From: Ginglymostoma cirratum
Lineage: Eukaryota
NCBI GenBank assembly: GCA_024137785.1
Contig: JAHRHZ010000078.1
Coordinates: 2,523,027 to 2,587,026, forward strand
DNA length: 64,000 nucleotides
Direction of reading: 5' to 3'
The position numbers were made by a program, and so were the translations under genes. Positions 1-64,000 of the stretch are shown here, piece after piece. Every line of letters starts with the position of its first letter. The stretch's first letter is position 1. The notes beneath the pieces are model-generated. The model did no database searches. It was not told the DNA's origin and saw only the letters and a list, made by a program, of their open reading frames with translations.

Positions 1-164
1 ACCTCCCCCCCCAGTCTCATGGGTATATCTGGGATGTGGGGTCACTGTCAGAATTCCCCCCCACACCCTTCCCACTGCCGGCGCATGACTTGGGGAATCT
101 CTTTTAGCAGTTTCTGACAGTCTTGTTCCCCAGGTGGTGGGATTAGGGATTTCCAGAACATCCC

Positions 165-548
165 ACACGACAACACCTACCCCAACCCCAGCCCCAACCC
201 CTACAGCCAGCACCAGCACAATTCCGACCCTTACCCTAACCCCTATCCCTACAGCCAGCACAACTCCAACCCTTACCCCGACCCCTACAGCCAGCACCAG
301 CACAACCCTTACCCCGACCTCTACACCCAGCACAACTCCAACCCTTACCCTAACCCCTACCCCTACAGCCAGCACAACCCCAATCCTAATCCTAACCCCC
401 TACCCCTACAGCCAGCACAACCCCAACCCCAAGCCCTACAGCCAGCACAACCCCAACCCTTACCCCAACACCTACAGCCAGCAGAAGCCCAACCCTTACA
501 GTCAGCCCAACCTCAATCCAATGCCGACAGCCACCCCAATCCTAATTA
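165..548. repeat. Degenerate C-rich tandem repeat built from ACCCTA/ACCCCA hexamers and TACAGCCAGCACA
   Basis: About 10 recurrences of an (A)CAGCCAGCAC-type motif separated by accctaacccct-like hexamers. Confidence 0.85.
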
Positions 549-624
549 CTGATGTGGAAAATGTTTCCTCTGCCTTGTCTCAGTTTCTGGTTTAGTCTTC
601 TGTCAATGTGAATGGAGCAAGTGT

Positions 625-935
625 TAGCCTCAGTAATGGACTGAGTGAGGAAGTCATGGGTTTGAAATGCAGTCGAGAGACAGACCTCATATATGAGACT
701 GGCACACTGCCACTGCACTGAAGGAACGCTACACTGTTAGAGGGTCGGTCTTGTAGATGAGATGTTAAACTGAGGCCCCCTTAGGTGAATGTAAAAAAAA
801 AAATCCATGACATAATTTCATGACAAATGGAGGAGTTAGTCTTGAACAAACATAGTCTAATATTACTGTGGGATTTTGCTGTGTGCAAATTGGCTGCTGT
901 TTCCTACAAGTGAGTAAACTTTAAAAGCCTTACAT
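625..935 (+). mobile_element. Decayed Deu-domain SINE (SacSINE1/AmnSINE1-like)
   Basis: gatgagatgttaaactgaggcccc...gctgtgtgcaaattggctgct; same motifs as the copy at 62690-63090. Confidence 0.6.
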
Positions 936-1344
936 CGAGGATTTGCCTGGATTGTTCTTTCTTTAAACATTAACCAGCTTACCGCTGTCTCTACGTGTCA
1001 CTTCGAGCCAAGATTTTGCTGCTTCTCACTCATCTAGGGGTTTAGGAGACTTTTCTTAGGCACTGTCAAATTGTCCTAGTTGGTGACTCTGCAGCACCTG
1101 TTGAAGGAGACAATAACCTATAGAGTGTAGACCGATGCCAGTTCAAAAATCAGTCTGTTTGCCGAAACAACACAAACCTTGTCAATAATGTGTACGCGCT
1201 GTTTGTAAAAGTTGTCACCGCCATATCTTGCTAAGTAGTGGGAATTTTCATGCTGTGGTCATTTGAATTGTGAAAAATACACAGCACAATATATTTCCAG
1301 ACACCCACCAAATCTGGATGATCGGAGAGAACCTTTTGTGCAGT

Positions 1345-1510
1345 GAGACACTGGAGTCCAGTACAGGTGCGGGCAGGTCTGTCACTGTATAACACTGGGA
1401 TACGTTACAGGTAGGGACAGGTCTGTCACTATAACAGTGGGGTATATAACGATGGGGATAAGTCTGTCACTATAACACTGGGGTATAGTACTGGTGGGGA
1501 CAGGTCTGGT
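1345..1510. repeat. Dispersed minisatellite (GGGACAGGTCTGTCACTGTATAACACTGGGGTA unit)
   Basis: About 4 tandem copies; reverse-complement copies at 22370-22450 and 55690-55772. Confidence 0.85.
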
Positions 1511-2327
1511 TGTGCACTGAGTGTATGAAGTGTTACCAGTCTGTGTATTTGAGGTAACGAATGATGTGGGTCCAGTGGTAGACAAACTGAGGCAGTGATA
1601 GATACAGATAATGCTCTGGAGATGAAACTAAACCATGTACGTTCCTGGCTGGCTGGCTGGCTATGTGGTTGAACACTCATTTCAGGGTCAGAAAGGTCAT
1701 GTCACAGTTGCAAACAATTTGATTCATCTGTGGATAATTTCACAGTGGGGAACAATGCTTGTCGCAGGCACCACAGATGATGGCTTCGTTCTTCTGAATA
1801 TTTGATTGGAAGAAATGTTTGCTCATCCAGTAATGGATGTGGGACAGGCAGTGTGTTAGACCTAAGGCGCTGGACTGTTTGAGGGAGGTGATGAGCTGTA
1901 GAACTTTGCTGACCTGGTTGTGGTCTCACTTCCATTTCCCTGCCTGCCCACCAAATCCTTGACTCCCTTGTTGATGAAAATAATGTCATAGAAACAGGGG
2001 TTGGTCTCGTGGACAAACTGATGTTGAAGAGAGCAAGAGGGGAAATAAAAAGAAAACTAGAGAGAATTACAAGCTCAGGGCTAGCCTGGGGAGAGCATGA
2101 GACGCAGGTTGGGAGAGTGTCAGGGGTAACTGATTCGATGATCTCTCATTTCATAAATTCCCCGTCCTTGGTATTGGAGGGGGGCTGAAGGGGCAGGTTG
2201 GAGTGGATTCGAAAAGATAGTGTTGTGGAGCAAAGAAGTGGGATTGTGTTTTGCTGTAAAACAGCGAAGAGATCAAACTGAAGTGTTTCTTGATCAGTCA
2301 CTGTCAGCATAGGGATTGTTGATGTGT

Positions 2328-2350
2328 GAGAGAGAGAGAGAGAGAGAGAG
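2328..2350. repeat. (GA)n microsatellite
   Basis: Direct reading. Confidence 0.9.
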
Positions 2351-3286
2351 CCCAGAAGCCAGTGTCAATTTGGAAGAATCATGTGGCCCTGAAAGTAACT
2401 GCAGTGAGAGGGATCCTTTCACTTGAACCATCCCCAGTGGAGTTTGGAGCTTGAATGAATTTTTCCTCTGTGAAGCATTGGAGGTTGATTCATTGTGTCA
2501 AAGCACTTTATAAATGTAAGGTTTTGATGAATGACTTATTTGCTTGAATAGTGCAGGGACATTGTTTGCAGAACCCCACCCTTGAACTAAAAGTGGTAAT
2601 TTATCCTCAGTTTGTACTGATGTGATCAGGCCCCACCAGTCTCACCTTAGAGTTGTCTGATTCAACTGATTAAACTAAGTGGATGATAAGGATATTACAG
2701 TAATGAATTACTATGTTATTTATTAATGTAGGTAGTTTATTAATTAACAAGCGAGGGGGAGTGGTTAGAGAGAGAAAGGAAATAAGCAAGATGAATTAGA
2801 GACTAATTATTATCTCAAATGAAGCTGCCTTTAATTTAACCCCTTCTAATCCATGCTAGAATAAAAATTGAGAGTAAAACTCAAGACATAGCTGTTTAGT
2901 TTCTATCACAATTACATTACCCCTCAACCACTGTTAACTCAACTGGGCTCAGATAAAGGGTCATGGATCTGAAATATTATCTTTAGATAGGATATGCAGC
3001 ACAGAAACAGGCCATTTGGCCCAGCCAGCCTATGCCAGTACTTACACTCAAACCTTCTCTCTTCTTTTCCCACCTAAGCCTGCAATGGGAGCCATCAAAT
3101 TCTTGCTCCGCCATTTCCCACCTCCCAAAATGCATCCATCCCACACGCAGCAACCCTGTGAGACGGAATTCCACATTCTCACTACTTTCCGAGTTTTCTT
3201 CTGAAACCCCTGTTTGATTTCCTGGTGACTGTCTTATGTTGATAGCTTCTAGTTGAGTCTTCTCCACAAGAAGAAACATTTATTTA

Positions 3287-3498
3287 TGAAGTAGCTCCAC
3301 AGAGGCCGGTATCCCATCACCAAGTCACCCTTTATTTACATACGGAGCATCCTTGACACTGATGCAGCTCCCTCGGAGCCAGCTCTCAGGGTGAACATAA
3401 CCTCTAACACACCCATTTGTCCAGGACTCCCTGATTGGACCAAATTAACAACCCCAATCAGGGAATTCCACCTTGCTGACATCATTACAATCACTACA
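3287..3498 (-). mobile_element. Possible solo LTR
   Basis: Minus strand starts TGTAGTGA, contains AATAAA and ends CTTCA; about 210 bp; no clear TSD. Confidence 0.4.
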
Positions 3499-3899
3499 GT
3501 ACGTATCAATCCTATTCAGTCTGTTGCAGCGTTCTGCCGTGTATGATCCTGTTTTGCATTGCAGTGGTCTGCTTTGTGTTAAGCATAGCCTGGTGTGCCT
3601 TTTGTCTGGCCGGGCAGACTCTGCTGCACTTGATACAGACAAAGACAATGGGCTGAGAAGATGCAGGATATAGAGGAGTTGCAGTAATGTCACTGGACTA
3701 GCAGTCCAGAATCCCAGTTCAGTGTATGAGTTTGAATCACACATTGCCATATGGTGAAATTTGAATTCAATAAAAAAATCCTAATGGTAACCATGTTCAG
3801 TTGTCATTTTAAAAAAAAACTGGTTCATTTCCTCTTTATAGAGATGGAAAATCTACCATCCTTCCCTGGTCTGGCCTATCTGTGGCTCCAGACCTACAA

Positions 3900-5030
3900 T
3901 GTAGTTGAGCCTTAACAATTAAGGGTGGGCAATAAACGCTGGCTTAGACAGTGATGTCCACATCCACTGAGAAAATAAACATTATCACTTTGTCCTGTCC
4001 TCCTTGAGAAGGTTAAAAGTGGTGGATGGGCTGCTTTGTCCTGGATGGTGTCAAGCTTTTGAGTGTTGCATTCTTTCAAATAAAAATATTTCTTCATACT
4101 CCTGATTTGTGCCTTGGTGGGCAAGCTTTGGGGAGTCAGGAAGTGAGTTATGCACTGTAGAATTTGCAGCTTCTTCCCTGCTGTTGTAGCCACAATGTTT
4201 ACATGATGGATCTGGTTCAATATCTGGAAATCTCCAAGATGTTGATAGTGGGAAATTCAGCAATGGTAATGCCCATTGAATGTCAAGGGCTGATGATTAT
4301 GTTCTCTGTAGTTGAAGATGGTCATTGCCTGGCACTTGTGTGGCATGAATGTTACTTATGACATAGGATGTTGTCCAGTTCTTACAACACATGGACATAG
4401 ACTGTTTCAGTAGCCGGTTTTACTCTGGTTCTTTGGCCAAGTGCTGCCTTGATGTCAAGGGCCGTTACTGTGTTATTGTCAACTCAGATCTGGAGTTCAG
4501 TTGTTTGTGTTTAAATTTGAGCCAAGACTAATGGGGGCAGGTGTTGAGTCGCCCTGGAGCAACCCAAGATGAGTGTCAGTGAGGAGATTATTGCTGTACA
4601 AGTGCTGCTTGACAGCACTGTTGATGACACCTTCCATCACATTGCTGATAACTGGGAATAGACTGAGTGGGTAGTAATTGGTTGGTTTGGATTTATCCTG
4701 CTTTTTCTGCACAAGACATACATGGGCAATTTTCCTCATTGTTGGGAAGATGCCGGAGTTACAGATGTACTGGAACAACTTGCCTAAGGGCCATGACTAG
4801 CTCGGCAACACAAGTCTTCAGTACTCTTGCTAAAATGTTGTCAGGGCCTGTAGCCTTTTTAGTTTCCAATGCCTTCAGCTGTTTCTTGATCTTATGCGGA
4901 ATGAATCGAATTGTTGAAGACTGGCACTTGTGGTGGTGGTAACCTCAGGAGGAGACCAAGATGGATCATGCACTTGGCAGTTCTAGCTGAAGTTTGTTGA
5001 AAATGCTTCAGCCTTACCTTTTGCACTGAT
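3900..5030 (-). mobile_element. Decayed CR1/L2-clade LINE, RT and 3' fragment
   Basis: ORF 4497-4778 KKQDKSKPTNYYPLSLFPVISNVMEGVIN is the typical LINE RT N-terminal motif; related 3' segment on + at 37310-37830. Confidence 0.8.
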
Positions 5031-5342
5031 GTTCACCTACAATGTTGCCACAGACACCTGGGAATCACTGGCCCAAGACTGTCTAAAGTGGAGGAGAAGC
5101 ATCTGGGAAGGCCTCAAGCATCTCGAGACTTTCTATCGGGGAAAAAATGGAAGCCAGGTGTAAACAACGAAAAGAGCATGCTGCCACACCAATGGTCCAT
5201 CCACCCCCTTCCCGTGACCACAACCTGCCTCAAGTGTAATAGATCATGCAGTAGTCCATACAGCCACCTTATGGACTCACCCTGGGGGTGGAAGAGAATC
5301 ATCCTCGTCTGTGAGAGACCGCTGATGATAATGATGATTGAT
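5030..5342 (+). mobile_element. RTE-type LINE 3' end fragment
   Basis: acctgggaatcactggcccaagac...tggagg and a terminal tcatcctcgtc...(gat/aat)n tail resemble RTE 3' ends (recognition only). Confidence 0.45.
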
Positions 5343-5745
5343 GTTCTGGGCTCACCCATCATTGAGGATAGGGATATTTGTGAGCCTTGATAGTGAGATG
5401 TTTGATTGTCCATGACCATTCATGACTAGATGTGGTAGGACAACAGAGCAGAGTCCAATTTGTTAGTTGTGGGATTGCTTAGCCATGTCCATCACTTGCT
5501 TCCTGGACCATCCCAGACAAACTTTTCCTTCTGTGAACAGTTTTTCAAAGAAGTGTTTTTGTCTGAGGTTTCAACTGTCATTTCTCTCTTATTTGTTGTG
5601 GTGTAGAGAGTTTAACTTAAACCCAAGTTTGCTTGTAGAAATCATAGCTATCGCTCTCTAGACCTCGGTCACAAAGGCAAGCACGATGCGGCCTGTTGTA
5701 TCTGTGCCTGCTCTTTGAGCAGTCTTAAGTGTCTCCCATAACCAG

Positions 5746-6153
5746 TATCAATCTCAAACTATCCCACTGCCCACTTTCTCCCCATAGCCCTGTGTGAATG
5801 CAAACTAATGCCACAGTTTTACTCCTTTCCCATATCCTCTATCAATCCCAAACTAATCCCACTGGCCCTGCCCTCAACCAACAGCCCTTTGTCGATCCTA
5901 AACTAAGCCTGGGATTCTTCTCTCTCTCCCGAATTAATCCAAAATAAATCCTGTTGCTTCCCACCAAACCACCAGTCCTGCATCAATCCCAAACTATCCC
6001 ATTACCCTCTGCCCCACTCTCAACCCACAGTCCTATTGACTCCCAAATAACTTCACTTCCCTGTTCTGTCTCCAATGCCCTCTATCAATTGCAAAATAAT
6101 CCCACTGCCCTATCAGTCTCCTCATATCTCTGCATCAATCCCAATATGTTCAC
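5746..6153. repeat. Old minisatellite, about 45-50 bp period, core ATCAATCCCAAACTAATCCCACTGCCC
   Basis: About 9 degenerate copies of the core. Confidence 0.75.
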
Positions 6154-8429
6154 TGGGGTGCGATAGTTTTGATCTTGAGTTCAGTGTTGCTGACAGCTAC
6201 ATTTGTTCCTAGTAACCTTGAAAAGGTTGTGGCAATCCTTTTTTCTTGAACTGCTGTAGGTAGCTAGGGAGGAGACATCAAGTGATGACGATGAAGTAAG
6301 ATTGCTGTCTATGTTGATTCGGGGGGGCGATAGTGTTTAATTCGTCGCTAATATTACCAAACTGGGACGGGGGAGGAGTACTGGTTGCCTTGCAGGGGAG
6401 ACATTGCTGAACCTACCCTGGTGAATGGCTGTGCTGTGTCCTGTAGATAGTACACATTGCACCTGCATTATACCAGTGATGACAATAAGTCTGGTCTTAA
6501 GGTTGACTGTTAAGCAAACTGCTTTGTTTGAATGTAATGTGCTTTTTGAACATTATTGCAGCTGTATCAATGCATTTTGCTGCATGTAGACTGAATCTGA
6601 GGGGTCAGCAGCCAAGCCACATTGAGCCACTTGTCTCAGCCCTACTGTTATAGCCAGAAGTTGAATGTCGCCAGGCCATTTATTTTCTCATTAAAGCTGA
6701 CCCTCGTGATATTCATGGTGGGAGTCTTCGTGATGATAAATCTTTCGAAGATGAATGGTTGATTGTTGGGATTTCTCATGTTCCAGATGATTATTAAGAA
6801 CATAAGGAATAGGAGCCTGCTCCGTTTAATACAATTGTGTCTGATCAACTCCACTATCCCGCCTGCTCCCCACGTCCCTTGATTCCGCGACAGACTGAAA
6901 ATCTGTTAATCACAGCCTTGGGTTTATTAAATGATGGAAGGCCAAAACCCTCTGTGGTGCAGAATTGCAAAAATTTTTACAACTCTTATGAGTGAGGAGA
7001 TTTGGCCACATCACCACCGAAACATTCAGCCCCTTACCCAGTGACAATGCCTCAGTGTTCTAGGATCCCCACCCTGGGGAAACAATCTCTGTATTGACCC
7101 CAACAAAAACAAAAATTGTGGGAAAAGCTCAGCAGGTCTGGTAGCATCTGAAGGGAAATCAGAGTTAACGTTTCAGGTCCAGTGACCCTTCCTCAAAACT
7201 GAAGAAACATTTTGTTTTGGTTTCTGATTTACAGCATCCACAGTTCTATTGGCTTTATTCTGTATTGATCCTGTTGTGCCGCTTCAGAATCCTGAACGTT
7301 TTAATGCCAGGGCAGTGGTAGATTTGCTACCTACAACTCCTCAGCTTCAGTCTGAATGTTATCCAGCTTCTGTAAACTCTGTGTTACGTCTCTATCAGAG
7401 GGAGAACCTCTTTACACAGTCTGTGGTAAAGACCTGTAACTCACTGCCCACAACTCGGTTGCAAGCGAAGACAATGAATGACTGCAAAGGGAATTTGGAT
7501 AGGCACTCAAGGGCTACGGGGATAGCATGGGGAATAGGGCTGACTGGGTTGATGGGCTGAATGGTCTCCTCCTGAATGACTTAGATTTATGAATGGGATT
7601 GACCATTGTGCGATCAACAGTGAACAACCCGAGTTCTGACCTTGTCATTGTTATTCCAGCTGAGGATGTTTACACTGAGGACAATTCCCTGAGGAGCTTC
7701 AGTGGCTCAGTGCTAGAGAGGGGCAAATCAGCCATGGTTCATGCTCTCGGCCTGTCCACTGACTCCTGTTGGAAAGAGCATATCTGTGTGGATGTCATAA
7801 TCTGGCTCAGTTGTGGTATCTCGCCAGTTGAATAGTTGGATACACATGATTAGATATTCTGGGAATTCCATTAACTGGTGATGTTAAGGTTTGACTGAGT
7901 GGAAACTCAACACTTCACTGTTTGAGGCCTCATTGTGGGCAGTGGGTTACTAGGGGAGCCCACAGCTGCTCATGAAATATAACCCCGTGAGAGTCAGTAG
8001 AAGTCCACAGAAGGGGCAGGGAAATGGAGGCACAGAGCAGTAGGAGGTCTGCTCCCAGTGGTTTGTACAAACAGTTCCTTGTGTGCTGCATAGTGTAACT
8101 GTGCTGTGTGCCAGTTGCTATTTGAATTGATTGTGCAGTTCTGTGTCACAGATTCTGAAGAGCGGAAGGCTGGATGTTATTTAATTAACATCTGTCCTCC
8201 TTTCATGACGTAATGGAAAACTGTACTGTTCTGCCTGACCCTGCCACACGTGAAAAACCTCCCCACCCCCATCACAATCTTCACATTCATAAACAGAAGA
8301 ATAATTCATGCCAGAAACCTTCCTGAAATTGTTGGATTGACCGTTGTGCTCGCTCTCTGACCCTCTGCATTCATTTGTATTAGGTTCCTCTGGATATTGG
8401 GTGAATGCAGTTTCCTGACGGAGCTGGAC

Positions 8430-8622
8430 CCCAGTGGGTCAGGATGTGTGAGGGTATTCCAGAACCTCCACCCCTCACCCTGGGAGTCAGGGTGTGTGAG
8501 GGTTTCCCCTACCCCCCTCCCCCACACAAGTGGGTCAGGGTCTGAGAGGGTCACACACCCTGCCCTCCTGTGAGTCAGGGTCTGTGAAGGTTCATCCAGT
8601 GGGTCAGGGATGTGTGAGGTCC
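8430..8622. repeat. Degenerate tandem repeat GGGTCAGGGTGTGTGAGGGT
   Basis: 5 imperfect copies. Confidence 0.75.
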
Positions 8623-9910
8623 CCTTCCCCCTCTCGGAACCAGGCTGTGGATGACACTGGGGAGCAATTGGCCATTATTCACTGTCTGGCCTGACACTGC
8701 AGGTGTCCCAGCTGAGCTGAATGCTGTCACCGTTCCCGATTCACTTGAGCAGACTGGGGAGGTGAGCATGTTGTTGTGTTTCTCCCCACGCCCCACCACC
8801 ACCCCCCAACACTGACCTCAGTGAGCAGGTTTCTCTTGTCAAGTGACTAACTGTTTGGGCTGCACAATGTGCTGCATTGCTTTCTGCTTTGAATTCACCC
8901 ATTTTGTGCCAGCTGTTTAGCAGCTGCTGGCTGTGTAAGTTCCATGGAGTAGTGAAAGTCAGTGATGAGAAAGTTGCCTTTCCACGCGGGCAGCTTCGAA
9001 GTACAGCCACTTCATGATCAGAGTATGAAGGCAGCTTGTGGTGCTTTGGAGTGCTAGAGTTTACCTCAACAGTGCTGACACCACCTTGTGAGTTGGTGCT
9101 ACCTGCTTTCTTAAGGCGTGCAGTTGGATTACCCACCAACCCTGTGCTTGCTGATCTACACTAGCTTGTGATCCAGTAGCGCCTCAGTTTTAAAATTCTG
9201 CTTCAGTTCTACAATCCTTTCAGACCTCTGTGCGCCTCCATTCTGCTCTTTTGTGCATCTATAATGTTAATTACTGCACCATGGGTTGCTGTACCCTCAG
9301 TTGCCACAGTGTTAAGCTGTAGGTCTCCCCAACCTTAATCACTGCACCCTTGTCTCCTTGAAGATGCTTCTTTAAAACCATGTTTTTGACCAAACTTGGC
9401 CATCTGTCCTAAAATCTCCTGATGTGCCTTGGGGTCACTCTGGTAAAGCAAATTGGAATATTTTATGACATTAAACACCAGTGTAAGTTCAACTTATCTT
9501 TAAACCAGACATTAATGACTGAACCTCTCAGCAAATCCACACTTATTATGTGCTCAATACTGACCCTTCCATGGAATTATAGCATGTTTATGTCACAGAA
9601 CAAGGACGTTTGGCCTGCTTGGTCTGAACTGGCTCTCTACAAAAGCATTCACCTAGGCCTACTGACTCACCTTTTTCCCCACAACCCTTCACTTTTTTAA
9701 TCTTTCGATAGTTGTTCACTGCGGTGTTGAAGGTTTTGATTAAAGTTGACTCACCACACTCTTAAGTAATGCTTTCCTGATCTGAACCACAGTCTGAATG
9801 AATATGTTTTTTCCTTGGGTTGCAGTTGCTTCTTGTGGCAATTGCCTTAAATTTGTATCCTTTGGTTTTCGACCCTTCCACCATCGTTTCATTCTCCATA
9901 TCTATTCTGT

Positions 9911-10184
9911 CATAGAATCACAGAACCCCTACAGTGTGGAAGCTGACCATTTGGTCCATTGAGTCCACACTGACCCACCAAAGAGCATCCCACCCAAACC
10001 CAACCCCTATCCTACATTTCCCATGGCTAATGCACCTAACCTACAGATCCCCTGGATGTTATGGGCAGCTTAGCATGGCCCACATAGACATGGGGAGAAT
10101 GTGCAAACTTCTGAGGGTGGATTCGAACCTGGGTCCCTGGCGCTGTGAGGCAACACTGCTAACCACTAAGGCACCGTGTCACCC
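9911..10184 (-). mobile_element. HE1-type (V-SINE) elasmobranch SINE
   Basis: tRNA-like head at the right end on minus (gtggttagcagtgttgcctcacagcgccagggacccaggttcgaatcc); homologous to four other copies in the window. Confidence 0.8.
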
Positions 10185-11229
10185 ATGTCCTGTCTCCTTG
10201 TGATGTTGAACATCTGTACCAAATTCTTCTTTTTCAATCAATACACTTAATCCTCATTCCTGGAATCATTCTCATGAATCTTTTCTGACCTCTCTAACAT
10301 CTTCATCACATGCTCCTGAAAATGTAGTGGCCTGGTCTGGACTCTGTACACCAATTGTTGTATATGGGTTTAATGTAACATCATTTGTGGTGTTGAAAAT
10401 GCAGAGGCAGGAAGAGATGGACCTGTCTGTTGAAGAGCTGTTAAACTCTGGAGAGAGCCACACTCTCAGCTGAACATAAAAAAATCCCATGATCATGTGA
10501 AGAGGAGCAGGGACATTCTTCTGTGTATCCTGGCTAGTGTTTATCTTTCCAGTGCATCGTTAAACCAGATTATCTGGTAATCATTATTAGATTATGTTTG
10601 CTGTCTTTCCTACATTAATGCAATGATTACAGTTCTAAAAGCAATTTAGAATTGCTTATTGGCTGCAAGGCACTGTGAAACATCCTGAGATCATACAAGA
10701 CACAATAAATAATCTTTTTCTCATTGTTCAGTAACATCTTAAAATAAATGTATCAGAGTTGCATGGACCCTGCCTGGATTTTACAAGTGTTAGGCCCTCT
10801 GCAGTTGTGAATCTTTTGATTCTTACTGATTTCAGAATAATTGTGATTTGTGATACAGAGTTAGGAAGATGAGCATTGAAACTAAGCTCCTTCCTCTTTA
10901 ATGTCACCACAGTGTTGTGTTGGGTATCAGCAATAGAGCCCCTCCGCTCACCCTTCCGTGTACTGTTCTGTATTGGGTGTTAATATGACACAGCCTTGAG
11001 TAGGCTGTTTGCTCCTTCAGGCTGTTGCACCATCCAATAAGATCAGTGGTCATCTAGTTGCAGTGTCAGCTCCACTTTTCTGTCTGTCTTTCCTCACCCT
11101 GACTCTTTGGTCTATCAAAAATCTAACTCCAACCTGTTGAAGTTTAAATTTTTTTCATGAGTTAAGCCTTTTACCTGAGGACGGAGTCTAGTGAATTTTC
11201 TCTGAAATGTTTGAAAGTAGTTTCAGAGA

Positions 11230-11920
11230 TCTCGGGGTTCAAGTCTGTGTCTCCCTGAAAGTAGCCACGTGAGTAGATAGGGTGGTAAAGAAGGCATATG
11301 GCATGCTTGCCTTTATTGGTCGGGGAATTGAATACAAGAGCCAGCTTGTCATGTTGCAGCTTTATAAAACTTTGGTTAGGCCACACATAGAGTACTGTGT
11401 TCAGTTCTGGTCGCCACCATACAGGAAGGATGTGGAGACTTTGGACAGGGTGCAGAAGAGGTTTACCAGGATGCTGCCTGGATTAGAGGGTATGAGCTAT
11501 AAGGAGAGGCCAGAAAAACTCGGGTTGTTTTCTCTGGAGTGGCGGAAGCTGAGGGGAGACTTGATAGAAATCTGTAAAATTATAAGATGCATAGATAGGG
11601 CTGACGGTCAGAATCTTTTTCCCAGAGTTGAAATGTCTAATAGTAGGGGGCATGCATTTAAGGTGAAGGGGAAAATTCAAAGGAGATGTGAGGTGCAAGT
11701 TTTTTTACACAGAGAATGGTAGGAGTCTGGAACTCACTGCCACGGGTGGTGGTGGTGGAGGCAAATACAATAGGGGCTTTCAGATAAGCCAGTGAATATG
11801 CAAGGAATGGGCTGATATGGACCAAGGGCAGGCAGAAGGAATTAGTTTAATTTGGCGTCATGTTCAGCACAATATCATGGGCCAAAGGGCCTGTTCCTAT
11901 GCTGTACAGTTATATGTTCT
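11230..11920 (+). mobile_element. CR1 LINE 3' fragment
   Basis: ORF 11282-11722 LYKTLVRPHIEYCVQFWSP...RVQKRFTRMLPGL. Confidence 0.9.
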
Positions 11921-11939
11921 TCTTTTTTTTTAAATAAGG

Positions 11940-13080
11940 AAACCAAAACAATACGCAGTACTCTGGATATAGTCTCACCAATGCCCTGTACAGCTGCAGT
12001 AAAATTTCATTCCTTCGATATTCCATTCCTTTTGGAAAAGCAACAATGTTCCGTTTGCCTTGTTAGACACTTGTTGTACCTGCATTATAAACTTCTGTGA
12101 TTCATGTATTAGGGCACCCAGGTCCCTCTGAAAGAGTCCTGCAATCTTGATTTAAATAATAGCCTGACTTTCTATTCTTCCTGCCGAAATGGACAACATG
12201 AAATTTACCCGAGTTATAAGCGAACTTTTTGACCACTCACTGAACCCATCTATATCTCTTTAGAGTGTCTTTACCTCCTCTCAGCAACTTACTTTCTGTC
12301 CTACGTTGGTGTCATCATCAAATGTAGCCACCATATAATTAATCACCCTGTTCACATGATCCTTATAGATTGTAAATAGTTGAGGACCCAGCGCTGACCC
12401 CGTGGCACTCCAGTAGAGACAGCATGCCGACCTGAGAAAGATCCACTAATCCCTACCCTCTGTTTCCTGTTGAGCTAACTCATTCCTTATACATGCTAAA
12501 TATATGACCCTTCTACACCCAGTGCTCTTGTGCCTCATCCTTTGAGAAGTCATCTCATCAAATTGCTTTTCAAAATCCAAGTACACCATGCACTGTGAAT
12601 GTTACTTTGTCAACATACTCTATGAGGTTAGTTATACACAATTTCCCTTTTGCAATGCCATGCTAGCTCTGCCTGATAAGGATATTTTTTAAAGTATCCT
12701 GCTATAATGATCTTAAAAATGGATTATAACATCCTCCCATTGACAAACGTGAGAGTAACCGACCAACAATTTCTTCTTTCTGATTCTCCCCGCGTGCCCA
12801 CCCTTTAACACAGGTGTTTAATTTGCTGTTTTCCAATGCACCGGATTTTTGGAAGATTAGAACCAGTGCATCTGCTATCTGTGCTGCCACTGATTCTAAG
12901 ATCCTAGAATGGAATTGAAAGATTTTTGGAACTTTATAAAGGCCATCTGGTCTGAGGGAGTTGTCAGCTTTTATATCTAATTGCTTTCCTTGCATCTTTT
13001 CCCAGGTGCTTGTGATTGTTGTAAGATCATCCCTCCTTACCGTCTTTGCAGTTTCAATTATCTTTGGGAGGTTTTTGGAG
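11940..13080 (-). mobile_element. Older, decayed CR1 LINE fragment
   Basis: Minus-strand remnants (ILESVAAQIADALVLIFQKS) and similarity to other CR1 copies in the window. Confidence 0.6.
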
Positions 13081-15469
13081 AATTAACAAGGCTGGGGATT
13101 GCACAATGAATGTAAGAACGCTGGATAACACTGAACATCAATGGGACCTTGGTGTGCATGTATGTGGAGCCTTGAAGTCATCAGAATAGGTGGATAGGAT
13201 GGTTATGAAGGCGCGTATTGGATACTTGCATTTATTAGTTGAGGCATTCAATACAAAGCTGGGCGATTATGAAGGAGCTGTGTAGGACATTGGTTGAGCC
13301 ACAACTGGAGTACTGTGTCCACTTCTGGTCACCTCATTATTAGAAGGATGGGATTGCACTGGAAAGAGTGCAGAATAGATTCATTTGGATATTGCCTAGG
13401 GCTGGGGCAATTCAGCCAGAGAGAGAGAGACTACATATCTATGCCCCTCCATAATTTTTTACCCCTCTTAATTTTGTACACCTCAATCTGATTCCATCCC
13501 TCCCCCCACCACCCAGCCTTTTCTGCTCCAAGGAAAATAGCCCTAGTCTGTGTGGCCATGTAGAGTTAGATCACAGATTAGCTATTATCTCATTAAATGG
13601 TACAACAGGTTTGAGGAGTAAGATGGTTCGCACCAATTCTTTTGTTACTACATACTAGTTGAATCTCTCCATTTTACATGTTCCAACCCTTCACAGCTGC
13701 TATAAAGGTGGTCTGCAAACATTGCCCACTCCTGTTGTAATCCATTCCAATTTCAGAATTCTATCCACAAAGTTTTCACCCCACTAGTGCTTACAAGTGA
13801 ATTTTGTCATAATGAGTTAAATTTATTCACAAAATAGCTGTTAATGAGGATACGTAACAGTTGTCAATATGGACATTTAGGAGCTTCTGTTTGTTGGATT
13901 CCATTCCACCAAGGGTTTAAAAATTATATCCTTATTTTCAAATCCCTCTGTGACTTCACCCATCCTTATCTCTGTAACTTCCTCTACTCCCCAATGCCCC
14001 TGTGCAACTTCTTGTATTCCTCCAGTTCTGGCCTTCTAGACAGTACGGATCCATTTGCATATCTTCTCTGTGCAAGCCTTATGTTATGAAATTGCCACCC
14101 TTAATCCCTCCTCTCTACCTTTTTAAGGTGTTGTGAGGTGGCAGAAGGAATGAAGCTACGAAAGCTTGTGTTTTCAAATAAACCTGTTGGACTATAACCT
14201 GGTGTCATGTGATTTCTGACCTTGTCCACCCCAGTCCAACACCGGCTCCTCCACATCATGGCTACCTTTCTAAAACTTATCTCTTCGACCAATTTTTTTT
14301 TTAGTCTCCATTATCATACCTCCTCTTTCAGGTTTTATTGGTTTACATTTTCCGTGAAGTGACTTGGGACATTGTGAAATGTTAAAGACAAAGTTGTTGC
14401 GCTGCATTAGGTTGGGCATTGCTAGATTATTTGGGAAGTTCATTTGTAAAACAACTTTTGTTTTCCGTGTTCAAGGAAATAATTTTAAATTTGAATTGCT
14501 TTGGAGGTGTGATTTTGTGAATGCATGACACACCGTATAGTGCAGTAGGTTTATGAAATTGTTTTCTGAAATAATGATAGTTGTTGCACTCAAATTCTTT
14601 AGTTGTGTGGTGAATGCAATTGGCTTTCAAACAAGGATTTATTCACAGCACGTCCTGTTCATCCCCTACCCCTGGGCACATTGGCTTCTGTTCTGGCTCC
14701 ACCTCAATTTTAAAATTTTTATCCTTGCATTCAAACCCCTTCGTGGCCTCATTCCTGTACTGTACCTTTCCCCAGCCCTCTGGGAATGCTGTGCTCCTTC
14801 AGTTCTGAACTCTGGCCTATCCCTAATTTTCACCTTTGGTCATGCCTTCTGCTGCCTTGGCTGTAAATAATGGGATTTCTTTTGCTAAGCATCACTGTTT
14901 CTCCATACACCTGTCAACTTGTTAAGGTGCTCCTTAATATCAAGCTCTTTGACTAAGCCATCCTAATTTACCTTATTCCCCCCAGTGTCAGATTTTATTA
15001 GAAGATACTGTTGTGAAATGCCATGGGAATTCTGGTAAAGGAGTAATCTCCAAAACAAGTTATGCTTTTTATTCTTTGATCATGGGATGTGGGTGTTGCT
15101 GCCTTGATCTGCATTTGCTGCCAGTCCCTAACTGCCCAGAGGGCAGTTGAGAGTCAACCGCATTACTGAGAGTCTGCAATCGCACGTATGCCAGACTGGG
15201 TAAGGATGGTGGATTTCATTCCCAAAAAGACATGGGTGAACTAGGTGGGTTTTTAAACAACAATCATCACGGATGTGATTAGCTCTTCACTCCAGATTTT
15301 GTTGAATCCAAATTTTGCCAGCTGTCTTGATGGGATCAGAACCCATGCCTAAAGAATGTTAGCCTGGGTCCCTGGATCTCTCTGCAGTGGCGTTACCACC
15401 AGCTCCCCTGTTGAGTGGTTCAGTTTGATGTTATTGTAACCCATGCTGTTTCTGTAATGTGTTTTGCAG

Positions 15470-15619
15470 CCAGTGGAGGCCACTGATGATGCATTCTGGG
15501 ATCAGTTCTGGGCTGACACGGCTACATCCATCCAGGACGTGTTCACCTTGGTGCCAGCAGCTGAGATCCGAGCAGTCAGGGAGGAGTCACCCTCTAACTT
15601 AGCCACCCTGTGCTATAAG
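15470..15619 (+). CDS. HID1: HID1 coding exon 2 (150 bp, phase 0/0)
   Basis: ttttgcag|CCA...AAG|gtacgg; encodes PVEATDDAFWDQFWADTATSIQDVFTLVPAAEIRAVREESPSNLATLCYK, recognised as the HID1 N-terminal region. Confidence 0.97.
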
Positions 15620-15737
15620 GTACGGAGACCATCTGTCCTTTCCTGTGAACTTTGAGCTAAATTAACTGAGGAATGTTTGTCATGTGAGTCAAATTATTTC
15701 TCTTTTCTAGCACTCGTGTTGAGATGTATACCATAAG

Positions 15738-15855
15738 TTAGACGCAGAGTAAATCTCCCTCGACGATGTTCCCATCAAACACTCCCAGGACAGGTACAGC
15801 ATGGGGTTAGGTATGGAGTAAAGCTTTCTCTATGCTGTCCCCATTAAACACTGAG
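15738..15855. repeat. Dispersed ~65-70 bp satellite unit (CCCATCAAACACTCCCAGGACAGGTACAGCA...GGTTAG...AGAGTAAA)
   Basis: About 2 copies here; about 3 reverse-orientation copies at 36640-36830. Confidence 0.75.
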
Positions 15856-15879
15856 GACAAAGGCAACACAGGGTGAGAA

Positions 15880-16212
15880 TAATCATTGAATCCGTACAGT
15901 GTGGAAGCAGGCTATTCGGTTCATCAGGTCTACACCAAACCTCCGAAGACCATCCCACCCAGACCCGGCCCCTACTTTATCCCTGTAACCCTGCATTTCC
16001 CGCAGCTAATCCACTGAGCCTGCACATCCCTGGACTCGATGGACAATTTAGCATGGCCAATCTACCTAACCTGCTCATCTTTGGACTGTGAGAGGAAACT
16101 GAGCACACAGAGGAAACACACAGACATGGGTAGAATATGCACACTCCACACAAACAGTTGGGTCCCTGGTGCTGTGAGGCAGCAGTGCTAATCATGGAGC
16201 TATAGTGCTGCC
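15880..16212 (-). mobile_element. HE1-type SINE
   Basis: Homologous to 38791-39104. Confidence 0.8.
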
Positions 16213-16577
16213 CTCTACACTGTCATCTCTGCCCACGGCTGCACCTCCAGGTCACTTGGTTCAGGGATAGGGACACTACCTCTCCACCACAAGAGGACCC
16301 CTGTAAGAGTTGCTGCTGAATTGTGGGTGATAAGATTCAGCTGATGCCTGCAAGTCTCACTGAGCTTTCAGTGAGTGAGAGGAGGATCTTGTAGCTAATC
16401 AGCTGCAATGTGTTAATTATTAAGGATATGAAACCTGGTGCATGTTATGATATCCCCAATGAGAATGGTAAAATTCAAATAAAATTAATTGCTGTTCACT
16501 ACTATTTGCATTTATCACGGAATCTGGGAGTACTTAGTGGTCATCAATTAAGAACAACAGTTGAAAGGGACTATTTG

Positions 16578-16685
16578 TGGGGCTGTGGTAGTGTCCCTTC
16601 TTCTGAGCCAGGAGATCCAGGTTTAAGTTCCACCTGTTCCAGAGGTGTGTCATAATATCTCCGAGCAGGTTGATCATAAAATATT
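16578..16685 (+). mobile_element. Short (~110 bp) tRNA-derived SINE-like repeat
   Basis: TGGTAGTG A-box-like and GGTT(C/T)AAGT(C/T)C B-box-like motifs; further copies near 41505-41612 and 41710-41815. Confidence 0.55.
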
Positions 16686-17090
16686 TGACACCAAATGAAA
16701 ATATATTTCTTGAACTGCCTTTTCCTTCATGTGTACTGTTATCATACACTCAGAAGCCTAGTGCACGCTCAGACTGGCTTATTAACAGAGTTTGAAATTA
16801 TCGCAGTTAGTTTACCAGTCTAGAAGAGTGACAGGCTTAATATAATCCAGGATAAACATGTACCTCTCACTCAGTGTCACTACACTGTGTTTGGAACATT
16901 GTTCAGCAAGTCCCTCAACTCCCAATTCCAGTGTGTGAGCTTGCCCCTACCTGAACTGTCACTCAACCAGGTCAGTTCCTTCCCCCAGTCACCCTTTGGG
17001 CTAACAGGGTGTGTTTGTAACTTCTTCCCTTCCCTAAAGTTGTGTATATATTGGTGGCTGAATCAGCCATCCAATTTAAATTCAGTCATG

Positions 17091-20035
17091 GAACATAGAA
17101 CATTACAGTGCAGTACAGGCCCTTCGGCCCTCAATGTTGCGCCAACCTGTGAAACCAATCTGAAGCCCATCTAACCTACACTATTCCATTATCATCCATA
17201 TGTTTATCCAATGACCATTTAAATGCCCTTAAAGTTGGCGAGTCTACAACTGCTGCAGGCAAGGCATTCCATGCCCTGACTTCTCTCTGAGTAAAGAATC
17301 TACCTCTGACATCTGTCCTATATCTATCACCCCTCAATTTAAAGCTACGTCCCCTCGTGTTAGCCATCACCATCCGAGGAAAAAGGCTCTCACTGTCCAC
17401 CCTATCTAATCCTCTGATCATCTTGTATGTCTCTATTAAGTCACGTCTTAACCTTCTTCTCTCTGACGAAAACAGCCTCAAGTTCCTCAGCCTTTCCTCA
17501 TAAGACCTTCCCTCCATACCAGGCAACATCCTGGTAAATCTCCTCTGCACCCTTTCCAATGCTTCCACATCCTTCTTATAATGCGGTGACCAGAACTGCA
17601 CGCAATACTCCAAGTGCGGCCGCACCAGAGTTTTGTACAGCTGCAACATGACCTCACGGTTCTGAAACTCAATCCCTCTACCAATAAAACCTAACACACC
17701 ATATGCCTTCTTAACAACTGTATCAACCTGGGTGGCAACTTTCAGGGATGTATGCACATGGACACCAAGATCTCTCTGCTCATCCACACGACCAAGAATC
17801 TTACCATTAGCCCAGTCCTCTGTATTCCTGTTACTCCTTCCAGAGTGAATCACCTCACACTTTTCCGCATTAAACTCCATTTGCCACCTCTCGGCCCAGC
17901 TCTGCAGCTTATCTATGTCCCTCTGTAACCTGCAACATCCTTCCGCACTATTCACAACTCCACCGACTTTAGTGTCATCCGCAAATTTACTAATCCATCC
18001 TTCTATGCCCTCATCCAGGTCATTTATGAAAATGACAAACAGTAGTGGCCCCAAAACAGATCCTTGCGATACACCACTAGTAACTGAACTCCAGGATGAA
18101 CATTTCCCATCAACCACCACCCTCTGTCTTCTTACAGCTAGCCAATTTCTGATCCAAACCGCTAAATCACCCTCAATCCCATGCCTCCGAATTTTCTGCA
18201 ATAGCCTACTGTGGGGAACCTTATCAAATGCTTCACTGAAATCCATATACACCACATCAACCACTTTACCCTCATCCACCAGTTTGGTCACCTTCTCAAA
18301 GAGCTCAATAAGGTTTGTGAGGCACGACCTACCCTTCACAAAACCGTGTTGACTACCCCTAATCAAATTATTCCTTTCTAGATGATTATAAATCCTATCT
18401 CTTGTAATCCTTTCCAACACTTTACCCACAACCGAAGTAAGGCTCACTGGTCTATAATTACTAGGTCGTCTCTGTCCCCTTGTTCAAGAAGGGGAGTAAC
18501 ATTTGCTATCCTCCAGTCTTCTGGCACTATTCCTGTAGACAATGACGACAAAAAGATCAAAGCCAAAGGCTCTGCAATCTCCTCCCTCGCTTCCCAGAGA
18601 ATCCTAGGATGGATCCTATCTGGCCCAGGGGACTTATCTATTCTCAGACTTTCCAGAATTGCTAACACCTCCTCCTTATGAATCGCAATCCTGTCTAGTC
18701 TAATAACCTGTATCTCAGTATTCTCCTCGACAACATTGTCTTTTTCATGTGTGAATACTGGTGAAAAATACTCATTTAGCGCCTCTCCTATCTCTTCGGA
18801 CTCCACGCACAACTTCCTGCTACTGTCCTTGACTGGCCCTAATCTTATTCTAGTCATTCTTTTATTCCTGACATACCTATAGAAAGCTTTAGGGTTTTCC
18901 TTGATCCTATCTGCCAAAGACTTTTCTCATGTCCCCTCCTGGCTCTTCTTAGCTCTCTCTTTAGGTCCTTCCTGGCTCACTTGTAACTCTCAAGCACCCT
19001 AACTGAGCCTTCGCACTTCATCTTTACATAAGCCTCCTTCTTCCTCTTGACAAGAGATTCAACTTCTTTAGTAAACCACGGTTCCCTCGCTCGACCATTT
19101 CCTCCCTGCCTGACCGGTACATACTTATCAAGGACACACAGTAGCTGTTCCTTGAACAAGCTCCACATTCCAATTGTGCCCAGCCCCTGCAGTTTCCTTC
19201 CCCATCCTAAGTCTTGCCTAATCGCCTCATAATTGCCTTTCCCCCAGCTATAACTCTTGCCCTGCGATACATACCTATCCCTTTCCATTGCTAAAGTAAA
19301 CGTGACCGAATTGTGGTCACTATCACCAAAGTGCTCACCTACCTCCAAATCTAACACCGGGAATGGTTCATTACCCAGTACCAAATCCAATGTTGCCTCG
19401 CCCCTTGTTGGCCTATCTACATACTGTGTCAGGAAACCCTCCTGCACACACTGGACAAAAACGGACCCATCTAAAGTACTTGAACTATAGCATTTCCAGT
19501 CAATATCTGGAAAGTTAAAGTCCCCCATAACAACTACACTGTTCCTTTCGCTCCTATCCAGAATCATTTTTGCTATTCTTTCCTCTACATCTCTGGAACT
19601 ATTCGGAGGCCTATAGAAAACTCCCAACAGGGTGACCTTTCCTGTTTCTAACCTCAGCCCATACTACCTCAGTAGACGAGTCCTCAGCAAACGTCCTTTC
19701 TACCACCGTAATACTGTCCTCGACTAACAATGCCACACCTCCCCCTCTTTTACCACCTTCCCTGATCTTACTGAAACATCTAAAGCCCGGAACCTGCAAC
19801 AACCATTCCTGTCCCTACTCTATCTATGTCTCCGAAATGGCCCCAACATCAAAGTCCCAGGTCCCAACCCATGCTGCAAGTTCACCCACCTTATTCCGGA
19901 TGCTCCTGGCGTTGAAGTAGACACGCTTCAAACCACCTTCCTGCCTGCTGGTACACTCCTGCGACCTTGAAACCTTATTCATGACCTCACTACTCTCAAC
20001 TTCCTGTACATTGGAGCTACAAGTCAGGTTCATTG
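17091..20035 (-). mobile_element. Young, 5'-truncated CR1/HER1-type LINE with near-complete ORF2 (APE endonuclease + RT), broken by a few frameshifts/stops
   Basis: Consecutive ORFs: YFNARSIRNK, GVFYRPPN, MGDFNFP, SDHN (APE); QHGF, FDKVPH, QGSVLGP, FADD (RT); CR1 tail LVRPHLEYCVQFWSP; (TTCTATG)-like 3' terminus. Confidence 0.97.
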
Positions 20036-20414
20036 GAAGCAGTGCATTCATATACTGAACAGGAATGAGGTCAGGGTATTGGCAGTACCAATTTTTTTTT
20101 AACACACTTTGTTTGATCAGTTCTCTGGTAATTCAGTACAATGGTCAACAAAAGCTAAAGTTTGGCTCAGATGTCGTTATTCTTGTGTTTATGCTCAAGT
20201 GCCACTTCAGCATGTAATCTAAACCATTGCTCCCATACTTGACTGAAGGAGGTGACTCTGTTCAAGGTGACATTTTTTAGATTTGATGTTGATATGTCTG
20301 CCTTTTAGGGAGGGTATTGGAAGAGTTGATATTGTTCTGATGCTCTGGCTAATGTGCCCCCTCCAAAGAATGCCACTTAAAAGCTGATGATCTGGTAATT
20401 TTTTATCATTCATT

Positions 20415-20750
20415 CACAGGATGTAGTCCTTCAGTTCCAGGTGATTTTTCCACCTTCAGACCTTTCAGTTTTCCCACCACCTTCTCCTTAGTGATGACCA
20501 CTACATTCACCTTTGCCCCTTGACTCTGTTGAAGTTCTGATATGCTGCTGGTGTCTTCTCCTGTGAAAACTGATGCAAAGTATCTATTCAGTTCCTCTGC
20601 CATTTCCTTGTTCCCCATTACTACTTCTCTAGCCACATTTACCAGTGGTTCAGTGTCCACTCTTGCCTCTCTCTTCTCTTTTAGGTATCTTTAAAAAAAA
20701 CTCTCGCAATTTTCATTTATATTCCTAGTTAGCTTACGCTTATATTACTC
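20415..20750 (-). mobile_element. CR1 ORF2 internal fragment
   Basis: EMAEELNRYFASVFT...LKVEKSPGTEGLHP. Confidence 0.85.
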
Positions 20751-21834
20751 TCCTTCCTGACTATTCAAAGCTTACTGATGTTCCATCACACTCCTGAATT
20801 TGTGACTTCAAACTGCCCCACTTACCTGCCACAGTGACTGGACTTTGGAGTAATGGAAATAATTGATAAATCGTAGGAGAAATTCATGTTCCATCTTGAA
20901 AGTGGTGAGAATGCTTCCTACAAGCCACATGATAATTTCCCACCTCCCTGTGGATTGACTGATCCTCTTTGGGGATGTTGGGCAAAGCCTTAAGTGAGAT
21001 AGTCACCTCATTACACAGCTAGTGACACATATCTGCATATCTCCGGCCAATGCAACAGCCTCACAAAACCACCCTGGTTTTTTGTACTGTACCCCTTTTT
21101 GCACTGTTCCCTTCCATTGTGGTGAACATTGAAGCAGTTCTGTCAACTCCTATTTGTTACTCGAATAATTGAACAGCCCTTAAGGAGGCCAATAACTCAT
21201 TATTTTCTTGCCTGGTCATTGTAAGAGCTATCCGCTTAGTATCCCTCTTCTGCTCTCCACCCTTAGCTGTGAAAACTTCAAATGTTTCTACTTCAAACAT
21301 TTATCACATTCCCTTTGGAAGTTGGTGCATTCGCTGCCATCCCGATGTGTTCCAAACCATGATTTACTCGAAAAATAAATGTTTCCTCTTTCCCCGTACT
21401 CTTGTAAATTGTTTTTGCATCTTAGTCCTCTCACTATTGCTCATTCTGTGAGTGAAAACTCTTTCTCCTTGTTTATTCTGTTAAAATCATTCATGATTTT
21501 TTTTACCCCTCAATTTGTTCTTAGCTTTGTCTGCTATTAAGGAGAACAATCCCAATTTCTGTACTGTCTCATGGCCTTATCTCTGGTATCTGGAAATTCT
21601 TCTCTGTACACTCTTGCTGTTCTGCGCTCTTATTTCTTTGCTGATCATGTGATTTGCTGTCTTAGTGGTCACCATGGAGAGAGGCAACCACAATGTGGTT
21701 TGAAGAAACCGCAGCCTTTTAGAAAACGGAAATTTCTCTGTGGAGTGTTTCCTTCCTCAGTCTAATCGCAGGCCCCACTTGCTGCAGCTACAGTATGTTG
21801 CGGTTCTCAGAAACTACTCAGGCTAAATAATTTT

Positions 21835-21949
21835 AGATAACAAGCATGGGGCTGGATGAACACAGCAGGTCAAGCAGCATCATAGGAGCAGGAAAACATG
21901 ACGTTTCAGGCCTAAACCCTTCATCAGAAAATGATGCAAGGCTGATACA
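21835..21949. mobile_element. Short Penelope-derived insert with 15-bp TSD
   Basis: AGGCTAAATAATTTT at 21820-21834 and 21950-21964; minus strand carries CTGATGA...GAAACGTC. Confidence 0.75.
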
Positions 21950-22506
21950 AGGCTAAATAATTTTGTCCAGTTTCCCTTTAAACCAGTGCTGACCAAGTAC
22001 TAGTTATTTTACCAGTGAGTAACCCAGAGGCTTGTGCTTGTTACCCACAGTGTTCAACTCTGACCATGTCAGTTTGTGTTTGGTTCAAAAGAAAATCAGG
22101 AAAAATAAAGTTCTTCTCTGTAAAAGTGATTGTAAAGCTGTACGTTTGTTGTAAAAACCCAATTGTTCTTGGAATTTCCTTTGGAGAAGGAAGCCTAATG
22201 TACTAGCCCAGTTTGGTTTATATGTGACTCCTGCCACATAACAATGTACCATAATAAGTAGATTGATAAACAACTCTGTGTATCAAATCAAGACCAACAC
22301 TTCAAGGAGAAAACCCAGCACTACCACCTTCTGCTGGCTTTGTCAGCAACACACACATGCCAAGAGTATATCTGTGTTATACAGAGGGAGGCCTGTCCTC
22401 ACCAGTACTGTACCCCAGTGTTATACAGTGACAGACCTGTGCCCACCCATACTAAGTGTTGTATAAATAGTTATCTAAATAATGTATTTTTTTCTGGTCC
22501 ATCCAG

Positions 22507-22677
22507 GCAGTTGAGAAGTTAGTCCAAGGTGCTGAGTCAGGCTGTGCAAGTGACAAGGAGAAACAGATTATTATTAACTGCACTCAGCTCCTGACCCGCA
22601 TCCTGCCTTATATCTTTGAGGATCCAGACTGGAGAGGCTTCTTTTGGTCAACAGTTCCAGGAGCAGGCCGTGCTGGG
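22507..22677 (+). CDS. HID1: HID1 coding exon 3 (171 bp)
   Basis: atccag|GCA...GGG|gtaagt; AVEKLVQGAESGCASDKEKQIIINCTQLLTRILPYIFEDPDWRGFFWSTVPGAGRAG; in frame with exon 2 (absent from the ORF track). Confidence 0.96.
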
Positions 22678-22912
22678 GTAAGTCTATACCAGGTCCTTTT
22701 CTTACACTGTTGTAGTACCCGAGCCTGTTTTGTAAAAACAGCCTCTGTCAGTGCCTTTGTTTGGCCTTTGCTGTGTTTTTATGACCAAGAACATTCATTA
22801 TACATGTACAATAAATACACCAAGAAACTTCACGGAGTGTGAATGAATGATATTGAAGCATGGAGGGAGAGATTGGGAGGAGGTGATTGAAACCTTATTT
22901 GTTATTGACATG

Positions 22913-23122
22913 GATAACACAGTGTGGAGCTGGAGGAACACAGCAGGCCAGGCAGCATCAGAGGAACAGGAAAGTTGACGTTTCGGGTCGGGACCCTTCT
23001 TAATAAATGACCCAAAACGTCAACTTTCTTGCTCCTCTGATGCTACCTGGCCTGCTGTATTCCGCCAGCTCCACACTGTGTTATCTATGACTGCAGCATT
23101 GGCAGTTCTCAGTGTCTCTGAG
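22913..23122. mobile_element. Palindromic Penelope-derived insert with 15-bp TSD
   Basis: TTTGTTATTGACATG at 22898-22912 and 23123-23137; the two arms are reverse complements. Confidence 0.8.
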
Positions 23123-23879
23123 TTTGTTATTGACATGCTTCTCCAGGTGACGATGGTGAAGGGCATGGAAAATGTGACAAAAGACCACATCCACTCTGAG
23201 TCAGAGTCCAGGAGCAGCTTGTTAATCATTGATGGCCAACTGATTCTTCTTACCCCTACCCCTGTCCATAGTGCTGAGGATTAATTTAATCCCGAGTCTG
23301 CTGTGAGTGAGGTCCAGCCTCCCTCACCATGGTGACCAGGAGTGGATAACCCACTGCCTACTATGACGAGAATCAATTTCTCTCCAGTCCCTAATGACCA
23401 GCATTGATCATCCAGCCCAGTTGTTATTGTTTGGATTCAGTTACCCCATGATTTTGGTGAGCAGGTGAACCCTGTACAGTGATCAGGATCAAATCGAAAG
23501 TGTTGGAAACTAGGGGGTGCAGACTTAAAAAAAAAAAAGCCAGAAGCAATGTGAGGAGAAACCTTTTTTTATTGCATATTATTCTGAAATGTATACCTGA
23601 TAGGGAAAATGGAAACAGATTCAAAAGTGGAGTTCAAGAGGGAATTGGATAAATACTTGATCGAGAAGAAAACAGCAGGCTTTGGGAGAAGGGCAAGGGA
23701 GTGGGATTAGCTTAATTGCTTTTTGAAAGAGCCAACGGTTCCAGTGGGCTGAATTACCTCCTCTTGTGCCATCCTAGTCTATGATTCTATTCTGATATTT
23801 AGGCAAATTGCTTTGTCAGCAAGGTGTGAGTGGACGAGAGGTTTGGAGAGTTTAATTGCAGAGTTTAATTTCAGATTGG

Positions 23880-25500
23880 TTATATGTGTGTCTTACTTGC
23901 TCAATTTCATTCCTAGCTTGTGAAATGCATCAACCGTAATCCTGTACCTAATTCAGTTGCTGCATTGGCTTAGTGTTAATGAGACACACCCTGAAGGAAT
24001 TGGTCTCACCTGCAAATCAGTCTCACAGACAGATGCAAACAGGCAGCTGGGGCCTCACCACTAAACTCACTGAAAAGAAACCTTTCATTTTTAGGTTAGC
24101 TTTTACTCCAAGTTTTTCCTGTTCAAACTTTATTTGCCAATTCCCAGTTAGTCTTGGAGCCTCCAAGAATCTCGAGGTAACTTTTCAGGAGCTTGGTTAG
24201 GTTGCAATGCTCGAAGCAGCCTCTGCAATGCAACAGATCAACTCTTATAAGATCCAGTCAGCATTGAAGGGTTTCAATGCGGCAGGACTTGCATTCATAC
24301 AAACGTGTATAAATCCTCCCCTGCGCCTCCACTGCTTGCACAAGTGTGCATACACACATCTGTACAAGCATGCGTATGCACATGCACATACAAGCATACA
24401 TATAACCACACATGCAAGCATGTGTATAGCTGTGTGCATGCACGCGCACACGTAGGTGTATACCTCCACACACCGACAAGTGCACGCATACCTGCACACA
24501 CACAACTGCAAACAGGCATGCATATACCTGCACATGCGCACGCGCACAAGCATATATCATCACACAAATATAGTATGCATATGTCCACATTCATACAAAC
24601 ATATATATACCCACATACGTATATGTACAAGCATGTGTATATACCCCTACACACACACAAACATTATACATACATATATCCCCACACATATATGCAGGCA
24701 TGTATATATCACCCACATGCACACAGGTGCATGTATACCCCCCACCCTGGCACACATACAAGCATGTATATATCTCCACATTCTCACACAGGCATGTATA
24801 TATCCTAATGCATGCACGCACACATGGGGACACACAAGCACATATATAGCACTATACACTCATACAAGCATGCATACATGCTATAGTTAAGCTGAAGAGA
24901 ACCGATGTGCAAATAGAGAAAGGGTTTGTGTATGAAGGCAACGAACAAGAAGAATATCCCCACATTATTCAGCTGACACTTTGCAATGCTTTGAGGTCAT
25001 GAAAAGTTCTGCATAAATGCAAGCCTTTCTAATGTCCTTTAAGTGATCCATAAACAATAGGCATTGCCAACCACCTTTCAGATTGTTATGTGCAGCTCTC
25101 TGACAAATGTGCTTGAATGCCCATATTGTTTTTGGTCTAGTAAACATCTACAATCTTTCAATATTCAACAACCTTTGGTGTGTCTCATAATCTGACCAGT
25201 AGCTAGTGAATAAACAGCAGAATCACCTGTATTAATGAACGGCCTTGACTGCTGTACTTGGTGTATCCATCATGGAAGTCTCGTCAGAAAACATCAGTGG
25301 GCTATTTATAGCATAATCTGATCGTATCAAGTGATGTCATTAAGCTGTGCTGTTTTAAATCAACCCGTTATGTGTGACAGACCTCTGACTCAGAAATAGC
25401 GACATTGCACAAGAGCTGCTTTGTTAAGCTGAGATTCTGGACAGTAATTAGAAGCATGATATCTCTTATCCTTACAGCATCAACCTCAATAAGATACACC
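23880..25500 (-). pseudogene. Candidate heavily decayed TLR-like (LRR + TIR) pseudogene fragment, antisense in HID1 intron 3
   Basis: Hand translation across frameshifts: SLMTSLDTIRLCYK*PTDVF*RDF and TFHDLKALQSVS (LRR-like); NADWIL*ELI, RFLFSEF, AFHKLGMKLSK*DTHI (TIR-like, in the expected order). Confidence 0.45.
24340..24890. repeat. Degenerate (CA/TA/TG) alternating purine-pyrimidine repeat
   Basis: Direct reading; source of the many H/T/C/V-rich ORFs here. Confidence 0.9.
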
Positions 25501-26369
25501 AAACAAGTACATCTATTTCAACAGGCCTTGGCCATTCAGTCCAATTAGATCTATACTGGTAAAAACCAAAAGAACTGCAGATGCTGTAAATCAGGAACAA
25601 AAACAAAGTTGCTGGAAAAGCTCAGCAGGTCTGGCAGCATCTGTGAAGAAAAAATCGGAGTTAATATTTCAGGTCTGGGACATCAGAGTTAACGTTTTGG
25701 GTTCGGTGACCCTACCTCAGAACTGAGTTCACCGGACCCGAAACGTTAACTCTGTTTTTGTATATACTGGTATTTTACATTTGACAAGAGCCTCCTCCTG
25801 ACTTATTTCATCGAAAGCCCTCAGTAGGACTTTCTGTATCCTTGCTTATTAGCTTTCCTTTAAATGCATCTCTACTATTTGCCTTAATGAATTCATGTGG
25901 TAGTAAGTTCCAAATTCTCACTACTGTCTGAGTAAAGAAGGTTCTCCTGAATTTCCTGTTGGATTTATTAGTGCCTGTTTTGAATTTCATAGTAAGTGGA
26001 AAAGTCTTATTTATCTGATCAAATAGTTCCATAATTTTAAAGACATCTGTTAGGTCACTTTCCACTTTCACGAGAAATGGCCCCAGCCTGCTCAATCTTT
26101 CCTGATAGGTATAATCTCTATTTTCTTACACCATCTCCAGTGCTTCCATATTCTTTACATTGTATAGTGATCAGAACTGGCCTCCATGCTCCAAAGTGTA
26201 ATTTAACCAATCTTCGAGACAAGTTTAACATTATTTATCTGCTTTGGAACAAAACTAGAAATCGCTGGTGGATTTCTAGCAGGTCTGGCAGCATTTGGGA
26301 AGAAAGCAGAGTTAACATTTCGAGTCTGTTGACTCATCATGGGAACTGTGTGTGTTTTAATGAGAGCTG

Positions 26370-27780
26370 AAGGTATTAGAGGATGGGTAGTCTGTGCTGA
26401 AAGCAAACCATGCAGTGTGGTGAGAATGAGTTGGCTGTGCTAAAAGCAACCAGTGTCATAACAGAACTGTGTGTGTGGTTGTTAAACATGGGCGAATGTA
26501 ATCGGGCTGTAAGCTTATTGATCTCCATGTTGAAAAGAGGCTGCAGGGTCCCCAAGCAGAAAATGAGGTGGTGTTGTTTGAGCTTACGCTGCGGCTTGCT
26601 GCAGCAGGACTGTGACAGAAATGTTGGCGTGGGAGCGCAGTTGTGTCTTGAAGTGGCAGGCACCTGGAAGCTCGGATTTTTTTTAATGGACAGAACATAG
26701 GTGTTATGCAAAGCGGTGACCCTGTCTGCATTTTGTCTTCCCCACTGTAGAGGAGACCATACTTTGAGCGGCAAATATAGTCGACTAAATTGAAAGAAGT
26801 ACAGGTAAATCACTGCTTCACCTGGAAAGTGTGTCTGCAGCTTTGGGTAGTGAGGAGGGAAGAGGTGAATGGGTGAGTGTTAACACCTTCTGCGATTGCA
26901 GGGAAAGGTGCCATGAGGATGTGGGGAGGTGTTGGGAGTGGAGAAGGATTGGACCAGGGTGTTCCAGAGGGAATGTTGACAGAGGAGAGGAAGGGAATGT
27001 GTGTCTGGTCATAGCATCCCGTTGGAGGTGATGGAAATGGTGGCCTACAACCCTCTGGATGCAGAGGCCAGTGGGATGGAAGTGAGGACCAGGGGAACCC
27101 TATCATTGTTTGGGAGGGAAGGGAATGGGTGAGGGCAGAAGTGCAGGAAATAGGTCAGACCAGGCTGAGACACCTGTCAGCCACGGTAACGGGCAATCCA
27201 AATTTGACGGCAAAGGTAGATGTTTCTGAGGCCTCCCTGTGGAAGGTGGCATTGTCAGAACAGATGCAGCAGATACAGAGAAACTGGGAGAATGGAATGG
27301 AATCTGTACAGGAAGATATAAAGTCAGGGTAACTGTGAGAGTCAATGGGTTTGTGGTGGATACAGATGGCCAGCCTATCCTCAGAAATTGAAACTGAGAT
27401 ATTGAGGAGGGGAAAGGAGGAGTCTAAGTGTGAGCAAGGTGGAAATTAATTGATAAATTCTTCCAGTTCAGAACAAGAGAGGGATGCAGCTCCAGTGATG
27501 TCATTGATGTACTGGAGAAACCGTTATGGGGACGGACCAGGGTAGGATTGGAACAAGAATGTTCCATCTACCCCACAAAGAAAAAGGCATAACTAGGCCC
27601 ATGCAGGTACCCATGGCCACACCTTTGACCTGGAGAACGTGAGAGGAGTTAAAGGAGAAGTTGCTCAAAGTGAGGATGAGCTCAGCCAGGAAGAGGAGGG
27701 TGATGGTGGATGGGGATGCTTCAGGTTTTCTTTACAGGAAGAAGCGAGATCCCTGAGCCCTGAGACCGTCCTAATGACCA
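26370..27780 (-). mobile_element. Decayed Penelope-like element (RT and GIY-YIG remnants)
   Basis: Minus strand: AMGTCMG.SYA near 27590-27620, FLQYIND near 27500 (YIDD box), RKLKQHHLIFCLGTLQP C-terminus; flanked by pLTR-like repeats. Confidence 0.75.
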
Positions 27781-28074
27781 GTCCTGATGATGAGTCTCTA
27801 GATTCGAAATGTTAACTCTGCTTTCTTCCCACAGAGGTTGCCAGACCTGCTGAGTATCACCAGCGATTTCGGTTATTGTTTCAGATCTTCAGCATTTGTG
27901 GTTCATTGTTTTATTAGCTTTGGAATTCTGTTCCTCTAAAAGTGAATGTCAGTGCTTTTTTTGTTTCACTAATAATTTGACTGATCTGAATGTGCGGTGT
28001 TCCCATTCTGTGGTTGTTCGGGGCTGCATCGGGCAGTTTCTTCATCAACCAGGTGCAATCTCTTAAGTTTGTAA

Positions 28075-30295
28075 CATATGAACATACTGTTAGGAGTAGA
28101 AGTAGGTCCCTCAGGCCTGCCTTGCCTTAACCATTCAGTAAGATCATAGCTGGTTTGATGATTCTACTTCTTCACCTGCACCCAATACCTTTCCACACCT
28201 ATGTTCACCAAGGATCTATCTACCTCTGCCTTAAAATTCTTCAAAGGCTCTTCTTCCTCCAGCTTTTGGAAAAAAGAGTTGTAAGGATTCATGACTGTCT
28301 GTGAGAAAAGGTTTGTCCTCATCTCTGTCTTAATTGGGCGAGCCCCGATTTTGAAACAGCTTCCCCTTATTGTATAAGAAACATTCTGTCCATGTGCTGT
28401 CTGCCAAGACCCCTTAGGATCTTGTATGTTTCAATAAAGCTGCCTCTTACTTTTCTAAATACCAGATACACAAGCACAGCCTGTCAAATTGTTGCTAGTA
28501 AAATAATCCACCCATTCCAGGTATTAGTCTAGGGACCGTGTCTGAACGGTTTCCAGGACGTTCATGTTCTTCCTTAGATTGAATGACCAGTACTGTGCGC
28601 ATTACTCCAGGTTTGGTTCCATTAGTACTGTGAAGCATGACCCCCCTACCTTTGTTTTCAATTCCCCTCATAATAAACAATAACATTTTATTAGCTTCAC
28701 TTATTGCTAGATGTGCCTGCATACTAACCTTTTTGTGATTCCTACACAAGGACACCTAGATCCCTCTGCATCTGAGAGGTCTCCAATCTTTCACCATTTA
28801 GACAATATGCTTGTTTTAATTTTTTCCTCCCAATATTTATAATTTTTCATTCTGCCACATTATAATCCAATGGTCAGATCTTTGCCCAATTATTTAATAC
28901 ATCTATACTCTTCTGCAGCATCCTTGTGTCCTGTTTACAACTTACTTTATCTGTCTTTGAATTGACAGCAAATTTGGCAACCAAAGCTGCTGTCTCTTCA
29001 ACCAAGTCATTTATATAAATTGTTAACAGTTGATGTCTCTGCACTGAACCCCACTTATATCTTGCCAGCCTGAAAGTGATCCATTTACCCTTACTGTCTA
29101 CTTCTTGCTAGCCTGTAATTTGTCTATCCATGCCATAATGCTAGCCTCTATAGCGCGAGCTTTTATTTGTTTCGCAAGAACATTTGATGTGGCATTTATC
29201 AGTTGCCTTCTGGAAATCCAAGTACATATGATCCACTGCTTCCCCTTCATCCGCAACTTGTGTTACCCCCTCAGAACTCGAGGATGATCTGTCTTTCACA
29301 AAACCATGTCGACTGTACCTGATTACCTTGACCTATCCAAGTGTCCTCTTATAACCGCTTTAACAATAGCTTCATACATTTTCCCCTTTGACAGATGGTA
29401 AGCTAGCCTTGGTTTTCTGTTTTCTATCTCTCTCCCTTTTTTTGAATAAAGGAGTTACATTTGTTCATTTGCATTCTGATGGGACCTTCCCTGAATCAGG
29501 CAAGGTTTAGCAAATTAAAACCAATGTTTCAACTATCTCAATAGTCTCTAATCACTAGATAGACCCTAGGGTGCAGGCCCTAACGTAACCTGAGCAGTTG
29601 TCAGCCCATAGCTGCAACAGTTTACTCAGTACCACTTCTTTGGTGATTGTGATTTTCCAGAGCTTCTCCTTCCCTACCATTTCCTGATTTGTTGCTTCTG
29701 CAAAGATGTTATGTGTATCCTCCGTAGTGAAGACCGATGTGAAAGTGAATAGCTGTTAATTTCATTGATCATTTCCTTACTTTCTTTATACGATCAATGG
29801 TCATTTTATTAACTTTTCTTTAAATATTTATCGAAGCTCTTACCCCCTGCTTTTATATTTATGGCTAGCTTGCTCTCATACTTTAATTTTTCCCTCTTTG
29901 TTCATTCTTTGATTGATTTTTGCTGTTTTTTTACTTTCTATCCAATCTCTAGCATTGTATCTTCCTCTTTTCATTGGATCTTTCTAGTTAACCATCGATG
30001 GTGGGATTACATCTTGATTTATTTTTCTTAGCTATTGGAATGCGTCTATTCTACATATTCTGAAAAATCCCCTTAAATGTCGGCCACTGAATCTCTATTG
30101 ATCTATCCTTTGCAAATTCACTTCAACCAGTTCTGTTTTCATGCCCTCATAATTGCCCTTATTTAAATTTAGAATATTGTCTTGGACCCATTCCCCACTC
30201 CTTCAAACTGAACGTAAAATTTAGCTATGTTATGTTTGCTGCTACCTAGGGGCACCTTCACTGTGTGATGGTGAATTCATCTTATTTCATTGCTA
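28075..30295 (-). mobile_element. Old CR1 LINE, decayed ORF2
   Basis: ANKMLLFIMRGIENKGRGVML; RLIPGMGGL; collinear with other CR1 copies. Confidence 0.75.
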
Positions 30296-30329
30296 AATAC
30301 AACAATATTGTGACACTTCATGTAGGAGA

Positions 30330-32100
30330 TCCTCCTGTGCTTAGTGGCCTTAATTACTAGTTACATCAGAATATTTTCACAGATTTACTTTGCCTGTGGT
30401 TGAACTTGAACTGATGAGAACTGAACTGCATATTTGAAAGGCACAGCAGAGAACGGCCTGCAATATTCAGGCAGTCAGCTCTTGAAAGTCTTGTTGCCTG
30501 TTTGACAGAGTTCCAGTAAGCCAACATTGTAGATAACAAGTCTTATCAGTCACAATAACATTGCATTTTCCCAACAGCTATTCTGTGTTATAGCTCCTAA
30601 TTGCATGTGGGCACAAAGCCAGTTGAAGTTATTCATTAACCAAGGTAAAATACCAATCCGAAAAAGCACACATCCTGTGTGGTTTGAAAACACAGCTGGA
30701 GTGTGTCTGAACTCTTACACTGCCATTGTCCTGGCCTGCAATTCATACCAAGAATAATTCCAAATGTTTTCTCTTGGATAATTTCAGTTTAGGGCTCTAA
30801 GATGCTTCTCAAAAGATTCACTCAGAGTTTCATCACTTTCAAAGGTTTTCTTTATTAGGTGTCAGCAATGATTCACGCTGTGTTTAAAGAGTGTGGAGAC
30901 AGGGAACTCAGAAACTCAAATAAGGTGTCGTGTTGAGCTGGTTTCCAGTGATTATAAAGGTTCTGCTTTCTGTCTTAGACAGTAAGTTGCAGATAAACCT
31001 GTGTTATAGCTGTGATGGGAGGAATGGGCTGGTAATCGAGCCCTAGTACCCCAGCAGTCTCACCATGAATATAATTCTAAACGAAAACAAAAATTAAAGA
31101 ACTGCGGATGCTGGAAATCAGAAGCAAAAACAGAAATTGCTGGGAAAAGTCAGCAGGTCAGGCAGAAAGCAGAGATAATGTTTCAGATTCAGTGACCCTT
31201 CTTCAGAACTCTGAATGTAACTTTTATCACTGAATTGTCTGACTGATACCCTTTAGTGCTACTATCAGAATGAAAGAGATTTTTGCCAATGTTCTTTAAT
31301 TGACTTAAAATAGTTTATTTGTAAACAAAGCTTACCCTTTAAACAAGTGGCAAACAATGGTTATCATCTAAGCTACAATCTGGAAGTAGAACGTTAGTTC
31401 ATTAAGAACGTTCTCACAATGTATATAGACAGCAGTCTCTGCAGAGATGGTGTTTTATTGGATGAGGCGAAAGGGGTGAAAAGCATCCTGTTGGCCAAGG
31501 ATCTGAAAAGGAAAGATAGAATGTGATGACTTCTCTCAGCCCACCCAGACAAAGTTGAACTGCTGATAGCCTTAGATTTTCAGTTTGGATTCAAATCAAG
31601 ATTGATGTGAGTCTTTGGAAAGTGGCCATAGTTCAGCTTTTTGAGGTTTATAAAGGTAGTCAGAGATACTGGTATTTGAAATCTTTATCAGGTTCCCAGG
31701 AACCTCTACTTGAAGGAAGGAGAGACATTTGCAGCATCCTTATTGATTACTTACGTCTGTAACGTAGAAAACTAAGTCCAGAAATGGTTTTTAGGCAACC
31801 ATTTGCAAAGATCCCTACAGTCTATTCAAAAACAGGTTTACTAAGTAACTACGGGTCATAAACCTCACTTCTGATATTGAGTCTTTGTGTTGAGGAGTGA
31901 TGGTCTTATTGTGTCTAGACGGCCATTTTCAAGTGATCAGAAGATGGTAGGCAGACTGTTTCTCGTTCTGTTTAGGAGAATGATTTGCAGACAGTCTTGC
32001 AGTGTTAAGGGTGGAGTCTAATGGATTGTTGGATATTCTCAGTCACCAAATGGTCCACATCAAAAAGCTGTGACTGCATTTCAAAAAAGCATTCGAACAA
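30330..32100 (-). pseudogene. Candidate second decayed LRR-protein (TLR-like) fragment
   Basis: Non-repeat-like sequence; minus-strand translations FSTLQT*VIN, TFINLKKLN, CLGGLREVITFYLS, HLFKG*ALFTNKLF*VN*RTLAKISF show LRR-like spacing. Confidence 0.3.
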
Positions 32101-33283
32101 AATATTGCAGCTGTTGCTAAATCTGAAATACCCAGCAGGTCAGCAGCAACTCTGGACAGAAAAACAGACAAAGGACCGTCAACATGAAACATTAACTCTG
32201 TTTCTGTCTCCACAGATGCTGCAAGACCTGCTGAGTTTCTCCAGCATGCTTTTATTTCAAAAAGTACTTCACAAGTTGTGAAGCACTGAATTATCCAATG
32301 GTCATGAAAAGCACATGTACATTCTTTCATGGGATGTGGGTAGTGTTGACTAGGCCTGGATTCAGTGCCCATCCCTAATTGTTCAGCGACCAAATCCCAA
32401 AAAGCGCACATCCTGCGTGGTTTGAAAAACACAGCTGGAGTGTATCTGAATTCTTACACTGCCATTGTCAGCCACATTGCCGTGGGTCTGGAGTCACATG
32501 TAAGCCAGAGCAGGTAAGAAAGACAGATTTCCTTCCCTAAAGGATATTGGGAAACCAGATGGGTCTTTATAACAGTCCACAATCTGCTGTGATTACATAG
32601 TCGCCATTGCCTCAGTTTATTACTGAATTCAATATGCACCATCTGCCATGGTGTCTATGTCCCACGTCCTCTGAATATTAACCTAGGATTCTGGATTAGT
32701 AGTCCACTCCAATTGCCACAATGCCATTGCCTCCTCACCTTTCTCTTCCATTCAGTTATGGGAGTAGAGGAATACAATATCCACGTATTGCAAATACATA
32801 TTAATATTTAAGAACTATGAGAAAAACTGGTAGAAACCGAACTGTGTCAACGTTTTTCGGCATTGATAAGGTTTATTTTTGGAAACGACGTCAACGTTTT
32901 AATGTGTGCTGTAAGCCATATGCTGTTTACAGAAAATTAGTTACATTTGGAGAAAAGACCAGCAAAGCTTTCAAGGAAATAAGAAGTGAGGTTTATGACG
33001 CATAGTTACTAAAACAAACCTCTTTTCAAAAAGGCTATAGGGACCTATGCAAATAGTTGCTTAAAAGCCATTTCTGGACTTAGTTTTCAATGTTACAGAC
33101 ATAAGTAATCAATAAGGATGCTGCAAATGTCTCTCCATCCCTCAGTAGAAGTTCCTGGGAACCTGATAAAGATTTCAAATACCAGTATCTCTGACTACCT
33201 TTATAAACCTCAAAAGGCTGAACTATGGCCACTTTCCAAAGACTCACATCAATCTTGATTTGAATCCAAACTGAAAATCTAAG
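31571..33283. repeat. Inverted repeat, arms 31571-31872 and 32982-33283
   Basis: cttagattttcagtttggattcaaatcaagattgatgtgag... is the exact reverse complement of ...ctcacatcaatcttgatttgaatccaaactgaaaatctaag. Confidence 0.95.
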
Positions 33284-34062
33284 TGTGTTGGCAGGTTTCG
33301 GGAAGTGATTATTCTCAGGGTTATATACATGGCCTTCAGCAGAGATCAGTGCTGAGTTTTCCAAGGGGCAGGAGAACATTAACACCAAATAGTAGGACGA
33401 TAACTAGGATCTTGGCCAAGTCCATGTATTTTAGTGCATAGGAGTTAGGCCATTCAGCCCATCAAGTCTGCTCCAACATTCAGTTATCTGCTGTGTTGTT
33501 TTTCTGACAGGCCCAGATGGAGGTCAAATGTAAACAGCAGAAGGAGCATGTAGAAACCTGAGCATCCCATCCACCTCCTCTTCAAACACCCTCTCCATCA
33601 GGAGGGCATGCAGTCCAACCGTGAACTGGTTAGTTACTTCACGGCCCACCAGACCAGAGTGGAAGAGAGCCATTCTCAACCCTGAGGGATTGTTTAAGAA
33701 GGGGAAGTACCCCGCAGTAGCCAGAAATCTCTCAATGTCTGTCTTGAGCACATTCAGTGATTGAGCTTCCACAGCCTCTGAGAATATTTAGTTTGTAGTG
33801 TCAGAAGAAAGAGAAAGAAAAACATGAATGTGAGGGCATCGCAAAACATTTCCGGTCAATACCATATGTCTCAGGTGTAATCATCATTGCTATATTTGGG
33901 AGCCAATTAGATATATACCAAATTGCCGTGGACAGTGCTGGAAGCCATGGCCCATTGCTTGTCCTTGATCAGATGGGAAATTAATGCTGTGCCCATGAAG
34001 GCAACGGGAAAGAGCTGTGTTGCAGTCTGTAATGGATGTTTATCTGATCTCTCTGTACTCAG

Positions 34063-34179
34063 GCTGATGAAGGAGATGATGAGAATGCCCGGCCTCTCGC
34101 TGAATCCCTCTTACTAGCCATCGCTGACCTTCTCTTCTGCCCAGACTTCACCGTCCAGAGTCACAGGAAGTCTGGGCCG
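34063..34179 (+). CDS. HID1: HID1 coding exon 4 (117 bp)
   Basis: actcag|GCT...CCG|gtaagg; ADEGDDENARPLAESLLLAIADLLFCPDFTVQSHRKSGP. Confidence 0.95.
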
Positions 34180-35069
34180 GTAAGGCACTCACGGCAACTT
34201 CTTGCCACTTAATTATCGGGAGTTACTCTTGCATTTGTCCAGGTGAAGAATGTTAATGCTGGAGAATGGAACAGTCTTCATCTCAGAAGTAGCTGGAGAA
34301 GCTCAGCAGGTCTGGTAACATTTGTGGAGAAACATCAGAGTTAAAGTTTTGGGTCTGTTCTGAAGAAGGGTCACTGGACTGAGAAACATCAACTCTGATT
34401 TCTTTCCACAAATGTTGCCAAACCTGCTGAGCTTCTGCAGCAATTTCTGTTTTTGTTTCTGATTTCCAGCATCCACAGTTCTTTCGGTTCTCAATTTCCT
34501 TTTGAAATCATTAATAGTCTTCACTTCCACGAACTTGAAAGTCGAGTGTCACAGGTCATTTCCATGCGCACTGTTTAAAGAAAACATTCTTCATCACATC
34601 TCTTATTTCTGTTGCCCAAAACTTCACGTTTCTGTCCACAAATGGAAACTGCTTTCCTTTACTTAGACTTGTACAAGATTATGACAGGTTTATCAACTCA
34701 TTCCTCAATTTCCTTTGCTCCAAGTAGAACAACCCAGCCCTGGAATGGTTCTAGTAAATCTCCTCTCCACCCTTTCAAGGGCCTTCCTAAATTGTGGCAA
34801 CTAGAGTGGATGCAGTGTTTTAGTTTGGCCTACTCAGAGCTGTATAAAAATTCAACGTAACTTCCTTGCTTTTGCACAGAGAGTGATAGATTCCTAGTGA
34901 TGAATGCCATTAAAGGATGTGGAGACAGTATGGGAATGTAGGGTTGATGTAGATGATTAACTATGATCTAGAATGACACAGCAAGCTTGAAGAGCCCACT
35001 CCTGCTCTGATGTTCCCATGTACCCAATATTCCTCTATTTACGAAGCCCAAGATTTCTCACAGTTTGAT

Positions 35070-35380
35070 TCATAGAATCCCTACAGTGTGGAAACAGGCC
35101 CTCCGGCCCAACAAGTCCACACCGACCCTCCGAGCAACCCCACCCAGACCCATCCCCCTATAACCCACCTGATCTACACATTCCTGGACACTATGGGCAA
35201 TTTAGCATGGCCAGTCCGCCTAACCTGAACATCTTTGGACTGTGGGAGGAAACCCAAACACCCAGAGGAAACCCGCACAGACACGGAGAATGTGCAAACA
35301 CCACACAGACAGCTGCCCAAGGCTGGATTCGAACCCAGGCCCCTGGCATTGTGAGGTAGCAGTGCTAACGGCTAACCACT
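35070..35380 (-). mobile_element. HE1-type SINE inserted in a decayed minus-strand CR1 (about 34290-36220)
   Basis: Homology to other HE1 copies; flanking MDEGNVVNVVYMAFKEMFDKFP RT remnant. Confidence 0.8.
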
Positions 35381-36639
35381 TTTTCAATGTGTCCTCTCAC
35401 TTTTAAATATTAATGCACAGGACCACTCAGATCCCTCTGTCCTTCACACTTGTGCCATTAAGTCTGTGTTGCCTCACCCTATCCCTTCTCGACAATGCAT
35501 CAACCTGCATTTCTATGTACTCAATTCAATCGGCCACTTGCCTGTCCATTGCATTGTCCATTATCCAGGCCTGTTGTGTCTTGTTACAGTCAGTTAAAAT
35601 CATCCTCATTTCTGAGTTTGGTGTCTCAATAAACATTGAAATTTTGCTTGATATTCCAGTACCCAAGTCATTTATTTATATCAAAACAGCAGTGATGCTA
35701 GCACCGACCCTTTGAGAGCCTCACTGGCCACCACTCTCCTTCAACTGCCATGTTTTCTCTCTGTAAACCAATATTTTATTCTATTGGACACTGACTGTCC
35801 TGTTCTTTGAACCTCAATTTTGTGAACCATCCTCTTCTGTGGAAATTTGTCAAACATTTCCTTAAAAGCCATATACACAACATTCACCACATTCCCTTCA
35901 TCCATTTTCTCTGTTGTTTCATTAAGCATTTCAATTCAATTAAATATGCAAGATTTGCCTTTACAAATCTGTCTGGCTCTCCTAAATTAACTCAGACTTC
36001 TCTAGAAATCTCTCGATACTTTTCTCAAGATGATTGTCACTTGAACCGTATCCACCACTGATGTTAACTGATTGACCTGTGCTTACTAGGTAAGACCATA
36101 TACTCTTACATGAATTAGAATGTCACACTTGTTAACTTCCAATCCTCTGGTACCTCCCCTGTATCTTGTGAAGATTCTAACAATCCTTCCACAGTCTCCA
36201 GCTCCACTTTCTTCAGCAAACTGCAAACACCCACCCTAAACAGTTTCTAGCACATTCTACTTATCAATTTTCATGCCATCCATTACCTCTATGATTTCAG
36301 CCTGTAATGATATTTGCCAGCATCTTTTTTTGAGGTTGGACTGCGAATGAGAGTGGTAGGTAGTGCGTGCAGTGCCCTGTTGTCGTGCTTTAAGAGTCAG
36401 CTCATTACAGCATTGCAACAGTCTGCTTGTTCTTCCTCTCACCAATGCGCTGTCTGTCTGTGGATGGATCCACTCATGTCTGCGGACCCCTAACTTTTCA
36501 TCATTTTCAGCCCATCAAAGGAAGCAGGCCACTTGCCCACTGGGAGGGATTCTGTTCTCCCAGCAGCCACACCTAGGTCCTCTGAAAAGTGAACTCTTTT
36601 GCTATCATCAGCAAATCCTGACGCCGAATGTCTTTGGTG

Positions 36640-36830
36640 GGGACAATGTAGAGGGAGCTTTACTCTGTATCTAACCCTGTGCTGTCACTGTCCTGGGAGT
36701 GTTTGATGGGGACAGTACAGAGGAAGATTTACTCTGTATCTAACCCCGAGCTGTGTCTGTCTGGAGTGTGTTTGATGGGGACAGTGTAAAGGAAGATTTG
36801 CTCTGTATCTAACTCTGTGTGTCTGGTATT
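36640..36830. repeat. ~65-70 bp satellite unit, about 3 copies
   Basis: TTTACTCTGTATCTAAC and GTGTTTGATGGGGACAGT repeated. Confidence 0.8.
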
Positions 36831-36997
36831 TGATGCTGGCAGTGTGTGCCCGGTGTGATTAAAAACCCCATTCCTGGTACTGTATACCTCACTGTCTGCT
36901 GAACCCAATACATTTCTGATTAATGATTGTGGATGGAGGGAGAGTATAGTGTGCTGGATTTCACTGCTCACTAACTGATCTTATTTATCCCCATCAG

Positions 36998-37104
36998 GAG
37001 ACTGCTGAGGATCTTCATTGTATTGACAGCTGTGAGTACATCTGGGAGGCTGGGGTGGGATTTGCCCATTCTCCACCTCACAGCTACATCCACGACCTGA
37101 ACAG
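36998..37104 (+). CDS. HID1: HID1 coding exon 5 (107 bp, ends phase 2)
   Basis: catcag|GAG...AG|gtgagg; ETAEDLHCIDSCEYIWEAGVGFAHSPPHSYIHDLN(R). Confidence 0.95.
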
Positions 37105-38519
37105 GTGAGGACCCAGCTGTGGACTGCTCCGTATAAAGGTGTGGCTCTGATTTGACTGTGGCTCATCATCCACATGGTATTGGAATCTCCTACAGGCAGC
37201 GCTCCAAGCGGGCCGTGACTGGATTTGGCTGTAGGGGCGGGTAACCGGAAATAAGATGTAGGCCCAAATCTAAATTCTTATTCTGCTAGCTAACTTGGTA
37301 TTTGAGTAATTCTTCTCCTGACTCCCCAAAGCCTCTCCTCCATCTTCAAGACACAAATCAGAAGTGTGATGGAATACTCTCCACCTATCCAGATGGTGCG
37401 CCTCAGTAACACTCAAGAAACTCCACTCCATCCAGAACAAAAACAGCCTGTTTGATTCGAACTCAATCCACCACCTTCAACATTCATTTCCTGCACCCTG
37501 ACGCTCAGTAGGAGCAAGGTGTACCATGTATAAGCAACCCATCAAGACTCCTTAGGCTGCACCTTCCAAATCAGTGACCTCTACCATCAAGAAGAACAAG
37601 GGAAGCAGATTGTTGGGAACACCACCTGCAAATTTCCCTCCAAATCGCTCACCATCCTGACTTGGAACTGTATTGACATTCCTTCAATGTCACTGGGTCA
37701 CAATCCTGGAATTTTTTTTCCCTAATAGCATTACTCCTTATGGACTGCAGTGGTTCAATGAGGCAACTCACCACCACCTCCAGGGATGGGTAATAAATGC
37801 TGGCCTTATCAGCAATGCCCACATTCCATAACCAGATTTATAAGCAAAACTGATTTTAAATTGTGAAATTCTGGCAGTGGGATTTGATATCACATTCTCT
37901 GGATTGCTGCAACTTGAAGGAGTCATTGTAAAGCAAAAAAATATCCGCAGTCATCTCTGTTCTGGTCTCCCTCCTGATTGCAAAAATTCATTGTATACAT
38001 GAGAAAGTGGTTTTCAAGAATGTTGTAAAAATTGAGAGGATGGGTTTCTTGGGAAGGATTGAGGAGGCTCTTTCCCTTTGGAAAGGGAAAGACCTAGTGT
38101 TTCCTGTTTAAAGTCTTTATTATGAAGAAGTTCAATATGAGACACTGTTTCCATTTGTGGAGGCCAGAATAAGAAGCATGAATATATGATCATTACTCAC
38201 AGATCAAATGCAGAATTCAGCACTGGTCAGAATATGGTTCTTGCTGCCCTGTTAACTGGTTGAGGCAGAGTATATACACGGAATGGGAGACATGGGGGAC
38301 AATTGTGTGGATTAATACAGGACAGGGTGGGAAGAGGTTAAATTGGGACTTGTGGAGTTTAAGCACCAGCACAGACCTGTGTGAGCTGATGGGCTGTTAC
38401 TGTGTTCTAATACTCTGTAAGGGCTCTAGTGAATGCTGATGGGTAAGTTGGGTTTACTGAGGTTTTAAAACTTGGCACCCCTATCCCTTCCTCACTCTGC
38501 CTGTCTGCTGTTCCCACAG

Positions 38520-38636
38520 GACAGAGCTCCTGAAGCTGCTGCTGACTTGTTTCTCCGAGGCTGTATATCTCCCACCCACCTCCGAGGGAAACATTCTTAA
38601 TCCCTGGGTCCAGTTCTTCTGCTCAACAGAGAACAG
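38520..38636 (+). CDS. HID1: HID1 coding exon 6 (117 bp, phase 2/2)
   Basis: cccacag|G ACA...AG|gtgagg; TELLKLLLTCFSEAVYLPPTSEGNILNPWVQFFCSTEN(R). Confidence 0.96.
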
Positions 38637-38790
38637 GTGAGGCCCAGGTAGGAGAAGGAGCTATACATAATGCTGTGAGGCTGCTGTGATATTCCTGGCT
38701 GCTGTGGGTTTCTGTTTTTTTTTCTTGTTAGGTACAGTGCTACTACCCTCCCTCTATCTTTCTCAACCCCTTTTCTTGAAGCCTTCTATC

Positions 38791-39104
38791 GTAGAATCCC
38801 TACTGTGCGGAAACAGGCCATTCGGCGCATCAAGTCCACACAGACCCTCCAAAGAGCATCCCATCCCACCCAGACCCATCCCTTACCCTACCCTGCATTT
38901 CCCACCCTAGACACTATGGACAATTTAGCACAGCCAATCCACCTACCCTGCACATCTTTGGACTGTGGGAGGAAACCGGAGCACCTGGAGGAAACCCACG
39001 CAGACAAGGGGAGAATGTGCAAACTCCACACAGACAGCCGCCGGAGGCTGGAATCTAACCTGGCACTGTGAGGCTGCAGTACTGACCACTGAGCCACCGT
39101 GCCG
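38791..39104 (-). mobile_element. HE1-type SINE, near full length
   Basis: Minus strand cggcacggtggctcagtggtcagtactgcagcctcacag...gtgtggagtttgcacattctcccc (tRNA head + V-domain). Confidence 0.85.
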
Positions 39105-39714
39105 TTCTCTGATGGTGATCCCATCCATGTTTTTCAGATAGACAGGAAGAGGAGTTGCACATCTGATTGTTCAGGAAGTGAGTGTTCTGAGCTTGATAAT
39201 GGTTTCCCAGTTCCAGCCCAAATTAGGAGGTGATGCTGACTTACTCCAGAGTCTACTCCACTTGGAGCTTTTGAGAAGTTAACCATGGCTGTCTTGCCTT
39301 CACATGATTTAAGCCCATCATCCCAGTGGACGCACTGGTGCTGTACAGACAAAGTGTTGCACTGTTTGGAGGTGCCATCAGTTAGATGTGACGTTAAACT
39401 TAGAGCCATGTTTGTACTTTCATGGAATGCAGCAATTCAAGGAGTTTACGACCACTGTCTTGAGGGAAATTAGGGACGTGTAATAGAATTAGAAGCACAG
39501 GAGTACAGTGAAAAGCTTCTCATGGTGCCATTTTAGGTACAAAGTATCTAGGTACAATTTTAGATTCAAACAGAGGGATAAGGAAGAAAAATGTCGCATT
39601 ACCTTGCAGTGATACATAGTATAAGTTAGAAATAAGACATAGTTAAAAGGATAAACATTTCAATCAGATAAACAGATTACAGAAGAAAATTACATCGCAA
39701 TAGATCAAGTCAGA

Positions 39715-40160
39715 CAGTAAGAACTGCAGATGTTGGAGTCAGAGATAACACAGTGGAGGAACACAGCTGGAGAAACACAGCAGGTCAGGCAGCATCAGAG
39801 GAGCAGGAAAGTTGACGTTTCGGTTCAGGACTCTTCTTCAGAAATGGGGGAGGGGGAAGGGAGCTCAGAAATAAATAGAGAGGAGGGGTGGGGCTTGGGA
39901 AGGTAGATGGGATGGTGATAGGTGAGTGCAGGTAGGCAGTGGTGGGGATTGGTCAGTGAGGTGGGAGGGGTGGATAAGTGGGAGAGAAGATGGACAGGTT
40001 GCCACGTCAAGGGGGAGGGGATGAGAGGGACGGTTGGTCATGAGATGAGGCCGGAGGTGGGGAGATTTTGAAACTGCTGAAGTCCATGGTTAGGCCATTG
40101 CGCTGTAGGCTCCCGAGGCAGAATATGAGGTGCTGCTCCTCCAGTTGTCAAGTGCTGGCA
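39715..40160 (-). mobile_element. Penelope-like 3' fragment with pLTR
   Basis: Homologous to the left arm of 42799-43848; LEEQHLIFCLGSLQ on minus. Confidence 0.75.
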
Positions 40161-40781
40161 TTCGTTGTGACGTCCACATCTTGTTAACAAATAAAAAATG
40201 TGGCTGGACCAAGGACTTGTCCTGCTGTTGCACTAATTAACGTCTGACAGAACCATCTTGTTCCAGGTATTGGGTTTGACTGCGTCCACAGGAGAGTTTT
40301 CCCCCGATTCTGTACCCACCTCTGCTTTGCCAAGGCATCTTGATGCCTCAGTTGATCAAATGCTGCCTTGCTATTAAGGGCAGTTACCTTATCTCTCCTC
40401 TGACATCTAGTCCCTTTGTCCTTCTCTGGCTCATTACTCTCATGAGGTCTGAGAATTGCTGAGCAGGTTATTAGTGGGGTAGTGTTACTTCTTGACTCTA
40501 ACGGAGCTGAATTTGTCACAATATGTTATCTTGTTAGCAGTTAATGGTAGCTATTGATTTTGACCCAGCCAGTCTTACACTTTATGTGGTCACTGTCTGA
40601 TCTTTGACCTTCTCAGACTCTGTGCAGTCCATGTTTGATACTGACCCTCCAGAATCAGTGTTCAGTACGTCTTGCTTTCTTCTGGTATGTTACACCAGTG
40701 CTCACTTAGGCACTCACTATTTCTATGGTTAGTTATTCTGTAAACTCTGTAACTCACTCGTGGTTGATTGCTGTCTTTCAG

Positions 40782-41004
40782 GCATGCACTGCCGCTGTTT
40801 ACATCACTGTTGAACATTGTGTGTGCATATGACCCTGTGGGATATGGCATTCCGTACAATCACTTGCTGTTCTCCGACTACCGGGAGCCCCTGGTGGAGG
40901 TGGCTGCCCAGGTCCTCATCGCTACCCTGGACCATGATGCCTCCACCAGCCTGAGCCCATCTGTCGATGGGACCACAACGAGCACGGCCATGGATGATGC
41001 AGAG
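40782..41004 (+). CDS. HID1: HID1 coding exon 7 (223 bp)
   Basis: ctttcag|G CAT...GAG|gtagga; HALPLFTSLLNIVCAYDPVGYGIPYNHLLFSDYREPLVEVAAQVLIATLDHD...AMDDAE. Confidence 0.97.
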
Positions 41005-42798
41005 GTAGGACACTTGGCACAAGCCCCAGCTGTGACCGTTTTCCTCACTATTGTCTCTGCGCATGTTGGAAGCGCTTTGTCAAGCTTTGTATGAAACCGT
41101 TTTGGCTGGTGACTGTTGCCTCTGACTCAGGGACTAGACCAGACCAGGAAACTTCTGTCCCCACTCCCTTTCTTGTTAACCCACTGATCATGCTGGAAGG
41201 AAAGCTGTCACTATGACATTTACCTTCACCTGCGTACCAGTGTTTTTGCCTTGAGTTCTGACACCGAGTACCAGCAGGTAGCTGATCAGTGGTGAAGAGG
41301 TCCAGTTTTCACAACATGGTGGAACTAGCTGAGCAGTCTCTTTCTGTTCCTCATCCCTAACTCGCAAGTTGAAGGTAATTGAGCACTGGTTTGATCTACT
41401 CCATGTTAATATCTTATAGGTTCTGCTCATATCTAATATGTTGAAGGTAGCAAGTTAAACAAGTGTTTAATATTGATTAGTTAATTATGGGAGGGGCTCC
41501 CAGGGTGTTTATGATGCAATGGTAGTGCACTACCTCTGGACCAGGAGGTCTAGGTTCAAGTCCCACTTGTTCCAGAGGTGTGTAATAACATCTCTACATA
41601 GGTTGACCAAAAAACATTTTCTCTGTGGGCCAGTAGTCTTGTAGCTCACCCATCCCTGTGTTATTGAGGACTGCAGTGTCCACTTGTTCACAATGTGAAG
41701 AGACTCCTGGGTTTCTGTGGCACAATGGTAGTGCTACTGCCTCTGGATCAGGTTCTGATTCAAGTCTCCCCTTCCCTGGAGATTTAACATAAAGCGCCCA
41801 AACAAGTTTTTAAAATAAATCCTCAGATGTGTGTAGTTCACAGGCACATTTGACACCTTTTCTTGACTGATTGACATTGCGGGAGCCGGGATGTGTAATC
41901 TCCCTTATCGATTACATTCTGATTTGATCCCCTAATTTTTTTTTCAGTTGCAGGGCTGTTTGATGTTTATTTAATTCAGTTCAGATTGGCTTTTAGTTTT
42001 GCAAAAGGACTATTTGGATATATACCTAAATGACATCTTAATTTGATTCCCAAATTTTCCTTGAGTTACGGTACCCCCATTGAGCTGCTTTATTTTTGTT
42101 TGATTAGTTGCACTTGTTTATTCTTAGCACACCATATTTAGATGTGAACAGCATTTTAGTTTAAAGTTCTTCCCAGTTTCCTTTAAAATTTGGAATTGAG
42201 GGTTTTGGTGTCCCTAAGGTCCTGTTCTTATTTTTGTTTGATTTGATTAAATTTAGGTTTGCGGGGAAAAAAAAGAGTTCTTGAAAGTATCTATAAAGAG
42301 CTGGGGTGGGATTGTTTGCTCTGTGGCAAGCAAGAAACCGCCTCCAGCAAGGCATTCTAGTCTCGATAAATGCTTCTTGAATAGGCTTGCAGGTCTATCA
42401 TGCTGAAGTCAGTTTCCCTTGGGGACCATCTACAAGGTCAAAAATCACTGCCACGTTGGTTGGTGGTAACCCACAATGTCATCAGGAGCGGAAGATGAAT
42501 TGAGAAGTATTAAAAATGATATTCTATATCCCCAAGTACAGGATTAATTTCTTAAATAGTGAGATGCTGAGAAATGTCATACTTCAAAGGGACCTGGGTG
42601 TTCTTGTTTATGAGTCATTAAAAATTAACAGTAAGCAAACGAGAAGGCAAATGGCATGTTGGTTCTTAATTCAAGAGGATTTGAATATGAGCGTAAAAAA
42701 CACCTCTGAGTTATGCAGAGCCTCGGTGAGACCACATCTGATGTAAGGTGTTTGGTGGTCTCCCTACCTAAGGCAAAAGGAAGAGATTACAGAATGGG

Positions 42799-43848
42799 AC
42801 AACAGTGTGGAGCTGAAGGAACACAGCAGGCCAGGCAGCATCAGAGGAGCAGGAAAGCTGACGTTTCGCGTTGGGATCTTTCTTCAGAAATGGGGAGGAG
42901 GAAGGGAACTCAGAAATAAAGAGAGGAGAGGTGGGGATGGTGATAGGTGAGCGCAGGTAGGCAGTGGTGGAGATTGGTCAGATAGGTGGGAGAGAAGATG
43001 GACAGGTTTTGTCAGGTCAAGGAGGTGGGAAAGTGAGGGACAGTTGGTCATGGGATGAGGCTAGGGGTGGGGAGATTTTAAAACCGGTGAAATCCACATT
43101 TAGGCCATTGGGTTGTAGGCTCCCGAGGTGGAATATGAGGTGCTGCTCCTCCAGTTTCCGGGTGGCGTCATTGTGATGCTCTAGGAGGCCCAGAATGGAC
43201 GTGTCGCCCAGGGAGTGGGAGGGGGAGTGAAAACGGATCATGACTGGAAGATGTTATCATTTGTTGCGTACAGAGCACAGATGCTCTACAGAACAGTCCC
43301 CGAGTCTCCACTTGGTCTCACTGATGTAGAGGAGGCCACATCGGGAGCAGTGGATGCAGTAGACCAAGTTGACTTTCGTAGGGACCGCGCACTCCACAAT
43401 CGCCAACCGCAAACTGGAGGAGCAGCACCTCATATTCCGCCTTGGAAGCCCACAGCCCAATGGCCTAAAAGTGGATTTTACCAGTTTTAAAATCTCTCCA
43501 CCCGTGGCCTCATCCCATGACTGACCCTCCCTCTCATCCCCGCCTCCTTGACCTGACACAACCTGTCTGCCTTCTCTCCCACCTATCCGCCCCTCCCACC
43601 TCACTGACCAATCTCCACCACTCCCTGCCTGCACTCACCTATCACCATCCCACCTACCTTCCCCAGACTCACCTCCCCTCTCTCTATTTATTTCTGAGCT
43701 CCCTTCCTCCCCCCCCCCCCCCACCCCCACTTCTGAAGAAGGGTCCCAACCTGAAAGATCAATTTTCCTGCTCCTCTGGCCTGCTGTTCTCCTCCAACTC
43801 CACACTGTGTTATCTCTGACTCCAGCATTGGCAGTTCTTGCTATCTCT
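42799..43848. mobile_element. Inverted (fold-back) Penelope-like insertion inside a + strand CR1 fragment (about 42530-44260)
   Basis: GIY-YIG remnant NLVYCIHCSRCGLLYISETKWRLGD; arms of about 360-400 bp are reverse complements; TSD-like GAGATTACAGAATGGG / GAGATGATAGAATGGG. Confidence 0.85.
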
Positions 43849-44292
43849 GAGATGATAGAATGGGTCTGTATTCTCTGAAGTTTAGAAGAATGAAGTGATC
43901 TCATTCAAATACACATTTCTTATAGGGCTTTACAGGATAGATGCCAGGAGGTTTCTCCCCCTGGCTGGGCAATTGAGTCTTGGGAATATAGATTCAGAAT
44001 AAGAGGCAGGTCATTTGCACTGAGATAAGGAGAGGCTTTTTCACATAGAGGAAGGTGGATCTTTGGAACTCTGTGCCCCTGTGGGCCATGCAAGCTCATT
44101 AATGATGTGCAGAACTGAGATGGATAAGTTTCTACATATTACAGACAGAATATGGGAGTGGGCAGGAAGATGGTGTTGGTGCAGAAGATCAACCATGATC
44201 TCTGACTGAGTGTGTGTAAACAGCTGAATGACCTCCTCCTGCTCCTATTTCTTATGTTCTTGAGTCCAAACTTTGTTATTTGTCTTTTACAG

Positions 44293-44349
44293 CCTCCTGG
44301 TCCAGAGAATCTGTTTGTCAACTACTTGTCTAGAATACATAGGGAGGAG
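44293..44349 (+). CDS. HID1: HID1 coding exon 8 (57 bp)
   Basis: ttttacag|CCT...GAG|gtaagt; PPGPENLFVNYLSRIHREE. Confidence 0.96.
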
Positions 44350-45474
44350 GTAAGTTTCCTTCATTTGTTTGCATTAACAAGGAAAGGTTATGGCAGGTGG
44401 TTAGAGCTCACTGGATGTATCATTGTGAGAACGATGAACCAAGGTAACAGTGACCCAGTTAATGCAGCTCTGAGCATCTTTAATTAAATCTAAAAATCCA
44501 GGACCATGTGAGAGTGTGCAGTTTCAGAAGCATGTAACAAGGTCAGGGTCAGACAGAAATTGGCACCAACCAAAGAAGGAGATATTAGAGTACATAACTA
44601 AAGACTTGACCACAAAAGTGCTCTGAAGGAGGAGGGAGGGAAGCAGAGGTTCATGGAGGGAATTTGGAACTTATGGCTTCAATGGCTAGAGACACAGGTA
44701 TCAGCCTTGTGCTGATGGTGTCGGGCAAGAAGCCAGAATTGGAGGAGAGCAGAGCATAGTGGCGGGCTCGAGGAGGTTGTACCTCGATGGAGGCATCGAG
44801 GTATTGAGGAGCTGGGCTCAAAGATGAGAATTTTAAACCTGACACTTTGATTCTGCAAAGTCAGTAGAGGTCTGCAAATTTAGGGCTGAGTTTGGATACA
44901 GGCAGCTGAGCTTTTGGATCAAGTTCTGTTTATGGAGAGTGGAAGATCAAATGCTGAGCAGGAGAGCATTGTAATTGTAAAGTCAGGAAATTACAAAATC
45001 ATGGGTGATGGTTCCAGCAGGGAGTCTCTGAGGCAGAACAGAGGTAGATGATGTTGAAATGGTGAAAGTGGGCAGACTTGGTAAAGAGGAGGACAGGCGA
45101 TCAGAAGTTCAGCTCTGAGTCACTGGGTTTCTAAAGTGTCTGGTTCAGCCTCATGTAGTCATCCGGGAGGGGGATGAAATGTGAAAAGCATTGTTGTTGG
45201 TGGGAACCAGAGATAGTGGCACTGGTTTTGTAAGACCTACTGTTCTCTCAATCCCTCCTCGAACTTCTCTGAATCGCCCCTTTTCCCTCCTCTTCCAATG
45301 CATTACTTAAAATCTACCTCTTTAGCCAAACATTTGATCATCTGTCCGAACATTTCTTTGCTATTAAATTTGTCTGAACGCACAGCTATGAAGTGCATAA
45401 GGGTGCCTGACTACACTCAAGGCACTATATAATGTTGATGTCGAAGGTGAGGAACAGGAGGATAGATGCCAGGT

Positions 45475-46810
45475 TGTTGTGTGTTTGTGTAAGAACGTTG
45501 GACTGTCACTTTAAGAATCTTACCACGTGACATCATGAAGACGTCACTGTCCAGTTAGGAGCGAAAATGCTCAGTCCAACCTTGCTGCTTGTAGAGTGAG
45601 TACCTGCTGTAATAAAACTCCCAATGTTATTGAACACTTTGGCCTCCTATCCTCACAATGTAACACAAGAAAATTGGTGACATGAATGGGATAAAAACTG
45701 CTGTGCGATCCACTGGGTCAATCCACTGATGCACTGAAAAAAAAATCATGGTCTTCACTACAGTTCGTGGAGGCACTTTGATTTAAAAAAAAAATCAAAA
45801 TACTGAACCAGGTACAGTTCACAAAATAAAAGTCATCTTTGGGAAGAGGTGAACAGTGCAGAAGAAGCTCACCCTATTCTCCACCCTGAAAGAACACTGA
45901 ATAACGAATACCCTACACCAAGGGAAATATTTTGAGATAAGAGCATTGACTCAGAAAGAAATAGGCAGCCTCAGGAATACTTTGTTTTAAATGGAAAAAG
46001 TGAGGCAGTGCTAAAATTCTCATGGTGCTCTCAGACCCTTTGCATTTTAAAACCAGTTTAAAATGACTGGAGGTTTTGATGCCATGGAACCATATGATGA
46101 CAACACAGAGCTGGAACTCCTACACAGAGAGGTTCCATTATTTGTTCAAGCTAACAAAATTGAAGCAAATATTGTTGTTCCTGTGTTCCAGAATATTTAG
46201 GGGAAAGACTTCCAACTTCCTGAGGGGTCTGATACAGCCAGAGAAGCCAGGTTCCAAAACTTCACAAATAGTAGGAATTCTCCAGAGTCATTTTTCACCA
46301 AAACCATTGGTGATTACTGAAAGGTTCAGGTTCACAAACAGATTCACCATCATGTTGGCTATATCTCCTGGTTTGCAGCAATTTTACGGAAGTTGGCAGA
46401 GTGCTGCAAATTCAAAGTCAATTTAAATGATGCTGTCAGAGACAGACAGGTGTGTCGTTCAAGATGTGAAGCAATCCAGAAGAGGTTATTGATCGAAAAG
46501 AAACTATACTTAAAACAAGCGCTGAAAGTAACAGTCTCAATGCAGCTAGCAGAAGAAGGAAGCTTAGCAGCTAAGTTTGAGCACACGAGTTCACAAAATG
46601 GCAGCAGAGAGAGTTCCCAAAATGCACCTGAAAGACAAGCATCAATGCAGATTTAAAGCTGCCATAGGTGTGGAAAAATAGGTCACACAGCAGCAAATTG
46701 CTGCTATAAAGAAGCTGAATGCAGAAACTTCGCTAAAGAAAGGCACATTGAATGTGTGTTTGAAGAAGAAAAACATAACCAGGATGACAATTTGCAATTA
46801 ATCTGTTCAA
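45475..46810 (+). mobile_element. Ty3/Gypsy-type LTR retrotransposon 5' part: LTR (45475-45670), PBS-like site and decayed gag
   Basis: LTR termini TGTTGTGT...ACACAAGA with internal AATAAA; followed by aaatTGGTGAC; gag motifs HFSPKPLVITERFRF, LNDAVRDRQVC, AIQKRLL; Zn knuckle CHRCGKIGHTAANC. Confidence 0.8.
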
Positions 46811-46811
46811 C

Positions 46812-48720
46812 AGTGACAACTACAGGTGCAATGTTGGTAATGCACAGTCAAGAGATCACCTGACAATTGCAGCCTTAGCTATGAGCTTTGGCCAAAAGCT
46901 TAATGATGAAGAAGCTAAAGAGGATGATCCTCCCGTCCTGCATTGTGAAGTTAGCAGATCAGATGCAACAGTACAATGGATAAAAGTATCCAGTCTACTT
47001 AAGTTGAGATGTCATTTCTTCCCCTGTTTCAGCCATGTCTTGGTGATAGCTGGATATCATACTCCCACATAGCAATCAATGTGCTCGGCTCAACAGTCTT
47101 ATACCCCACGCTACTTATATTGAATTAAATACATTTATCCCAGCCAAGCTCTTGATGTTTATTTTCTAGTCATTGTTTCAGCTGTATTCCGAAGAGTGTT
47201 GTTCTTCTTGCAGTGCATTTCCTTTTCTCTTCTCTTAATCTGTTAATGGTTTAATAGAGAACTCAGGGGCAACTTTTTCACCTGGAAGGTGGTGCGTGTA
47301 TGGAATGAAGTGCCAGAGAACGTAGTGGAGATGGGAACAAATACAACATTTAAAAGGCATCTGGATGGATACATGAAAATGAAGGGTTTAGAGGGATATG
47401 GGCCAAATGCTGACAAATGGGATTTTGGTTGGTGTGGACGAGTTGGACCGAAAGGCCTGATTCCATTCTGTGTGAATCTGACTCTACTTCAACCTCCTGT
47501 CAAATGTGAAACGAAGCAGAAAGTATCCATCATTTAGCTGGTCAGTGACAAACTTAAACCAAAGGACAGTGGAAGTTACACTTCTGACATTGAAGACTAA
47601 TGAATCAGTGCTTCCTTGAAAGTTAATCCCCTCCGGTACTTTTCAAACAAGTTCTTCAGAATAAGAAAGCTGCTAAAGTAATACCACCGCTGCACGCTGT
47701 GAGTTTACAAAGTTTGCTGCTCCTGTAGAATGGAGAAAGGGCAATATGTTGCTTCGTCCCACTGCCAAGTGTGAAGTAAAGCAAGTGGGTTCTGTTGCTG
47801 AATTTGAAACGAGAAAATGCAGGAGAATATGTACCTGTGATTCAAGAGATCAACAGGCCACAACTTCCCATAAAGTGAAAGGAAATCCAGTGGCTTTCAT
47901 GAAACCCTTGGATGACATTGTTTGGAAGAGAGAGGAATGAGCACCTTGGAATGTGAAGTATCAATACCCAAAGTCAGTCCTATCTGGCAAAAGTGGCATT
48001 TGGTTCAAGTGACAAATATGTTTTCTAGGGCATGACCTGAATGAAAGTGATGCTGGATTGTATACTTGGGACGTAGGCACCGACGGAGCAAGTGCTAAGG
48101 TCACCAACCAAGATCTAAACCTTGGAAAACAGCTACAGAGCACAGAGATTGAAGAAGATGAAAATAGAACTTTTGAATGCATGCTTTCTCATGAAAGTGT
48201 TAATGAATATTACTGGACTGTAAATGGTGTGTTAGTGGAAGGCAGCGAACAATTTGAGGTGTTTAATATTGGCCGAAAGTACATCCCTAACCTTAAGGAG
48301 ATGGCTTTTCTGGATGCTGGAGAGGTAACTCTCCATTTGCGAAATCTCAGCTCAAAAGCTTTCTTGATGGTGGAAAAAACCAGCAGAAATCGCAAAGCAA
48401 CATAAGAACTTGGTGTCGATAGAAGCTTAAGAGATTGTACTGAGCTGTGAAACCTGTAAGCCTGATTCTTCACTGAAGTGGTTTAAGCATAACAAAACAA
48501 TTAGAAAGAGTCATACATATGAAATGTCTCAACCAGGAACTGTAAACAAATTGCTAATGTCTCAAGTTCCATGCACAATGATCAGTGACCTCGCGCCAAT
48601 TTTAGTACTGGCCTCCAGTTCCAAAAGTTAGGGAAAAATGTTAGAGATAATGCTGCAAGTCACTACAAAGGGCACAGGAGAGTATACATGTGAAACATGG
48701 ATTTTTAAAGCCATAGCGTC
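46812..48720 (+). pseudogene. Intronless fragment of tandem I-set Ig domains, obscurin-like (processed pseudogene fragment)
   Basis: YRCNVGNAQS; VLHCEVSRSDATVQW; LKPKDSGSYT; APVEWRKG; ESDAGLYTWDVG; TFECMLSHES; VLSCETCKPDSSLKWFKHNKTIRKS; TGEYTCET; many stops and frameshifts. Confidence 0.75.
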
Positions 48721-48721
48721 T

Positions 48722-49200
48722 GGTGTTTGTGCTGTCCCCTGTGATATCCCCTGTACTGATGTTCCCACTGTCCCTGTGATGTGCCCTGTACTGGTGTTTG
48801 CACTGTCCCCTGTGATATTCCTTGTACTGAGTTTGCCAAATTGCCATTCATTTTTTCACAAATGCTTTACTCCAGATTAACTTGGATAGGCCAAATTGAG
48901 TTAAATGACAAGTCTGTTAGTGGTAATTAAGCACTGTTAAAGATGCTAGAGTATGATTTACTTGTTGAAGCTGTTACTCCGTAGCACCAAGAGGAAGTGA
49001 CAGAAAACAATACTGGCACCAGTGTGAAGGATAATGTACAGGACAGTGTAGACATCTGTGTGGGGGATATCACTGTACAGAACAGACAATACGTAGGTGA
49101 TATCACTGTGTATAGGGCTGATACTAATGGAGGGATTATCAGTGTGCAATGTGGACACCAGTACAGGGGATATCACTGTGAATAATGCTGACACCAGAGC
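48722..49200. repeat. Two oppositely oriented arrays of a ~35-bp unit (CTGTGATATCCCCTGTACTGGTGT)
   Basis: + copies at 48722-48830, reverse copies at about 49010-49200. Confidence 0.7.
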
Positions 49201-49561
49201 AGCAGATAACGCTGTGTGCTGACAGCAGAATGAGGGGTATCTTGGGTCAATGTGGATACCAGCAAAGAACATCTCACAGGACACCGTACAAACAGCAGTC
49301 CAGGGAACTTTGTGGAAAGTACAACGTCAGAACAGGATGAAGGCAGATTCATGTGGAGCTGTGCAAATTATGAACACTCCCTTTTAATTCACTTTATATG
49401 TGAACTGTCAGGGTTGCTTAAATTTGGAATACAAGACTTTATTACATAATGGTGCAACAAATTGCATATTGAATGGGAGTCTGCCTGGAAACTACTCTGA
49501 TGCAGTCAGTCTATGTCTGAAAAGTGGATATGAGTGATTGTATTTGTTTTCGGCTACTCAG

Positions 49562-49702
49562 GATTTCCAGTTCATTCTGAAAGGTCTGGCTCGTTTGTTA
49601 AACAACCCATTGCTTCAGACGTACCTACCCAACTCGACCAAGAAAATTCAGTTCCATCAGGAGCTGCTGGTTCTCTTCTGGAAACTCTGTGATTTCAACA
49701 AG
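49562..49702 (+). CDS. HID1: HID1 coding exon 9 (141 bp)
   Basis: tactcag|GAT...AAG|gtggga; DFQFILKGLARLLNNPLLQTYLPNSTKKIQFHQELLVLFWKLCDFNK. Confidence 0.97.
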
Positions 49703-50123
49703 GTGGGACTCTGGCACCAGCACAGAGACTTTTGTGGGGTGGGGGTGGTGGTGGCTACTGAGTGAGAGTGGGGGAGCAGGCACTGAGCGAGGCTGGGAGG
49801 GCCCCTGGGGGAGGGGGAGCACTGCGGAGGCGGAACACTGAGGATGGCTGTGGGAGGGGGAGCACCGAGTGAGGCAGGGGGAGTGCACCGAGGGAGACAG
49901 GTGGTGCGAGGGGGTAACCTGGGGCTGGCGGAGGTGGCACCAAGCGATACTGAGGGGAGAGAGTGGGGCACGGAATGAGACGGGGAAGGGGGCGCACTGA
50001 CGGAATCTGGGACAGGGCAGGGGGTCACTGAGCAAGACTGAGTGGTGGCGGGGAGAATGTTGAAGTGCTTTCATTTTCTAAAGTCTGCCATTTGCCAATT
50101 GTCCTGGATTTTTTCTTTGGCAG

Positions 50124-50214
50124 AAATTCCTTTTCTATGCCCTGAAGAGCAGTGATGTCCTGGACGTCTTGGTGCCCATCCTGTACTATCTGAATGACGC
50201 CCGAGCAGACCAAT
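50124..50214 (+). CDS. HID1: HID1 coding exon 10 (91 bp, ends phase 1)
   Basis: tttggcag|AAA...CAA T|gtaagc; KFLFYALKSSDVLDVLVPILYYLNDARADQ(S). Confidence 0.96.
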
Positions 50215-52394
50215 GTAAGCTCTCCTCAGACCCATGCTCTGCAACCTACAGCGCTGTGTCACTTCCATTCTCTACTGAGTAGCTGTGGTGAAAGGACATG
50301 GTCAGCTGTGGGAACCAGCACATTTGAGTGAAGGAATGAGTGCTGAGGTATATCACAGGGTGGCAGTGTTTACTTTGGATGCTGCAACCATCCTGAGATG
50401 CAGCTGGCTTGCTAGTCTAACTGTTGTTTTTCCTGATGGTTAAATTTGTCTGTTTTGGAGCTAATTCTTACATCAGGCACAGTTGCAGTGTGGTTGCGAT
50501 ACTGGACCAATGATCCAGAGGCAACTGAGGAATTGACCTTAACCTGCTGGGTGCTTTTGGTGAGTTCAGACCTGCAATAATGTGATTAATTGTTAGCTTC
50601 TATCTGAAAAAGCCTAGTAAACCACTTGGTTATATTCTGGAGGCAGCTTATCTATTCCCTTGAAGGCAGACAGTTGGTGTACATGTACATCCCCATGTAT
50701 AAAAAATGAAGCGATGCTATTGGACAGCCAGCTTGGAATTGAACATTCTGGGTTGTGGAGTGGTGTGGCCTGATCTGGCATGAGGTCCACATTGGCGCCA
50801 CTGCCACTGTGCCTAACTCAGCCTCAGAAATCTGCAACCTTTATCTCAATGTCAGAGCTGGAAATTCGCACCCCAGCCTCATGTTGGCTTTAAGGGCTTG
50901 GGGACGCTGACATATCCAATAAGAGCAGGTGTAGTGAGAGTCTGGATTGCAGGGACACAGCTTGAAGTGACTTTGGAGAGGGCTATGTCAACTTGTAGAA
51001 GCTCGATAGTGGCTGGAGAAGCAGTGAGTATTGTCAGACCGGAAAAGTAGAGAGTAATGAGAAAGAATCCGAGAGAAAATGGGAAAGGTGTTAGAATGTA
51101 AGGAACAATCCAAGGTAATGACTCCAGTTCAGCTTGTACCTAAAAGAAAGAATAGCTCTTGTACAAGCAGCATTGTATTAATTTGTTCACTGTAGCTCAG
51201 TTGGTAGCATCCCTGCCTCTGAACCACAAGGTTCCAGGTTCCTTGGCTGACACTAGGGTGCAGTGCAGGACTCGGGAAGACTGGGTGAGATGTTCTTCAA
51301 TCTTTTCACATCTTGCAGGCAGATTTCAATTTTTCTGTTACTTGGTCAGTGGGGTCCCTGTGAGAAAACCTCAAAAATTAGGTTTGGTGCAACAGTAAAC
51401 ACGAAACTCAAACTGAGAAACAATTCCAAAGTAATAAATTGATCAATTAAAAATGCATTGATAAAAGTAACCCTTTTAAAAAGTGCCAAGCAGTAGAGTG
51501 AACCAATAAAACCTTTTGTTGCCTTTTCAGTTAAGAAACAGAACGAGGTAGAGAGAAACCAGGCCCCAAATCCTAGTATCATTCCCCTCTGTAGGGGCGT
51601 TCTTCAAATTGGCCTCAAAGGGCTTCACACACAGGTGAGGGTTAGAATCAGTTTGCCTTTCAGCCTTAGATTAAACCCTCTCCCAGCCTATTTTGTGGAG
51701 AGCTTTTTGCAAGGGGAAAGGTGGGTGTATGTCTGCCCCCTCCCCCCACCTTTCCTTCATACCCACCGTTGGTCCCACACAATCTCTGTCGGTCCCTCAC
51801 TCTTTCCCGCTTTCATAGGTAACGAGAGTTTGGAGGGCCTGCTCTGCTGCCTTGACTGCAGTTCTTGAGGAGCCAGTGATGCTGCAGGAAGGAGACTGTC
51901 TCGCCTTCCCTGACCTGCCCCTACTCGTGACTCCAGTCTGATTTCCCCCCCACCCATTGTGACTCTTGTAGTCCCCATCCAGAGGCCTCAGTGTCGCCCA
52001 TGGTATTTAGGCCTCAAGCTGAATGATGGGAGGAAGCCTTGCACAGCTCACTGCTCTTGCAGTCAGAGGCTGTTTAGAAAGGAGAGGAGCGAATTGGCGT
52101 CAAACTGCAAGGCCATCTCCTTGCAGCATCTTCCACACGTACGTAGCTGTATTTCAAAGGCTGGTTGTGGGCAAGATAGGACCCGTGTTGGGCTGCCTGT
52201 TGACTGAAGCTGCATTAAACTAACGGTCTGTTCCTGTGAACGTAAAAACTCCCATGGTAATATTGTGAAGAGAAACTGAGGAGTTACCTCCAGTCTCCTG
52301 GCCCTGACTCTCGATCACCATCACAGAAACAGATTACCTTGTCATTTTCAGATTGTTAGTCAGATGCACAAATGTGGGGTAATGTGAATATTAA

Positions 52395-55300
52395 TAGAGT
52401 CAAAGAGCTGTAGAGAACAGAAATCGACCCTTTGGTCCAACTCGTCCATGCCACCCAGATATCCTAAATAGATATAGTCCCATTTGGCCCATATGCCTCC
52501 AAACCCTTCCTATTCATATACCCATCTAAATGTTTTTTAAATGTACTTGTACCAGGTTCCACCACTTCTGGCAGCTTATTCCATACATGTGCCACACTCT
52601 GCGTGAAAAAGTTGCCCCTTAGGTCCCTTTTAATTCTCTCCCCTCTCACCTTAAACCTATGCCATCTAGTTTTGGACTCCCCCACACTGAGGAAAAGACC
52701 TTGACAATTCAGCCTGTACATGTCCCTCATGATTTTATAAACCTCTATAAGTTCACCTCTCGGCCTCCGATACTCCAGGGAAAATAGCCCCGTTCCATTC
52801 AGCCTCCCCCTCTCGCTCAAACCCTCCAACCCTGGCAGCATTCTTGTAAATCTTTTCTGAACCAGTCTACCATGTGGAACCTTGTCAAACGCCTTAATGA
52901 AATCCATATAGACAACGTCCACCACTCTGTCTTCATCGATCCTCTTCGTCACTTCTTCAAAAAACTCAAATTAATTTAGTCAGACACGATTTCCCATGCA
53001 CAAAGCCATGTTGACTATCCCTAATCAGTCCATGCCTTTCCAAATACAAAAATGCCCTGTCCCTCGGAATCCCCTCCAACAAATTGCCCTCCACTGATGT
53101 CAGGCTCACCAGTCTATAGTTCCCTGGCTTTTCCTTACCACCTTTCTTCAATAGTTGGCACCACATTAGCCAGCCTCTAGTCTTCTGGCACCTCACCTGT
53201 GGCGATTGATGATACAACTGTTGCATCAAGGGGATCAGCAATCACTTCCCTAGCTTCCCCAAAGTTCTAGGGTACACCTGATCCAGTCCCAGGAAGTTCT
53301 CTACGTTTTTGCATTTGAAGACGTCCAGCACCACCACCTCTGTAAAATGGATACTTTTAAGGTATCACTGTTTATTTCCCCAAGTTCTGTAGCTTCCATG
53401 TCCTTCTCCACAGAAAACAGATGTAAAATACCTGCTTAGTATCTCACCCATCTGCTGTGGTTCCTCACATAGATCCCCTTGCTGATCTTAAAGGGGCCCT
53501 GTTCTCTCCCTCGTTACTCTTTTGTCCATAATGTGTTTGCAGAAAGCCTTTGGATTCTCCATGACCCTATTTGCCAAAGCTATCTCATGTCTCCTTTCTG
53601 CCCTCTTGATTTTCCTCTTAGGTATACTCCTACTGCCCTTATACTCCTCCAGGGATTCACTGGATCGCTGCTGCCTATACCTTACGTATGCTTCATTCTT
53701 TTTCTTGACCAGGGCCTCAATTTCTCTAGACATCCAGGATTCCCTACGACTATCAACCTTGCCCTCCACTCTTACAAGGACACACTGTCTCTGGACAAGA
53801 AGACTTCCCACTTTCCAGTCATCCTTTTACTGGCGACTATCTGCCCTGGAACAACATTTGAAAGTTCTTGCCGAATACTGTCAAAATTGGCCTTCCACCA
53901 ATGTAGAACTGACTTTTAGATCAGGCCTCTTGCATTGAAATAAATGCAGTTTAATTTCAGTCCTACCTTGTTCTCTGCTTTGCTACTACCTGCCCTGACT
54001 GTTTGACTTGCTCCTTTTCTCAACTTTATCCAGCCTCAGACTGATCCCTTGTCTCACGATCTCCCTGGGAAACCTGCCCGCTCTTACTAGCTTAAATCCA
54101 CCCACCAGTATATCAGTCTCCTTCCAATTCAGGTGCACCCCACCTTCCTTGCACATATCACTGCTACCCCTGAAGAGATTCCAATAATCCAAAATTGCAT
54201 ATCCTTCTCTGCTGCACCAGCTCCTCAGCTGCTGTATCCTCCTATTCTCACCATCAGTAGCACATGGCACCAGGAGTAATGCAGATACCACTATCCTCAA
54301 GGATCTACATTTTAACCTCCTGCCTAATTTCCTATATTCTCTCCTCAGAACCTCGTTCTCTTCTCTTCCTGCAGTTCCAATGTGTACAACGACCTCCTGC
54401 TGGTCCCTCTCCCCTTTTGAGAATATCCTGCACCCTCTCCGAGACATCCTTCACCCTGGCACCAGTGAAGCAAAACACCATTCTGATGTCTTGTTGTCGG
54501 CCACAGAAACATCTGTCTGTGCCTCGGAGTAGAGAGTCCCCTATCAGAATCGATTGCTTGGACCCTGACATGTCATTACTGCAGAGCTGGTCTCAGAAAC
54601 CTGGCTGTCAGTGCTACTTTCCCAAGAGTCCATCACCTCCTACGTTTTCCAAAGCAGCATATTGTTTGAGATGGGGATAGCTACAGTAGACTCCTGCACT
54701 ACCTGCCTACCTCTCCTACATTTCCTGGAGGTAACCCATCTACCTGACTGTATCTGTGGTTTCTCTATCTTCCTGAAACTGCTATCCATCACACCCCCTT
54801 GGTCCCTGTAAATTCCTCATTTCCTTTAACTGCCGCTCCAGCCTATCCATAGGATCCATAAGCAAACTCGCTTCTTGCAGACATAATCATCACTAACATG
54901 GAAACTCTCCCTAATCTCCCACATCCAACAGGAAGAGGACATCACTACTAAAGGCCAAATTTGCACCTTAACAATATACAGACCCAGAAAATAACAGTCT
55001 TACTGCTCTAGAAACATTGCTTTAGGATAACTTGGTACTTTATTTTAAAAAAAGTTCAAGCTAGAGACATATCTCACTAAACATATTTTAAAAATGCAGT
55101 ATTCACCATTACAGATTGACAAACAAATAGCATATGATTAGACTTAATAAACCACTTGACTGTTCCCCTGCTGTGAGCAGTTCTCTAGAGGTCCCTCCAA
55201 AGTCAGCTGTGAATTTTACTGTTTGTGTATTTTTCTTAGACCAAACTCCGATGTCCAGGGATACTTGAAACTAAACAACACAGGCATCTGGCTGTGAAAA
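52395..55300 (-). mobile_element. Internally deleted CR1 element retaining ORF1 esterase remnant, ORF2 pieces and 3' end
   Basis: LIGDSLLRG...GARVKDV...VVVHIGT (SGNH esterase of CR1 ORF1); KEKPGNYRLVSLTSV; FDKVPHGRL; upstream limit approximate. Confidence 0.85.
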
Positions 55301-55934
55301 GTCACTGCCTAGTCAGACAGCTGTGCAGCTTCACTGCTCCTTATCTCCCATGAGACCCCTGCTCGCTCTCTTGTTTTGATCTATTTTTCACAAAGTTTTA
55401 AAACAATGCAACAGCTTATGAAACAGTAATTACTATTCCAAAAAAAAGAGGAAATCAGCTCCAACACTGAAAAAAACCTCAAAAAAGGACAACTCTTACA
55501 GCCACAATTTTCTCCTGTCCCCTATCTTGGATTACCCAGAATCCAGTGTAATCTGGAAAATTGACACAACTAAGCAAAAGTGTCTCTGATGCACCACCAG
55601 AAAACACACAAAGCAGCAGGCTGGCTTTGTACCTTATTTGTTATATATTGTGCTGCTTTCATTCCAGTTACACACTTGTCAATACATGATCCCAGTGTTA
55701 TACAGTGACAGACCTGACCCCACCAGTACTCTACCCCAGTGTTATACAGTGACAGACCTGTCCCCACCAGTACCATCTTGTGAAGCTCAGTGTTGTTGTG
55801 ACCAGAAACCAATCTGTTGTTGACAGAAGCTAAAACGCAAATGAATATAAAAGTTTGGAGCAGGATAAGGCCATTCAGCCCTTTGAGCCTGTTGCTCTAT
55901 GAATGGCTGATCTCTAGCCTTTAATTCTCTTGTT

Positions 55935-57300
55935 AATTGAGAAACACCTTCAATGTAACAGCACTATTTACATCCATAAACATTGACCTAGCCAAAGAGA
56001 CAATTGCCACACTGCTGGACGTATCAGGAAGGAAGGCAAGCACCCAATGACAAACAGCAACAACAAGCATAGCATCTTGAAACAGCGGGATCTGTGCCGT
56101 GCAACCCACTTCACCTTCAACAACTGTATATTTAAACAAATCAATGGAACACCAGTGGGATCCCCAAAATCAGGACTGATTGCAGAAGCAGTAATGCAAA
56201 GGTTAGAGCGGACATTGCTCCCCACCGTACAACCCAAACTCTGGGTCCGATATGTAGATGACACCTTTGTGATTATCAAACGTACAAGACTGGAAGAAAC
56301 CCACCGACCCATAAACAACATCCTCACCGGAATAACATTCACAAAAGAAGACGAGAACAATAACCGACTGTTCTTCCCAGACGTAATGGTAGAAAATAAG
56401 AACAACAGGGAACTTCAGATTAATGGATACAGAGAGACTACACAAATGGACCAGATACTTAATTACGCCAGCACCACCCCAGCACCCATAAACGGAGCTG
56501 CAACAGGATATTATTTAAACGGGCCACAACACACTGCAGCAACCCGGAATTGCGCAAAGCAAAACAGGAACACTTTTACGGAGTTTTTAAAAGGAACTGA
56601 TACCCAAAAAGCAGAATCCGCCATTTCGTCCGCAGCAGACCCCAACAAGAAGACACAACACGGCCAGACACACTAGTCACTACATCAGGGACATATCAGA
56701 GATGACCACAAGACAACTCAGACCCCTAGGTATCAGGGTATCGGACAAACCAAAAACCACCCTGAGGCAGCTACTAACGAACGTAAAGGATCCCATACCC
56801 ACAACCAATAAAACTAACAATGTACAAAATACCAAGCAAGGACTGTGAGAAACGTTACATAGGCCAAACTGGAAGAAGACTGACAGTAAGGTTGCACAAA
56901 CACAAACTAGCCACCAAAAGACACGACCAATTCTCATTGGTCCCGATACACATAGACAAAGAAGGACACAGATTTGACTGGGACAAAACATCTGTACTAG
57001 CACAAGCCAAACAGAGACATACCAGGGAATTCCTGGAGGCCTGGCATTCCAACCGGAACTCCATCAACAAACACACTGAACTGGACCCAATATATAGACC
57101 ACCGAAAAACAATAGGAAGTAATACCAACCACCCAAGCAAACCGAGGCATATAAATAACGTGGGACAAAACACCAACACTTCACCAGAGGTGCACTGATG
57201 ATGCTACCTAGCAGGGTGATGGAACGTCTGCAATAAAACCACCGGCTCGGCGAGCAAGTCTCCAACCTCATTCACAACCTGAGCTACAAATCTTCTCAAC
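55935..57300 (+). mobile_element. Penelope-like element (RT + GIY-YIG + 3' pLTR), 5'-truncated, inserted into a minus-strand CR1 tail
   Basis: FKQINGTPVGSPKSGLIAE, WVRYVDDTFVI, (V)YKIPSKDCEKRYIGQTGRRL, REFLEAWH. Confidence 0.92.
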
Positions 57301-58362
57301 AAGTTGAGAAACTGTCTGCCTGTGTCTTAAATCTTCATCAGTGCTGTCTCCACATCTCTCTGTGAAGTAAAGTTTCAAATACTCACCACCCTGAGAGAAA
57401 AAAAATCCTCCTTTTCTCTTTATGAAGTGGGAGACTTGTCATTTTTAAAGAGCGTCCTCTAATTCTGGTTAGTTTCACAAGACAAAACATTCTGCCAGCA
57501 TCCACCTTGTCCAGTCATTCGGGATCTTGTATGTCTCAAGATCTCCTCTCAATTTTTTAAACCCCAATGGATACATTCCAACTTGTCCAACATTTCCTCA
57601 TAACTGCTGTGTCCAGCTGTCAACTGGGGGAACCTTTTCTGAACTGCTTCTGACACCTTTATGTTCTTCCCTAAATCAAAACTGTGCATACAGTTCAGCT
57701 GTGACCTCACCAACACTATACACATACAACAAAACATCCTGACTGTTATATTCCACTCTCCTTGCTATAAACATTAACATGCCATTACCCACTGTGAAAT
57801 CTCTTGCTGTTTCTGCAGAATAAAGTTTTGTGAATCATGTACCAGGACTCCCAGATCCCTCAGTTCCTCAGAGTTCTGCAGCCTCTCTCCATTTATCTGA
57901 TATGCTGCTTGTCTATTTTTTCCGACAAGCTCTCATTTTCCCAGATTATACCCTATCTGCCAACTTTTTTACCCATTCATTTAACCTATGCATATCTCTT
58001 TGCTGACGCCTTATGCCATCTTCAGAACTTACATTTGCTGATGACAGGTAGGTAGTAACTCCCATAACTTCATTTTCTTCAGCTACGTCATTAATATCAA
58101 TAATGAATTTTTGAGGCTGCTATGGTGATCCCTGCAGGATTTCACTCATCACAGCTCCTCGAGTTGAGATGAAGCTGCTACAGATATTTACCTAAAGTAA
58201 TATCCATGTCACATGTACATAATCAGAAAATGTAGGAAATATATAGTTCTGTGGAGAAACTTAATGTTTCTGGTCCAGAGTCTTTCACCTGGAGTAACAT
58301 TAACTCTGCTTTTCTCTCCTCAGATGCCACCTCACCTGCTGAGCATTTCTTGCATTTTCTGA

Positions 58363-58537
58363 GATAACAAGGTGTGGGGCTGGATGAACACAGCAGGCCA
58401 AGCAGCATCATAGTAGACCAGGGTCTAGGCTGAAACGTCAAGTTTTCCTGCTACTATGATGCTGCTTGGCCTGCTGTGTTCATCCAGCCCCATACCTTGT
58501 TATCTCGGATTCTCCAGCATCTGCAGTACCTTTTATC
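58363..58537. mobile_element. Palindromic Penelope-derived insert nested in a related element
   Basis: Perfect 15-bp TSD TCTTGCATTTTCTGA at 58348-58362 and 58538-58552. Confidence 0.8.
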
Positions 58538-59077
58538 TCTTGCATTTTCTGATTTCATTTGAGATTTGTAGCATCTGCAGTATTTTACATTAGTATTACC
58601 GTCATGGGTTGTGGTCATTGTGAGTCAGTTTTTCAGGAATTCTGCAGTCACTGAAGATCAGTTTCTGTACGAAGTAAACATTGATTGTGGAACAGGTCTG
58701 ATCAGTCTTGCTGCACATTGCTGGAGCATTGACAACAGAATACTGTGAAATTAAACAAGAGACATGTTTAGATTTGTTTAAAAATACTTCATTGAGTGAA
58801 CTTTAAATCTGCGTTGTCTGATAACGATGATGTGAGGCTGTTGAAGCAGATTAAGAACCAGAGAACCCAGTGGTACAAGAGGGATCAGATGGTGGAGTAG
58901 CTAGTGGAGGAGCAGCTTATGGCCAGCAGCAAGAACATGCCTTCGCTGACATATGGAGGAAGCACTGGAAGGCCAGCTCTGCAAAGAGTGTAAGGTTTCG
59001 TGCATTCATTGACAGAAAGGCTGATGAACACACAAAACGACAGAAATGTGACAATTGCTTTTCCTTTTGTCTTGCAG

Positions 59078-59229
59078 CTCGAGTGGGATTGATGCACATT
59101 GGGGTCTTCATCCTCCTGCTTCTCAGTGGAGAGCGCAACTTTGGTGTCCGACTGAACAAACCATACTCAGTCCGTGTGCCTATGGACATCCCAGTGTTCA
59201 CAGGAACCCATGCTGATCTCCTTATCATA
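59078..59229 (+). CDS. HID1: HID1 coding exon 11 (152 bp)
   Basis: cttgcag|CT CGA...ATA|gtaagc; RVGLMHIGVFILLLLSGERNFGVRLNKPYSVRVPMDIPVFTGTHADLLII. Confidence 0.97.
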
Positions 59230-60109
59230 GTAAGCCCCCTGAGTGTGACGACCTAATAGTGGCTGTGGTACTGGATTAAAAATCCAGAAATGTGAAGTTA
59301 AATCTCTCACAGGTAGTTTGAGAATTCAAATTCAGTCTTAAAAATATGCGAATAGAAAGGGAGGAACATATTTCTCTAGCACATTTCACAAGCCCAGGAT
59401 GTCCCAAATTGTTTTCCTGTCAGTGGAGTATTTTTGACACGGCAGTTAGTGTTGTAATGCATCAAAGTAAACAAACAATGCACAGCAGCATCCCACAAGT
59501 CACAGTGTCACCATCATTGAAAGATCTGTTGTTGTGACATTAGCTGAAATGTAACCCTTGGCCAGGGCATGCAAAACCAGAGACCGGTCAGATACAGGAG
59601 GAGCACACTGAACCCATCATGTCTGTGCCAACCAAGGAAAGGCCATCCAGCCTAATCTCACTTTCCTTTGACTAAGGGGAACAGCTGCTTATTTTCTATC
59701 CTATCCATGCCTCTCACAATCTTAAATACCTCCATCAGGTCCCATCTCAGCCTTTGCTGCTCTAACCTAACAAAACTCTTATGCAGTTCCAACACAACGT
59801 TACCTCCCTGCTATGTAATCTGTGCTATGACTGATGAAGTCAAGTATCCCTCTGCTGCCTTAACTGCCCTATTAACCCCAAAATCCCTCTGTTTTTCTGA
59901 GCTTCCTAGTATCCTGCCATTCATAGAGTATTCCCTATTCTTGTTACTTCTTCCAAAGTGCATCACCTCACACCTTTCTGGGATAATTTCCATCTGCCAC
60001 TGATCTGTCCATCTGACCAATCTGTCTAACCTAACACCTTCTTACTGATTGTCGACCACTTGGCCAAACTTTATATGATCTGAAAACGTACTTATCAACC
60101 AATTACAAC

Positions 60110-60745
60110 ATGCCCACACCCACCCCACAAACATCCCCATACACACACACCCCCACAACTCCCCCCCCCCTCCCCCCCCCCCCCCCCCCCCCGCGCGCGC
60201 GCACACGCACACGCGCACGCACGCACAAACAAGCATTCTACCCTGACACCCACACACACATTCTACCCTGATGCACACCCCTCCACATCTAGGCTTCAAC
60301 CCCCCCCACAGCCGTGAACCACACTCCACCCCCCCCACCCCCTTACTCCACCACTCCTCCTCTCCATCCCCCCATACACCCTCTCCCACACACCAACACG
60401 TCTCCACTCCCCACCCCACTCACCGTCCCCTGCACCCTCCCTCACACCCTTCCCCACAGCCACACTGCCCCCAATCCCCCACACACACCTACTCTCTCAC
60501 ACAGACACTCAGACACAGACACACACACACTCCTCCACATTCCCCTGCACTCTCACACACTCCCCCACCCCTGCCCGCATACTCCCCCCCCCNNNNNNNN
60601 NNNNNNNNNNNNNNNNNNNNNNNNNNNNNNNNNNNNNNNNNNNNNNNNNNNNNNNNNNNNNNNNNNNNNNNNNNNNNNNNNNNNNNNNNNNNTCCCTCTC
60701 TTCTCCCCCACCCCCCTCTCTGTCCCCCTCTGTCTCTCACACTCC
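60110..60745. repeat. C-rich/(CA) low-complexity tract interrupting a minus-strand CR1 fragment
   Basis: poly-C, (CG)n and (CA)n runs. Confidence 0.85.
60593..60692. other. Assembly gap (100 N)
   Basis: Run of n. Confidence 1.
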
Positions 60746-61114
60746 CTTGTTTACATTGTTTATATATACCACAAGTGATAAGAGACCCAGCACTGATGCC
60801 TGTGGTACACTACTGCTCCCTGGGCTCCACACTCACAATTAGCCTTCTCTTGCCACCCTCTGTCTCCTGTGACTGAGCCAATGTTGAAGCAAACTTGCCA
60901 AGTTACCCTGGATCCAATGATTTTTAACCTTCTTTATCAGTTTTCCATGTAGGCCCAACGCTTACAAAAATCCATAGAAACTACCCTACCTTCATCCAAA
61001 CGTTTGGTCACCTCCTGGAAAAATTCTGTCAAATTTATTACAAATGAATTCCCTCTGACGAAGCAATGTTGACTCCCTGATCAGATCTTGCCTCTTCAGG
61101 TGGGGATCAATTTA

Positions 61115-61424
61115 TAGAATCCCTACAGTGTGGCCCTTTGGCCCAACAAATCCACACTGACCCTCACAGCATCCTACCTTGACCCATCCCACATAACACA
61201 CCTAATCTACATATCCCTGAACTCTGTGGGCAATTTAGTATGGCCAATCTGCCTAACCTGCACAGCTTTGGACTGTGGGAGGAAACTGGAGCACCCAGAG
61301 GAAACCCACGCAGACACGGGGAGAATGTCTGTGTGGAGTTTGCACAGTCACTCAAGGGTTAAATTGAACCCGTGTCCCTGGCGCTGTGAGGCAGCAGTGC
61401 TAACCACTGAGCCACCATGCTGCC
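61115..61424 (-). mobile_element. HE1-type SINE with internal micro-inversion
   Basis: Homologous to 38791-39104. Confidence 0.85.
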
Positions 61425-62510
61425 TAGAATTTTCTCTAATAGTTTTCTGAGCATTGATGTGAGGCTCACTGGTTTGTCACTACCACCCTTCATGTAAAGT
61501 AGAACCACCTTAAATGCTAGCCTTCTCAGATTGTAATGGTTATGGTTTTGGAAGAGGCTGACTAAGGAGATTTAGTGAATTGGTGTTCTGTCTCTCCTCC
61601 TCCTATCGTATAGTCCTGCCGTGCACTTAGCTTGGCTGTACTCCCCAGAGGAATCACTCGGTGAAATTCTCATTAATACTGGCAGTGATACTCTCTTTTG
61701 CATTATTCAAAGACTTTAAACCTCCATCTGCCTCTTCAGTTGTTGGAAGTGATCCTGTGATGTAAATGTGAAGATATTTTTTGCAATGTTCCCTGGTGTC
61801 CTGGCCAACATTGGTCCCTCAAACTAAGATCAAAAGCAGCGGATTATCTGGTCATTTGTGTTATTGGAGTTTGTGGGATCTTGCTGTGTGTAATTTGATG
61901 CTGTGTTTCCTACATTACCTCAGTGAGTACGCTCCAAATGTACTGCATTGGCTGCAAAGTGCTTTTGGATGCCCTGAGGTCAAGAAAAATGCTACATGAA
62001 TGAATACGTTTTCCCCTTTGAAATAATTAAACATATTACGTAAAACAACATTCAGCCTAGTTGTCCTACACTCATTTAGACTTTGCAGTAGTCTCCTTCT
62101 ATTCTAAATATCTCTTCCATCTTTATCTGCATTACCCCATGTCCCTTCTCCTTCTGTTACTGTAGCAGAAAGTTAGTTCAGAAAGGAAGGAAAAGATTGA
62201 CAGTCGTGAGGATGATGAAGTCACCATTGGGAAGGGTAGCTTTGAGTGGGCTCAGTGAGTGCAGGAGAACGACAGTGAATGGTTTGTGATGATCAGTGGA
62301 ACACTGGGAGAAAGGGAGGAGCAGAAGGGAAGTGATGTGAAACCAGAGGAGCATGAGAATGTGCAGGTGCCTGACTTCCATGGTGAGGATTTTGCCTTTC
62401 AGGGTATCTGCATGTAAAGGGGAATCGCTATGTAAGAGGGAATGGCAGTGAGGGATTGGCAGGGCCAGTTTGTATCAGAGTCTGTTTGACTGATCTTTAC
62501 TTTGTGACAG

Positions 62511-62589
62511 GTGTTTCACAAGATTATTACCAGTGGGCACCAGCGACTCCAGCCGCTGTTCGACTGTCTGCTGACAATTGTTGTCAATG
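62511..62589 (+). CDS. HID1: HID1 coding exon 12 (79 bp); gene continues beyond the window
   Basis: gtgacag|GTG...AAT G|gtacgt; VFHKIITSGHQRLQPLFDCLLTIVVN. Confidence 0.96.
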
Positions 62590-62689
62590 GTACGTCTGCA
62601 CAAAGCACCGTTCATTTCAGTTTGGTGATTGGGTCACCCAGTATGAAATAATATGAAACCCACTTAGAGATATTTGCTATCTACCCAGC

Positions 62690-63090
62690 TGGGGCTCAGT
62701 GGCAGCACTCCAGGTTGTGAGTTTAATTCCCACTCCAGAGGCACTCGTAATGCAGGACTGAGAGAATGCTGCCCCGTCAGAGGTGCTGTCATTTGGATGA
62801 GACATTAAACTGAGGCTCTTTCTGCCCCCCTAGGTGGATGTGAAAGAGCCTGTTTGGAAGAAGAGTAGGGTGTTATACCCCATGTCTTGATCAATATTTT
62901 CCTCAAGCAAGATCAAAAAAACAGATCATCAGGTCACTGTCAGACGCTTGTGGGGTCTTACTGTGACCTATTTGGCTGCTCACTTTTTCCCAAATTGCAA
63001 CAATGATTATACTTTGAAAGTACCTGATCATTTGCAACCTGCTTTAGGATATGCTGTGTTCATGAGAGCTGTGATGTAAATGCAAATTCT
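62690..63090 (+). mobile_element. Deu-domain SINE (SacSINE1/AmnSINE1-like); partial copies near 10480-10710, 52240-52370 and 61790-62010
   Basis: tRNA-like head, gatgagacattaaactgaggc, gaagaagagtaggg, acagatcatcaggtca, ttggctgc, taaatgcaa tail. Confidence 0.65.
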
Positions 63091-63199
63091 TTCCCCTCAC
63101 AGCAGGATGTTTTCTTCAAACCTGACGATCTTTGTTCTATCACTTACAATTTGTTGTCTTTTTGATCTGAGGCTTTAACTGGAGAGAAACAAAACCTAT

Positions 63200-63945
63200 G
63201 AAGATATGGGTTAGGGGCAGGAGTAGTCCATTTGGCCTAAAGAGTTTGCGCTGCCATTCAGTAAGGTTGTGGGTAATCTTATAGTAATCCATCTATCCCA
63301 AATAACCTTTCACCCCCTTCCTTAACAAGAATATATCTGTGATAAAAATGTACAAGGACTCTGCCTTTTCAGGGAGCCTTTCCAATGACTCTCAACCCTC
63401 TTGAGGGTTTTTTTCTAGCTTCAATTCTTTATTTTAAATAGTGACCCCCCCCTCCCCAAAACCGGTTCCAAGTTTCCCCCATAAGAGCAGACATCCCTTT
63501 CACATCCATTGTTAAGGCCATTCAGAATCTTATACGTTTCAATAAAATCCCCTCTCGCTCCTCTAAACTCCAGTGAATACAAGCTCAGTCTGTCCGAGCT
63601 TCCTCAAAGGACAACATACTGATTCTGGGTGCTCAGTCCAATAAACCTGCTCTGAACTGCTTCCGGTTCTGTGTAAGGAGACACATGCTGTGCACAGTAC
63701 TCCAGATGTAGTGTCAGCAGTGCTCTGCAAATTGAAAGCACAACCCGTGTACTTCTGGCTTTAATTCCTTTTGCAATAAATGATAATATTCTATTAGCTT
63801 TCCTAATTACTGGCTTTACCTGCAGACCAACTTTTTGTGATTTATGTAGTAGGATTCCCAGATCCCTCTGCATCTCGTAGCTCTGCAATCTCTCAGCGTT
63901 TAGATAATATGTTTCTTATTTTTATTCATTATGCCAAAATGTTCA
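63200..63945 (-). mobile_element. CR1 LINE 3' fragment
   Basis: QRDLGILLHKSQKV...IRKANRILSFIAKGI...LHLEYCAQ. Confidence 0.85.
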
Positions 63946-64000
63946 TTATGCATTCTGTAGTTGGAAGAGCAAATGTGACAAATGTATGTAATTTAGTGCC

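Follow-up and report, generated by a model that had tools for sequence, protein, structure and literature searches.

LTR retrotransposons are known to capture host mRNA. Tan et al (2016; PMC5131818) described fusions of this kind, which show microsimilarity where host and element sequence meet (in flies, a median of 6 bp) and later spread, and retroviral transduction, maize Bs1 and HERV-K/FAM8A1 are cited there as carrying partial gene or mRNA sequences. Pseudogenes derived from circular RNA have also been reported. Dong et al (2016; PMC4897178) listed 33 mouse circRFWD2 pseudogenes with MMERVK10C-int marked beside them, found LTR sequence to be enriched in the flanks of circRNA-derived pseudogenes and called the mechanism 'mysterious', and a review (PMC5408686) states that the association between circRFWD2 and MMERVK10C may suggest LTR mediation.

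Here we describe a Ty3/Gypsy family whose copies carry exons of the obscurin gene in a permuted order. As in the LTR-mediated retroposition set out by Tan et al (PMC5131818), the internal ORFs between the two LTRs have given way in part to an incomplete spliced host RNA: the host exons are intronless, ~3.0 kb of pol is replaced, the fusion microsimilarity amounts to 7 nt at the 5′ switch and to ~4 nt at the 3′ switch, where a small indel is also needed, and further retroposition was non-autonomous, here giving 22 dispersed loci with switch points in common where these survive. Unlike the cases in that paper, in the main text of which the word 'circular' does not occur, the RNA here appears to be a back-spliced permutation of exactly one turn. 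With the pseudogenes of Dong et al (PMC4897178) the family shares a non-colinear last-to-first exon junction, the lack of poly(A), many copies and an LTR association and, as in their high-confidence class, it has no sequence from exons outside the circle. It differs in that neither switch points nor a one-turn length are given in their main text and legends, and in that their cases come from mouse and human, with an ERV as the LTR case, whereas ours is a Ty3/Gypsy element in a cartilaginous fish. Host exons inside an LTR element are likewise found in retroviral transduction, maize Bs1 and HERV-K/FAM8A1 (as cited in PMC5131818), and the insert described here is without sign of selection. Neither circRNA-derived pseudogenes nor the capture of mRNA by LTR elements is new in itself; what appears new is a complete turn of which both switch points are mapped, in an element of the Gypsy type and outside mammals. 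Our literature search, which was short on subscription papers, found no report of one-turn circRNA capture with both switch points or of an obscurin-Gypsy family.

The window, a stretch of 64,000 nucleotides of contig C78 (2523027-2587026), contains within its positions 45475-48722, on the + strand, a single damaged Ty3/Gypsy copy in which spliced obscurin exons stand in place of the RT-RNase H-integrase region. It begins with a 5′ LTR (45475-45665, +; 191 bp, TGT...ACA, starting TGTTG and with an internal AATAAA) that has 44 family matches dispersed in the genome. The sequence-only reading had noted an LTR-like unit of 196 bp at this place; its nature as an LTR stands, and its length is revised to 191 bp with TGTAACA as its end at 45665, because the 3′ LTRs of other copies stop there. 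The PBS-like TGGTGAC of the same reading lies 9 nt past the LTR (45675-45681, +), and the motif is conserved in the equal position after the 5′ LTR in other copies. It is followed by the leader and a decayed gag (45682-46781, +), with numerous stops and frameshifts and 66-75% identity to family copies, in which a weak zinc knuckle (zf-CCHC, E 0.011, ~46657-46701) agrees with the earlier description of a gag ending in such knuckles.

Gag is joined at ~46775-46781, and not at ~46810 as had been proposed, to the 3′ part of obscurin exon E (~E152-267; 46775-46872, +). Bases 1-127 of exon F follow (46873-46999, +; 82% to C34:8001690, 126 bits versus 50 for the next best exon), then a later insertion of 481 bp with no strand assigned (47000-47480), which has an 8-bp target duplication of F120-127 and is common to the C75 copy, and then bases 120-266 of exon F (47481-47627, +; 77% identity). 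The 47250-47475 portion of this insertion is an interspersed repeat that we take to be LINE-like. The obscurin sequence continues with exon G (bases 1-267; 47628-47881, +; 77% to C34:7968852, 213 bits versus 70 for the next exon), exon B (47882-48112, +; 75% to C34:8039167), exon C (48113-48375, +; 82% to C34:8034994) and bases 1-255 of exon D (48375-48722, +; 87% and 78% to C34:8033941), the last with an 87-bp insert at 48559-48645. I-set matches were obtained in the window frames with E values of 2.7e-4 and 7.6e-4. Where about six consecutive Ig domains with uninterrupted linkers had been described, there are indeed six exon pieces on the same strand with intronless linkers, but the run is broken by the 481-bp and 87-bp inserts and the order is not that of the gene. 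The element is truncated within exon D, with loss of the second E piece, the integrase tail and the 3′ LTR. The 3′ parts of three other copies match only the 5′ LTR in the window, in accordance with the earlier statement that it holds no 3′ LTR; other copies do have 3′ LTRs.

The join between gag and Ig in the window is a secondary deletion, of roughly 0.6 kb, of the protease, the RT start and E119-152, and it is present only in the window copy among the copies compared. The gag-to-Ig interval of other copies measures ~0.5-0.7 kb in five, and ~0.9-1.0 kb in two with insertions, and contains the protease and the RT start; the switch lay at the RT start, past the protease, and an original fusion of gag to Ig, as first read, is set aside. 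The window and C75 copies are sisters, since both have an insertion at exon F127 as well as small deletions within E, as a comparison of window 46777-47424 with L078:5033-5684 shows. The C75 sister copy (L078) retains the pol/E junction.

The window copy lies in sense orientation inside an intron of a HID1-family gene (window 15479-59232, +; exons at 15479, 22507, 40783, 49556, 50124 and 59077), between the exons at 40783-40962 and 49556-49702. The latter (49556-49702, +) matches Hid1 PF12722, and the next exon (50124-50213, +) has Pfam matches to Hid1 (1.9e-5) and Dymeclin (1.2e-7). Elsewhere in the window, long inverted repeat arms at 31560-33294 (151 nt at 95% and 129 nt at 88%, spaced ~1.2-1.4 kb) are possibly a DNA transposon.

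The best matches of the insert are to the obscurin gene on C34, and exon B compares with the obscurin of turtle at 81% identity, of gecko at 73% and of Callorhinchus at 89%. The C34 exons are I-set domains of 267-273 nt, phase 1 and bounded by AG/GT, and they stand in the order A-B-C-D-E-X-F-G-H, with exon B 70 kb upstream of exon G. Turtle obscurin (P0001) has A-B-C-D-E and then F/G-type domains, gecko obscurin (P0002) has A-B-C-D-E, and a 5.1-kb contig of a related organism, presumed to be RNA, has B-C-D-E joined at identical boundaries. When the insert was aligned to this species' own obscurin locus, as the sequence-only reading had suggested, exon junctions were found to be crossed exactly; the Ig segment is neither a single large exon nor intron-bearing, and its junction is not a unique one with a target duplication and poly(A) of its own. 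Exon B is single-copy in the readable gene (the next C34 exons reach at most 39% in protein), and ~20 F/G-like exons are present in the obscurin region. Of its 400 kb, ~46 kb is N, in five large blocks that could conceal exons; the A-B and G-H intervals have no N blocks. Exon X, an intact Ig exon at C34:8012190 between E and F, has no counterpart there in turtle P0001, is missing from the insert and is likely an alternative exon.

The genome-wide junction search that had also been suggested revealed many copies of the chimera. When exon E, the Ig segment and the region around the junction served as queries, the insert came up at at least 22 loci on 18 contigs, a lower bound that takes in the window and both C17 matches, and part of which may be DNA duplicates (the two C17 matches; the window and C75). 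Exon-by-exon mapping covered 19 loci, the second C17 match being omitted as a duplicate and two later loci being mapped apart. The C17 matches (43.4-44.6 kb and 95.6-96.7 kb) have identical match patterns 52 kb apart, near the contig start, and represent either a duplicate created by the assembly or a duplication that took place recently. Many copies retain gag upstream of the insert or, downstream of it, a 3′ LTR, both LTRs (TG...CA) survive in three (L061, L063 and L073), and a PPT precedes the 3′ LTRs. The decayed full-length relative L080 has RT_RNaseH_2 (2.5e-11) and then rve (1.2e-6), which is the Ty3/Gypsy order; the protease gave a weak RVP match (0.028) in the chimeric L071, and the RT core was recognised by eye only, the Pfam search giving no RT match. 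Target-site duplications of the 4-6 bp class were recovered in none of the three two-LTR copies, the LTRs of which have diverged by K2P 0.31-0.35; L061 (C92, ~4849.7-4853.5 kb) is flanked by a direct repeat of ~65 bp, far above the Gypsy target-duplication length. In L068 (C289) and L072 (C23), some stretches of the element run in the opposite orientation to the remainder. At L077 (C53), a 588-codon stop-free frame and a 1.5-kb direct repeat lie close to the chimeric copy and probably belong to a younger element. Two copies, L074 (C99) without F and L075 (C17) without C, were considered as alternative splice forms and rejected: they are single-domain register deletions between homologous sites of neighbouring Ig exons, with E/F and C/D hybrids.

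The family has the architecture LTR-gag-PR-RT start, followed by E(119-267)-F-G-B-C-D-E(1-~121/126) with no introns at the linkers, and then integrase tail-PPT-LTR. At the 5′ switch, pol is followed by exon E starting at 118-122 in all 12 copies keeping their 5′ end, and the pol frame runs on into the exon E frame. The 7-nt motif GGCAGAA equals E119-125; of 14 non-chimeric relatives, 6 have it unaltered at the corresponding place in pol and 8 have variant forms. At the 3′ switch, E ends at ~121-126 and the integrase tail follows directly, with PPT and LTR, in 11/11 copies keeping their 3′ end; homology is weaker here (~4 nt, with a small indel required), and neither poly(A) nor a target duplication is present at either insert end. 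Non-chimeric relatives have the unswitched tail in 13 of 20 and Ig in none of the 20. The figure of ~3.0 kb for the replaced pol was measured in L080 and includes that element's own insertion. One-base loss in the integrase tail just past the 3′ switch is common to L062, L070, L071 and L073 and hints that these four form a sub-lineage and that copying took place in more than one round. The earlier proposal that spliced obscurin RNA was captured by template switching and replaced pol is supported by the exact exon junctions, the microhomology at the switch and the multi-copy chimera.

The accompanying proposal, that the captured RNA was a colinear internal piece of mRNA, gives way to a circular permutation with a G-to-B junction. 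The last base of exon G (G267) abuts the first base of exon B (B1) at base level in 14 copies; in the window this back-splice junction is set, also at base level, at 47881/47882, with the final base of exon G as its donor side. The 30 nt to the left are closest to the end of G, as compared with the end of A and with intron, in all 14 copies retaining the G end, and the 30 nt to the right are closest to the start of B in 14/14 (weakly in 3). Over 120 nt, G is the best among all mapped exons in 13 of the 14, the exception carrying an insertion there. All copies come from one capture, and the 14 junctions therefore count as one event. Exons A, H and X are carried by none of the 19 mapped copies, and genome searches with A and with H gave no dispersed matches. 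For exon E, all 18 non-self matches fall to one or the other side of the E110-150 zone, starting at 110-122 or ending at 120-145, and the two E halves are near-equal in closeness to the single E exon (67-85%, with 92% over a single 52-nt piece). Because the six exons sum to 1,605 nt, the insert is longer by 3-8 nt than a single turn of a B-to-G circle. The chance of an exit within 8 nt of the entry is 8/1605, or ~0.5%, if exit is uniform on a longer template, a figure weakened by the fact that one short motif could favour both switches. The G-to-B back-splice junction and the circular permutation point to a circRNA. The alignment of four contig runs covered B-E only and was unable to show the G-to-B joint, and among the pieces listed there was only the linear B-C-D-E contig; the protein stretch spanning the junction gave three candidates in other species, none of them significant. 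Inverted repeats flanking the circle (A-B/G-H, 10 hits) are unspecific, since they are no commoner than in control intron pairs (A-B/F-G, 9; A-B/E-F, 7).

Judged from the arrangement of these sequences, it is probable that the permuted insert originated from a circular RNA, was captured by an LTR element through double template switching and then spread non-autonomously. According to the model, obscurin pre-mRNA would have been back-spliced from G to B with X skipped, so that cells of the germline or the early embryo would have contained a circle of 1,605 nt, and this circle would have been co-packaged into a Gypsy particle. Minus-strand synthesis would then have jumped from the integrase tail to the circle at E121-126 and made one round, until the template was exhausted at the entry site, most likely cut there by the RNase H of RT, whereupon RT would have returned to pol at the GGCAGAA common to pol and E. 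The resulting chimera, retaining LTRs, PBS and PPT, would have been copied by autonomous relatives in one old burst. The RNase H of RT cuts the template a short way behind the growing end, so that the circle would be opened near the entry and the copy limited to one turn. Given a circular origin with LTR capture, the RNase H step is somewhat better than even; a circle nicked at the entry beforehand fits equally well and would give the same product. The complete proposition, that a Gypsy RT went round a host circRNA exactly once and was halted by its own RNase H cut, and that the element then spread the circle, is to our mind evenly balanced. Counted against the capture reading are the access of a muscle-gene circle to the germline, for which we offer no explanation, the N blocks in the obscurin region, the weak 3′ homology and the unrecovered target duplications.

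Alternatively, the same double template switch could have taken up a linear obscurin RNA with repeated exons, arising from trans-splicing or exon repetition. Linear exon-repetition transcripts also yield an exact G-to-B junction, but with such a template the absence of A and H, and the location of entry and exit within the same 3-8 nt of exon E, one unit apart, are left without reason. Although other routes as well as circularization give non-colinear junctions (Dong et al, PMC4897178), we regard a linear template as unlikely. An ancestral genomic tandem duplication of B-G, since lost or masked, could instead have supplied a normal mRNA with a G-to-B′ junction; the tandem Ig region of obscurin has been expanded by exon duplication, as its ~20 F/G-like exons attest, and ~46 kb of it is unreadable in large blocks. 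However, exon B is single-copy in the readable sequence, no N blocks lie in A-B or G-H, B-C-D-E is single in the turtle and gecko proteins, the two E halves are about equally near one E exon and the one-unit length would have no explanation, all of which makes such a duplication very unlikely.

Still less probable is an origin in which a LINE made a retrocopy of the circRNA that, as DNA, inserted into a Gypsy element or recombined with one, after which the hybrid spread. Pseudogenes derived from circRNA are known in mouse and human (PMC4897178) and copies of this age could have lost a short tail, yet neither insert end has poly(A) or a target duplication, ~3 kb of pol is missing and not interrupted, and pol and E share microhomology at the 5′ junction; this combination is the pattern ascribed to template switching by Tan et al (PMC5131818). 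As for the initial reading of a colinear internal obscurin mRNA piece fused straight to gag, the spliced exons and the same-strand fusion in the window are in its favour, but the permuted order, and the protease and RT start found between gag and Ig in other copies, refute it unless the host locus is misassembled, and the turtle protein speaks against misassembly; its probability is close to nil.

Compared with the column-wise commonest letter, the copies differ by K2P 0.13-0.19 (0.09 in one short copy), while the median pairwise distance among them is 0.29, the LTR pairs of the three two-LTR copies differ by K2P 0.31-0.35, and the host exons differ from the column-wise commonest-letter sequence by dS 0.22. 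These figures fit a single old burst shortly after capture. Selection on the insert was considered and rejected: the raw dN/dS of 0.73 became an observed/expected N/S of 0.99 against the observed mutation spectrum, with 639 synonymous, 1711 non-synonymous and 116 stop substitutions observed where 628, 1691 and 127 are expected under no selection. None of the copies is intact across the insert, the longest stop-free run across the junction being at most 116 codons, and neither the open frame nor the purifying selection of a domesticated or selected fusion gene was found. By their sequences, all copies are old and in neutral decay, with no sign of function today. Dating in years was attempted with a pedigree-based rate (7e-10 per generation; PMC10587355) and abandoned: it gave >2e8 generations, which is not credible, and therefore no year figure is given.

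The family preserves the two switch points together with the whole length of the template, and it predicts that LTR-mediated copies of circRNAs would span a single turn, with RT leaving the circle where it had entered. If true, one-turn copying would supply the missing mechanism for circRNA retroposition that was left open by Dong et al (PMC4897178), and the insert would be a datable fossil of an ancient germline obscurin circle. Such loci would resemble back-splicing in read data, and in annotation they would pass for 'obscurin-like' genes. Old genomes can thus hold records of ancient back-splicing, as permuted exons inside LTR elements.
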